In this document: positions 1 through 64,000 of the stretch, one piece after another
How positions within the stretch are numbered: position 1 is the stretch's first letter
How the letters are laid out: each line of letters begins with the position of its first letter
Notes under the pieces: model-generated
Told to the model about the DNA's origin: nothing
Seen by the model: the letters and a program-made list of their open reading frames with translations, nothing else
The model's database searches: none
Translations under genes and position numbers: made by a program
DNA from: the human T2T-CHM13v2.0 reference genome, Homo sapiens
Length of the DNA stretch: 64,000 bases
Assembly (NCBI RefSeq): GCF_009914755.1
Contig: NC_060930.1
Direction: 5' to 3' (one strand)

Positions 1-683
1 GAGAAGTGAGCTCAGAGCCATATACATGGTTGCTTGTTTTACTAAATATGAGAGCAATATATGAAATATGAAGATTACTGGGAACACAGAAAAATAACTG
101 TGGCAATGTCCGGATTCTTCTGGGAGCACCTTAGGAGGCCTTGCAGAGCTGATTCTGTGTGAGCTTGGGCTTGATTTTGAATGGTAGCCATGGGAAGAGC
201 AGTGAGAATGGTGAGGGCACAGTCTCTAAGGCAAGAAAGGAGAGAGCAGGCTGAAGATAGGGTCGTATGGGAGTTTAGGTGGGCATGGGGTGGCTTCCGC
301 CCAGGTGGAGGAGGGAGGAGGCAGTAATGGAAGATGGATAAGTTATTGTAGAGTTTGTACAGTGGTAGTGTCAAAGGATTCTGAGTTGGGGAGCCACATT
401 GTCAGATCCAATTTTAGGATAATAACCAGGAAAACAAAGTAAAGCATGAAAGAGCTGGAAGAGATGGGAGGCAGGAGGACCACGTAGGAGACTGAAGGGA
501 AGCCTGAAGAAGCACCGCATCAACAGAAGAGAAGAGGAGGGCTGGACTCCAGCCGGCTCCTGCACGTGTCTTTTCAATTGCCAGCCTTGGGTTTTCTTAT
601 GATCCTAGCTGCTGCTTATATGTTTTTGTTATTATTTTTTAAAAACTCAGCCATCTTTTCCTTTTAAAAAATAACAGAATGCA

Positions 684-1033
<350 letters not shown>

Positions 1034-1213
1034 CTATCTCTCCCATCCTTATCTCTACCTAAAAGACAGAGCTCAATCGTTGGAGACCATGGAAAATGTT
1101 CTCCCTGTTTCACAGTCATCCCCGTAGCTAATAAAACACTACCGCTGCTGCAGCCATAGACTTCACGTGTTTCACGCTAGTTTTATCCTTCTTTCCTCCC
1201 ACTTCAGCCTCAA

Positions 1214-1308
1214 CATTCCTCTCCCGGAAGAATAGTCCTGGTTTTTCCCTTATGTAATTTGCATTCCTGTCCCGGAAGAATATTCCTATTTTTCTCTTAT
1301 ATAATTTG
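1214..1308. repeat. Two-copy ~48 bp tandem duplication
   Basis: CATTCCTCTCCCGGAAGAATAGTCCTGGTTTTTCCCTTATGTAATTTG followed by CATTCCTGTCCCGGAAGAATATTCCTATTTTTCTCTTATATAATTTG. Confidence 0.9.
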
Positions 1309-2913
1309 ATATTCTATTTAATCGGTGATTGGTTGACTTAGAAAACACGGTGTGCACCATCTGAGCTCTTCTGGTTTATTTCTTCCTGTGTTTATAACCC
1401 TCTAACTAACATTTGATCCTTTCATTGATTTTGTGCCTTTATACTTTTGTCCAACGGATTACATGTTATATAATTGCTCCTGAGCAATTTTTAAAAATAA
1501 AATCTTCCAGCAGTTGGCTGACTAACAAACACTGCTAACAAAGCATAATGATCAACCAAAAGATACCTTCAAGGGAATGTGATGGGTTGTGCCTGAGTGA
1601 TGTGGGACGGGTGTGAATACGTCTTAGGGAAAAGGAAAAGGAATATAACATTGTTTATTGCCCCCAGAGCTTGATAAATCACACACGAGCCCCACTCTGT
1701 CCTTCGGAGACAAGACATTTCACTTGCAGACATATCTTTCTTCTTTTCCACTTTTTTATTTCATTCTCCCTGTGGGATCCCAGGCAGCGCACAGTGAGGC
1801 AACAAAGGACTATCAGGAAAACATCATCTAGGTGGGGTGTATTTGTTTCCATGGTTCCTGAGAAGTTAGGGTGAAGGAAGGAGGCAAAATGTGAGCAGTG
1901 GAAGCAAATCTTCTATTCTTTTCTTCTTTCAATGCATAAACACGTACAGTATCCCTCTGGGCGAGGGAGACAGACCTCACTTAGTGGTTCATTTAGATTC
2001 TGCATGAGAAGGAGATATTGTTTTATTCTTCATTATAAGAGGAGCTATTTCTTCAAATTGACCATTTCCTGTCCCCCGCCCCAACTCTTTGCAAAAGTAG
2101 CCTGTTTACAATCTACTCTTGTAGATTACAGTACTTAGTAGAGACAAGTAGAGAGAAATTCAGACATTGAAAAGCTTTGAGACATCCCACAGAGTTGGAA
2201 TGCTTTTTTCAAAGGGAAAAAAATCTGTAAATGTGTATGTACCCAAAAGAGCCAGCTGGACAGCCCATAAACGGCTCCCATTCAGGAACAACAAAAGCCT
2301 ATGTCAGAAGTCAAGGGACAGGAGGCTGAGAACTAATAATAATTTTGCACTTACACAGCAGTTTTCATCTGAAGACCTCAGAGTGCTTTATAAACATTAA
2401 TTAAATTGCCCAACAGCCCTGTGAGATGGCTGTGTATCACTATTTCCAATTTGCAGGGGGTATAGGAAGGAGAAATGTATGCATGGAGTGAAGTTGGAAC
2501 CAGGCCATACTACAATGCATGTGGATTGCGAACTCAGAAAAGGCACCGGGAATATCTCCCTTGTGAATCCAGGGCTCTGGTCAGGTGTACATAGTCCCTG
2601 CCAGGCCAAAGAGACAGTGTGATGACTCCCTCCCCAGCAGGACCCACTTTATGCATACAGTCAACTGGCCACCCACACCCGGGCTTGAAGGATGCTGGCA
2701 TGATCTCCCCAGCAGGCTCATCACCACATGTTAGATTGCCGTCATTTCAGACTCATTCCTTTAGTGAGAATTGTGATGGCAAATCGGCTTCACCGCAGGT
2801 GTCAGCTCTGATTGCTGGTAGGTACAGCCAGGCCGGCTGCCTGGAGGATCGCTGTATCTAGTGTGCCTAGTAGAATAGGCCATGATTGATTATTGATATC
2901 TGGAAAAGGTAGT

Positions 2914-3344
2914 TGTTGTAGATTAAATTGTGTCTAAAGAAAAGATACGTAGAAGTCCTAATCCCTGGTACCTGTGAATGTGAGCTTATTTGGAAACAGC
3001 GTCTTTGCAAATGTAGGCAAGTTAGGATGAGATCATTCTGGATTAGGATGGGTGTCCTTATAACAAAAGTGAAAGGTGGAGACAGACACACAGAGAAGAG
3101 AAGGCCTTGTGAAGACAGAGGCAGAGACTGGAATCATACATCTACAAGCCAAGAAATGTTGAGGATTGCTGGCAACCACTAGAAGCTAAGAGAGGGGCCT
3201 GGAACAGATTCAGAGGGAGCATGGCCTTTGCTGACTCCTTGATTTCAGACTTCTGGCCTCTAGTACTAAGAGAGAATACATTCCTGTTGTTCTAAGCCAT
3301 CCGGTTTCAGGTACTTTGTCATGGCAGCCCTAGAAACTAATATA
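2914..3344 (+). mobile_element. MaLR solo LTR (MLT1C-like)
   Basis: ACCTGTGAATGTGAGCTTATTTGGAAA, TTGATTTCAGACTTCTGGCCTC and terminal GGCAGCCCTAGAAACTAATATA match MLT1 consensus. Confidence 0.88.
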
Positions 3345-3920
3345 ATAATCTGAATATTGGAAAGCTTTCAAATGCAGGATTGTTAAAATGATCACTCATT
3401 TAAAAACACACCCTACCATCTTGATAACTGAAGGAAGGTTTCCTGGAGGGACTGGGCTGTGACTGTGGTGTGCTCCAGCTGGAGATGAGGTCAGAGTGCA
3501 ATGGTGGTGACAGGGACATCACAGCGATCCTCTGGCATGGCAGGTGTTGATGGTTCTCAGACACTTAGATGTTTTGGCAGGTCAATCCTGTCTTAACATG
3601 TTGAATTGCACTTGTGCAAATGCATTTAACACATTCCATTTCTTAATCCCCACAATAAATCAGAAAATCAAAGAATGCACCCAGAAGCCAGTGGTGCTAG
3701 ATCAAGTGTAGCAAAAGGAAAAAAATCTTTAGACATTAAGACCCAAAGTCTGGAAATACCATTCATCTGGCATGGGTGAGGTTGCAGACGTTCGTGGTAA
3801 GAGATTATATGTGGTATTTATCTTTAGTCTTACCCTTTTCAGGCTCCTTTGAAAAAAATGCAAACAGGCCCCAGAGGGGGTAACACATAATAAGGTAGAA
3901 AGATGGTGGCTGACACACTG

Positions 3921-4095
3921 GTGTGAAAAAAATATAGTCTTTGGAGTCAGTCAATGTGAATTAGAATCCAGGTGACTCAATTTACTCATCTGGTAAATGG
4001 GTATGATAATTCTCATAGATTTGTTGTGAGAACTAAATGCATTGATATTTGTGTAAAGGTGTGGTGTGCAGTATGTGTTAAATTATCAGTAGCAT
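3921..4095 (+). mobile_element. MIR SINE
   Basis: CTTTGGAGTCAG, CTCATCTGGTAAATGGG and GTTGTGAGAACTAAATG MIR core motifs. Confidence 0.75.
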
Positions 4096-4613
4096 TTGCT
4101 TCTGCTCAATAAGTAGTTTTCTTCTTTTGGAGCATGGAAGCTGATGATATAGGCCCGGCAAGCTGGAGGAGGGGCAGAAGGCGAGGCTGGGAGAGATGGC
4201 TCCATTGAAGGAAGCTGCATAATTGAGCCTGCCATTGGACTGTGGCTTGGAGAGAAGTTGCTGCCTACTCTACATGGCTTTAGTTAGCCCCTCCCAGGAT
4301 TTCCCTGGGAAGATTCTCCTTGTCTAGGGTCACCCCCGAGAGCTCCTGGCAGCAGCGGCAGCAGCAGCCTGTCCACAGTGGGCCAACAGTAGGCAGTGGG
4401 GCTTCTTCCTTCTCTGTCTCTTCTCTCTAAGGTAGGGTTCATCTTCTGGGGAACCAGAGATGCAGAGCAACAGGGAGGCAGCTCGAGTTGTGGATGGATC
4501 CTCTTCACAGGCTGAGAGCAAAGCAATATAAAGAAAGCAAGAAGTCACTCCTCTTAGACTAGGCCAAACATCGGCATCAGCTGAACCCAAAGGAGGTGAA
4601 ATCAGCAACCTTA

Positions 4614-4990
<377 letters not shown>

Positions 4991-5275
4991 TTACCCAGAC
5001 ACAAATGATCTTTGCCAAATAACTCATTATATTTTCATTTTTTAAAACAAATCCTAACAAATTTTGAGTATAACTTTATTTCTCCAGGCTCTTCATGACC
5101 AAGGACATGAGTAACAACCCTGATAAAAATAAAATTATCCTTGACGCTGCATTTCCCCACCAAATAGGGCTGGTGTCCCGCGCACAGGCCCCATTCTTGT
5201 GGGCCTCCATGGCTCTCCTTGGCCCTTGGCCCCCCGTCAGTGTTGTATTGTTGGTCTGGCCACTGCTGCTGTCTG

Positions 5276-5291
5276 TGCTGCCACCTGGTGG
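5276..5291 (-). promoter_or_regulatory. CTCF core motif (predicted)
   Basis: Minus strand reads CCACCAGGTGGCAGCA, a near-perfect CTCF core; motif only, binding not shown. Confidence 0.6.
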
Positions 5292-7500
5292 ATGGGTTAA
5301 GCAACTGCTTCCCCCATCCCTCCTGCTCAGGCTGACTTGCTGCTCCCAAGGCTGCGGCCGCTGGGCCCCTGGGAGTCGTAAAGGCCTCTCTTGCCAATAA
5401 AACCTCCCTACATAATAAGCTAACTTCTTGCGTTTCTTTCAGTTCCTGGAATTGGGGCATTTTCCACCACCCCAGTGCCCCATTCAAAAACATCTTGCCC
5501 CCAACATTAGCCAAAAACCACAGCAGGGGCCAGACACAACTGTTGTCACTACAGGAAGATGCCCTGCCCACGTGGGACTTCACAGGTTGTACAGCCTTTC
5601 TCTGTCATCTTTGTAACTCTTAATCCCAGAACAGGCTTGACCCACCAGGTTCAGTCTCCCAGTAATCTTCCCTAGGAAGCCTGTGGAGGTTGGTTGCCAT
5701 ATAGCTTAGATTTGGGGTGGAAGGGGGCATCTGTAATTTCAAATTTCCCTTCCCACTGCATGAATCTTTTTGTTCAAATAACAAGGTCAGCCTATTTTCT
5801 GCTCATGTGCACTAGAGTTCCTGATGAGCCCATCGCTTAGGGCAGTGTTTTCTTTCCCTCGGGCTCTTATAACCTCCCTTCCCCACAAGAATGTGGGAAC
5901 AAGTGACCAGCCACCTCCTTCAGCTTCAGTCTCTGCATGTCCTTCATGGCCCTCCCAAGAGCTAGTTCAGAATAGCAGCAGGTCGACTGGGATGCAGCCC
6001 GGTAGGCCCGCTCTCATGGTTGCTCTGGTCCTCAGGACTGGGTAGGAGCAGAGGAGAGAGGAGAGGAAGAGGTGTGCCTTAGTTTCCTCTTCTCCTCCCT
6101 GCCTCCTTGCCTAAATCATGCAAGCTGGGAGTGGGATGCTCTCACCTGGCTCCTTTATTCTCATAAAAATCCCGTTGTCCCCAGTGCCAGATGCTGAGTA
6201 AAGAGAAAGCCAGGTCAAGCCTCAACCATAATGAACAGGAAGCAAGAGCAGCCTGGAGGTTCTGGGCACAGAAAAGGGATTGGTGCAGAGAAGAGAAGAG
6301 GTCCTATGTGGCAGGTCTTTGCTGGGGAAAGGGTGCAGTACACACGTGGGGAGCGTGAGCTTCGCACCAGGCACTTTGCATCCGTTAGCTTTTCCCCACT
6401 TTATGGATTAGATAACTGAACCTCAGAGAAGTCAGATAATGTCCCAAGGTCCCATGGCTAATGTGTGGAGCCAGGATCCAGACTCACGTCTGCAGATCTA
6501 TTTGATTTCCATGCTCTGGCTTTTGCTGCTAAACCCTCCTCCTCACACTGGGGGAAGAATGCGTGTGCTTCTGGGAACATGTGTGCAGAAGAAGCCTGGC
6601 CACCTTCTCCTGACTACTGCCCCTCCGTGCCTCTGATCATGTTACCATTGGTGTACTTTCCAACCAAATATTTGCAGTCATCTCTGAGGTGGCAGAGATG
6701 GCACCAGTGTGCCCACATCTGGGAGGACTCAGGCTGCGTGACCACTGGCACAGGATCCAGGCTCGTCCCTTGTCCACTACAGACCCCAGATGGCCTGAAT
6801 CAGATGCTCTTGGCAGGGAAGAGCGTGAGCAAAATGGCAACCAGGCCTGAGAGGGTCCCCCAGACACAGCCCTGAGTTCTGTCTCTCTGGAAAGGCCGAT
6901 TTGTGCAGCAAGCTCTTGGGAGGTAGATAACCCAGTCTGACAAGCGACCTTGAAAGAATTACAGCAATAATATTTTCAGTTGGTTGGGCCAATCTTGGCC
7001 AATTTCTCCAGAGCGTTAGGTGCGAACGTCAGTCTGGGACTCCACATTGCTCATGCATGTGTTTGCCGTGTCCCCTTTGCTGTTTTAAGTGTTTATCCTG
7101 TGGCTTGTACAAGCGACATCGCTCTCTTCCCTGGTGAGAGCCAGTCTCCAGGCCTCCCTCCCCCACACTCTGCTAGAAGTGCAGCGAAGCAATGAGAACA
7201 AGGATCTTGTTCCAAGCCCACTGAGCAAGTGCTAGCATTTAGTGACCTTCTGCACCAGTAATTCGGTCCTTCGGGGATTGAAATTGATTTTCCTCCTTTC
7301 TGTGTGTGAGCACAACCCAAGTGCACAGCTCTGTTATGAATGCTGATCTCAGGTGTGTATTTAAAGGTGAACAGCAACACTCTTGAAGACAGAAATGAGA
7401 AAAGTTGTTTGCATAGCCTCTGTGAATGGACGGGATGTCTGCTCCAAAGACTGGCTTTGAATTTCTCCAAGCCCTTTTGTGTGTATGTGCATACATGTTT

Positions 7501-7524
7501 GTGTGTGTGTGTGTGTGTGTGTGT
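7501..7524. repeat. (GT)12 microsatellite
   Basis: Read directly. Confidence 0.97.
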
Positions 7525-7591
7525 TGGGGTGAGGTAGGGTGTCCAAAACTGTAAGTGAACACATGTAAAACTACTCAAATTCCTTCCCATG

Positions 7592-7996
7592 AAGCTGGTC
7601 CAAGAGTGGGGTGTTTGTCTCTGGCACGAGATTTAAGAAGGTGTCCAAAGAGTCAGTACTCAAGATTAAAATGTTTTAATGCTGTATTTTTTTAAAAATC
7701 CAAGTGAATGGAATGATGAGCAAAATCTGCAAATTTTAAATAAGTAAACAACCAGCATTACTAATTTTTTTCTTTTGCTTCAGGCTCCAGTACGGCTTGG
7801 CAGGGCACCTTTTTGTATAACATTTTGATATTTTATTCATCATGGATTTTTCTATGTTCATTTTAATTTTTGCAATATTGGAAATATTCTAAACATTTAG
7901 AAATATTGGAAATATTTTATATCTTGATCGCTGAGTTTTCTGGGATCCCCTCATGGTTTGCATCCCAGGTGAATTGCCTCTTCCTAGTCCCAGCCC
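7592..7996 (-). mobile_element. MER96B-like palindromic hAT MITE
   Basis: Mirror arms TCAGTACTCAAGAT/ATCTTGATCGCTGA and ATGATGAGCAAAAT/ATTTTATTCATCAT; central TTTTGCTTCAGGCTCCA; end CCTAGTCCCAGCCC. Confidence 0.8.
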
Positions 7997-10900
7997 CCTT
8001 TAAACCTTGCCTGAGTCAGGGGTAGGACTGATTTGAGACTGGCCAAAGACACTAGCTCCGTTATTTCCCACTAGTCGAAAGGCGTTGTTGAACTATTCCT
8101 CTAGTTAGTAACTGTTAAAGCCCAGATGGCATTCATATTTTGGCCTTTGCTCTGTCACAGCTCAAGTCATCGTCAGTGCCAAGTAGAAGAAGTAAAGGAG
8201 GCTTAGTTCTCTTGGGGAGAGTGCCAATTTTGTAGACCTTGATGGTCCAAGAACTGCCCAGGCCATGAGAAGATACAATGAGGGCTGTGGTAGAAGCACA
8301 AGTTTAATTTTGATGCCCAGCCCTAGCTGACGAGGTTTGTAGAGGAGCCTCAACCTCGTCTCCCACCTTGTCCAGCTCATAGCACACACTTGGCTGTGCA
8401 CCCAGCGTACCCCCACATTCCCACCGTACGTGAATCATCATCCCCAGTGTGTCCCCCAGTGACAGGCTGCACAGGTGTGATATTCATAGCTGCCGTTTGA
8501 GGATGTAGACGGGTGACTGCTGGTGTTTCTGGAAAAGCCAGCTATTTCGTAATTGTAAAATTGACCTCTACTCCACAGCTTCACTGCACACTGGAGTATT
8601 TCCTGGCAGATCCATCTAACCCAAAATGAGATTACATTTCCTGGCAAGAAGTGGGCAACTGGTTTAAAATCTCACAGCAACCGCATGGCTCAACTTGCAA
8701 TATTTCTTTACATTCACTTACCCAGGTCTTTCTGGGTCTATTAACTGGCAAGGTTAAAGGGGCAACATTGGGAGCTTGGGGTCCTACCTTTTGAACCAAG
8801 AGGTCAGTGAGAGACGGCCTGACTCTGTTAGTTTTAACTTTTCCTCTCAAACCTATTCTCCCTCCCCCATATGCCTTTCTTCAGGAGCTGTCGTCCTCAC
8901 CTGGACCCAACCAGTCATTCCCAGTGTTACCTCCTTCATTATTTAGAGCCCCTCTGCTGCCAGAGCGATCCTGTTCCAGTGCTGGTTTGGCCATGCCATT
9001 TCACTTTTTTAGAGCCTTCTGGTCTCCCACCCTCACTGGAATTCTGCCCACCTCCCTGCTCAGGGCTCATGCTCTCCCTGCCTGGTTGTTTGCAGTTCAG
9101 TCTCAGCCTCTGCGGCTTTGCACACATCATACCTCCAGTCTCGCTCCAGTCTCCTGCCTGGGGGTGACTGCCTGAGCTCTGCCCAGGCAGCATGGTGGTG
9201 GGGTCTTAGGGTCCAGCATCTGGGCTTTTTACTCCTTGCCCTGATGTCAGCGGGGCACCAGCCCCTGCCCTCTGACCTGCCTGGTAGCCTCGAGCCTGGA
9301 GCTTGTCCATGTCATCCCCCAAATAAGACCCCTGCATATCCTGGTGGCAGTGGGCATGGGGACCAGTTACCCCACTGGACAAGTTGGGAAGTCTTACTGC
9401 CTCTTTTGTGACATCTAATCAATCTTCCTGATTGATTCAATGCCCTGTCTCCCACCTTCAATGACACTCTAGCGGGGCCTGTAATTCGTGAATCTGTCTG
9501 GGGTTCTAGAGAACAGATGAGCTTATTTAGCATCGGTAACCCCTTTGCTGCAAGCACTCACAACTCTCTCAGTTTTGCTAACATCCTTGTTTTGACTTCA
9601 TTTTTCTCTTCTGTAAAATGATAAAAAATTTTACATTATTTTCAGTTCTGTTAAAGGAGTGGAATGAGCTAATCTCTCAGGTGACTTTTAAGCCCAGGAT
9701 TATTTTATGATTAGTCAAGGAACTTAGGTTTGGGGAAGTGTTGCGTTAAGTTTCTCTTTCTTTTTTAGTTGACTTTGGTCAGAGAGGGATCGGGGATTGT
9801 TGGCACAAGGAAAAACTGGCAAATTAAGGTACATTTATTTTTAGGTTAAAGTCAAATGTTGGTTGTACGTATTAATCTTTTTTATGATTCTCCATGTTAA
9901 TAGGCATTTTAATTAGTTGACTAATGACAATGATAGTGTGTTGGATAAGAAGCTTTGTGAAAGGAAGCAACCAGGGATTGACACTAGAGAACAGAAGGAC
10001 CCACTTAACAAGGCGTGAGTGATGTCACCCTCTTGTGGAGGCAGTAACCACATTACCTGCATCTCCTCCGTGACTTGGTAGGTAATGGTGTAAGGTTCAG
10101 GGACAGATGTTATTTGGACCAATTAAATAGCTTAGAATCCTTAAAAAAGACCAAGTTTTCATTATGCTTTCCAAGAGTGGACTGTAATTTTTATTTAAGT
10201 ACACACAAACCACAGAAGTCTGAACTGTACTACTAGTCAATGTATGTAACTGTTCTTTGGCAAATGGGACATCGCCCTAAATTGCTACTTAGGGGGCCAT
10301 GTGCAGCCACTGCTGGCAGCAACAAGTCACCGGGCAGCGCTTTCCTGGCAAGCGGGGAAGGGATCTTAGCACTGCAATGATTTTGGAAAGGAAAATGAGC
10401 AGATGTGCCCCCGCCTGACTCCCCGCTTGCCTTGGGACTCATTTGCACATTCTAGGGGCTTGGATACCCTAAGGCACACAGTTGCTTTTGGTTAATTGTT
10501 ATTACTGCATGTGTAAGGAGAACTCTGGGTAAAATTGCCAAGCCTTGCGCCTGGCCCCAAACTGGAAAAATCTTTCAAACAGAAAATGAAGTTTAGTTTG
10601 GCAGCCTCATAGATCATTAGCCTGAAAATGTACACTTGGCCTGGCTGGTAGGTTGGAGGAAAGGAAACAGGACTATGCAGGGTTTGCATGCTCTGCCCAA
10701 TGAGGCCAGCCTCCTGGCCCATGGGCCCCATAGAACCCAGGCCTGACCGAATCTCTGCTTGGGACCAGGTGTTCCTACCCTATCGTTTTGCTGTCAGGGG
10801 AAGGGCTGGTCCTCCCTGGTGGTATCTCATTTGCCCAGCATGAGCATTATGCTCTGTTGGATGGTACACTTTGTCTATTCGGTTCATGCTCCTCCCATGG

Positions 10901-11586
10901 CTGTGCCAGCTCCACCTGACTGCCTCGTTGCCCATGACCTTGGCCTCCCTTCTGACTCTTACTACCCCTACACAATCAACACCAGGACATTGAACATGGA
11001 CACAGCTGTGGTTTCTTCTTCCATCTGAGGCCCTCCTTCACAAGCCTGGGACCCTGGAGGATTTTATCTGATTTGTTGCACAGCTCTCATGCATGCAGTT
11101 AACCTAATTTCTGACGTGGCTCAATTTCATCCCATGTGGAAGGAAATGTGCCAATCTTTGGACCTCCACAGCTAGGTTTGGGAGCATGTTGATATCACTG
11201 ATGATGTGTGGGTTACTCAGATTTATGTGGCAAGTTTGCTTGGTAAGCCAAACCATTGGGGGCACAACCCCCTGCTCTTTCCAAACTGTGACCAAAACTA
11301 TCTGCATCTCAAGGTGTTCTTTGAGCAGAGGTTATCTACTCAAGCGAGGGTTCATGCAAACAAAAGTGTCAGTCACAATGTTGACTCTGTATGAGGGAAG
11401 GGGGGAAGTAGGGGGAGATGCTGGGGTCTTGGGGGCAGAGCAGATGGGGACTGACAGCCTGAAGGATAAGAAAGGAGAAGGGAGGATTCCAAAGAGTCAA
11501 AACAGACTATTCAAAAATCGATTTCTTGGATTTTGTGTTGCCATAGCTCAAAGGGGAGCTGAAAAAAGTGGATGAGGGGTGGCCAT

Positions 11587-11675
11587 GCCTTTGGGGTCAA
11601 ATATGTGGAGTCTGAATCCTAACTGTGCTGGTCACTTACTTTGAGATATGACTCTGTACCTCAGTTTCTTCTGTT
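11587..11675 (+). mobile_element. MIR fragment
   Basis: GCCTTTGGGGTCAAA, TGAATCCTAACTGTGC and TCTGTACCTCAGTTTCTTC. Confidence 0.6.
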
Positions 11676-11929
11676 GTTGCCACCATGAAGACTAAACAAC
11701 CCATCCTCACGTTTGCTCACTGGCACTTCTGGGAGTCTGTTTCAAGGCGTGGAGTGGGCATCATTGCAAGATCATGATGACAAGAGTTTGAGTCCAGGGT
11801 TGTGTGAGCTCACTGCAGTCCCTGGAGGGGAGATGCTAGGACTTCAGCAGGCACAGGAGAAGGGCATCATGTGCCTATGGACTGGAACAAATAGAGCATG
11901 AGCAAGTAATTTAAGAGAAAATAACTTAG

Positions 11930-12397
<468 letters not shown>

Positions 12398-12479
12398 TGA
12401 ATGCAGATGCCCTCTGAGCAATGAATAATGGAGCACCACACTTGGATCTGGGCATTTAAACATTTATTAATACAGGACA

Positions 12480-12596
12480 TTCCCCCTCCCCCTCGCCCCT
12501 CCCCTCTCCCTCTCCTCCCCTCCCCTCTCCCTCTCCTCCCCTCCCCCCACCTCTCCTCCCCTCCCCTCTCCTCCCCTCCCCCTCCTCCTCCCCCTT

Positions 12597-12629
<33 letters not shown>

Positions 12630-12748
12630 CTTCTTCTTCTTCCTCCTCCTCCTTCCTTCTTCCTCTTCCTTCTTCCTATTCCTCCTCCTTTTCCTCCTGC
12701 TTCTGCTTCTTCTCTCTGTCTTCTTTCTTTTTTTTCTTCTTTTTCTTC
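12480..12748. repeat. ~270 bp polypyrimidine/polypurine low-complexity tract
   Basis: Almost only C and T; shifts from CCCCT to CCT to CTT units. Confidence 0.97.
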
Positions 12749-12849
12749 AGCAATTGCCTTATTCTTTGGGATCAAATTGGTTAGAGATTATTTAAAGCTA
12801 TATATGAACATATAATTGGCCACTTCTTCCTGATGTGGTAGTTGTGTGT

Positions 12850-13140
12850 TTGAATTTAATAATTCTAAATACAATATTTTATATTCAGCCCCACTAAATT
12901 TAATCTTGTTTGTTTTGATCTCTTGTTCCAACTTGCCAAGATCGTTTTGAGACTCAGCTCTGTCTTCCAATATATTATGTCACCCCCAGCTTCAAATTTG
13001 ATATTCATGTTTGATAAACTTTAATTAACATAAATGTTGAAAAGATAAGGTTGGGATCTTCTACAAAATCTGTAGCATTCCATTAGATATCTTCCAGTTT
13101 AATATCAATCCTGTAATCCAATCTCTTTGGGTAATTGCAA
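12850..13140 (-). mobile_element. L3/CR1 LINE relic (RT C-terminal region)
   Basis: Minus-strand translation EDRAESQNDLGKLEQEIKTNKIKFSGAEYKILYL resembles CR1 ORF2 QxDLDxLExWAxxNxMxFNxxKCKVLHL; upstream IKF/KLG remnants. Confidence 0.8.
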
Positions 13141-14049
13141 CCAGCCAGCTATTGATCATCTCACACAATATGTGGGATACACAATCTACTCCTCTTTAAT
13201 GGTAATGGGCATGCTGCGTAGGCCAAGCCTTTACCTTCCATCCTGTCTGCACCGCATCCCTTCCAAGGGAAGCTTCTTTACCTAACCTCCTTCTCAGGCA
13301 GCCTGGGTTTATATTCTGTCATCACACCCCCTTGCTAGCTAACCCTGACTCCACAGCAATAATCCTATTAACTTTGGCCTAATGTAAAAAAACTGGATCA
13401 ATCATATCCTCTAATTTTAAAATCTGAACTAGGAAAATAAAAAGAATTTTGTAATTTGCAAGTGATCGGGAAGTGAATGGATATTGTGGGGTTAAGGTGG
13501 GGCTGAGGCAAGCCAAGGCTTCTTTCTTTCTGGAGAGAGACAGACAGAGATAAGGAGGAGGTTTTGGGCTTCTTTTGTATCTTAGATTACCCTGAGAATC
13601 TTACAAAAGCTACAGACTCCCCTTGCAGAGAAATGCATAAATGAACAATTTGCTTACAGTTTTAAGATGTTTATAGACCTTCCAAATTTTGGAGAAATTG
13701 GCCCTAGAGAAGAGATAATAAAGTCAATACTGTGAAAATGAAGAGGATATACAGAAATAAATAGGGTTGGAGAGAGATGGATACCCCCAGACCTGCCTCA
13801 TTTGCTGAGGTCTCCGGGTCTGATCCAGACCCTTCCACAAAACCTCCCTTCTCTTGAGATAAATTGAACGAGTCCCAGTTACTGCAGCTAAAGGTGCCTG
13901 CCTGAAATAATCAGGTCAACATCTACTCAGTCATTGGAGTCCTAAACCCTAGAGTCCTATCTCTAACTCCAGACATCACTTTCCAAAGCTCTGTGCTTGC
14001 CCCATGACCCTTCTTACTGTGCTGATATTCTGGGGTGAACCCATCCCTC

Positions 14050-14810
14050 TGTATCATTTATTTGCCTGTATCCTAATGATTTCTATACCCCTAGCCCAGA
14101 ATGCTCCCCAAACCTTGGACTCAAGTATCCAACCACCAGCTGAACATCTCTACTTGGTTGTCCCATAAATAATATAAATGCAACATGTTCGAAACTGAAC
14201 TCATAGCTTCCTTACAGACAACAAAAGAAATAAGCAACAATTTAAAAAGGCTCACACAACGGGTCTTCTCTATATATGCTTTGTGTGTTTGTTTGTTTGT
14301 TTTGTCAACAGTATCCATTCCAAGAAACCTAAGAAACATCACAGAAACCCTTCCCTCACCTAACCTCAGTCCAATCAATCACTCCGTTTTGCCCATTCTA
14401 TCCTTTGGAGAGTTCTCATACCTGTGTGTTTCTTTCTCCCCACTACCACGATCCTTATTCCACCATCCTCATCCATCACCTGGATGAGGTTTGTTGCAAA
14501 ATAAAACCCTAATTAGTCTCCCTGTCTCCAATCTTGACCACTCCAATCTGTCTTCCAGCTGCAGCCACATGCTCAGTTTAAGTTACAAATCTAAGACACT
14601 CCCATTTAAGGCTCTTTGGTAGTTCCAAGTAATCTATGAGATAACGTCCACAAGTCCTGTAAGACATAGGGACCTCCAAGACCTGCCTCCTGCTTATTGT
14701 CCATCAGGCCCCATCTCCTGTCTCTCCCTACCTGACGCTTTATGGCTCCAGCCAACTGACCTTCTCACATTTCCGGCCCAGACCATCCTATTTCCTGTCC
14801 CAAGACTCTG
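14050..14810 (+). mobile_element. L2 LINE fragments
   Basis: TATCCAACCACCAGCTGAACATCTCTACTTGG and AACATGTTCGAAACTGAACTC match the L2 3' region. Confidence 0.75.
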
Positions 14811-15463
14811 CTGGGGATATCCTTCTACAGGTGGAAGTTTTCAGGTTCCTGTTCAGCTGAATTCCTTTGGAGGTGGGGGTGTTTTGGAAAACTACATACA
14901 TATATACAAAGTTACTGATGCTGTCATAAAGAAATGAGGAAGAATTGTACATCACAGACCATATGGCCAAGCATAAAACCCCCTTTGAAGATACCTAATT
15001 TATGGAATTTATCTAGTGTTTACTGTCTAAGGTGCCCAGCGTTCGTCTGATGGTCTCTTCATGCCTCCTTTATACTCCAGTGACTTTTACCCTGCAACCT
15101 CGTCAGCAATGCTGTCCAGCCTTTCCCTTCTCTTGTATTTCTCTTTGTCCACTCTAGATTTTCTTTTTAAAAGTATAGTTTTCTTTTGAATTTTTCTACC
15201 AGCATCCTTCAGCTTAGCACTCCATTAGCAGAAGCAACATTTCTCCAGGGATGTGTCTTTGTTGGAAGGCAAGGTGAATCTGAAATAATACGTGAATTTT
15301 AACTAATAAGTGAACTTTGAAGAATATATAAATTTTTAAATAACAGTTTTTTTGGTTACAAAAATTTCTGCTCAATGAAAAAATGTTAGAAATCACACAG
15401 AAATATAAAGGGGGTTATAACAATTACCACATTGCTAACTACCACCGGCATAACATATAACAT

Positions 15464-15470
15464 ATTTCTC

Positions 15471-15504
<34 letters not shown>

Positions 15505-15539
15505 CCTCCCTCCCTGTCTGCCTCTATCCCTCTCTTTCT
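15464..15539. repeat. (CT)n-rich simple repeat
   Basis: Read directly. Confidence 0.9.
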
Positions 15540-15879
15540 GGTTGGGTTTGAATCCCCACAAGAAACCAGGAGGAATCTCTCCTAGGACCTCCTGGAATGC
15601 TGAAATCAAGTCTAACTTGCAAAAAATTCTGATGACAGTTGAATGTTTTCTTTTCTTTTGACAGAAGTAAACTGCCACAACTTGGAAACCCAGTGGTACT
15701 CATTCCCTTGTTTTTAAAAAATTGATGGATTAAATATTGAATAGGTGATATATTCATGGGGTTCAGAATTTTAGGAGTATAAAAACTGGTCTTAAATATG
15801 TCTGCAAATTCTTTGACCCTCTTCCCATCAAAGACAGAGTCTAATTTCTCTCCCCTTGAATATGGCTTGCTCTTAGTGA

Positions 15880-17600
15880 CACAGTTTCTTGAGTATCCAT
15901 CCAGAGATTTTTATGCACTTGAAAAAGATATATATTCTTTTCTCTCCTTTTCACTCGTTGTTTCATATCTTTTTTTTTTTTCAGCTAGCAGCATATATTG
16001 GAGATCTTTTGTTCTTTTTTACACCTTAATAATATTTCCTTGTCCAGGTCCCTTTTTAATGGACATTTAGGTAGTTTCCAATCTTTCTCTCTTACGTTGT
16101 TGCAACAGATAATCTTGTACATACATCATTTTGCATATGTGTGGGTACAACTGTAGGATAAAGACTGTGAAATGAATTGCCAGGTCAAAGGGTAGGCACA
16201 TTTGTAATTTTAATAGATATTGCCATATTGACCTTTGCGTCCATCCAATTTATTTCCCCTCCAGTGATAAATGAGTTCCCTTTACTCCAAGCCTCACCAA
16301 CTGAGTATGTTATCGGGGTTTTGGATCTTTGCCAATTTCAGCAGCAAATAATTGTATTTCAGGGTAGTTTTAACTTGTATTTTTTTGTGAGTGCTGTGAA
16401 CATTTTTCATATTTTAAAGAGCCTTATTATATTTACTTTTCTATGAACTGTTTATATCCTTTACTCATTTTTAAATGGATTAACCATCTTAAAAAATTAA
16501 TTTGCATGAAAACATGCATGGTGGGGAAATTAGGTCTTTGTCTGTGATGGAGGAAGTAGATATTTTCCTGATTTGTCATTTGTCTTTTTGACTTTGCTTG
16601 TAATGTTTATTGCATAGAGAATTTTCATTTTATGTTTTCATGATAGAATTTTATTAACCTATTCTTTTATAATGTCTGAATCTTATGTTGGATAAGTTGT
16701 TCCCATCTCAACTTATTAAATATCCTCTCATGCTTTCTTCTACTATTTTGGGGTTTTGATTTCTTACATTTGGAATTTATCCAGGTGTAAGGTGTGAGGC
16801 ACGGATCCAACTTTATCTTTTCAAGATGGCTTCTTCTGTGTTGATTCAACACCACCGATCAAATAATCCACTTTCTCTTTACTCAATTGGGATGGCATCT
16901 ATATAATGTATTACATTCCCAGATGTGTTTCAGTTTATTTCTGGATTCTTTATTTTGTTCCATAGACGTGTCTGTCTGTTCTGAGGCAGTACCATACTGT
17001 TTAGTTACTGCCATTGTAGAATATAGAGTTGAGTGTGACAGCTCTTTTAGAATTTATCTAACAGGGTTTCCAGTTTTCACTGTATACCATCCTTGCCCCT
17101 CAAAAAGAGTATGTATGGTGGGCCCTCTGTATCCACAGATTCTGCATCTGCAGATTCAACCAACCTCATTGAAAACATTCAGGAAAAAAACACAATAAAA
17201 ATAACAATACAATGATGAAAAATATACAAATTTTAAAAACAATACAACAACTAATTACGTAACATTTACATTGTATTAGTATTATAAGTAAGCTAGAGAT
17301 GATTTAAAGTATATAGGAGGATGTGCATAGGTTATACGTAAATATGGCACCGTTTTATATCAGGACCTGAGCATCTGTGGATTTTAATATCTATGGGAGT
17401 CTTGGAACCAATCCCCCATGGACACTGAGGGACTGCTGTATTTTAATATCTGGTATATATATTCCCCATTCATTGTTCTTCTTATTCACATTTTCTGAAA
17501 TAAATCTTGTTTATTGGCCCATATGAAATTTTGAATCACTACGTCTGCATTTTTAGAAATGCACATCTGAGGTACATGTTTACCAATACCTTTAAAGCTT
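15880..17600 (-). mobile_element. Old L1 (L1ME-like) 3' fragment, interrupted by MER2
   Basis: ATGGACATTTAGGTAGTTTCCA and ATTGCCAGGTCAAAGGGTA; minus-strand KIKLDPCLTPYTWINSK resembles L1 ORF2 KLDPFLTPYTKINS. Confidence 0.85.
17116..17438 (-). mobile_element. MER2 (TcMar-Tigger) DNA transposon
   Basis: Consensus blocks CTAGAGATGATTTAAAGTATA and GGAACCAATCCCCCATGGA; degenerate TIRs; TA TSDs at 17114-15 and 17439-40. Confidence 0.9.
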
Positions 17601-17611
17601 GGATCCTGTGG

Positions 17612-17747
17612 CTCCTTCCTTCCTTCCTTCCTTCCTTCCTTCCTTCCTTCCTTCTTTCCTTCCTTCCTTCCTTCCTTCCCTCCTTCCTTCCCTCCTTCCT
17701 TCCTTCCTTCTCTCTCTCTCCCTCTCTCTCTCCTTCTTTCTTCTTTC
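17612..17747. repeat. (CCTT)n/(CT)n compound microsatellite at Alu tail
   Basis: Read directly. Confidence 0.95.
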
Positions 17748-18020
<273 letters not shown>

Positions 18021-18346
18021 TGGCCACTTTCTTCCAAAGGTTTTTATCTCTTTCACATTCAATCCTAAATGGTTCTCACTGGTTGGTGAGAGACGATTCT
18101 AAGGGATACAACTTCTATTACTCCCTGAAGGTGAAATTATTAGCAAGATAAGTCAAAAAAGCCATGTATTTGGGGTACACAGTCTTTATCACTGCCTGGA
18201 GACTTTAAATCCATCACTAGTAATGGGCAGATGTTAGGAGAGCACCAGTAATACCCTCCGTCTGGTGGGGCAGCCTATGGTATATACTCAGTCTCCACTC
18301 ACACACAGTCCCCTGGGCTTTCCTCTCCATATGTATGGATTTCCAT

Positions 18347-18475
18347 ACTCATTTATTCATCAGCTATTTTGGGGGAACCCACTATGTGCCAGGTACTGTT
18401 ATAAGTAATGGTGATGCAACAGCGAACAAAACAGATGAAAAATATTCTCTGCCTTTGTGGAGCTCACTTTTTAGG
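18347..18475 (-). mobile_element. L2 3' end
   Basis: CATTTATTCAT, ACTATGTGCCAGGTACTG, GAACAAAACAGA and GGAGCTCAC. Confidence 0.8.
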
Positions 18476-18493
18476 TAGCTGATAGAATTTGCT

Positions 18494-18645
18494 ATAAAAA
18501 ATATATATATATATAGTGTATATCATATATATTATATATATCATATATAATATATATATCACATTTGCATGCACACATATATGTTATGTATATATTTATA
18601 TTATTTTTATATGTATGTATTTTGTGTATATGTATTTAAAAATAA
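18494..18645. repeat. (TA)n-like AT-rich low complexity
   Basis: Read directly. Confidence 0.9.
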
Positions 18646-19077
18646 AGCTGTACTCTTCCTTTGCCAAAACCAAGTCAAGAGCTGCAGGCCAACATCATAG
18701 ATATCTGTCGTTCTTGGCTGCTCAGCATTCTTTCCTCTTCCTCTGACTTTCCTTTGGGGAACCATCTTTCCCACCTCTGGGGATGAGGAGGCTCAATGAT
18801 AGTACCTCACACCCTTGCTCTTTGTGATTGGACAATAATTATGTGCTTTGTTAAGCCAGAAGGAGACCCCAGGACTCTTTCTGGAATAATTTAGGAAAAG
18901 GAATTTTTCACACTGGGTTTACTAAGCTGATAGAAGGTAAACTATACTCTCTAGTGACCATCTCAGACATAGTTCAAGTGTAAAAAGTTTATTGAGGATA
19001 AAGTCAACACAAGAGAAAGCAAGACCAGGAGATTTTACTTCTATTTTACTGACATAATTTGAGCTCCTCAATCTACC

Positions 19078-20475
19078 TGATGTGGTTTGGATTTGTGTCC
19101 TCATCCAAATCTCATGCCAAATTGTGATCCCCGATGTTGAGGTGGGGCCTGGTGGGAGGTGATTGGCTCATGGGAGCAGATTTCCCTTTTTGATGCTGTT
19201 CTGGTGATAGAGTTCTCATGAGATCTGGTTGTCTAAAAGTGTGTGGCCTCCCGCCCCTGCTGCCCTTCTTGCTCCTGCTCTGGCCATGTGATGTGCCTGC
19301 TCCTCTTCTCCTTCTGCCATGACTGTTTCCTGTTTACTGAGACCTTCCTAAAGGCAGATACTTATCGGGGGAACCAGCCCCTAATATTTCAACATAGGTT
19401 CTTTTCTATTTTCCCTAAGTGTTGGCCAGTCTGAGAAATAAAGGGAAAGAGTACAAAGGAGAGAAATTGTAAAGCTGGGTGTCCAGGGGAGACAACACAT
19501 GACGGCAGGTTCCGTGATGCCCCCTGAGTCACAAAACCAGCAAGTTTTTATTAGCGATTTTCAAAGGGGAGGGAGTGTATGAATAGGGTGTGGGTCACAG
19601 AGATCACATACTTCAAATGCAATAAAATATCACAAGGCAAATGGGGGCAGAGCAAGATCACAAGGCCAGGGTGAAATTAGAATTACTAATGAGGTTCCAT
19701 GTCCCACTGTGCACACATTGTCATTGATAAACATCTTAACAGGAAACAAGGTTCAAGGGCAGAGAACTGGTCTGACTAGAATTTGCCGGTCTGGAATTTC
19801 CTAATCCTAGCAAGCCTGGGGGTGCTGCAGGAGACCAGGGCATATTTTATCCCTTATCTTCAAGTGCATAAGAGAGACACTCCCAGAGAGACCATTTTAG
19901 AGGCCTGTCCCTGGGAGTGCATTCTTTTCCCACGGCTGTTCCTTACTGCGAAAAAGAATTCAGGTATATTTCTCTTATTCGCTTTTGCGAGAAGAGAAAT
20001 ATGGACTCTGTTCTGCCCGGTCCTGCAGGCAGTCAGACTTTATGGTTATCTCACTTGTTCCCTGAAAATTGCTGTTATCCTGTTCCTTTTCTACATGCCC
20101 AGATTTCATATTGTTCAAACACACATGCTCTACAAATAATTTGTGCAGATAATGCAATCATCACAGGATCCTGAGGCTACATACATCCTCAGATTATGAA
20201 GATGATGGGATTAAGAGATTAAAGTAAAGACAGGCATAGGAAATTATAAGAGTATTGATTGGGGAAGTGATAAATGTCCATGAAATCTTCACAATTTATG
20301 TTCTTCTGCTGTGGCTTCAGCTGGTCCCTCCATTTGGGGTCCCTGACTTCCCACAACAGATACTTCCGTGCTTCCTGCACAGCCTGCAGAACCAGGAGCC
20401 AATGAAACTTCTTTTCTTGATAAATTACCCAGTGTCGAGTATTTCTTTATAATAGTGGGTGAATGGACTAATACA
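19078..20475 (+). mobile_element. MSTA-like MaLR LTR split by MER11
   Basis: Starts TGATGTGGTTTGGA, ends GGACTAATACA; 5 bp TSD CTACC at 19073-77 and 20476-80. Confidence 0.92.
19363..20358 (-). mobile_element. MER11 solo LTR (ERVK, HML-8 type)
   Basis: Minus strand starts TGTTGTGGGAAGTCAGGGACCCCAAATGGAGGGACC and ends GGCTGGTTCCCCCGATA; 6 bp TSD GATACT at 19357-62 and 20359-64. Confidence 0.93.
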
Positions 20476-21310
20476 CTACCCATGCTTAAAACTAGCTCTA
20501 CCTCTGGACTTTTTAGTTCCATGAGCTCCTAACCCTCATTTGGACCCATGAGGCCAATTTATTTTCTATTCTTAGAATTTCAAGTTCGCTTGGTTTATTA
20601 CTTATACTCTGGGAATTTGCATATGAAGTTGTGAATATGTCAGCATTGTTTTTAACCCTCTTCCCTATTATTCTTTCCTGAGAGGGACTGGGAACCTTCC
20701 TTACTGTTGTTTGTTTATGCTATGTGGTGTTTGTTTTGGCTGTGACACTGAAGCTGAACTAAGATTGGGTGAGGGCTGCATGGAGGCACTCTGCCCAAGG
20801 GTGGGTGCTCCCTGGGCTAGATTGGGTGACATGGTCATCACAAAGTCATCTATCTGGGTTGCCATGATGCAGGAACACCACAAAAGCAGCATCCAGGAAA
20901 CTAAGCCATGGCCAGGAGCTGGAAGTTAGCCTATCACCGGATGAAAGTAGAAAAGCAAGCCAGAGGGTGAAATGATGAGCAGGCAAGGTTGAAAATGAGG
21001 CCTTTGAGGCCTGGAGCAGAGCATAAGCAAGTAGGAGTTAAGATTGCTTAACTCTGAACACCCAGTAGGTGTTCTATACTAGAGTAGACACTTGAGGGGG
21101 GCCCACTGAGATAGGCAAGGGTATAGTGCATGTTTGAGTTTGTCTCTGTTCCACACTTGAATATCGTTCAACGTTGTCCTGAACACATCATCATTCTGCC
21201 AAGCATGTTAGTCCAATATTTACAAGACAAACTCTATCCTTTCCTAAGCCATTTATTTTTGCATAGTGTACTGTGGTTCAGAAGACTAAATCCAGTTCTT
21301 TGAAAGCATC

Positions 21311-21505
21311 CAGTGTTGCTCACTTGGAAAACATTCCCCTAGAGGGCAACTGGAACTGTTTTGGGGCATTTTTTGGTTGTCACAATGACTGGGGTGTGTT
21401 AACTGGCATTTCGTGGGCAGCAGGCACGGCTGTACTATTGGCCTACAAAATAAAATATTGTCCCTCCCAAAATAAAGGCAGTGCCCAACCTTGACTGAAA
21501 AGCTA
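21311..21505 (+). mobile_element. MER20-family hAT-Charlie element
   Basis: TTTTTGGTTGTCACAATGACTGGGG and ACTGGCATTTCGTGGG. Confidence 0.75.
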
Positions 21506-21994
21506 TGGGTATGCTTTAGAAAATTAACTTCCATTGCCTACTTCATAAAGGTGCCTTGACTTTCAAAGTCATGAGTTTCAATGGAAGAAGAGCTGAAAAC
21601 ACTACTTCTGCCCACAACTCAAGTTTGCTTCTCATGTGGATGGCATCTATTTACACTTGAATCACATAAGCCAAGTTTGGAAAACGCTGAAAATGTGTCC
21701 ATCATGTTTCTTTTACCTCCCAATTGGCCATGCCAAGTGTACTCACAGCCACCTCCACCCCTGCAGAGGGGAGACATCAGTCACCACAATGAGAATCTCC
21801 CTTCTAGGGACAGCATGAAGCTTTAGTTGCCCACGGATTATGAAATGTTTGCTTCCATCTATTTTCAAAGCTCCAGATCCACCATCTATGGAAAAAGGCA
21901 ATTCCTAATACATACAGTGGATTAAACCTTTTCCATTTATTCATTTAGTGTTTTATTCTTTCATTTCTTTAATAACATGCATGGAGTAAATGGC

Positions 21995-22338
21995 TTTTTG
22001 TTTGTTTGTTTGTTTTTTGTTTTTTTGAGACAGTCTCACACTGTTGCCTGGGCTGGAGTGCAATGGCGCGATCTTGCTATCTTGGCTCACTGCAACCTCT
22101 GCCTCCCAGGTTCATGCAATTCTCCTGCCTCAGCCTCCCAAGTAGCTGGGAAATCTATGTCACTCAAGGCCTTAGTGGGGAAAGGTGCACACCACCATAC
22201 CTGGGTAATTTTTTGTATTTTTACTAGACGGGGTTTCACTATGTTGGCCAGACTGGTCTTAAACTCCTAACTTCGTGATCTGCCCACCTTGGCCTCCCAA
22301 AGTGCTGGGATTACAGGCATGAGCCACTGTGCCTGGCC
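21995..22338 (-). mobile_element. AluS SINE carrying a foreign templated insertion
   Basis: Full dimer; TSD-like GAGTAA(A/G)TG; non-Alu segment at 22150-22187. Confidence 0.95.
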
Positions 22339-23993
22339 GAGTAAGTGTTATGTACCAGACATGATGCTAGGTCTTGGGTGCCTTCTTTCCTTGTGCCTTG
22401 TGTTTTCCATTCACTGGTTTCTTGACATTCTTTGTGATTCTAGCTTCTTAGAGTTATTTTTCCTCCTGCTGCTTTCTGCAATCTTCTTGGCCATTATATC
22501 TAGGAACTCTGTCCTTTCTAGCCAGCCAGAATTTAGGAGACTGTCCCCCACGTGCTTTTCTCTCTAGCAAAATAGCTTGCATTTATAGCATAACTAATCC
22601 ACAGGAAGGCAAACACGTGTGTGCCCTGCATGTCCCCAAACAGCTTAATTTCCTCAACATCCTACTCCTTGGGTTTTGGGTTGGGCTGAACTATAGCTCT
22701 TCATGGATTTGTTCTGGACCCTGGCCCTATAAATAGTTGTGATATTGGGACTATTAGCCACACTTGTTTACCAGGTCACATTTGTTCTTAAAGAATTCCT
22801 GGAAACTGCTTGTCAGCTACAGGCAGCTCTATATCTGCCTCATACTTAAGCACAGCTTTTTGGCTAGGTGATTGTGTGTTTGCTTGATATGCAAATTTTA
22901 CAAACCATTGTTATTTACTATTAAAGAAATCCCTCACTCTGCTGATGGCAATATTGCCTGGTATTTCCCTTAGTTCACTTAGCTTCTTATGTAAAGACTA
23001 TGTTCATTCTCAAAGGCTTCTGGTTCCAATACTGCTAAATTTCTTTAATTGTCAGAATTTATTAAAAGCCTCCTTGTCAAAATAGCATAACAATCAATCA
23101 TTGTTGGGGAAAAACTTTAACTTAAAATAAGTGGCTGGCCACTTATCTCTTGTCTATTTGGTCTCAAATCTTCCTCCACGTGTTCGCATTTTATACTCTT
23201 CAAAAAATGCAGAGGTTTGAGGATGCATTGGATTGTTGGCTTTTATGGATGGCAGAGTTAATTTAATTCCGCAATGGAACTCCATGAATTCTGCCCCTAT
23301 GGGTAGAAGGTGTTACAGGGCCCACAGGGACCCAACTTCAACAGCAAGGGATCTCATGGTTCAAAAACATGAAATTGGCAAACGAGAGTACAAGAGTGTA
23401 CCTTTGTCTATTTTATATATTATATACATAATCAGATCCATCCCAAGCATATGGCCCTTGTGAGGGAAGATGCAGTCATTAAAGGCATTGGCTGAGGTTT
23501 GACCTGCTTCAATCTAACTTTCCATGTGCTCATAAAATTGGACTCTGCTCTGAGATAAAAGAATTCTGCTTTCTTCAAAGAGAATGCTCAGCGCTCCTGC
23601 TCCACTTTCAGGAGCAGCCTTCTGCTCTGCAGCCTCCCAGATCCAGGCTATAAAGAGTGCTTTTGGTTCTCACTTGAAGCAGCTGTATGTGAAAGAAGTA
23701 ACTTCCTAAGGCAAGTTTAAAACATTCACCCAGGTTCTGTGGAAGAAATCTATGTCTCTCAAGGCCTTAGTGGGGAAAGGTGGAGACATGGTGGGAGCGG
23801 GGGAGAATTACATGCAGGAGCCAGGAACTAAAAGCAAAGACTAATGGGGAAAAAAGGGAAAGAGAGAGAGACATCAAGCTCCATTAAAAGCAAGATGGAA
23901 AATCTTGGAGAAAAGTGGAGAGAGAACTGCTGGAAGCTGTCCAAATCAACAAAATAGGGAGACCAAAGGAAAAAAGAAAGCACTAAACAGTAA

Positions 23994-24296
<303 letters not shown>

Positions 24297-24964
24297 AGAA
24301 ACTACTTTTTCTGGTGTCCCCTGAAGTGTGAATCTTCACTATAAGTAATTGTGCAGTTGATTGTTGCCTGATTCTAAGGAGTGTCACAGTTTATTTATTT
24401 ATTTGTTTATTTATTTATTGCTTACATGTATTTTCTTGAACATCTGAATTTTCAGAATTCTCTTCTCACTGTGGGCATAAGTGGCTAAATCTTGCTCTGA
24501 AATTCACAAAACAAGGTGGAGGCACTCTAATTTCTGATTCATACCAATGGCCTTGAAAGCCCCTAACTCAAGGCCTTGAAAATGCAGGGGACCCGTTTAT
24601 TAACTGTGTTCTGAATAAATGAACTAAGAAAGTGATGTCAGTGTCATTTCCAGTGATGATAAAGTGAAAACACCCTTGCGTATCCTGCAATAATATAGCC
24701 TGGTTTAATGTTTTGCTGGTGGTTCTCACAAATAAGTGACAGGTGCAGAATAGATGTACAAAATCTTAAAACAATTTCTAGACTTGAGAATCATTGTCTT
24801 TGGATCTATACACATAACTGAACATGCTTTCAGTGGTCTCTTTTGAGTCTGGTTCTTGATAAACCTGTGGGGTCCCTGAACTAACAGTGGATACTCTCTT
24901 CCTCTGGACACCTGAACACGAGAGTCAAGTTTCTGCTACTTGCAGACAAAAGCTTCTTCACTGG

Positions 24965-25344
24965 TGTGACGTACTGAATTATTCTCCCCAAAATTCATAG
25001 GTTGAAGTCCTAATTCCCAATGTGGCTGTATTTGCAGATAAAGCCTTTAAAGAGGTAATTAAAATTAAATGAGGTCATAAGGCTGGGTCCTAATCCAATA
25101 GCAGTGGTGTCCTTATAAGAAGAGGAAGAGACCCAAGGATGTGCACACACATAAAAAAGGTCATGTGAGGTCAGGGAGAAGGGGGTCATTTGCAAGCCAA
25201 GGAGAGAGGCATCAGGAGAAACCAAACCTATTGACACTTTGATCTTGGATTTCCAGCCTCCAGAACTGTGAGGAAATGAGCTTCACTGTTTTAAGCCATT
25301 CAGTATATGGTGTTTTGTTATGGCAGCTGTAACCGACTGATACC
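24965..25344 (+). mobile_element. MLT1B-like MaLR solo LTR
   Basis: AATTAAATGAGGTCATAAGG and GGTGTCCTTATAAGAAGAGG; 5 bp TSD ACTGG at 24960-64 and 25345-49. Confidence 0.9.
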
Positions 25345-25449
25345 ACTGGTAACCCCACCTTCGTGACTTTCTTGCCTCTGTTGGAGTTACAGGGGCTTGA
25401 CCTCCACTTTAGGCTGTTGGCATTAGACTTTCTGCATACGAATGAACTG

Positions 25450-25901
25450 AGATTCATGACACAAGGGAGAAACCAGGGCCTGGCCCCTGGCTAAAGACTA
25501 GGTGATCCATATATGCTTATAGACTATACAGAGAAGAAACTAGTGGGGAGGACTTCATAAAGGGGCCTCTGGAGCTTCTGAAGAAGCAACCTCATGTCTC
25601 GATCCAAAGAATAAAGCAAAATTTCAAGGAAGGATGGGAAGTAAGAGAGGTGAGGCAATAAGGGAGAGTAGAGGTGTCTCAGAGGTCATGACGAAAGTGG
25701 GTGAAAAACTTCGGAGGTTTTTACTATGAGTGGGTGAGCTAGCTAGTGCCCAGAAAGAAAAGGCAGTGGAGCTTGGAGAAAAGGAATCCTGGTGGCTGGT
25801 CTATAAAGGGATCCTGGAGTCTAAAATCATTGTTACTGTGAAACCACAGGCTTGGCATGAGATTTGAGTGTGAATCACTCAAAGGAGGGAGCAAGGGTTA
25901 C
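25450..25901 (+). mobile_element. Possible ancient LTR remnant (LTR85/MamGypLTR-like)
   Basis: TTGGAGAAAAGGAATCCTGGTGGCTG and end GTGTGAATCAC...GGGTTACA loosely recall these consensuses. Confidence 0.35.
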
Positions 25902-26831
25902 ACTCATCTCTGCCAGCACAGAAGCTTCAATTTTCTCTGTACAAGGCCCTGCTTAGTAAAAAGCCACTGAGCAACCCTCCATGTAGCTTCTCATTTTCCC
26001 ATGCCCATCTCTGGGCATAGTGATGATGGACAGCAAGGGGGCCAGAGTGGCCCAAACACTGGAGAAAAGACCATATTCTACACCATCATAACCACCCTGT
26101 TCCTGACCCCAGGGTAAAAACATTAGCAACCAAGGTAGAGAGAGGCTTTAGTTATCATCAGGGCTGTCTTCTTCCCTCATTTTTTCTCTGGCTTACCCTA
26201 AGTCATTTCATGGAAGATGCCTGCCCAGGATTTCACACTTCATCTTTCATATAAAATAAACCTAGCTTCATCCTTTAAGGAGTTATCCCCACCTGTTTGC
26301 TGTCCTTCCACTTTCCATCCTTGCCAAATTCTCTATTTGCTCCTTTTTGGAATCCTTCTGGTTGCCCCAGCCATGACTGCTGACTGCCCTTACTGCCAAA
26401 TGCAGCCTTCACGGGCAGTCTGTGTTGTTCAGCTACTTGGAGGAGTTTCTGGGGGGAAGGTCAGCCAGCTGTTTTCTCCACACCAGGAGAGGTTCCAGCT
26501 CTGAAGTCATTTTCCTTATGCCACCAACTCACCTGGCTTGCTTTGCAAACACTGGCTGCCCTATTTCATGGCATTGAAATGTCATGAGCCATACCTTGTG
26601 CCCTTCAAAGCTGGCTTCTGATGCTTTCTGCATTTGATGCCTTATCTGTAGAAGCTTCACATGCCCTTGGCATTGTTGCACCGTGGCTGAAAACACTGTC
26701 TTGGTATTCCAGAATACTTTGTGTCTCCTGTAACTAAACACAGATAAGATTGTCTAATTCTAGCATCATAAGGAAGGATGAAAGAACATAATTTAATAAG
26801 AAATGAGTTTGTTAGAAAGAAAGACCTGTTA

Positions 26832-27244
<413 letters not shown>

Positions 27245-28039
27245 TTAACATCTGAAAGAATAGTTTTAAAGAAAGATAAAAATTGCCACATTAGGGGAGA
27301 AATTCTATATATATAGCAGTTTTAAAATATGCATTTGTTTGCACACACAAGTATGAAACCTCTTGGGTTCTTCTTCCTACAATTGCTTTCTATTTCACTC
27401 TAACTCAACAGCTGTAAATGGCTTTGGTAAATCATGCTAGTACATTTCCATTAACATTAGCAAAACTTATGTCAACTGCACTGACAACAACTGTCAGCCT
27501 TGAAAGACCCTAATCTTCTCTTGCACAGAGAACACACATCTGTGTCACACCTACGGTTTCTCATACATCACGGAACCATTTGTCTATCTCGTTTCCACTT
27601 TGTTGTCCTCTGGACTCAGAAGGCTCCTTGCTCATCAATCAGCTTTAGTGTCAACAGGGTGTATTCTGACTCCTTATAGGCTCCCCTGGTTACTCCCTCC
27701 TCTGGCACAGCTGGCTTTTTATATCAGTGAATGAGGTTTTCCTTGCAGAGCAGCTACATTTGTGTGCTGCGAAGATAGATGATAAATTGGCTTTGAAACT
27801 GCACCATACTGCATAACTTCAGGGTAATGTCCATTATTCCATCAACAGAATATTTTTTCCTCCTGAAGCACATGCAAAGGGCTTATCACTCCCGGGCATC
27901 AAGAATCATTACCCCAGGTTGGCAGTTTTTCTGCAAGTCACATGGCACCGAGTCTGTTCTATAGACCGGCTGGGTCGTCTCTACATTTGACCCAGCTGAG
28001 CCCCAGCCCCCACACTATTTGTAGATGAAGAATCAGCGA

Positions 28040-28238
28040 TTTTTATTTCTGATATATCTATTATGGATGAATACTTTTATAAAATACAAAATAAAGTGCT
28101 TGGATGCTGTGGCAATTTGTCAGTAGCACATACAAGTTTGTAAGTGCTTGTTCTAACGTTCTGTACTTATTCAGAGAAGTGATGCAGTTAACTCATGGGC
28201 CAGGCCAGGTCCATGGACCACACTGTGAGTAGCATTCA
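28040..28238 (+). mobile_element. hAT-Charlie DNA transposon remnant
   Basis: Terminal GGTCCATGGACCACACTGTGAGTAGCA resembles Charlie/MER-type ends. Confidence 0.55.
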
Positions 28239-28589
28239 GTCTTGGCCTGAGGGTCACACTATTCTAAGACTCATCCTGTAAAAACTACCATGTGATGCAA
28301 GATGTGCTCTCTCCTGTTTCCTAGAGCAGAATAGTTTTAGATCGACAAGGGAGGAAACAATTTAAACTTGTTTCTTATAGAACAGGTGCTGAAAGCATCT
28401 GTCTTTGTTGGAACCCTGAGTCACTGTGATCAAAGCGTGATGATGTACAGCACTCAGGTGAGAAAAAGAAACAAACTAACCCACGGGGTAGGAAACAAAT
28501 CCACTAAATGGCTGCTCAAAATTGGAAAAGAGAATCACAACTAAAAGTATGGGTAAGTTAGAAAAAAATGGAAACATTTTATTTTAAAA

Positions 28590-28715
28590 TTCATTCATTC
28601 ATTCATCCATCCATCTATTGTCAAATATTTGGGTACCTACTCCAGTCTGGGTGTTGGACATATAACAATAAATGAAACTGATAAAGGTGATGCTTTCGTG
28701 GACTTTATGTAGAGA
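28590..28715 (-). mobile_element. L2 3' end
   Basis: (TTCA)n followed by CAAATATTTGGGTACCTAC. Confidence 0.7.
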
Positions 28716-28879
28716 GCCTGAAGATGGTTACTAGAAAAAATGGGCATTGAAGATTTTAAAAGGCAGATTTTCTCCAGAAAAGCCTCCTTTATGGCGGTCT
28801 AGTAGAATAAAAGAACTAATCCCATCAAAATTGGAAAATATTGCTTGATGAAAGAGATTAAGAAAGAGCATAAGCCTGC

Positions 28880-29600
28880 ACTTGTCAGTTACAAATCAAT
28901 ACTACTTAGGAAAAAACAATTTAAGGAGACTCATTACTACAATGGATTCCAAAGCTAAGAGTAAAAGTTTCTACACAAAAAAGAGGAAAACGACTACAGA
29001 ACCAGAAGGGCCACTTAATAACCATGTTACAAAAGATGGTTTGAGACCAAAGAGAAGCATAGAGAGGATCAATAACATCTAGTTAGATTTCCGTATTGAT
29101 GAAATTCACAACTCTACATTTTCTTTTGAAGCTAATCAGGCAAAAATATTAGAAAAATAGTTATAAGATCATAGGCTGCTCTAAAACTAAAAACCTGGGT
29201 ATGAAAATAAATTCTTAGGCTCCTAAATTACCCACCCAAGAGTTTAGACATAACTGAAGGATGACATGAAATTTTTAGCCATCACGTATAATATGCAGGA
29301 ATCAATAGCCCCTGGGCACTGACTGATTAGCTGAGGAGTGGCAGATTGTCAGAGGGACTTCCATTTATAAGATCTCCAAACGATGCCCAGGAACTGCAGT
29401 GAGAGAATCTCCCTTCCACAGCTGGCCAGGTAGTGGGGAAAATAACAGAGAAACAGAGAAAGCTCAAGGAAGCACCATGATTTAGAGGGGAGGATGTGTC
29501 TGACCTGTTTGTTAGACGTCATTAAGGCATAAAATTATAACTATCCTTTTTAAGGTTCAAAGAAGGTTACTCATACCTGATGAATACAGACTTACATCAG
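28880..29600 (+). mobile_element. CR1/L3-clade LINE ORF2 relic (pre-RT and early RT)
   Basis: Colinear decayed motifs KSFYTKKRKTTTEPEGPL, HPRV (29233-44), EEWQIVRGTSIYK, PRNCSERISL, VVGKITE, KEGYSYLMN match CR1 KxFYxY..KRK..VGPL, HPRVL, EDW..ANVTPIYK, PGNYRPVSL, VPGKIME, GxSCLTN. Confidence 0.78.
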
Positions 29601-29654
29601 CCAATCTTTTTTTGAGATAGAGTAGTGAACTCTTTGTTACATCAGCGTATTAGA

Positions 29655-29787
29655 GACTAACTAGAATGTAAGTTCCATGAGAGCAGAGATTTTTGTCTGA
29701 CTTGTTGCCAGGGGCTGTATCTCCAGCACCTAGAACAGAACTTTGCATATATTAAGTACTAAACTAGTATTTGTTGAATAAATTAAA
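29655..29787 (+). mobile_element. L2a 3' end
   Basis: CTAGAATGTAAGTTCCATGAGAGCAG, CCAGCACCTAGAACAG and TATTTGTTGAATAAAT. Confidence 0.85.
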
Positions 29788-30569
29788 CAGGCCTAAGGAG
29801 AGTCAAGACTCATACTTCAGCCAAGAAATAGAGGTCCAGCAAAGTCAGCAAGAACAATAGGTGGAAACTTGTCCAGAGGAGGCAGGTAGATTAGGAAGCA
29901 GTAGGTGGGTTCCATAGATTTAAGTAGGCAGGAACCAGAGTGCAAGAGAGTTGAGAGTCAGCTAGGATTTCAGCCCTCTGACCTGAACACACACATCTTA
30001 AGCTTTACGTTGTTGGGTCCTGCCCATAGGTGTGGACAGTTTGGCTCAAAGGGCTTGAATGTTCCTGGAGCAGGTTGTATGTCTCAGATGAGATCTGTCT
30101 CTGTGTGGGGCAGAAGCAGAAATATCTGCCTTGTCTTATACACATGGAACAAGTAATTATACACAAGTAATCCCTCATGAGGCAGAGCTAAAACATACAG
30201 TTCTAGACACAGTTCTAGAAAAAACAAAAACATAAATAAAACCAGTTTTTCACCAGAATTCATTATTTAAGGGAAGTTAAGGGTACCAGTTGTATCTCAG
30301 GGAGGGCCATGAGGTGACAACATTATGTTCTGCTATTAAGCATCCCTGGATGATACTCTAAGAGAAATAATACTGGTTTGGATGGGCCACTGAAATAAGC
30401 TAGGGTATAGTAAGTAGCAGTTCCTGACTGCAGATGTAAGCTCTTTTAGAAGGAACACATAGCGAAGGAGGAATAAAATGGCAGTAACAATAGTAACCCA
30501 TCAGTCAGCAGTGAAATGGAAGCCTGCCCTGTCCTGAGACTGTGAAAATTGAACAATGATTTGTTGCTT

Positions 30570-30730
30570 GCCTTCATGCCTCATTTACATTATTTTGTTT
30601 GATTCTCACAATAATCCTAATAGTGGATATCATTATATTTCAAAAATGAGAAAACCAGCTAAAAAGTGACACAGCTGGGATTAAAGTCGATGTTTGCACC
30701 ACACCAAAACCACTGGCTTTTCCACTATAC
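30570..30730 (-). mobile_element. MIR fragment
   Basis: TTTGATTCTCACAATAATCCT, ATGAGAAAAC and TTTCCACTATAC. Confidence 0.65.
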
Positions 30731-32504
30731 TTCATTGTAATTGCTGATCAAACTGTTGAAGCTAAAGACAAAGGGAGAATCTCGCAAGCAACTAGAGAGA
30801 AGTACAAGAGATTCTTAATAAGACTTAGAGCTGACTCCTCATCAGAAACCATGAAAGCCAGAAAGCAGTGGAATGCTAATTCAAAGTGCTGAAAGATGAA
30901 AAACTGTCAATCAAAAATTCTATACCCAGCAAAACTATCCTTCAAAAATGATCAAGAAATTAAGACATCTCCAAATAAACAAAATCTGAGAGAGTTTGCA
31001 CTACTAGACGTGCCCTACAAGAAATGTTACAAGGAGGCCTTTAGGCTGAAATGAAGGGACACCAGAAATTTAATCCACATGAAGAAATTAAGAACACTGG
31101 TAAAGGTAAATAATTACATAACAAATTATACAAGACAATATTAATGTATTCTTTTGGTTGTAAGTCCTCTTTTTCCTATCTGATCTAAATGACAACTACA
31201 TAAAACAATAAATATAAATGTATGTTCATGAGAACATATGCACAAAGATGTGATCTGTGACAATAGTAACATAAAGTGAAGTATGGAGCTGCACAGCAGC
31301 AAAGTATTAGTATGTAAATTTTTGAAACACAAAAACTGCCAAAACTTATTAAGGAAGAAATAGGAAATCTAGATTTTTCAAAAAAAGAAAACTCAGGACA
31401 AGATTTCTTCACTGGTGAATTCTACCAAATATTTAAAAAAGAATTAACAACAGACATTTAAAAATACTTCAATAGAAGAGGAGACTAAGTTAGAACACTT
31501 CCTAACTTAGTCTAGGAGACCAGTATTACTACAATTCCAAGCAAGACAAATACATCACATGAAAAGAAAACTACAGACCAGTATCTCTTGTGACTATAGA
31601 TGCAAAAATCCTCAACAAAATACTTGCAAACAATCCAACAGCATGTTAAAAAGATTATACACCATGGCCAAGTGGGATTTATCCTAGGGATGCTTAGTTG
31701 TTTCAACATATGAAAATCAATCAATGAAACACACCATATTAATAGAATAAAGGGGCAAAATCATAATCAACTTAGAGAAAGCATTAGAGAAAAATCCATC
31801 CCTTTCATGATTAAAAAAAAAACACATAGAAAACTACTGAAAGTAGAAGGAAACTTCCTCAATATGATAAAAGGCATCTATGAAAAACCCACAGTTGGCA
31901 TCACACCCAGTGGTGAAAGACTGAAAAGAAAACTTTCCCCCTAAGGTCAGAAGCAATCAAGGTTGTCAGCTCTTGCCAATTTCTATCAAAATTTCAGCTG
32001 CCTTTTTTTCTTTTTTTTTTGCAGAAATTGACAAACTGATCCTAAAATTCATATGGAAATTTGAAGGATTCAGAATAGCAAAAACAATCTTGAAATAGAA
32101 CAAAATTGGATTACTTACAATTCATGATTTTAAAACTTACTACAAGGCTACAGTAATCAAGATGATGTGGTACTGGCATAAGGATGAGCAAATAAATCAA
32201 TGGAATAGAATTGAGGGTCCAGAAATAAACCCTCACACTATAGTCAATTGATTTTCAATAAGACTGCCAAGACAATTCAATAGGGAAATAATAGTCTTTT
32301 CAACAAGGGTTGCTGGGACAACTGGATATCCACATGCAAAAGAATAAGTGTTGATCCCTACTTAACAACGTATACAAAAGTGAACTAAAAATAAATCACA
32401 GACCTAAATATGAGACAAAACTATAAAGCTATTTGAAGGGGTGTAAATCTCTGTGAACTTGGGTTAGGAAATATTTCTTAAATATGACATAAAAAGCACA
32501 AGCA

Positions 32505-32845
<341 letters not shown>

Positions 32846-33784
32846 TTATAGTTTTTAAAATTAAAACTTTGGTACATCAAAAGACACTACCAAGAGTATG
32901 AAAAGACAACCCACAGAATGGGAGAAATGTTTGCAAATTCTATATCTGATAAAGGTTTAGCATCTAGAATAAATATTTTTAAAAACCTCTTACAACTCAA
33001 CAAAAACAACCCAATTCAAAAGAGATGAATAGACATCTTTCTAAAGGTAATACAAATGACTAATAAGCACATGAAAAGATGTTCAACATCATTAGTCATT
33101 AGGGAAATGCAAATCAAAACAACAATGAGATACCACTTTATACCCCCTTAGGATGGCTAGAATTTATTTAAAAAGGAAAAATAACAAGTGCTGGTGAGGA
33201 TGTGGAGAAACTGGAACCCTCAAACATTGTTGGTAGGAATGGAAAACATTGCTGGTGCAGCTGCTGATAAAAACAATTTGGCAGTTCCTCAAAAAGTTAA
33301 GCACAGAGTTACCACATGACTCAGCAATTCCATTTCTAGGTATATGTCCAAGAGAATTGAAAATATACGTTCATAAAAAAGTTATACACAGATATTCATA
33401 ATAGCCCCAAAGTGGAAAGTAACCCTTCAACTGATGACCTGAAATGAAATATTGTAATGGAATATTATTCCATTATCCATTCCATAGAATGGAATATTAT
33501 TCAGCCATAAAAAAGGATGAAGTCCCAATGAATGTTACAACATGGATGAACCTTGAAAGCATGCCAGATGAAAGAAGGCAGAACAAAAAGCCGCAGATTA
33601 TATGATTCTATTTATATGAAGCATCCCAAAGAGGCAAATCTATAGAGACAGAAAATAGACTACTGGTTGTCAGGGGTTGAGAGGGAGAAATTCAGCGGTA
33701 TGGGGTTTCTTGATAAGGCCATGGAAATGTTCTGGAATTAAATAGTGGCGATGTTTGCACAAGATTGTAAATATACTAAAAACC

Positions 33785-33937
33785 AGCTGGGTGTGTTGGT
33801 GCAAGCCTGCAGTCCCAGCTACTTGGGAGGCTCAGGTGGGAGGATCACTTGAGCCCAGGTGTTTGAGGCTGCAGTGATCTATGAGTGTGCCACTGGACTC
33901 CAGCCTGGGCAGGAGTGAGACCCCATCTCTTAAAAAA
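33785..33937 (+). mobile_element. Alu right monomer (FRAM or truncated AluJ) inside L1
   Basis: Single arm with GGAGGATCACTTGAGCCCAGG and short A tail. Confidence 0.88.
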
Positions 33938-34114
33938 ATCACTTTACTAAATTATGCACTTAAAATTATTAAAATGATAAGTTTTATGTTATGGAAATTT
34001 CATCTCAATTGAAAAATTTTAATGCAACACTTTGCATTGAACTTGATGGATTGTAGGCAAATTTGAATATTCAGGTCCTCTGGCTACTGCTGGAGAATGG
34101 ATTGCTGAGGGTGG

Positions 34115-34290
34115 CTCTTTTAATTTATCTTAAAATCAGAATTTAAAATAAATACAATGATGAGGCCAAGTTAGATTATATTTGATTGTATACCAACAGT
34201 CATAAATAATAATTTTAGATTTTTTTTTGGGTGGAGGGGCCCATGAAGGCAAAAGTGCCTGGAGACCACTGCAGTCATAACGTGGCACTG
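34115..34290 (+). mobile_element. MER91-family hAT-Tip100 fragment
   Basis: GGGGCCCATGAAGGCAAAAGTGCCT and AGTCATAACGTGGCACTG. Confidence 0.75.
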
Positions 34291-34550
34291 GCTCCAGGAG
34301 CAGAGGTAAAGTGATATAGATGCATTTGAGAGATGTCTAGACGATAAAAACTGATAGGTTTGGTGTTGGATGTGGGGATTACACAGCTGGAACCATCCAA
34401 ATGGTTCCAGCATTCACCAAATGGCGGTGTCTGCTGCTGAGATGGGAAGCATCGGGAGAAGACTGAATTTGGGGAACAAGGATGAATTCAGTGTGGCCAC
34501 GCTTAGTCTGAGGTGTGTCCGTGGTGCTGGAGGATGCAAATGGACAACTG
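34291..34550 (-). mobile_element. L2 fragment
   Basis: GATGCATTTGAGAGATGTCTAG and GATGAATTCAGTGTGGCCAC. Confidence 0.6.
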
Positions 34551-35914
34551 TGTGTAAACCCTATGTGGTCAGATTAGCAACTTAGCTCTCCACAACTGGG
34601 ACATGAAAATTGCTTTACTAAACAGAAGCTTCTCTTGATATGGCATTCATGATGCTGGAATTATACCTGTCCTACATTTATCATAGTAATCTAAGGTCTG
34701 GGAGCTGTTTGGAGATATCTGAAGAAGCATCATTCTTTTGCTGAAATGTGCAAACTCTACCAGTTCTGATTATATTTTGCAAGATGTGGGGAAAAAATGT
34801 TGAATTAAAAATTTTTTTAAAAAGAAAGAGAAGAAAAACAAAAACAGTTATTCACCCAGCTCCTTTTTGCACATTTAGGCAGATAAATACCATGAATACT
34901 GAAGCATAAACAACAAATTATATTAAACAAGCCATGCTACGTACATCTCCATTGGAAACACATTAGAAAATGAAACTCAACAGCTGCCAAATGTACGAAA
35001 TGATCAGATCAGGAGGAAGTGAATGTCTTTTTGAAGCTCTCCAAAAGGATTTTGTAACTGAAGCATTAAAAAAAAAAAAACAGAGATAATATGCATTTGA
35101 CAGTGACCTTAGAAACATCTTAAATATCTTTTGACATCTTCAGTTCATGTTTCAGAAAAACCGTTGTTTCTTCAATTATATCTGATAATGTGGTACATTT
35201 TGTAAATTACAGAGAAACCATGGCTTTTGCAAAACGCTTATGTATAGAAAAGATATGGCACCCGATTTAGTCATTTTTGTAATAAAATAAAACCTGACCC
35301 AACATATCATAATAAAAGAGCAACTGAAGTAGACCAGATTAATCTGTCCCCGAGAAATGCCCGACTCATCTTTTTCCTGAAGCATCAGCAGAAGTGTGGT
35401 TTTCTTTTGTAAAATTAACTCCACATTAAGAGTCTTTTATCTTTAAATTTCTTCCTGGCAATTATTAATTTGGGAGATCAACCAGAGCCATAAAAATCTC
35501 CATGCATTTAGATCTAACCATCGCTTTTATTCCTTTTGACGCTGATGCCTGGGGTAATGGTCAGGCCAAAAACAATTAAGCAGAATGTAGGTCAGTTCAC
35601 CAGGTGATAAATTTACCCATCCTTTGGATCCTCACTGAAGTTTCTGAGGCTAACACAATGGCAGGTACTATTTTGAGCATAGATGAAAGAAAAGGATCTT
35701 CAAAGAACGTGACTGCAGAATGCCCAGCGTGTAGTGAGCACATGCTAGAGAGGCCTGCAGCAAGGGGCGCTCAGCTTCAAGAGAAGCCTGCTGTCCCAGA
35801 AGCAGCTGGGAAACTCAGAGGCTCCATCTGCCAACGTGGCTCTTTTTAAAAGCAGAAGGAGAGAATGCATAGTGGAAAAGACTGACTGATTTTTGAGTTT
35901 GACTGTTTTGTGGA

Positions 35915-36050
35915 GAGCATTGGACTGGGAGTCAAGGGCTAGATTCCAGACCCCGCCAGGCCCCTAAGCTGCTGTGTGTATGTAGCAAGCATTTTGCCTC
36001 TCTGGGCCTCAATTTCCCTCATGTGTATATGAGGGTGTTAGTTGATCTTT
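35915..36050 (+). mobile_element. MIR fragment
   Basis: GAGCATTGGACTGGGAGTCA and CCTCTCTGGGCCTCAATTTCCCTCAT. Confidence 0.75.
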
Positions 36051-36137
36051 CAGGTGCACTTCATAGGCATCCATGAAAATCCTGATGGTCTAAGAATCTG
36101 CAATACTTTCTATTAGACGTTTATTTTTTTCAATAGG

Positions 36138-36580
36138 ATAACAGGCAGAATAATGGCATCCCAAGTATATTCCCCTCCTAGTACCTGCAACCTGTGAATA
36201 TCTTTCCTTACATGACAGAAGGACTTTGCAGATATAATTAAGGATCTTGAGATGGAGAGATGACTCTGAATTATCCTAGCAGGGGCAGTGTAATTGCAGG
36301 GATCCTTACAAGAGGGAAGCAAGAGTGTCAGGGTTAGAGAGAGAGAAGAGATCTGAAGACACTGAGCTGCTAGCTTTGGAGATAGAAGCCAACACATGCA
36401 GCTGGCCTCTGGAAGCTGGAAAAGGTAAGGAAATGGATTCACCCCTAGAGCCTGCAGAAGGCAGTTCTGTCACCCCATTCGAGACTTCTGACTTCTAGAA
36501 TGGTAAAATAAGAAATGTGTGTTGTTGTAAGCCTGTTAGTTCGTAGTAATTTGTTACAGTAGCACTAAAAACCAGATACA
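36138..36580 (+). mobile_element. MLT1D-like MaLR LTR
   Basis: GGCAGAATAATGGC, GACTTTGCAGATATAATTAAGGATCTTGAGATGG and TAATTTGTTACAG. Confidence 0.88.
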
Positions 36581-36847
36581 CCTAGCCTGCAAGAACTTGA
36601 GTTTCTGCATCTTCCTTTCTGGTAGTGTGGTTAAGTAGTGCAGTAGTAGCTTGGCCTGCTAGAGTCCATCCATCCTTAAGGAAAGGTTGTTTGTTTGCAG
36701 GAGAGATCGGAAACCACCTGAGAGGATGAGCAATGGGCAATGGAGGGGCACGAAACTCTCAGCCAAAGAAGACATCTTTTTGTTTACCTAAAGCCAGGGA
36801 AGTCTATGAAGGTCCCTTCTCTGCACAAACAGGGGCCCTTAAGTGGG

Positions 36848-36990
36848 TGATTTGCACCAAAGGCTGACACAGTGAAGGTGGCTCCATCGACAGTCCTACC
36901 TTGGTCAGGTTTGTACAGCATCAGTTGGAACAGGAAGAGCAAGAGCAGTAGAAAGGGAACTGCAAACTTGGTGTGGCTGCCACAGGAAAC
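36848..36990 (+). repeat. Left arm of long inverted repeat
   Basis: 36860-36980 is the reverse complement of 37833-37954, about 109/122 identical by hand alignment. Confidence 0.97.
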
Positions 36991-37822
36991 ATTCCCATTC
37001 GGGAATGAAATTCAGAAATTGTAGACAGGCAGAGAGACAGGCAGAGACTATACCTGGTTCATGTATCAGTGTCAGAAAAGGTCTGTTCTGGCAGGCGCAG
37101 AGTGCATACTGAGATGGCCAACACAAATGGGGAGGAACAGTACAAGGAAATACGAGAAAATGGACCAGACAGGAGAGACATAATAACCTAGTACTACTCG
37201 CTAAATGGCTGCAATAATGCTTTCATGAGAAGGGATCAATGGTTAACACCTGGAAGTATTTTAGTTTTATCACTGTAGTCATTATTTTATAGGTTCATTA
37301 TATTTAGACGTGGAATGCTTCGGTTAACCTCCAGTGCAGTTCATTTAGAAGTGCGTGTGCTGTGATCTTTTCCACTGGCTCAATCTTTTGTATTTATAAA
37401 GCTCTGGATCTATTCTGCCCTTTGTTTTGTTTAGTAGAGGCATCTTAACCACGTAGACCCGAATAACGTGAGTTGTTTTCAAGAAAATGCCCTAATTAGG
37501 CAGATGAGGTGAAATGACACCCACCTAAGGGATCAAGACTGTTTTTCTTGTCAGGCTAGAAAGTTTGACCAAGGCTATTTCCAAGGCTGCGTAGAACACT
37601 GGGGTGTGTGCAGAAAGTGGGGAGGCTGGGGAGAAGTGGCTGGCAGGGTGTGGGGAGGAATGTTGCTGCAGAGGGGCAGCAATTGAAGCAAAATCCGAAG
37701 TGACTACCGGGTTCTAGCAAGGAAAACAGTCCAGTACTGGGTTGTTATCCACGTGGGCCAGGCAAAGATAGGGCGTCAAATGAAATGGGGCAGAAAGCAG
37801 CCAGAAAGAGGAGGGTCTTGAA

Positions 37823-37967
37823 GTACCCTGCAGCAGCCACACCAAGTTGGCAGTTGTATTTCTATTGCTCTTTCTCTTCCTGTTCCAACTGATGCTGTAC
37901 AAATCTGACCAAGGTTACGACTGAAGACGGAGCTACCTTCACTGTGTCAGCCTTAAATGCAAAGTCA
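37823..37967 (-). repeat. Right arm of long inverted repeat
   Basis: Includes a 30 bp perfect complement of TTTGTACAGCATCAGTTGGAACAGGAAGAG. Confidence 0.97.
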
Positions 37968-39054
37968 GGCTGCAATGTTGGAGAGTGAACCTTGCACGTG
38001 GCCTTTAATTTGGTTCTAGTGTTATGGTTGTGGGCAGGCTGGGAGTACTAAGAGGGCTCAGGGGAAGGGACAAACAATTTTTTAGTTCAGTGTACCAACA
38101 CATGCAGTGATCACGGAACAGGTGTTCAGTAGTAACTTGTTGATGGATAATACACCTGAGTAACAGAAAGCCAGCTTAGGGTGTGTCCGTGTACACTGAG
38201 TTGGTTTGAGACACCAGGGCAGAGGCCCAAGGAAGATCTCTAGCTAAGGATTTCTTGAGGCCCACCTGGCCTAATGCACTAAATGATTAAACAGTCCTAT
38301 GTACCAGCTGTGGCTGTCAAAGAAACATTTAGTGGTGTTGCCCTGGAACTGTCAAGGCTGATGGCATTCACAAATCTTCCCAAGAGAGTATCCCAACAAC
38401 TCTTGTTCTAGCAAAGAAGACTCCACTATTTCCTGCATAGCCACAGTGTCCAGAATAACATGCCCCCAGGGAAGAAGGGCCCACCAAGAGAACTCAGATT
38501 GCTCACCCACCCACGCTTTGGACAGATAGACAGGAAACGTTCATCTATTGAAGGCAACACTTGGCAGAGTGTATCGGAGGGAAGCAAAGATTTCTGGAGA
38601 AATCAATTGATATTTAGTCAACATTTGAAAGTGCTTAGTAAAAGGGCTTAAGCAAAGACTAAAATTTGTTAGTAAGAAGAGCCTTGATTCAAGGAGGCAT
38701 TCCAGAGCAGACTACGTGCTTACACGGGACAAGGAGTGTGTTTGGGATTATTTACATTGCCATCAGATGTTTGCAGGACATCACTGAAATGATTGGAAAA
38801 GGAATGTCAGAGTCTACCCCAAATTGCTTAGATTCTTCTATTGTGTGTAAACATGCGTAGTAAATTCCATTGTTCTTACTGCTTAAGTCTTTGTTAATTG
38901 AGTCTCTTTGTTGGTTTCATGAAGTGCCGAGTAAAAGTACTCTTTCTGGTATTGACAAATATAGGCTCCTGAACTGTGGGTGCTGCGGACTCTCAGATTC
39001 ACTATCCTACTCTTCAAGTGGATGCTGCATTCTCAGGGAGGCACTGTCATACAG

Positions 39055-39290
39055 TGCCATAGCACAAAAGCTTGGCAGAGAACTTGGATCCATGGTTGTC
39101 CCTCCCTCTTCATAGCTTTGTAATGCTGGGCAGTGCCTTCACTTCTCCACGCTTCAGTTTTCTCATTCTTAAAAGGGGAGCTGATATAGTACCTCCCTCT
39201 GGGACGCCTATGAGGAAAAGCTTAGTAGATGCATACAAAATGCCAAGGAAAGTAAGTGGCCAGCTTAAAAGAGGCACTCACTGTTTCCTG
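39055..39290 (+). mobile_element. MIR SINE
   Basis: CTGGGCAGTGCCTTCACTTCTC and CTTCAGTTTTCTCATT. Confidence 0.65.
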
Positions 39291-39300
39291 GTTATCCTTA

Positions 39301-39684
<384 letters not shown>

Positions 39685-40315
39685 CTACTCCAGAGTGGTT
39701 GCTTTGTGGAAGAGTTGAGCAAGACAATGGAGCCATAACTACCAGATACTCAGTAAGCCTTAAGCACCTGTCCCTCTGCTTTCATGGCTTGGCAGCTTTC
39801 AGCATGTTCTCTGGCAAAAGCTGGCCCTATTTTGTAGGAGAGACTTAAACTACCTCCTCATCCTCTGCAGAGCCAGAGCATACCCTGGGGTCTGTGGAGT
39901 GATTAAATATGGAAAATCCAGGAAGGAAAATAATTCTTTTCTTTCTCACCATTGTGAACGTACAGCAGGTGACTTCCCAAACGCAAAAGGGAGCTGATGT
40001 CCACCCTTCACCCCTGCTGACAATATCAGGAGTACAGTGTTCACCTCCCAGGGAAGATGCTGTCCTTTGCAGACCAACAGAGCCCACCGGCTGTGAGGAC
40101 AGGACACTCCCAAGCTGCGGACAGCATCCAGCGCTCGGTGATGGGCAGAACACTTAGCTTTCCATGCCCCAACCCTGATCTTGTCTCAAACAGGCCTTGT
40201 CCTGCTCTTGCAGAGCTGGATGCTGACTTCCTCTTCAGTGGCCCTCCAGGAGTGCCTTGTTCGTGTCCCTCTCCCTCCTGGCAGTGGAGTCCCAAGTGTA
40301 CTCACAGCCAGGTGG

Positions 40316-40333
40316 GGCCACCAGAGGGAAGAC
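40316..40333 (+). promoter_or_regulatory. CTCF-like motif (predicted)
   Basis: GGCCACCAGAGGGAAGAC, one mismatch to CCACCAGAGGGCAG. Confidence 0.35.
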
Positions 40334-40774
40334 AGCAAACAGCCCTGGCTGGCAGGAAGGGCCAGCTCTGCTTCCTGGGGAAGACTGTGCCTTCCTTGAG
40401 AACTCTTCTGAAAGATGATGCATTCTATCTTCTAGAAAGCAGTAGAGCTTAGCCAAAACATGGGAACTTTTCACTTTTTGTCTCCATGGGGCTAATGGGC
40501 TTGAGTGGGAAGAGGCAGATGTGGTGAAGCTCAGCATCAGCCTGGCTGATCCAGGGGGGCTCTTGCTGCCCCCTGGGCCTGTTCCCTGACTCTCCCCTCT
40601 CTCTGCCACTGCCAAACCCACCCCTTTCATTTCAATAACTCCTTAGAGAACTCACCAAGCAGATTCAAAATTCTTACCTCATTTAGCCTGCAGATAATCT
40701 TGTGAACATAGAAAGAGAAAAGAATAGTTACTGGATCGTTTACACCTCACACTCGTGCTAGGGACATGCAGAAG

Positions 40775-41335
<561 letters not shown>

Positions 41336-41899
41336 TGTTATTACAATAATGCATCTCTTACAGGGTTTCAAATAACCCTTTTTGAACTCAGAGTTTCAAA
41401 GAATTACAAGTTTGTGATATAGGAAATCATTATTCACGTTGTACAGATGAACATCTAAGTGTCTTTCAATCATAATCTTGGTTTATGACTCACTTTCAGT
41501 ATTGGTTTCAAGTATATCTTCATGTATTCATTCATTTATTTATTTTTATTTAATTAGCAGCTGTAATCTTAGCACCCGGGGTAACACTAGGACGTTGACA
41601 ATGACTTTTATTGTGTCACCATCCCAGGACAGCCCATATCTCTTCCACTACCCAAGGAAAAGGCAGCCTTAACCCTGTGTTCCTAATTTTGTTCCTTTGG
41701 GGTTTATATAGTTTTATCACATCTGTATAAATTTCTAAAATGTATATTTTTAAATTTGGGGGATTTTTTTCATAATATAAAAAGATACAAAGCTGTAATA
41801 AAAGAAAAGAAAGGAGAGAAAAAGGACTTTTCCACAAGGCATTAACTTATGACCAACACTAGGTAAAGCTCAAAGGGAATCTGGTTTCATGGCTATGTA

Positions 41900-42480
41900 T
41901 TTATAGAATTATTTTTTACTGAAAATTGTTTTTCAGATATTTTAGGAACCCACTGTGGGAGACTTCAAATGAGTGGGAAGGAAAGCAACTCATATCTCAG
42001 TGAAATTTTTATTAATCGGGAATTACTGTTGAGAATTTGGAAGACCTTATGTAAGATTGAGAGGGCAAAAATTGAAACATTCACATGAGGGCTCCATTAG
42101 AAAGTTTGAAAGGGCTTGAAGAGACATGTTAAAAATAATTCAAAAAAAGAGAGGAGAGGTAATTGCCAGATATGGAGGGTTTTTATATGGCCAGGGTGAT
42201 AAAACAGGCTGGTTATTAACCTGGCAGGTAGAGAGAAAACCCATTGATGGTAATTGGGGAAATTAGCGCTCAGGATGTAATTCTTCCCCTTCCACCATTC
42301 TTTGGAGGAAATAAATGCTTTATTGAAGCGATTCCATGAGAATCTTTACAATTTCTTGGAAGAGTTGGTGATTCAAGAGGTTTTTGTGACTGCAAAACAG
42401 TTATTTAAATCATTTCCTGAGGAAAGAAGTTTGGAAGAAGATAAAAATAATTAATGCCAGTTTAGCTATTAGTGTGGGAA
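41900..42480 (+). mobile_element. Ancient L1-clade LINE ORF2 relic of non-mammalian type
   Basis: Colinear motifs IELFFTEN (41903), LWET..GKQLIS (41953), YGQGDKTGWLLTWQV (42186-42230), EEINALLKRFHENLY (42305-42349), with stops and frameshifts. Confidence 0.72.
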
Positions 42481-42570
42481 TGATAGGGACTTAAAGAGGT
42501 GTTTACCAGCTGCACTCTACTTTATGTGGCTCAAAAAACAGTGTCACATCTTGGCAAACTTGAGAGCTGA

Positions 42571-43042
<472 letters not shown>

Positions 43043-43611
43043 GTGAGTCACCATGTCTGGCTGAGATTTGTTTTTACTAGTGGTTTGTTGGTCGATGCTT
43101 TGAGTCTAACCATTTTGTACTTCGGTGTCCTACTTTAGGAGAGAATCTGAGCTTGTGACAGTGAACAGTGGAGAAGCAAAATCACTTTAGTACAGGACTT
43201 TAGTAGAGTGAATATGTAATAGTATAAAGCGGACTGAACACTTCTGGGAAACAGTAACACAAACCATAGCTGGACTGGATTTATGTGATTTCTTAGGTAC
43301 GTGAAATAAGTGATTGTGACTTCACAAGCTCATTGGGTTAAGTCACAGAATTTTCACTCTGAACACAGAATGTAGATTATCATGTTTTTTTTTTTAACAA
43401 ATGCTGCCTGAATTATGGGTATTTGTAACTTTGCTTAGCTTTTAAAGAGCCTATTCCTAATTTTCTGTTATACAGAAAACAGCTATGTGCATATTTGGTA
43501 TTTTTTTAGTATTAAGTGCATACTGCCAGGTTCTTTTGCATTAAGTACTAGGATATTTTCCTTTTCATATCAGTCTGCTCTTGTCTAATCTTTTCAGTGG
43601 CATAATATTCT

Positions 43612-43658
43612 TGTGTGTGTGTGCGTGTGTGTGTGTGTGTATGTTTGAGAGTGTGTGT
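43612..43658. repeat. (TG)n microsatellite
   Basis: Read directly. Confidence 0.92.
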
Positions 43659-45540
43659 GACATCATGCCTACTTGTAGAGTGATAAATTAGGTGTCACTT
43701 TGAAGTAGTCACAATGTATCATGTTAGTAGTTTGCATTAAGTTGCCAGTTAATTAAATAACCTCTGTCTTTTACTGCAAAAAAACTTGAGCCTTATTAAG
43801 TTAGAAAATTTACAACCAATAGCATAATCAATAAAACATTAATAAACATGTCACCCCTGACAAACCTTTTATATTGATTTTCACATTCTTACAAAGCTTG
43901 CCCATAGCCTGAAATTTAAAAAAACCACCACCAGTAAAATGGGTGTAACATTAGCCAAATGTAACATTCCATAAAGCACTTTTGAAACTTTTATAGTTCT
44001 ATTGGTTCTAATTATCTGGAAGTCTGCTTTCGAAATGGCTTCACCGCTGACAGAGTTTAATTCTGGAGTTCACTAGTGAGAGATACAACTAATAATAGTA
44101 GGATGTCACTGTAACCTTCATTCATAGGTGACTGCAGATTGAGGGAAGAATCGAGGCAATTTTCTTGCTAATCCAAATAACAACCACAGCTTCGGCCTTA
44201 GTCGTTTGAATTTTCAGGAAGCTATAATTATTTTCCATCTGAAATATCCAAATGACAGCTTTATGTTTCCACGTCTGCATGTAGAGACATCCATTTTTTG
44301 GACTAAGTGTTGGGGAGTTGGGTTTGAAGAGATACTGGGAGTGACTGACAAGTTGTTTCTCCTGCATGGTCCCTAAGTCAGCCAGTGAGAGCAACAAAGG
44401 TATTCCTGAACATGCACGTGAAAAGTCTGCATCGCTCTATGAAAAATTTGTGAGTTTGTGGTTCAGAGATCGAAGGCTGCTTAGGAAGGCTTGAAGAAGG
44501 ATTCTGTCTTGTGTCTTCCCTTGTACTGTTAATCGAGTAAACGGGGTGCCATGTGGATGTGATGCCTACTTTCCTGCAAGAGGCAGCTCATGGGCGATTA
44601 GGCACCTCCCATCCCATGTACACTCAAGAAGCTGCATTGCAGATTCTCTGCTTAGTCCTGACTCTAGAAATGCATCAGAGGGCAGACTGACTCCCTTTGG
44701 CAAGTAGTGGAAATGATTTACCCTCCTGGCAGTTCAGTTTCCCATTTAGAAGAAAACCTCTATTTCGGAGGAAAAAAAAATCATATATTTGAAGGATGTA
44801 CATAACTTGTCTGATGAAACTACAGTCCATGAATTCTAAAGTTTGACTCTTTCCAAGTCCCAAACACATTCATTCATTCATTGAATAAAACATGAACCAA
44901 GCGCCTGCTGTAGGCCAAATACTGCGCTTACTTTCTGATGCAAAACTTTATATAAATCCTCACCCATATGAAGACCTAAAACGGTTACAAGGAAATACTG
45001 GTATTTCAGCACTTTAAAGTCAAGTTGGGATCTTGGTTGGTGGTGACAGCAATCTCTTTGGCTGAGACGCTAGCAGGCTGCCCATGAGGTCTGGAGGACC
45101 ATTCAGAGAGACGTGGTTGTCTCTTTGTATGAGTCATCTTCAGATGGTGCCCTTAACGAAGGCCATCCTGAATGATAATCTGCTCTACACCTAAGATCAA
45201 TAGTCTCCTGTGCTCTTTGTGGAATAGTTATTTGTCATTTGAATGTAAAGTGACTACCTGGAGAAAGGAAAAATGAACTGAATTTTGTGTGAGCTGTGGG
45301 CTCACTTTTACTAAATATTAATATACTTAATAGTTAATCTAGAGAGGTTTCCTTTAGGATTTTCTGATGCTTCCCTCAGCCTCTCTTTCTATTTTCAGTG
45401 GTAACTATGGCAAACAGAAATGCTGAGCTCTTTAAAACTATGATTCTTGAGATGGAGATCGTTAGTAACACGAATAATTCAGTTGGTTTGGACATTGGAA
45501 AGCAAGAGACTTATATCCAAGCAAGAACCTTTAAAGAATA

Positions 45541-45841
45541 TTTTATTTTATTTATTTGTAGAGACAGTGTCTCCCTATGTTGTCCAGGCTGGAGTGCAGT
45601 GGTGCAATCGTGGATTAGTGCAGCCTCAGACTCCTGGGCTCAAGCGATCCACTTGCCTCAGCCTCCTGAGTAGTTGGAACTACAAGTATGTGCCACCACA
45701 CTTGGCTAATTCTTATTTTTTGTAGAGGTGGGAATCTTGCTGTGCTGCCCAGGCTGGTCTTGAACTCTTGGCCTCAAGTGATCTTCCTGCCTCAGCCTCC
45801 CAAAGTCCTGGGATTACAGGCATGAGCCACCATGCCTGGCT
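45541..45841 (-). mobile_element. AluJ SINE
   Basis: GCAGCCTCAGACTCCTGGGCTCAAGCGATCC J diagnostics. Confidence 0.93.
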
Positions 45842-45945
45842 GAGAGAATTTTAGGACAAAAACTTCCCAGATACTGGGAACTGAAATGGGACAAAATCTA
45901 CACTTGTTATGTGTCACTTGTTGTTTTAAATTGAATTATATATGC

Positions 45946-46416
45946 TGTACTGACAGGTTGAATAGTATCTCCCAAAAGCTATCCCCACATTCTAACCCCC
46001 CATACCTGTGAATGCGACCTTATTTGGAAAAAGAGTCTTTGCAGATTTGTCTAAGTTAAGGATCTCAAGATGAGGTGATCCTGGTTTACCCAGGGATGCC
46101 CTAAGTCCAGTTGGAGTGTCCTTATAAAAGACAGAGAGGAGAACACAGGGAGAGAAAAGAAGTCCCTGCGGAGATGGAAGCAGAGATTGGAGTGATGCAG
46201 CCACAAGCCAAGGGAAGCCTGGAGCCACCAGACGCTGGAAGAAGTGTGGATTCTCTAGGGGTTGGATTCTCCCCTAGAACCTTTGAAGGGAGCATGGCCC
46301 TGCCCACACTATGATTTTGGACTTCAAACCTCCAGAAGTGTAAAGAAATGAATTTCTGTTGTTTTAAACCACCCAGTTTGGGGTAATTTGTTTCAGCAAT
46401 CCTGGTAAGGTAATAC
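45946..46416 (+). mobile_element. MLT1C/D-like MaLR LTR
   Basis: ACCTGTGAATGCGACCTTATTTGGAAAA and GAATTTCTGTTGTTTTAAACCACCCAGTTTG. Confidence 0.88.
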
Positions 46417-47194
46417 ACCTAAGCTTCGGAATGACCCTAGATTTTAGGTATGATTATGATCATAAGTTATCTTACAGCTAAAGAACCTGAGGTGCAAGGA
46501 CACTGAGTGACCTGGCCAAGGTTTCCTGGCTCCTAAGTGGCTGTCACTGGGTGGCACCAGGCCGCTGGGCCTCCACAATCCATGTGCATAACCACTGTGT
46601 CCCAAGTTCCCAAACAGACACAGCTTTCTAAGCTATTGACCCAAACCCCTGTCTTTTTTAGACTCCTCTAGCTTCTGCTTCAACTTATTTTTTAAATTGC
46701 TAAATGCAGAAAACTTGGGCAACTCAGAAAAGAAGAAAACAAAATGCAGAAAGTGTCCACAGTTACACCTCCCCAAGGGAACCAGTGTTTACATGTTTGT
46801 AATTTACACCCCCCTCCCTGAAAACGCACACCCACACATATTTTACTTGAAAGCGGTGTGTTTTAGTATTCATCATGATTCTCAGATTTCTTAGTAAAGT
46901 TTCAAAAACAACACGTAGGATTACCATACCAACTGTTTATTTTGCCAACTAAGGCCACTGAAACAACAGCAAAACAACCAAGAAAACCTACCATCCAAAA
47001 ATCACCATCATTGTATAAAAGAAAGAAAGCTTAACTTTATAAAAGCAAGATTATAATCTCAGAATAAAGAATGGGACTCTAAGTTAAATATATTTAACTG
47101 TGTGAAAAACCCAATACATTGCCCTTATTTTTCTCACGATGCCATAGACCAGCAGAAACTTCATTGTAGACCTGTAGTGGTCCATGGTCTAACC

Positions 47195-47655
47195 CCGTGC
47201 TTCTCAGCCTCTACTGTGTTCAGAGCATTCGGGCCTCTTGCCCAAATGCAGGCATTTTTCTTTTTTCTTTTTCTTGGAGACAGAGTCGCCTAGGCTGGAG
47301 TGCAGTGGCGTGATCTCGGCTCACTGCAACTCCCCCCCATCCCCCACCCACCCCGGGTTCAGGTGATTCTCCTGCCTCAGCCTCCCAAGTAGCTGGGACT
47401 ACAGGCAGCCATGCCTGGCTAATTTTTTGTATTTTAGCAGAGATGGGGTTTCATCATGTTGCCCAGGCTGGTCTCGAACTCCTGAGCTCAGGCAATCCAC
47501 CTGCCTTGGTCTCCCAAAGTGCTAGGATTACAGGTGTGAGCCACGGTGCCCGGCCCCAAATGCAGGCTTTGATTCAATAAGTCTAGGGTGGGGCCTGAGA
47601 TTCAGCATTCTAACAAGCTCCCTGGAGCGGCTGATGTTGCTGATCCGTGGCTTTT
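47195..47655. mobile_element. MER5A-like element split by Alu
   Basis: GATTCAATAAGTCTAGGGTGGGGCCTGAGATTCAGCATTCTAACAAGCTCCC. Confidence 0.75.
47254..47555 (-). mobile_element. AluS SINE with C-run expansion
   Basis: TSD CCAAATGCAGGC at 47242-53 and 47556-67. Confidence 0.95.
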
Positions 47656-47719
47656 CCTTCTATCCGTGGATGGCCAGGCCCTAGACTGGCCTTTGTAGTC
47701 TGATTTATTTTTCTTTCAG

Positions 47720-48045
47720 GAATCTATTGTGAACATTTTTACATATCAAGAAACATTGGTCTACAGGATGACTTTTAATGGCTGCATTTATATAAGTCAT
47801 GTGAGCGTCTATCTTGATTTAGTGATCCAATTTCCTATTGTTGATTATCTAGGTTGTTTTTAAATTTTCTTCTCTTTCTTTTTCTCTTTCTGTCCCATTA
47901 CAAATAGAGCTGAGATGAATATTCTTGAACCTACACATTTGTGCACTTGTCTGATTAGTTCTTTAGGAAATATTCTAGAAATAGAGCTACTGGTTGAAAG
48001 GACAAGCATATCTGATAAGTACATTTTCAAGGCATTTAACATGTT
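47720..48045 (-). mobile_element. Old L1 (L1ME-like) 3' fragment
   Basis: TTTTAATGGCTGCAT, TTCCTATTGTTGATTATCTAGGTTGTTT and TTTCTTTAGGAAATATTCTAGAAATAGA. Confidence 0.75.
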
Positions 48046-48634
48046 TTCCTTTCATCCTAAACAAGCCCTTAAGTTGGAAATTATTCTTCAAGTCTCATTG
48101 AGCCTCGGGGAGCTCAGTGCTTCATGAAAGTCTGAGGCAATCACAAGAGTGTGGGAGGTGCTGGAATAGGAGAAGTCCAGGCAGTGAGAGGAAGGTGGGT
48201 CAGGAAAGGCTTCTGAGAGGATGCCACATCTAGACAAGGACTTCCAGAGTCTGTCTGTTCACAGCTGTGCTCAACGGTGCCATATTAAACGCATGCATGA
48301 GAAAGAATTCCTAATAGACTTTATAGCTAAATGATTTTTTTGCATGACTAAATAGCATCAGCTGAAATATAAAACATAAAACAAGCTCCTCAAAATGAAT
48401 CAAAGCAAAATAAGAGAATTTCTAATAATTTATGAGGCCTGTTTATTTCGACACCCTTTAAGTAGGCATAGGAAAAAGATGAGGAAATGATCGTATTTTG
48501 TAGCAATTAATGAGGTCAAGTTATGAGACTCTGTCATCAAGTTTAATTCATATCTTCTTTCTTTAAAATTGACATTTTTGCACTTGACTCCTTATAGTAA
48601 CCTATAGAAGATTTGGGAGAAGAGTGGAATATTC

Positions 48635-48783
48635 ATTTTTTTTCTTATGTTAAAATTTTGTTTTTTAGAGACAGGGTCTCACTATGTGGCCCAGGATGGT
48701 CTTGAATTCCTGGCCTCAAGCAATCCTCTCCCATCAGCCTCTCGAGTAGATGAGACTATATGCTTGTGCCACCATGCCTGGCT
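48635..48783 (-). mobile_element. FLAM-type Alu monomer
   Basis: Single arm; TSD AAGA(G/A)TGGAATAT(T/C)C at 48620-34 and 48784-98. Confidence 0.88.
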
Positions 48784-51700
48784 AAGAATGGAATATCCTA
48801 ACATGGTCTTAACTCTCTTTCATGGGCCAACTACCACATCTGAAGGAACTTCTCTCAAATACTGTGGCCTGGGGCCAGTAGGCTGGCCAAAGGGCTCCTC
48901 AACTGCAATCCTGTCAGGTAAAAACAGATCCTCCTTCTGGGATGTGGCCCTACCAAAGGCAGCAGAATGACCCCCAAAGACCTCTTGAGGTTCCTTCCAC
49001 ACAAGGATTCAAGAATTGTCAATGGACGCCTCTGTGAGAACAGCTAACAGCTATCCAGTGAACAGGTAGTTGGGAGTAGAGGGGAAATGACAGAAATCAG
49101 AGTACAGGGAATTCCACTATGCCCTGGTTTTCGAGAAAAATCATGGCAAAACATTCCGGAGCACCAACATTATTCTGCTTCCACGATACTAAAGGACAAT
49201 TCTTTCATTTTATTATTACCTTGTGCATTGCCCTGCCCCAATTATTAACACTTTCACGACACAACACTGGATTGTTCAGATGAACAAAGTACGTTAGTTT
49301 GTAATGTAGTGAAGTGGGCATATTGTTGATGGTTCTTCACCAGGGTTGACAAATATATGACACAAATGTTGCAACATACAGCAACCTGCTGCCCTCCCAT
49401 GCTGGTCTGATGCCCTGGCAGACATTGCTAATCGGTCACTACACTCTTCCTAAATCCATCCCGGATCGCAGAGCCTCACTGAGACTCAGGGTTGCTGGGT
49501 GGTACCACTCCAGGAGGCACCAGTTGTATTATACTCTATGGGAATGTACCTCTGCTGTCATAAAATGGGGTAGCCCTGCCGTTGTGCATAGAACATAGTA
49601 GACACAAAATAAAAATTCATTGAATGAACCAGATATGACCTCTGAATCCTTCTCAACATAACACTTCAAACAGCCACTACAAATTGATTGGATTTGGCAT
49701 GCAAGTTGAACCTATTTGCTATTCCTGCTTTAAGGAAACACAGTAAGAGGCTGCCAACATGAAACATATTTAATCATCTTTGCACAAGTGTGTGTTGGGT
49801 ACATGCATAATGTGTATGCAAATACAGTTTGCTTAGAACATGCAACTCTCTCCTCTCCCTCCCTCCTACTCCATCCCTAAATATACAATTTCATAAAAAC
49901 CACACCTGCAACTGCTTATTGGAATGGGAAGGGCTCCAACTTATGTTCTCAAATTTATAACACTTGCCTGTGGATTTCTAAACCGCGGTTCCTCTGATAA
50001 ACTACAGTGCCTGGCAGAAAGGTACAAAATATTTCTATCTGGGCCTAACGAAGTTTTCCTTGGCTTTCCAACCCGGGTTGATTAAACCCATGTTTGTGGA
50101 CATTGCTCTTTTCTTTCTCCCTCCCCGTTTGGCTTCATACCTGTCCCTTCCACTGCTCCCATCGCATTAGACTAAGAGAAGAACCAGACACGTTCGGTAC
50201 CAAAGAGGTCATCGGCAAATTCCAAAATTTGTTAAAATTTTTGTAAAAATTAGTTGAAAAAGTAACAGGAAAGAGAGGCAGGATAAGCACGTTTTGTATT
50301 CATCTCCCAGGGTTTGCAGTGTTGCTCAGCTTCACGATGAAATGGGAGATGCACTATTTCACTGGCCATGAAATAGAAAGTTTCAAAATCCTGTTGTAAA
50401 GACAATTTCAAAATAGACACCTCTCAATCCCATTCCCCATTTACCGTTTTTGAAAAATAGCATTAATTTACAAATGTTCTGTTCCTAATCAGTCACACGG
50501 AAAACCATCCTGCCTTCACATTTATCCTTTTACCTTATGTCCCCTCAGAAACCATTTAGGGGAAAAAAGGTCTTAAAACAATTCCATTCCATTACTTTCA
50601 GAAGCTTATACCGAGTTTACAGTTTTGACAGTGTAATTGTCTGTCCCTGAGCCTATGGCCCCTTTTGCTAAAGAGCAGAAGGAAAAATCTTATCTTGACC
50701 AAAAAGTAAACAATATCAGGCAATAGTAGAAGGAAAGATAAATATTTGGGATAGATAAATGTTGGTTTGATTCAGCTAGGACCATAGCTTTGGGTTATTA
50801 AAAGAGCCTCAAGTGGATAAAATTTGGCCCTAAATTTTGTAGTGAGGTTAGCACTACCCTATGGGAAATGCAAAACACTTTTCGCTTATTTTGGTTTTGG
50901 AAAATGTCATAGGAAACACATTTAAAGTCCATTAAATGCGATTGGAGTTGACAAGATTCATTCTGGTGAAAGGCTGGGTAAAGCCAGAACTAAAAGTTTC
51001 CCATCAGCTCAGACAACCTTAGCTAGTAGTTGATAATATGTGTTAAATTAGTCAAAATGGAGACAAAACTAGTGACCCCCTTGAGAACCAAAATAGCTCC
51101 TTAATGAAAGAAATGGAGTTTAAAAATTAAATAGAATATTGGCTGATGTACATTTTGGAGATTATAAATTTGCAAAATCCCCTTATGTCGTTATTAGTTG
51201 AAGTTGAAATTGCCAAATGGGCCCCTGGAGATGTGATAGGAAGGCACATGTTGGAAGATCTGAAATCTTGCTCCCTCTCTGAAGGAAGGGTGGCTCAAGC
51301 CATGTGCAGCGTGAGCTGGAGGCTGGATAGGGTCGAGTAAACTTTGGGTTGGTTTTCTCACAGTTTTTGTTAATGCGTGTTGAGTGTTGTCTTTCTTTCT
51401 CTCCAATTTTCAGACATGGGGCCCTTGGGAGCAGTAATCCTCCAGCCAGGCTTTCTGAGAAGGTTCACATCCAAGTAAAACATGAATTTTCTGAGCCAAT
51501 TTGATAGGCAATTCGTCTGAACAGAGCTCTTGTTTTGCCAACAGATAGAAATGAAGCTGAGAGTATTACAATACCCAGGGCAGGGAGAGTATTAAAGCTG
51601 TGACAGAGACTGAGGCAGGCAACTTCACATAAGCAGAGGGTAGGGAGGCGTGAGGATGGGAAACCACCTTCCCGGGAGTTGACAGGCGGCTGATGGCGGC

Positions 51701-51899
51701 TCTTTCATTACAACCTCACCACCAATCATTAAAGGATTTAGGAATTATAGCAAAGTGGTACTTTTATCCGTGAGATTTAGGCGCTTCTCCATGTCATCTC
51801 TTCTGTACCCCCAGCACCTAGAACATACAGTAGGCTCTCAATACTGGGTACTATTGAGTGTTGGAAAGAGCACAGGTATGGTTTAGCACAGCCCCTCCA

Positions 51900-52260
51900 T
51901 TGCCATTTATAAGCTGAGAGGCCCTGGGTCCATTACTTAATTTCACAAAATGTTTTTCAATTTTTTTCTTCTGTAAAATGGAATTATCGTTTCTACCTAG
52001 TAGGGCTGTTTGGAGGATTAAACAATACAAAGAAGGTAAAATGCCTATCATAGTCACTCAATAAGTATTTCTTATTTTCCTGATTACAAATTAAATAAAT
52101 GATTGATAATCATCAAAATGCATTTGTATAATGTGCTAGGTGCTGTCCTAAGTGGCTAGAGGTTGATACTATTGCTATCCTCACTTAATAGATGGAAAAT
52201 ACAGTTTTAGAGATGAAAAATAACCTAGAGGGAATGGCACATGGGACCTGTGGCTGAGAA
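51900..52260. mobile_element. Two adjacent MIR fragments in opposite orientation
   Basis: TCTGTAAAATGGAATTAT and GGGCTGTTTGGAGGATTAAA (+); TATCCTCACTTAATAGATGGAAAA (-). Confidence 0.65.
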
Positions 52261-53869
52261 GAGGCCCTAGGAATTCTGTGGCTGCCAGAAGTGAGACCTA
52301 GGAGTGGACGTGGGCTATTGGGCTTCCTCCTTGACCGGATCCAGGCCTTCCTTGCATCTTGGACAGTCCGTCTCACAGAATTTGGGACTGTGCAGAGTGA
52401 GAATCCAATGAGCTGCCTGAAACTGGTGCTCACCAAGAATTTATGGAAGTTTTTATTGCTATTTCCAACTGAGAACTTTTCTTCAATCATTTATGGAAAA
52501 CATAAAAGCCAGTGGGAATCAACTAGGATAAAACAAGGTCAGAACCACTCTTCCAGATGCTGAGCACAGCTGGTTTTTGCTTAAGCAGTGGAAGCAAGAA
52601 AGAAGGATATCCATTGGCTATTTGGGTCAGAAACAGCACCTTAAAATATCTCCTCCATAATTCATCTCGTCCCAAATAGAATGTGGGGTCAAATTGCAGA
52701 CCCTAAACCTTTTCATCCCTTCTCCTCTTCCTTCTCTTCTTCTTCCTTTTTCTTCTTCTTTTTCTTATCTCATGGGATTGGTATGAAAAATAATAAGGAT
52801 TTTATTCCACAATGGAAAAAAAAATATCTCTCTGGGGTGGTAGATACCGCAATTCCAGAAACAAGCTGGAATGCACCAAGAGCTCCCTTATATGCCTAAA
52901 TGCAGGCTGCTCTTCCTCTGCCTCTATTTTACAGCTGGGGGAGCCATTGCCCTGGGAACAAAGAGGAAAATGGGAACAATCCTAATTTTAATATTCATAA
53001 CTCATGAGCAGTCTGAAAGTTTTTTTAATAAGTTCACGATTGTCCTTTGAACTTTTAATACTCCTTTTACCCAAGGGGCTTTGGAGGGGTTTGAGAAGAG
53101 CCAACCAGCCAAGATCACCCTCCCACTCCATGACCTGTAGATAGCACCCTGCCTGGGAACTCGACAGAGAGAAAGCATCTGTCCATCCCACACTGGCTAT
53201 CTCCAGGAGTCCAGAAGAGCATGACTCTTGCTCCCAGGAACAGATCTCAGGCTGCCAGTAATCCATGTGTAACTGCAGAAAGGAACACTGGTGGGGGGTT
53301 AATACCAGATTGGCACATTCACATGTTTGGCATTCTCATATGCTGTTCATAACACAAATCCACCAATCCTCCTTTTGGGGATACACCCTGGAATGGCTGG
53401 AAGAGACAGACTGGGGCCCACTGCTCTGAAGCCTTGTATGGTGGTGGTGTGCCTGGGAGGAGGTAGCAGGCACCATCTTCCTGATAGGAAGCCACCTGGA
53501 CTGATCCCAGGGTCCCTGCCTCCTGAAAGCAGGGGAGAAAACCTGGGTTTGTACTCTGATTGTCAGTGTGCCCAAGAGTCTAGAAGAGATTTCAGTGAGA
53601 TGGAAGAATGATTATTTAAATGATACAAGCATTTGCTTTTAAAGTTGGAGAGAAGGAAAGCGTAGAATTTAAAATGCCCTTGAGTCTGCCCATGGGAAAG
53701 AGTTTAGGGAGTGACACTGAGGAGAACGGAAGGCTTTTAGGGGAGGACCAAAGACTATTAGAGTTCTTTTTGGGAATGGTAATGAGCTATCGAAAAAGTG
53801 ATGCCTGAGAAGAAAAAGCAAGAGGGGAGCAGTCTGTGATAGAAAGGTAAATGAGTCATTTGATGAGTA

Positions 53870-54030
53870 GAGTGCATCTCAATCTTCAGTGTGCATTAGA
53901 GTCAGGGGAAGGCAGGAAGGTAACTATAAAGCGCCTTTCCCTAGGACCTCTTGAGGCTCCAATGCAGTGGGTCTGGGCCATGGTTTGATCACGACGTGGG
54001 CACTCCGCAAAGCACGCCTTGAAATACACT
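53870..54030. mobile_element. MER5-like fragment
   Basis: TCTCAATCTTCAGTGTGCATTAGAGTCA and CAGTGGGTCTGGG. Confidence 0.55.
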
Positions 54031-55719
54031 AAATGGGATAGCTAAAGACAGGGCGTAGAATCAAGAAACCCAGGAAAATTCCTAGTAGGTGCCTAGAATG
54101 AGTGGAGGGAGATGGTTGAAAGAGCAGCTGCCGAGGTGGTAGGTCCCTGTCTTATAAGGACAGGTTGCAGGGTACAGGAGAGGCTGAAGAGTCCCAGGGT
54201 GGACTGAGGACAGTGTGGAATGCCTGGGAGGCTGGGGTGTGGAATGCATGAGAAAGTTGCTCCAGGACTCCCTGCTCCCCCAGGGTGCAGATCATTTAAT
54301 GGTCTGCAAATGATTTAACATCTCCCCTAGTCTGGGTTCCCAGGGTAAATTGTCTCCATTCCCACCACAGAGGAGCTGTGCTGTCCAACAGCTAGCAGGC
54401 CGGGAGCCACTGTGCTGGGTGGGGTGCTTTGGCCAGAATGTTGCTGGAAGTGGCACTGTAGCAATTACTGCTTAAGAACTAACTGTAATTATTAATTATG
54501 ACCCTAACAACAGTTGAGGTCCTGCATAATTCTTTCTGTGGGCTGCCTTTTGCCTGCGGAGCCCAATTTCTCAAACGTCTCATTAGTCTTAAAATAGTTT
54601 TTTTCTATATATAATTTTTTCTTCCAAAGTCAGTTGTATATATAAAAAAGGATTATAGTTGTATAAAAACAGGATCTATAGAAATAGATTTATTTTTAGC
54701 CAAGAGGCGGCAATACTCAAGCTTTCCTTCTCAGCGCAGGGCTTATTTCTCTTTCTCTATTTAAATATTCAGGTCTATTACTATACTGAACTGAGATTTG
54801 GTTTATTCTGGTAGAAGTAGCTAAATAAGGGTACACACTTAGCAACTCATAACTTCATATGTTTAAGTGCTGGAATAAGGTGTAAGTTAAAATCGGGCTT
54901 TTTGATTTTCACTGTAGATAGAGTTCAGAAATACTGTCATAGTTAAAAAAAAAACCAAAATGTTTCAGCTCCGGGAGAAAATGAAACTCTGTGATACAAT
55001 AGACGGTGCTTGTGATTTTATTTAACAGTTTAATCTTTGCATACAAACAAAACCACCTGAACAGAAGCTGGTTTCTTAAAAACAAGAGCAGCGAGTATGA
55101 TAATAAATGCCCTGAACACATCTCTGCTCATCCTATGGAATCTCTTTCGGAATTCGCATGTAGCTTTCCCTAATACGGAGCAAGGGGCTTTAAGTCACAC
55201 TGCCATTCCCAACTGCTGTGCCTAAATTGCTTCTAGAAGCACCGAGCCCCTCCGATGCTGATGCAGATTTAGCTTTGGGCTGGGGAGAATGTGGGGAGAA
55301 GTCATTTGCATTAAAAAAACACTAGCTGTCTATTCCCATTAGAAAAAACTCTCGGTGTTTTAGTACAAATTATTTTAAAAGAGCAGATAACTTATGGATG
55401 CAGAAAGGGTAATCCACAAAGATGTATGCAACTTTGTTCAGTTGATGTCCTCAGGGCGAAAACATCAAGGATAACAAGTGTACTAAATACAAACAGACAC
55501 AATCATAAAATATGACACCCATGATTAAGATACCCTTTTCAAGGGTCCTTCGCACTTAGGAGGGAAGCTGCCTTGTTAATATCAGGGCCCGTTATTTACT
55601 ACGATTCAGAGGCAGGTTGAAACAATGATCTCTTCTTTCTTGACTGTATTCTTAAAAGGTTGTGAAATTCTGGGGCTTTAATCAGACTAGCCTAGAATCA
55701 CAGCGCTGGGTCAGAGAGG

Positions 55720-55925
55720 GGATTAGTGTTAAGGGTTATGAGCTCAGTCTTCGGAGCTGGACAGATCTGGTTTGGAATCCCAGCTCTGACACTTAGATAT
55801 CATCTTCTCTGAAGTCTAGGGGTCTTCATCTGCAAATGAGAAATTGAGGTTGTTGAGAGGATTAAACACAACAAAACAAAACCAAAAACCCAGATGTAAA
55901 GTGCTTAGTATAGTGCCTGGCATAG
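55720..55925 (+). mobile_element. MIRb-like SINE
   Basis: TTTGGAATCCCAGCTCTGACACTTA and TGTAAAGTGCTTAGTATAGTGCCTGGCATA. Confidence 0.85.
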
Positions 55926-56184
55926 AAAAAAAAAAGAGTGTGTGTTTCCTTCCTGAGTGCCTGAATACAGAAAAGATGGGAGAATTTTTAAAATGCACTA
56001 TTCACTGATATATGAAGGAAAGAGATTTTTATGGTTTAAGAAAAATTGCACCAAGATCTTGGTAATTTTAGGTAGTAAGAGGAAAATGGAAGCGCATAAC
56101 TGTCTGCGTTTGTGGATGGCACTGATACAATAACTGTTCATAGCCAACACTTAGGTATATCTCTTTCATTTATCTGAGAGTAAG

Positions 56185-57150
56185 TTAACAGTTCTTGAGC
56201 ATTTGCTTGGTGCCAAGTGCCCTTTAAGTGCTTTATATGTGTTGTTTCATTTAATCTTTAAAACATCATCATGAGTAGGCACTAATACTGTTACAGGAGG
56301 TAGCCAGTCAGGCATGAGCAGGGCAGGAGAGGGCTTCCCCGCCCCCCCACCAAAAATGTCAGGCAACCATCAGGTGATGGTCAGGCGGTTGTTAACTGTC
56401 TCTCTAAAATAATAATTGTTCTCAGCCAGCACCAGGGAAAAGGCAGTCTCCCAATAAACACAAACACCTGAAACTGGCGATCAGCAGCTTCCCGATAAGA
56501 TGCCAGGAGTTGGGCGAGTGGGCTCAAGCATGTGCATTAAGAGGCAATATGGCGGCGCTTAACTAGTATATGACCTCCTAGGTACATTTGACTAGTAAGA
56601 GATGAGTACTTCAAGTAAACATGCGTGCAACTCCAGTAAACACACTGCACATGCTCCCCTCACAAGTGCTGAGAGGCCACTGTGATTCTTCCCACCCTTC
56701 CCACCCCAGGGGAAGACTCAGGAGAGAAGGACCCAAGACCCCGGAAGCATGCCAACATGGAAAACTCCAACTCCAAAGGTCAAACCATGCACCTGATCTC
56801 TCATTGCCCACTTGGGCCTCTTCCAAGTGTACTTTATTTCCTTTTGTTTCTGCTCTAAGCTTTTTAATAAACTTTCACTCCTGCTCTAAAACTTAACCTC
56901 AGTCTCTCCTTCTGGCCCTCAGTCGAATTCTTTCTGCTGAGGAGGCAAGAATTGAGATGCTGCAGATTCGTACAGATTCGCAGCCGCGCTAACAATACTA
57001 TCCCCATTCCACGGGGCAAGAAACATAGGAACAAAGAAGCTAAGTATTGATAATTTGTCCAAAGTCACAAAGCTAGTAAGAAGTGGAAACTGTATTTAAA
57101 TTCAGGCACTTATTCCAGAGTATACTGTCTTTTTTTTTTTCTTTCAAATT
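56185..57150 (-). mobile_element. MIR split by MER50 LTR
   Basis: TTGAGCATTTGCTTGGTGCCAAG on the left; TATCCCCATT and TTGTCCAAAGTCACAAAGCTAGTAAG on the right. Confidence 0.8.
56289..56994 (+). mobile_element. MER50 solo LTR (ERV1)
   Basis: TG...CA ends; AGTCAGGCATGAGCAGGGCAGGAGAGGG and CAGCAGCTTCCCGATAAGAT; AATAAA at 56866; 4 bp TSD ATAC at 56285-88 and 56995-98. Confidence 0.9.
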
Positions 57151-57614
57151 TTTCTTCTTTTTTACTTTTTCTTTCAGCTTTCCAAGGTTGAACCGAGTCT
57201 ACTTTCTTAACCACTCTATTGTGTGTTTTATTTATTTTTATATCTCTCACAGCATCATAAATAGTGCTTTGCACCTAGAGGACACTGAATATTTATCCAA
57301 TGATTTTTTTAAAGAATGCAAGCCTTTGCTGTGAACGTGAGGGAGAAGGAAAGGGTTAAAGTGTTCTATCAGATTTTAGAACAATAAAGTCAAGTAGACA
57401 GATGGCATCTTACCAAAGAACAATGGCATAAAACTATTTATGGAGCCCTGTAGGCAGTGAGCAAGTGACTGAACATGGTTTAAGTCCTAAATTTGGAACC
57501 AGAAGAATACCAATAGCAAATGCATGCTGGTTAATTATTTCCCTCTGCACAATACCTACAAAATCACCTAGAACATTAAGACCTGTGTCATCACTAAACT
57601 TTTGTGAAATTATC

Positions 57615-57830
57615 ATGATCTAGTGGAAAGGCCACAGGGTTGGGTCTGACCAGACCTAAATAAAACATCAAATTCCACCTCTTCCCAGCTGTGTGACTTT
57701 GGATACATTATTCAGCATCTTTGAGCCCTAGTATGCCCAATTTGAAAGGAAGGGGGCGTGTAACAAAAATACTAACTCCCAGCTTCCTGACATGAGATAA
57801 AGTATATGAAACTGTTGTGTTAATAATGAA
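57615..57830 (+). mobile_element. MIR fragment
   Basis: TAGTGGAAAG and CAGCTGTGTGACTTTGGA. Confidence 0.65.
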
Positions 57831-59269
57831 ACACTGGAGAAATACACATTCTTAAGTAACATTAGTTTTTACAACAGAAAACCCTCACATATCTACAGGG
57901 TGATGCAATAGACATTTTTTTTTCTTTTCTTTTCTCAGAATGGGTCTTCCTAACTGGCCGGTAGCTCCAGTCTCTGTGGTAATTTAGAGACTGAAGCCCC
58001 TTTCATCTGTGGCTCGTCCACCTCCACAGGTTTGCTGTGGAAGGGGAAGAAGTGTGGAAAACTCCTGTAGGATGTTTCTGTAGACCAGAAAGTGGCTCAG
58101 TCCTATGGCCACCACTACGTACAAGGGATGCTGGGAAATGCCATCTAGGGATGGCGGCAGGCATAAAAGGAAAAGGTTTTGGCCACTGACTGGCAATTCC
58201 AACTCCCAGTTTTTCATCAGGCTGTTGTAAGATTAAATGAGTGAAAGCAGAGGAGATGGCTCTGTTAATCATAAAACACTATGATATTATAGCCAATTCC
58301 TAATGTAGATGCCCAAACATAGGAATATTCCAAACAGAAATGTAAAGCTCTCATCCATTTGTTTTCTTAAATGCCAATTCCAAGGACAGTTTGCCAAGGC
58401 ACATGGTGCCTGGTGATTGTCCCAACAGGTGAGCAGGCTGATGGCAATTCAGTGTGGTCAGGTAGAGTGGTCGTGGCCACACATGACTCCATTAGAGGCC
58501 GTTTGATCGTGTGAAAGGCTTGCAAACTCACAGGACATTGGTCATTGACTACTGTGCAATAGACTCATCAGATAAAAAAAGCTGAATAGGAAATTTGGAA
58601 AGAAAAGCATAGCAAGGGCCAAAAATGATACAGATGGATCTTTGTGAAAGAGCTATCGTGTCCTCTTCCCTTTCTATCTGAATGCACTAACAACTTCTGA
58701 GGATAAGTGAATTTGCCATTCCTCCCTGTGCAATCAAGAAGGATTTCTCAGTGAAGAGCAATTTCATAGATTTTTTATTATAACATGATTTTTTTGTTTC
58801 GGTCATCTTTTAGGAAGTGGATGTGCACTGAACATCCCAATTTTCCAGGAAAGAATTGATAAGTGACATGTATTCATCTGTTTCCATCACTAAATGTTTT
58901 GTATTTTATTTGTAATATATTATTTTTGTTTTAAGGTAAATCCAGATGTATTCAGGGGATACAGAATGATTTTTAATACTTTTTTGGTGGATTCCAATGA
59001 TATATAATGTGTATATTATATAAAGGATTTTCTAACGGATACTCTTTTTAACTCCTTTATTTCTTACCATTCTTTATGTCACATATTATGTGCCATTCTT
59101 TACCTGGTAAAATACCTTTTGTTCAATTATTATACTCTTTGGAGTCAATAGATCTAAATTCTGAAAATAAAGTTAAGCAAAAATGGGTTATCAGGCCTTC
59201 TCTGACTACTTGGTCTAATACAGTGCATCATCTTGACATTCTACTTGGGTTGCCTTATTTTTCTTCTTG

Positions 59270-59425
59270 GCCTAGTATATATTTATGTATTTATTGCTGG
59301 GCTTTACCTACTAAAACATAAGCTCCATGAGGGTAGGGATTTTGGATGTCTTTGTTCCCTGCTGTATGCCTGGGCCATGGAATAGTGCCTGGTACCTAAT
59401 GGATGTTCAGTGATATTGGCTAAAT
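59270..59425 (+). mobile_element. L2a 3' end
   Basis: TAAGCTCCATGAGGGTAGGGATTTTG and GAATAGTGCCTGGTAC. Confidence 0.85.
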
Positions 59426-60133
59426 ACATGCAAACATGAAAATTAGGTCTTGAATATCCTGGATCAATGATCTACTGTGTTAATCTTCCCCTCTATCTCA
59501 GGACTTTATTCCTCTAAAGCAGCACCTGAGAAAAACCGCTTGTCTCTGCCCAGCCACCTCCATTTATGTTTGAGTGAAGCTCATGATGTCTGCATCTCCT
59601 GGCATAGAAGAGGAGCTACTCTCTGGTGTTGCTCCCTAGACCCAGCCTATTTAAGAGCCATGCTGTCTTTCCACATGGCTGGGATAGAATGAGGCACGGG
59701 AAGTTACAGCGACAAGGATGAATTTCCAAGGATGAATAATTCTCACAGGAAAAGAGCACCGTGGTCTTGGGTAGAGAGTGGGGAAAGTTGGGAGAAGGAT
59801 TTAAGGAATGGTCAGTGCTTTACAGTTATTTCAAGTTTTTCCTTTTATTATCAAGAAAGAATAAATAGATTTATAAATACATATATAGATAGTAGAGCAG
59901 GATAAAAACATTCCATTTCTTAAAAGAGTTACTAATAATTTTTTTGGAGAGAGAACTGCCTTTGGGAATGTCTGCTTGGGGCAGGTGAGACTTCGTAGAC
60001 AGGGACAGATGACAAGGATTAAGGAAGAGAGTTCACTGCTTTGAGGGAAGAACTGGGTGAAGAGGAGAGAGAAGGAAAACTCAGTGAGATGGCTGGACTA
60101 GGAGAGTGAGGGCCAGGAAGGCCCCATGGAGGT

Positions 60134-60611
60134 TGTAGCCACCAGCCCTCAAGATGGCCCCGTTTCCTGGTATTCACACCGAGTATTCACACAACATAAC
60201 TCTCTTCCACGTTGTACCAGGGCTAGTTTGTGTGGCCAATTAGAATATGACAGGAATGGCTGTATGTCACTTTCAAGATTAGGTTATAAAAGAGTATGGC
60301 TTCTTCTTGGGATCTCTCTCTCTTTCTGTGAGCAACTATGGAGAAGCTCATGTGTCAAGGAGATGAAGACTCTGGACAACAGCCAATAAGGAGCTGAGTT
60401 CTGTCAGCAATTACCTGAGTGATCTTGCAAGGAACTCCACTGGCGCTGGGTGAGTCTCGAGGTGACTGCAGCCCCATGAAAGCCCCTGAGCCAAAACAAC
60501 CTAGAGGAGCCACTCCTAGATCCCTCAGGTAACACTTTAATACATTTCCAACTCTTTAAAGTTGGTAATGTTGGGGGGTAATTTGTTATGCAGCAATAGC
60601 TAATGAATACA
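60134..60611 (+). mobile_element. MLT1F-like MaLR LTR
   Basis: CAAGATGGCCCC, TGTCACTTTCAAGATTAGGTTATAAAAGA and GGGGTAATTTGTTATGCAGCAATAG. Confidence 0.87.
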
Positions 60612-60696
60612 GTGGTAGAGGAGACAAAGAGCATATTATTCACAGTGACGTCTGTTGTTTTATGGAGGGTTCTGAGTAGAAAATGGACTCTGATCC

Positions 60697-61467
60697 TGTC
60701 TTAGTCCAATCAGGCTGCAGTAACAAAATACCATAGACTTCGTAGTGGATATAGTTTGAATATATGTCCCCACTAAAACTCGTGTTGAAATGTAATCCCT
60801 GATGGTAGGAGGTGATTAGTCATAGGGGCAGATCCCTCATGGCTTGGTGCCATCCTCATGATACTGAGTGAGTTCTTGCAAGATCTGGTCATTTAAAAGT
60901 GTGTAGCCCTTCTCCTTCTCCCCCAACTCTCTCTCTCTTGCTCCTTCTTTGGCCACGTGATATGTTGGCTCCCTCTTTGCCTTCTGCCATGATTGAAGTC
61001 TTCCTGAGGCCTCCCCAGAAGCTGGGCAGATGCCAGCGCCATGCTTCCTGTACAGCCTGCAGAACCATGAGCCAGTTAAACCTCTTTTCTTTACAAATTA
61101 CCTAGTCTTAGGGATTTCTTTATAGCAATGCAAGAATGGCCTAATACAGTAGCTTATAAACAACAGAAATGTATTTCTTACCGTTCTGGAGGCTGAGAAG
61201 TCCAAGATTAAGGTACTGGCAGATTCAATATCTGGAGAAGGCCTATTTTATGGTTCATACATGGCACTTTCTTGCCATGTGCTCACATGGTGGAAGGGAC
61301 GAGGAGTGTCTCTCAGGCCTCTTTTATAAGGGCACTAATCCCATTTACGAAGGTCTTGCCATTATGACCTAACAATCCCATAGTCCCTACCTCCCAATAA
61401 CCTCACCTTGGGGGTTAGGATTTCAACCCATGAATTTCGGGCGAACATAAACATCCAGACCATAGCT
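60697..61467 (-). mobile_element. MLT1A-like LTR split by MSTB
   Basis: TGTCTTAGTCC start and CAGACCATAGC end; 5 bp TSD GATCC at 60692-96 and 61468-72. Confidence 0.88.
60747..61148 (+). mobile_element. MSTB-like MaLR LTR
   Basis: CTTCCTGTACAGCCTGCAGAACCATGAGCCA and end GGCCTAATACA; TSD GTAG(T/C). Confidence 0.9.
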
Positions 61468-61699
61468 GATCCACATCTATCTTTAGACTCTGGGACACAC
61501 TTTGTGCACCTGGGCAGCAAAGAAACCAGGAGGGGGAGACTTGGGTACCTTGAAGGACTTGGGGCTTTGAATTTTCCTCTGAGATGATTTAGATGGACCT
61601 GAGTTGAGCTGAGGATAGTCTTCTTGAAACAGACACAATCACCAAAACTCTGGCTTAAATTGGCAACGTATCACAGTGTAAGGTGTAAGGTGGTAAGTA

Positions 61700-62140
61700 G
61701 GGAGCATCTTTCTTGCAACCAACAGAAAACATGCTCAGACTGACTTATGCACAACAGGGTTTTAATTGCCTGCTATAACTGAAAGGGCCAGAGATGGGTT
61801 GGCTTCAGGAGGGGTTGGATCCAGTGGCTACACAATATCCCCTGGTTTGGCTCCACCTGCCTCTCTGGCCTCCTCAGAGTCAACATCACCCCAAGCCTGG
61901 CTTCTGACATGATCACAAGATGGCTACCAGCCATGTAGGGGGCTGTGCATAGGACGGCAGCCTCCTTGTTCATGTCCAGCCGGCATGGACAGCTTTACTC
62001 TTCTGACCTGCAAAATGAAGTCACATGCTTCACATTGGCAAGACGAGCTGAGGTCATGAGTTCAATTCTGGATCTGTGTTCTCCCGCCTGGCTGGTGGCT
62101 TCTCCCTATCTCCCTGGGCAAGGGGGCTGGGTTTTGCAGG
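61700..62140 (-). mobile_element. Old MLT1 (J/K-like) LTR fragment
   Basis: TTGCAACCAACAGAAAAC, TGGCTTCAGG..TTGGATCCAG and CACAAGATGGCTACCAGC. Confidence 0.6.
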
Positions 62141-62772
62141 TGGATTAGTCCTGGAGCTGAAGGTGGGGTTCATAACGGAGCCATGGTGGAAGGAAGGCTG
62201 GAACTGAGGTCCAGAGAGATTCAGGGGCTTGCCCAAGGCCAAACAGTGAGAAAGGTGAGAACTAGGTCTTGATGCAGAGTCTGTCTGGCCCCCAGCTCCA
62301 CGCTTTCCTCCTCTTGCCACATGGCTGTCACCCACTCAGTGTTCAGAAACAAAAACATATGATCCCCTCCCATGTGTCTGGCACTGTGCTTTTTTCTGTG
62401 TTCATGCATTCATTTTTCACACCAGTCCTGTGCAGTGGATATTGGTATTATTATTCCCATGTTGCTGATGAAGCAGTGGGGTCTCAGGATGTGCAAGCAT
62501 CTCGCAGGAAACTGGCAGAGACCAGAGGAGTCCTCTGAACAGGCAGCTGAGTGGGAATCTCTGTGGGATGCTGTGGGGCCCCTTGCTGAGAGGGGCTCCG
62601 AGCTGTGGGGCGTGGGGTGTCAGGCATGCAGTCAGGTGGCAGGAGCAGCATTCCAGTTCGAATTTTCAAGCATTTTGGAAATTTTGAAAGCCATCCTCCA
62701 GCTCAGAACATTTCTCAGTCTTGATCATCTCCCATTAACCCTTACCATCACTGCTCCAGTGCCCTCCACCCC

Positions 62773-63013
62773 ACACACGCAGAGACACACAGACACACAG
62801 ACACAAAGACACATACACACACACAGATATGCAGACACAGACATGCAGAAACACATAGACACACAGATACACACACACATATACATAGAGGGAAACACAC
62901 ACACAGACACACATACACACAGACACACATAAACAGACATACATACAGACATGCACAGACACACATACAGATTCATATACACACAGACACACGTGCACGT
63001 GTATGCGCACACA
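62773..63013. repeat. Degenerate (CA)n/(CACAGA)n compound repeat
   Basis: About 240 bp of CA-rich units. Confidence 0.95.
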
Positions 63014-63824
63014 CTGTCCTTCCGTCTCTTCAGCTCACGCCAGCCTCCTGATTCCTCACTCACCCAGCCTCTGGTTTCTTTCCAGGGTTTTGTCTCTTGC
63101 CTGGAGTGAACAGCCTTGCAGCTTGTTCCCTGCCCTCCTGCCCCAGAAACAAGCACCCCCTCCGTCTGAACGTTTTTCTGAGCACTTTACCATTAGTGAT
63201 AGTGAGACACATTCTAGAAAGTTCCTGTTTCACAGGGATGGCATGCAGAAAGCCAGCACTTGAGAAGAACATGCAACTTAGCAAGGCTTGCTCATCTTTC
63301 CCCATGATGACGGAGCCCCTGAGGGGCTGAGTGGTGAGAAGAGAAGCGGGGCCTGAGCGCTGCATGGGAGCCTCACACAGGGAGAGGGAGAGGGTCCTCT
63401 GGAGTGCTGTGGCTTTGCCCTTCTCTCTTTTCCTTCTTGTCCCATGGCACTGTCAGGATCCTTCTGGGCTCCCATTAGCTCAAGGATTGAATGAGGCAGG
63501 CGCTGGTGGACGGGAAGACTCCAAGGAGTGAACATTGTGAGGATAAGATGAGAAGATGAAGGAAGCCCACAGGGACAGGACGGGATTTCCCAAGAAACAA
63601 GTCTGTACCTGCCTTGTTTATGTTTTATACACAAAGGATGCTCAGATACAAAGAATATCCTTGTTTTAGCCTGTCTGTCCACATGGCAAATCATTACGCA
63701 CCAACTCGTCACTCTCCGACGCTGCAGTAAACTGCCTGCACTTGCCACCTCTTCGTCTGCGGCCCGGCTCATAAGCCTTCTTCTTGATCACTTGGTTTCT
63801 TGCCTACTGTCGGGTGGAAGGAGG

Positions 63825-63985
63825 CCACAGACCCTGGAATCAGGAGAACTTGCTGTAGTTGTCAGCTCTCCTGCTTAAGGAAGGCACTTTACCTCCCAGG
63901 GCCTCCGTTTCCACTTTTGTAAAACTAGGATAATGCTGTTGCCTAGTTGTGTTGAAAATGAAAGGGGGTGACATGTATAAAATAA
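63825..63985 (+). mobile_element. MIR fragment
   Basis: CCTGGAATCAGGAGAAC and GGGCCTCCGTTTCCACTTTTGTAAAA. Confidence 0.7.
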
Positions 63986-64000
63986 ATACTGGAGAGTGGA

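What the first reader, a model, noticed from the sequence alone, without database searches (positions are those of the whole stretch)
36848..37967. Long inverted repeat of apparently unique DNA flanking an 852 bp spacer
Seen: 36860-36980 pairs with 37833-37954 at about 89% (12 substitutions and 1 gap), including a 30 bp perfect run. Weaker homology extends ~12 bp outward and ~10 bp inward. The arms match no Alu, L1, MIR or LTR I recognise, and I see no TSD. On a + strand transcript three mismatches become G-U pairs. Inference: it could be (a) a >120 bp RNA stem, i.e. a non-Alu ADAR/Dicer substrate or intronic loop; (b) a substrate for recurrent inversion of the spacer, with arms homogenised by gene conversion; (c) a scar of inverted template-switch duplication; or (d) the long TIRs of an unannotated DNA transposon.
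Basis: partly seen in the sequence, partly recalled or inferred. Interest (0 to 1): 0.8.

Follow-up and report, generated by a model that had tools for sequence, protein, structure and literature searches.

The report
Old local inverted duplication, unique DNA
A 137-base piece of ordinary intergenic human DNA was once copied backwards about 840 bases from its source, and the two copies have drifted apart since; it looks like a mutational scar, not a working element.

Summary
Arms 36851-36986 and 37827-37963 are reverse complements, with 119 of 137 columns identical (86.9%), 17 substitutions, 1 gap, an 840-bp spacer and sharp edges.

In the whole T2T genome each arm finds only itself and its partner. 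The spacer and both flanks find only themselves. As a positive control, an old interspersed repeat 250 bp upstream gave 391 candidates.

I found no target-site duplication, no protein domain, no Rfam family and no paralogous exon. A transposon and "two copies of a known repeat" are therefore rejected.

The stem would be equally stable on either strand (-219.8 and -219.3 kcal/mol; 4 and 5 G-U pairs). No transcript is annotated here, so nothing points to selection for RNA pairing. The 30-bp perfect run is not unusual for this number of mismatches (P=0.15), so it gives no sign of gene conversion.

Best reading: a fixed, old (roughly 20-70 My, inferred), non-tandem inverted duplication made by replication template switching or repair synthesis. 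This is a known mutation class (PMC5829575).

Orthologues, editing and haplotype orientation could not be checked with these tools. Interest is low.

The parts
36851..36986 (.). Left arm of the inverted repeat (136 nt)
   Evidence: The gapped alignment to the reverse complement of 37827-37963 has 119/137 identical columns. Its only other match in the genome is the right arm. The sequence-only model R1 scores it at 135 bits.
36987..37826 (.). Spacer, 840 bp of single-copy DNA (GC 0.448, 15 CpG)
   Evidence: A genome search of 36990-37826 returns only itself at E<=10. None of the ORFs tested in or overlapping it (15 in all) reaches a Pfam cut-off. There is no Rfam match near threshold.
37827..37963 (.). 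Right arm of the inverted repeat (137 nt, carries the 1-nt extra base)
   Evidence: Alignment. Its only other match in the genome is the left arm. Model R1 scores it at 137.7 bits on the - strand.

Best explanation
This is a fixed, old, local (non-tandem) inverted duplication. A roughly 137-bp piece of unique intergenic DNA, about 40 kb downstream of CD83, was copied in reverse orientation 840 bp from its source. The likely cause is a DNA polymerase switching template at a stalled or broken replication fork (FoSTeS/MMBIR type), or fill-in synthesis during break repair. Both copies then decayed as neutral DNA to 87% identity.

Shown: there are two and only two copies, inverted, 840 bp apart, with sharp edges, in unique surroundings, with no transposon hallmarks and no strand bias in pairing.

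Inferred: the mechanism, the age, and the absence of function. The age estimate is d = 0.137 +/- 0.034. With recalled primate substitution rates of about 1-2.2e-9 per site per year this gives roughly 30-70 My. If the four clusters of adjacent mismatches are counted as single events it gives about 20-45 My.

Today it is a stable imperfect palindrome. The spacer is too wide and the arms are too diverged for cruciform extrusion, and the longest perfect run (30 bp) is too short for efficient homologous recombination.
For: - Arm alignment: 119/137 identical, E about 4e-38.
- Copy number is exactly 2. Searches of the 3.1-Gb genome with the left arm, the right arm, and the 30-mer core with up to 3 mismatches return only the two arms.
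- The spacer and both flanks return only themselves.
- Positive control for sensitivity: the neighbouring old repeat 36470-36600 gave 391 candidates, of which 40 were scored, 39 of them non-self hits at 75-85% identity.
- No TSD.
- No Pfam domain reaches its cut-off in 0 of 15 ORFs tested.
- No paralogous exon by six-frame search.
- No Rfam family.
- Homology ends abruptly at all four edges.
- Adjacent-mismatch clustering (6 adjacent pairs, P=0.011) fits multi-nucleotide events such as error-prone synthesis or later small complex mutations.
- In the window, 10 of the 11 inverted pairs of at least 60 nt within 5 kb lie in masked Alu-type repeats, at 72-88% complementarity. The arms are therefore about as diverged from each other as neighbouring Alus are.
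- Known class: non-tandem opposite-strand duplications made up 21 (plus 6 with deletion) of 166 local rearrangements in one human genome, with spans of 50-20,000 bases. The authors attribute many of the harder-to-explain rearrangements to template switching (PMC5829575, passages read).
Against: - No outgroup sequence was available. A single-copy ancestral state, which arm is the source, and the age are all unverified.
- The transition:transversion ratio of 9:8 is lower than the roughly 2:1 expected for neutral mammalian substitution (recalled). With 17 events this is weak evidence.
- No microhomology is visible at the junctions. After this much decay it might not be.
- Characterised short-range template-switch mutations are much shorter, with an expected copied length of about 10 nt (PMC7954356). 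The event belongs to the larger, less well-characterised size class.
- The genome search is candidate-based and skips very common words. It could miss a family below about 75% identity. Dfam was not available.
Confidence: 0.65

Rival explanations
1. A transcribed long hairpin. An unannotated RNA (an enhancer RNA or lncRNA downstream of CD83) spans both arms and folds into a ~137-bp imperfect stem. That stem is edited by ADAR or processed, in the way inverted Alu pairs are.
For: The arms form the dominant stem in the MFE and centroid folds of the 1136-nt + strand RNA. Arm-arm duplex energy is -219.8 kcal/mol, against -56.4 +/- 5.7 for 50 shuffles. The longest perfect duplex is 30 bp, which should be enough for ADAR binding (recalled knowledge).
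Against: No transcript is annotated over 36851-37963; the nearest is a lncRNA at 55002-62846 (hub table). The - strand stem is just as good (-219.3 kcal/mol; 5 G-U pairs against 4), so there is no strand-specific signature of selection for pairing. The 17 mismatches include 8 transversions that break pairs on both strands. There is no Rfam match. Any inverted duplicate would fold like this, so the fold is a consequence of the repeat and not evidence of function.
Confidence: 0.1
2. A substrate for recurrent inversion of the 840-bp spacer by recombination between the arms, with gene conversion keeping the arms alike.
For: The geometry is right: inverted arms flank a unique spacer. Inverted repeats flank all 59 definite human-chimpanzee microinversions reported in PMC8755829, although those inversions are only 17-33 nt long (passages read).
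Against: The longest uninterrupted identity is 30 bp. That length is expected from random placement of the 18 differences (P=0.15), so there is no visible conversion tract. At 13% divergence with runs of at most 30 bp, the arms fall well below the identity that mammalian homologous recombination needs (recalled: on the order of 130-200+ bp). In dsDNA, spacer length and divergence strongly suppress IR-driven recombination (PMC10164571, abstract and introduction).
Confidence: 0.06
3. A non-autonomous DNA transposon with ~137-bp terminal inverted repeats, unannotated because its family is very small.
For: The overall shape (long TIR-like arms, a ~1.1-kb element) resembles a MITE or MULE-like element. 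A CACAGTG heptamer sits 18 nt inside each arm (sequence).
Against: TIRs that are 87% alike imply a young insertion, so sister copies should be about as similar and easy to find. None exists: only self and the partner arm turn up in the 3.1-Gb genome, and the internal part is single-copy too. The same tool finds an older repeat family. There is no TSD of any superfamily length. No transposase remnant is present; 0 of 15 ORFs reach a Pfam cut-off.
Confidence: 0.04
4. An ancient inverted repeat kept similar by purifying selection, for example a paired regulatory site bound in both orientations. In that case it would be much older than its divergence suggests.
For: Nothing direct. The location between CD83 and lncRNA genes is regulatory-looking territory, with a RefSeq silencer at 48037-48237 (hub table). 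Spacer CpG density (15 in 840 bp) is somewhat above that of the flanks (6 and 10 per 1000 bp).
Against: The differences are spread along the whole arm, with no protected core beyond what chance gives (P=0.15 for the 30-bp run). There is no CTCF-like motif in the arms at up to 2 mismatches to a recalled consensus. Conservation could not be measured here.
Confidence: 0.08

Closest known systems
Non-tandem localized duplication in opposite orientation (Frith & Khan 2018, PMC5829575)
   Same: A unique segment is duplicated a short distance away on the opposite strand. The span of ~1.1 kb lies within the reported 50-20,000-base range. There are no transposon hallmarks, and template switching (FoSTeS/MMBIR) is the proposed cause.
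   Different: The published cases are recent and polymorphic, or human-specific, and were polarised with ape outgroups. This one is old (13% arm divergence) and present in the reference, and its ancestral state was not checked.
Short-range template-switch mutations, four-point model (Loytynoja & Goldman 2017, PMC5453318; Walker et al. 2021, PMC7954356)
   Same: [quoted passage not shown]
   Different: Those events are about 10 nt long on average and lie within tens of bases of their template. Here the copy is 137 nt and 840 bp away.
Inverted Alu pairs (IR-Alu), the usual human long dsRNA/ADAR substrates and fragile inverted repeats
   Same: Arm identity (87%) and spacing are similar to those of the Alu-type pairs in the same window, which are 72-88% complementary with 1.4-4.9 kb spacers. 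It would form a comparable stem if transcribed.
   Different: The arms are single-copy DNA and not SINEs. They are about half an Alu in length. The two copies arose from one local event and not from two independent insertions.
DNA transposons with long terminal inverted repeats (MITE/MULE-like)
   Same: Long inverted termini around a short, non-coding interior.
   Different: No other copy in the genome, no TSD and no transposase trace.

Membership tests
Interspersed repeat / DNA transposon with TIRs | Multiple dispersed copies in the genome | tested here: not met
   The left arm, the right arm and the 30-mer core (up to 3 mismatches) find only the two arms. The spacer finds only itself. The control repeat gave 391 candidates.
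Interspersed repeat / DNA transposon with TIRs | Target-site duplication flanking the termini | tested here: not met
   Only two 4-bp matches among 169 boundary combinations, which is chance level. Nothing of 5-10 bp was found.
Interspersed repeat / DNA transposon with TIRs | Transposase coding remnant or similarity to an autonomous element | tested here: not met
   0 of 15 ORFs of at least 40 aa reach a Pfam cut-off; the best hits are E=0.029 and E=0.14 to DUFs. Dfam nucleotide models were not available.
Non-tandem local duplication, opposite orientation | Exactly two copies, close together, on opposite strands, with discrete edges | tested here: met
Non-tandem local duplication, opposite orientation | Single-copy ancestral state in an outgroup | not testable with these tools
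   No other vertebrate genome is held; the genome search states that the window's genome has no relatives here.
Short-range template-switch mutation (four-point model) | Reverse-complement copy of a nearby template | tested here: met
Short-range template-switch mutation (four-point model) | Short copied fragment (expected ~10 nt) within tens of bases of its template | tested here: not met
   The copy is 137 nt and lies 840 bp away, against an expected length of 10 (PMC7954356).
Long dsRNA / ADAR substrate (IR-Alu-like) | Stable long intramolecular duplex | tested here: met
   -219.8 kcal/mol against -56.4 +/- 5.7 for shuffles. The arms pair in the full-length fold.
Long dsRNA / ADAR substrate (IR-Alu-like) | Both arms lie in one transcript, with A-to-I editing observed | not testable with these tools
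   No transcript is annotated over the element (hub table). No expression or editing data were available.
NAHR inversion substrate | Long uninterrupted identity between inverted arms | tested here: not met
   The longest perfect run is 30 bp, and overall identity is 86.9%.
NAHR inversion substrate | Both spacer orientations seen among haplotypes or species | not testable with these tools
   Only one assembly is held.

The most novel reading that the evidence does not exclude
The duplication created a non-repeat-derived long hairpin in an unannotated transcript of the CD83 downstream region. That hairpin acts as an endogenous dsRNA, either as an ADAR substrate or innate-immune ligand, or as a young source of small RNAs, in immune cells. 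It would be a case of a template-switch event giving birth to a structured RNA on a scale ten times larger than the miRNA-sized cases described so far (PMC10710096 and PMC8794818, seen only in the search listing).
Probability: 0.05. Interest if true: 0.55.

Novelty: new member of a known kind. Interest (0 to 1): 0.15.

Why it matters
It matters little on its own. It is a clean, datable example of a local inverted duplication of unique DNA that became fixed. This mutation class is seen as polymorphisms in long reads, but old fixed cases are seldom catalogued. It shows that long inverted repeats in human DNA need not come from transposons.

If many such cases were collected, they could calibrate how often template switching makes hairpin-capable DNA at the hundred-base scale, and how long such repeats survive. 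The element is only 40 kb from the immune gene CD83, so the dsRNA reading would be worth a quick look in expression and editing data. Nothing found here points to it.

Tried and rejected
- **Transposon or known repeat: rejected.** Genome-wide copy number is 2, with a working positive control. There is no TSD and no Pfam domain.
- **Hidden exon or pseudogene in the arms: rejected.** The 75-aa ORF on the - strand of the left arm (hydrophobic run, GT after CCAAG) hits only its own partner arm (E=2.2e-7) in a six-frame search of the genome. It has no Pfam match.
- **Known RNA family: rejected.** Only two sub-threshold Rfam matches, at 19.5 and 17.1 bits against gathering scores of 41.8 and 50.
- **Larger complex rearrangement: not seen.** A sensitive BLAST of 36400-38400 against the window finds nothing else significant apart from the old repeat at 36477-36584.
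- **Gene-conversion tract: no support.** The 30-bp run has P=0.15.
- **Strand-specific RNA selection: no support.** Energies are equal and G-U counts are 4 and 5.
The window total of 10 is not above chance (mean 6.3).
- **Profile search of the whole genome: not possible.** A DNA alignment and the sequence-only model R1 are not accepted for this genome. R1 was run on the window only and found just the two arms.
- **Literature on the locus:** 0 papers for LOC105374940. Nothing relevant came up for CD83 + 'kb downstream' + enhancer + JARID2 (3 papers hold the terms, 2 were listed, both unrelated).
- **Which arm is the copy: undetermined.** The flanks are unique, so no interrupted repeat marks the insertion site.

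Full report
**Observation**

The repeat finder reports two abutting inverted pairs. A gapped local alignment merges them into one pair, 36851-36986 against the reverse complement of 37827-37963. That pair has 137 columns, 119 identical (86.9%), 17 substitutions (9 transitions, 8 transversions) and one 1-nt gap, with 840 bp between the arms.

The 30-bp perfect run is present. Chance is excluded: E = 4.7e-39 against the window and 3.8e-38 against the 3.1-Gb genome. Beyond the arms, the flanks share no similarity at any of the four edges.

**Is it a repeat family?**

The window's genome (T2T-CHM13) could be searched, with these results:
- The left arm, the right arm, and the 30-mer core with up to 3 mismatches each return only the two arms.
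- The spacer (36990-37826) returns only itself at E<=10.
- The left flank 36601-36850 and the right flank 37964-38500 each return only themselves.

To check that the tool can see interspersed repeats, I searched 36470-36600. That stretch had weak matches elsewhere in the window. It gave 391 first-look candidates. Of the 40 scored, 39 were non-self hits at 75-85% identity, spread over many chromosomes.

Two independent copies of a family that are 87% alike must each lie close to their consensus. Sister copies would then be about as similar as the partner arm, and the tool found the partner arm easily. 'Both arms are independent copies of a known repeat family' is therefore rejected at this sensitivity. 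What remains open is that the duplicated segment itself derives from a very old repeat below about 75% identity. That would not change the conclusion that the pair arose by a local duplication.

**Transposon hallmarks**

None was found:
- There is no direct repeat of 5-10 bp flanking the element, even with 6 bp of slack at each end. Only two 4-bp matches occur among 169 boundary combinations, which is about what chance gives.
- None of the 15 stop-to-stop ORFs of at least 40 aa that I picked from the 31 listed reaches a Pfam cut-off. The best are two DUF hits at E=0.029 and E=0.14.
- A 75-aa ORF on the - strand of the left arm looked faintly exon-like, with a hydrophobic run followed by AG|GT. 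In a six-frame search of the genome it hits only the partner arm.
- Rfam gives nothing near threshold.
- A sensitive BLAST of 36400-38400 against the window shows no further duplicated pieces, so the event was simple and not a multi-fragment rearrangement.
- A sequence-only covariance model of the arms finds only the two arms in the window.

**RNA stem**

The arms dominate the fold of a 1136-nt + strand RNA. The arm-arm duplex is -219.8 kcal/mol, against -56.4 +/- 5.7 for 50 shuffles. Any inverted duplicate would do this.

The informative test is asymmetry, and none exists. The - strand duplex is -219.3 kcal/mol. Of the 17 mismatches, 4 become G-U on the + strand and 5 on the - strand. The other 8 are transversions that break the pair on both strands. 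The hub's gene table lists no transcript over the element. The RNA reading therefore rests on geometry alone.

**Inversion and gene conversion**

The longest identical run (30 bp) is what random placement of the 18 differing columns yields (P=0.15 from 100,000 permutations). No conversion tract is visible.

The differences are, however, clustered into adjacent positions. There are 6 adjacent pairs (P=0.011), in four clusters of 2-3 bases. This fits multi-nucleotide events, either error-prone synthesis when the copy was made or later small complex mutations. It also partly explains the low transition:transversion ratio.

The current arms are poor substrates for homologous recombination, given their 13% divergence and perfect runs of at most 30 bp. 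The threshold for uninterrupted identity is recalled and comes from no call. In dsDNA, wider spacers and divergence sharply reduce IR-driven recombination: moving from a 12-bp to a 20-bp spacer cuts it about 40-fold. In long single-stranded DNA, repeats up to 25% diverged and 30 kb apart can still interact (PMC10164571, abstract and introduction). The element should be stable in normal replication. It remains a possible fold-back site under replication stress, like the many Alu-type pairs around it.

**Best explanation**

This is an old, fixed, non-tandem inverted duplication of unique DNA. The class is known. In one human genome compared with ape-supported ancestral arrangements, 21 of 166 local rearrangements were non-tandem duplications on the opposite strand, and 6 more were the same type with a deletion. 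Spans ran from 50 to 20,000 bases. The authors discuss replication template switching (FoSTeS/MMBIR) as a cause of the rearrangements that homologous recombination does not explain (PMC5829575, passages read).

The better-characterised short-range template-switch mutations work the same way in principle but are about 10 nt long (PMC7954356; PMC5453318). This event is therefore of the larger kind.

**Age (inferred)**

The Jukes-Cantor distance is 0.137 +/- 0.034. Recalled primate substitution rates of about 1-2.2e-9 per site per year give about 30-70 My. Counting the four mismatch clusters as single events gives about 20-45 My.

As an internal yardstick, 10 of the 11 inverted pairs of at least 60 nt within 5 kb in this window lie in masked Alu-type repeats. 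These are 72-88% complementary, so the arms are about as diverged as neighbouring Alus are from each other.

The prediction is that both arms are present in anthropoid primates and that only one is present outside primates.

**What could not be done**

No other vertebrate genome, Dfam, expression, editing or haplotype data were available. The ancestral state, the source arm, transcription and spacer orientation all remain untested. Literature searches for the neighbouring lncRNA (0 papers) and for a CD83 downstream enhancer gave nothing about this interval.

**Verdict**

Option (d) is rejected, and options (a) and (b) are unsupported but not excluded. It is an ordinary mutational scar of a known kind, and interest is low.

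Noticed in passing
window 36470-36600: An old interspersed repeat sits just upstream of the left arm. It gave 391 candidates in the genome, with hits at 75-85% identity on many chromosomes, and 65-68% matches at 3242-3337 and 46320-46421 in the window. It is not in the hub's list of the longest masked stretches. The family was not named because no repeat library was available.
   Followed up: partly
window 39380-39611 with 40971-41206 and 42801-43053; 22076-24266 with 26889-27097: Ten inverted pairs of 68-116 nt at 72-88% complementarity lie in masked, Alu-sized repeats within 1.4-4.9 kb of each other. These are the conventional inverted-Alu dsRNA and fold-back substrates of this region.
   Followed up: no
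The window total of 10 matches at up to 2 mismatches is not above chance (mean 6.3).
   Followed up: no
window 36787-37011 (-): A 75-aa open frame across the left arm has a Leu/Phe-rich hydrophobic run followed by an AG|GTAGGA donor-like site. The right arm keeps 46 aa of it. It has no homologue in the genome beyond the partner arm and no Pfam match. It is probably a by-product of a pyrimidine-rich stretch.
   Followed up: yes
window 36851-36986 vs 37827-37963: Differences between the arms are clustered into four blocks of 2-3 adjacent bases (6 adjacent pairs, P=0.011). Transitions and transversions are nearly equal (9:8), which is unusual for neutral point substitution. This suggests multi-nucleotide mutation events.
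   Followed up: partly

What the first reader, a model, noticed from the sequence alone, without database searches (positions are those of the whole stretch)
41850..42480. Fossil of a fish/amphibian-type L1 lineage in a primate genome
Seen: decayed + strand motifs IELFFTEN-x(8-9)-LWET...GKQLIS, YGQGDKTGWLLTWQV and EEINALLKRFHENLY, in the order of the L1 ORF2 segment between endonuclease and RT. Established: mammalian L1 has WFFE(R/K)INKID(R/K)PLARL at the middle motif, whereas non-mammalian vertebrate L1s typically have YExG(D/E)KxGxLLAWQ. Inference: this is a very old L1/Tx1-clade lineage distinct from L1M. It may be unannotated or correspond to rare entries such as X9_LINE or MARE6. Its survival could reflect exaptation. 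The ORF track does not show it.
Basis: partly seen in the sequence, partly recalled or inferred. Interest (0 to 1): 0.72.

Follow-up and report, generated by a model that had tools for sequence, protein, structure and literature searches.

The report
Ancient non-mammalian-type LINE-1 fossil
This is a broken scrap of a LINE-1 jumping gene that differs from the usual mammalian kind and likely dates from before mammals, a type of relic already reported elsewhere in the human genome.

Summary
All the motifs are present at 41903-42349 on the + strand, spread over three frames with many stops. Their spacing matches the 'tower' segment of human L1 ORF2p (baseplate, lock, PIP helix) within 3 codons.

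The central motif was used as a search query. Its only hit at E<=10 among 1,286 candidates (P0127, E=1.0, unnamed) is an L1 ORF2 linker, with the motif at the predicted position. Anchored on that motif, the PIP helix beats all 2,000 shuffles. The upstream baseplate match is only moderate.

The lock motif matches P0127 at 11/21 residues but mammalian L1s at 2-4/21. A human L1 DNA profile misses the fragment, and it lacks L1's A bias. So it is not an ordinary L1M.

The label 'fish/amphibian' could not be tested against a named sequence. X9_LINE membership and exaptation were not testable either. Two more human fossils of this type turned up, on chr1.

The class is published: Frith 2022 lists human L1 fossils aligned to coelacanth and zebrafish L1 proteins, plus 137 pre-amniote L1 fossils. 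Verdict: real, a new or unlisted member of a known kind.

The parts
41882..41997 (+). Decayed equivalent of the ORF2p tower baseplate (about residues 261-300), broken by three frame changes and a stop
   Evidence: 16 of 36 aligned residues identical to human ORF2p with a lowered frameshift penalty; 7-87 of 2000 shuffles reach the score; domain limits from PMC10830420
41998..42176 (+). Poorly alignable interval whose length fits the tower helices; homologous DNA is present in other records
   Evidence: spacing; P0006 32/42 and part of P0005 align here with different indels
42177..42239 (+). Tower-lock position (around human residues 364-384) carrying the non-L1M motif GDKTGWLLTWQ
   Evidence: 11/21 identical to P0127, 17/21 to P0005, 2-4/21 to 118 mammalian ORF2p; position from the P0127-human alignment and numbering check
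42305..42349 (+). PIP-box helix equivalent (human 404-419)
   Evidence: anchored score above 2000 of 2000 shuffles on the mammal profile; 15-66 of 2000 with P0127
42350..42424 (+). Weak continuation towards the RT; no RT sequence detected beyond it
   Evidence: 12-15 of 39-40 identities over 42307-42424 to four mammalian ORF2p; no EN, RT or C-terminal score above background in 39-46 kb

Best explanation
The stretch is a frameshifted, stop-ridden, non-coding remnant of the tower segment of a LINE-1 ORF2 gene, and it likely comes from an old L1 lineage outside the mammalian L1M/L1P line that inserted early and has since decayed. Shown: the motifs, their order and spacing, L1-linker homology, and the mismatch with L1M at the lock motif, in DNA and in base composition. 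Inferred: the parent element copied itself by target-primed reverse transcription like other L1s; the rest of the copy was lost or eroded beyond recognition; the lineage belongs to the diverse pre-mammalian L1 pool still active in fish, frogs and lizards; the insertion predates at least part of the mammalian radiation. It encodes nothing now. Slow decay in old single-copy DNA is the default reason for survival, with local regulatory constraint possible but untested.
For: The only hit at E<=10 among 1286 candidates for the central motif is P0127. P0127 also retrieves 137 human loci (of 150 scored), and the 30 fetched are L1 (88-99% to an L1 ORF2). The anchored PIP helix beats 2000 of 2000 shuffles and 29 of 29 control loci. 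Lock motif: 11/21 to P0127, 2-4/21 to 118 mammalian L1s; 0 of 200,000 simulated decays of a human L1 reach the observed score at 25, 35 or 45% divergence. An nhmmer profile of 41 L1 copies finds the window's ordinary L1M pieces (E 8e-65, 3e-32, 5e-6) but nothing here at E<=10. Composition is A 33%, T 31% against A 42-45%, T 23-26% in the window's L1M; fish L1 is A 33%, T 31% (PMC7140322). P0005 and P0006 have this locus as their best human match (E 1.5e-8, 1.1e-7), and P0005 keeps the motif. Two other human loci carry the same motif type.
Against: P0127's database E-value is only 1.0, and it was found with this motif, so motif scores against it are circular. With that motif zeroed, P0127 does not score unanchored (805 of 2000). 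No Pfam family at E<=10 and only unrelated weak PDB matches for the frames searched. The upstream baseplate is moderate and resembles human L1 more than P0127. No named fish, amphibian or reptile ORF2 could be obtained. Composition also resembles the flanks (A 31-32%, T 27-35%), so it may reflect age rather than lineage. The DNA profile is mostly young primate L1, and the simulation used substitutions from one copy only.
Confidence: 0.82

Rival explanations
1. A very old but ordinary mammalian L1 (L1ME/L1M5-type) whose lock region has drifted to resemble the non-mammalian motif.
For: The baseplate and PIP parts align to mammalian ORF2p as well as or better than to P0127; 73 of 120 mammalian linkers score at or above 99 of 100 shuffles. 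No ancestral L1ME or marsupial consensus was available.
Against: All 118 of 120 mammalian linkers in which the motif was located are of the WFxExxxKxx type. Simulation gives 0 of 200,000 at three divergences. Codon-anchored DNA identity to human L1 is 30/63 and 21/45, against 64-66% for the window's L1M. The homologue P0005 already has the non-mammalian motif. No A bias.
Confidence: 0.08
2. Chance resemblance in AT-rich single-copy DNA.
For: No library hit; unanchored scores are weak; a motif pattern with 2 mismatches matches 62 places in the genome.
Against: Five motifs are colinear within 3 codons; the anchored PIP test gives 0 of 2000 and 0 of 29 control loci; only 3 genome matches at <=1 mismatch (a lower bound).
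Confidence: 0.05
3. A Tx1-clade relic such as MARE6 rather than L1 proper.
For: Tx1 relics exist in human (PMC5753468 Table 3; 2 + 12 L1-Tx1 fossils in PMC9004415). No RT is preserved to place the element.
Against: The baseplate and PIP helix align to L1 ORF2p directly. From recall, not tested: Tx1 linkers carry a different motif at this position.
Confidence: 0.05

Closest known systems
Pre-amniote and pre-tetrapod L1 protein fossils in human (Frith 2022, PMC9004415, Tables 4-5)
   Same: Short non-coding human segments aligned to non-mammalian L1 ORF2 (five aligned to coelacanth or zebrafish L1; 137 further pre-amniote L1 fossils, 22 already RepeatMasked).
   Different: The five L1 loci of Table 4 are on chr3, 8, 9, 13 and 18, not chr6 or chr1. 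The Table 5 coordinates are on GitHub and could not be seen, so this locus may or may not be listed. Age and conservation were shown there but not here.
Mammalian L1M/L1P ORF2p tower domain (PMC10830420)
   Same: Baseplate, lock and PIP helix in the same order and spacing; PIP helix and baseplate residues partly shared.
   Different: Lock-region motif unrelated (2-4 of 21); no DNA-level hit; no A bias; no reading frame.
P0127 (unnamed 172-aa L1 ORF2 linker)
   Same: Near-identical lock motif (11 of 21); weak anchored PIP match (15-66 of 2000).
   Different: About 13 residues shorter upstream; its baseplate does not score against the window; host unnamed.
X9_LINE (L1) and MARE6 (Tx1), Repbase (PMC5753468 Table 3)
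   Same: Listed human repeats of the L1 and Tx1 clades with names outside the L1M/L1P series.
   Different: Only their names were seen; no sequence was available, so identity is untested.

Membership tests
L1-clade LINE ORF2 | Tower segment with baseplate, lock and PIP helix in order and spacing | tested here: met
   (PIP strong, baseplate moderate)
L1-clade LINE ORF2 | APE endonuclease upstream, RT downstream; RT phylogeny | tested here: inconclusive
   No EN or RT signal in 39-46 kb; the fragment covers the linker only, so no RT tree is possible
L1-clade LINE ORF2 | ORF1, 3' poly(A), target-site duplication | tested here: inconclusive
   Internal fragment; no clear flanking duplication; ORF1 was not searched for
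Mammalian L1M/L1P | WFFE(R/K)INKIDxPL lock-region motif | tested here: not met
   2-4 of 21 identities to 118 mammalian ORF2p; 0 of 200,000 simulated decays at each of three divergences
Mammalian L1M/L1P | DNA similarity to human L1 and strong sense-strand A bias | tested here: not met
   No nhmmer hit at E<=10 while control L1M pieces hit; A 33%, T 31%. The profile is mostly young L1
Fish/amphibian/reptile L1 lineages | Best protein match to named non-mammalian L1 ORF2 | tested here: inconclusive
   Best match is unnamed P0127; no named reference retrievable; assigning the motif to fish/amphibians is recall
Fish/amphibian/reptile L1 lineages | A and T about equal on the sense strand (fish L1, PMC7140322) | tested here: inconclusive
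   Matches, but the flanks are similar
X9_LINE / MARE6 | Match to the Repbase or Dfam consensus | not testable with these tools
   No repeat library; only names seen
Exapted ancient TE fossil (Frith 2022 sense) | One-to-one orthologue in non-mammals and phastCons conservation | not testable with these tools
   No vertebrate genomes; homologues P0004-P0006 are unnamed, so constraint cannot be calibrated

The most novel reading that the evidence does not exclude
The locus is an uncatalogued insertion of a pre-amniote L1 lineage that survives under purifying selection as a regulatory element downstream of CD83. Together with the chr1 pair (L104, L129) it marks at least two undescribed extinct L1 families in the human genome, recoverable through the tower-lock motif.
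Probability: 0.2. Interest if true: 0.55.

Novelty: new member of a known kind. Interest (0 to 1): 0.3.

Why it matters
It adds direct evidence that human ancestors carried several L1 lineages before a single L1M line took over, in line with PMC9004415 and PMC5381506. The fossil lies in the fast-evolving tower region, where Pfam and a human-L1 DNA profile see nothing. The lock motif served as a marker: one pattern scan and one follow-up protein search found two more human copies of another family. If orthologues show constraint, the locus becomes a candidate ancient regulatory element about 44 kb past CD83.

Tried and rejected
No signal: Pfam on three frames; PDB on two of the three frames and on P0127; word-based homologue search with frame residues 84-150 (0 of 43 candidates); Rfam found only Alu-derived and sub-threshold matches.

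No human paralogue of the window fragment: DNA search, protein searches (other hits E>=0.5; L003 and L004 translated and judged chance) and a tight pattern (written to admit this locus). All are lower bounds.

Attempts to get named non-mammalian ORF2: the search with human ORF2 listed 120 of 163 hits, all named ones mammalian apart from one rat/cellular-organisms cluster. Viral and prokaryote contig scans gave nothing relevant (the 47 genome-contig loci gave no hit below E 0.05). Paper text and supplement searches were empty. The Boissinot FASTA supplement is cut at 400 characters per cell, so it could not be used.

The ESM Atlas gave no result, and earlier scan findings were not open. The resemblance of 42059-42157 to human ERSK...SRR was rejected as about 15 codons off register. 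Window versus L104 and L129 DNA: not above shuffles (137 and 123 of 300), so they are not called the same family.

Full report
OBSERVATION. All five motifs are in the sequence on the + strand: IELFFTEN 41903-41926, LWET 41953-41964, GKQLIS 41980-41997, YGQGDKTGWLLTWQV 42186-42230, EEINALLKRFHENLY 42305-42349. They use all three frames, which hold 12, 12 and 20 stops over 41843-42501, so no protein is encoded. A human L1 ORF2 was taken from the genome as reference (L013; Pfam RT and endonuclease). Its numbering was fixed with six residues named in PMC10830420. Measured from the central Lys, the window motifs sit at -96.3, -82.7, -73.7, +35.7 and +46.7 codons, against -99, -85, -75, +34 and +45 in human ORF2p. 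They correspond to the tower baseplate (254-300), the lock region (374-382) and the PIP helix (404-419).

IS IT L1? Direct library searches were blank (Pfam; PDB for two of three frames). phmmer of one frame over 1.84 billion representatives gave 3 hits at E<=0.001: P0004 (98%), P0005 (71%) and P0006 (73%), all short unnamed ORFs. P0005 and P0006 have this locus as best human match and differ from it by indels, so they are homologous DNA, probably orthologues (inference). A profile of the central 48 residues with P0004 and P0005 returned 1 protein at E<=10 among 1286 candidates: P0127, E 1.0. That E-value alone means little.

NON-CIRCULAR TESTS. I tested the flanks, which were not in the query, with a frameshift-aware aligner and dinucleotide shuffles. 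Downstream, anchored on the motif, a profile of 20 mammalian linkers (20 of 120 kept after removing near-duplicates) scored above 2000 of 2000 shuffles in three band widths; P0127 was reached by 15-66 of 2000. Among 30 of 62 human loci matching a motif pattern, this locus scored 31.8 and the other 29 scored 10.8-20.4. Upstream is weaker: 96-178 of 2000 for the profile, and 7-87 of 2000 for human L1 when the frameshift penalty was varied afterwards (16 of 36 identities). Against P0127 it is nil (834-1355 of 2000). Without anchoring, the mammal profile ranks the fragment 7th of 12 listed window peaks (88 of 2000), and P0127 with the motif zeroed fails (805 of 2000). No endonuclease or RT remnant was found in 39-46 kb.

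IS IT L1M? Over 21 residues at the lock, the window matches P0127 at 11, P0005 at 17, and 118 mammalian ORF2p (of 120; motif not located in 2) at 2-4. Random decay of a human copy at 25, 35 and 45% divergence never reached the observed score (0 of 200,000 each; substitutions only, one source copy). An nhmmer profile of 41 L1 copies found the window's ordinary L1M pieces (E 8e-65, 2.8e-32, 5.3e-6) and nothing here at E<=10; that L1M is 64-66% identical to primate L1. The fragment is A 33%, T 31%, against A 42-45%, T 23-26% for the L1M and A 47%, T 17% for the human tower. Fish L1 is A 33%, T 31% and mammalian L1 A 42%, T 21% (PMC7140322), but the flanks are also near A=T, so this shows age or lineage, not which. 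Baseplate and PIP resemble mammalian L1 at least as much as P0127. The PIP box is reported in all vertebrate L1s examined (PMC5381506), so it does not discriminate; the lock motif does.

LIMITS ON 'FISH/AMPHIBIAN'. No named non-mammalian ORF2 could be retrieved. The evidence shows 'non-L1M L1'.

OTHER COPIES. No paralogue of the window fragment was found (lower bounds). The pattern scan exposed L104 (chr1:36.80 Mb), which reads RLKQTNCESGNKVGELLVWQLK and scores 71 against P0127 (shuffle maximum 54 of 1000). The scan selected it on part of that motif, but the RLKQ match lay outside the pattern. Its protein found L129 (chr1:165.7 Mb, E 0.01), 66% identical in DNA over 83 bases (score 167 against a shuffle maximum of 126 in 300). 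Neither is DNA-similar to the window fragment above shuffles. This suggests at least two old non-L1M families in human.

MECHANISM. Most likely a copy of an old L1 inserted by target-primed reverse transcription (established for the clade, inferred here). Only about 550 bases of its tower-coding part remain recognisable, and it is non-coding. RefSeq lists no element over it; the nearest is a silencer at 48037-48237, and CD83 ends about 44 kb upstream. Constraint cannot be judged because the homologues' hosts are unnamed. Exaptation is plausible, since PMC9004415 reports strong conservation for its oldest fossils, but it is untested here.

KNOWN CONTEXT AND WHAT I READ. PMC9004415 (abstract, results parts 1-3 of 4, methods, supplement part 1 of 2 plus a term search) lists five human L1 fossils aligned to coelacanth or zebrafish L1 on chr3, 8, 9, 13 and 18, two L1-Tx1, and 137 further pre-amniote L1 fossils (22 not new). 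Their coordinates are on GitHub, unseen, so this locus may be among them. PMC5753468 (passages, section 7 part 1) lists X9_LINE under L1 and MARE6 under Tx1, without sequence. PMC5381506 (passages, supplement part 1): mammalian L1 is monophyletic, while fish, frog and lizard hold deeply divergent clades; its FASTA supplement was truncated and bears directly on the motif claim. PMC10830420 and PMC7140322: passages only. PMC13732488: one passage naming X9_LINE. PMC12129022: passages, not used. PMC5203782: supplement search, no hits, one file not searched. Searches for the locus or family (listings only) showed no paper on it, which is weak evidence.

VERDICT. Real; an L1-clade fossil (about 0.9), of a non-L1M lineage (about 0.82); a fish/amphibian-like origin is likely but unverified; function is unproven. 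New member of a known kind, interest 0.3.

Noticed in passing
L104:1333-1605 (+) = G000:C1:36799065-36799337: Second human L1-linker fossil with a non-mammalian-type lock motif in a 91-codon stop-free stretch; scores 71 against P0127, shuffle maximum 54 of 1000; single copy by DNA search.
   Followed up: partly
L129 = G000:C1:165715330-165715440 (-): Paralogue of the L104 fossil (18/32 aa, 66% DNA over 83 bases), with a weak extension into the PIP helix. A candidate low-copy family; X9_LINE identity untested.
   Followed up: partly
window 31270-33600 (+) and about 16710-17030 (-): Ordinary old mammalian L1 ORF2 fragments, mostly unmasked in NCBI's file; the first is 64-66% identical to primate L1. 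Used as positive control.
   Followed up: yes
window 40924-41205 and 42779-43061 (-): Two Alu copies flank the fossil (Rfam SRP matches).
   Followed up: no
window 42238-42307 (+): Weak Rfam mir-133 match (21.5 bits against gathering 55.5, E 0.17); probably chance.
   Followed up: no
one search matches on C1, C2, C7, C9, C10, C13, C16-C18, C21, C22: 27 of 87 pattern matches are near-identical copies of one sequence, probably a segmental duplication or repeat. Several other matches read like mutated L1M lock motifs. Loci were not available to check.
   Followed up: no
L050:554-3550: A contig in the viral collection holds an L1 ORF2 65% identical to human ORF2p, probably host DNA.
   Followed up: no
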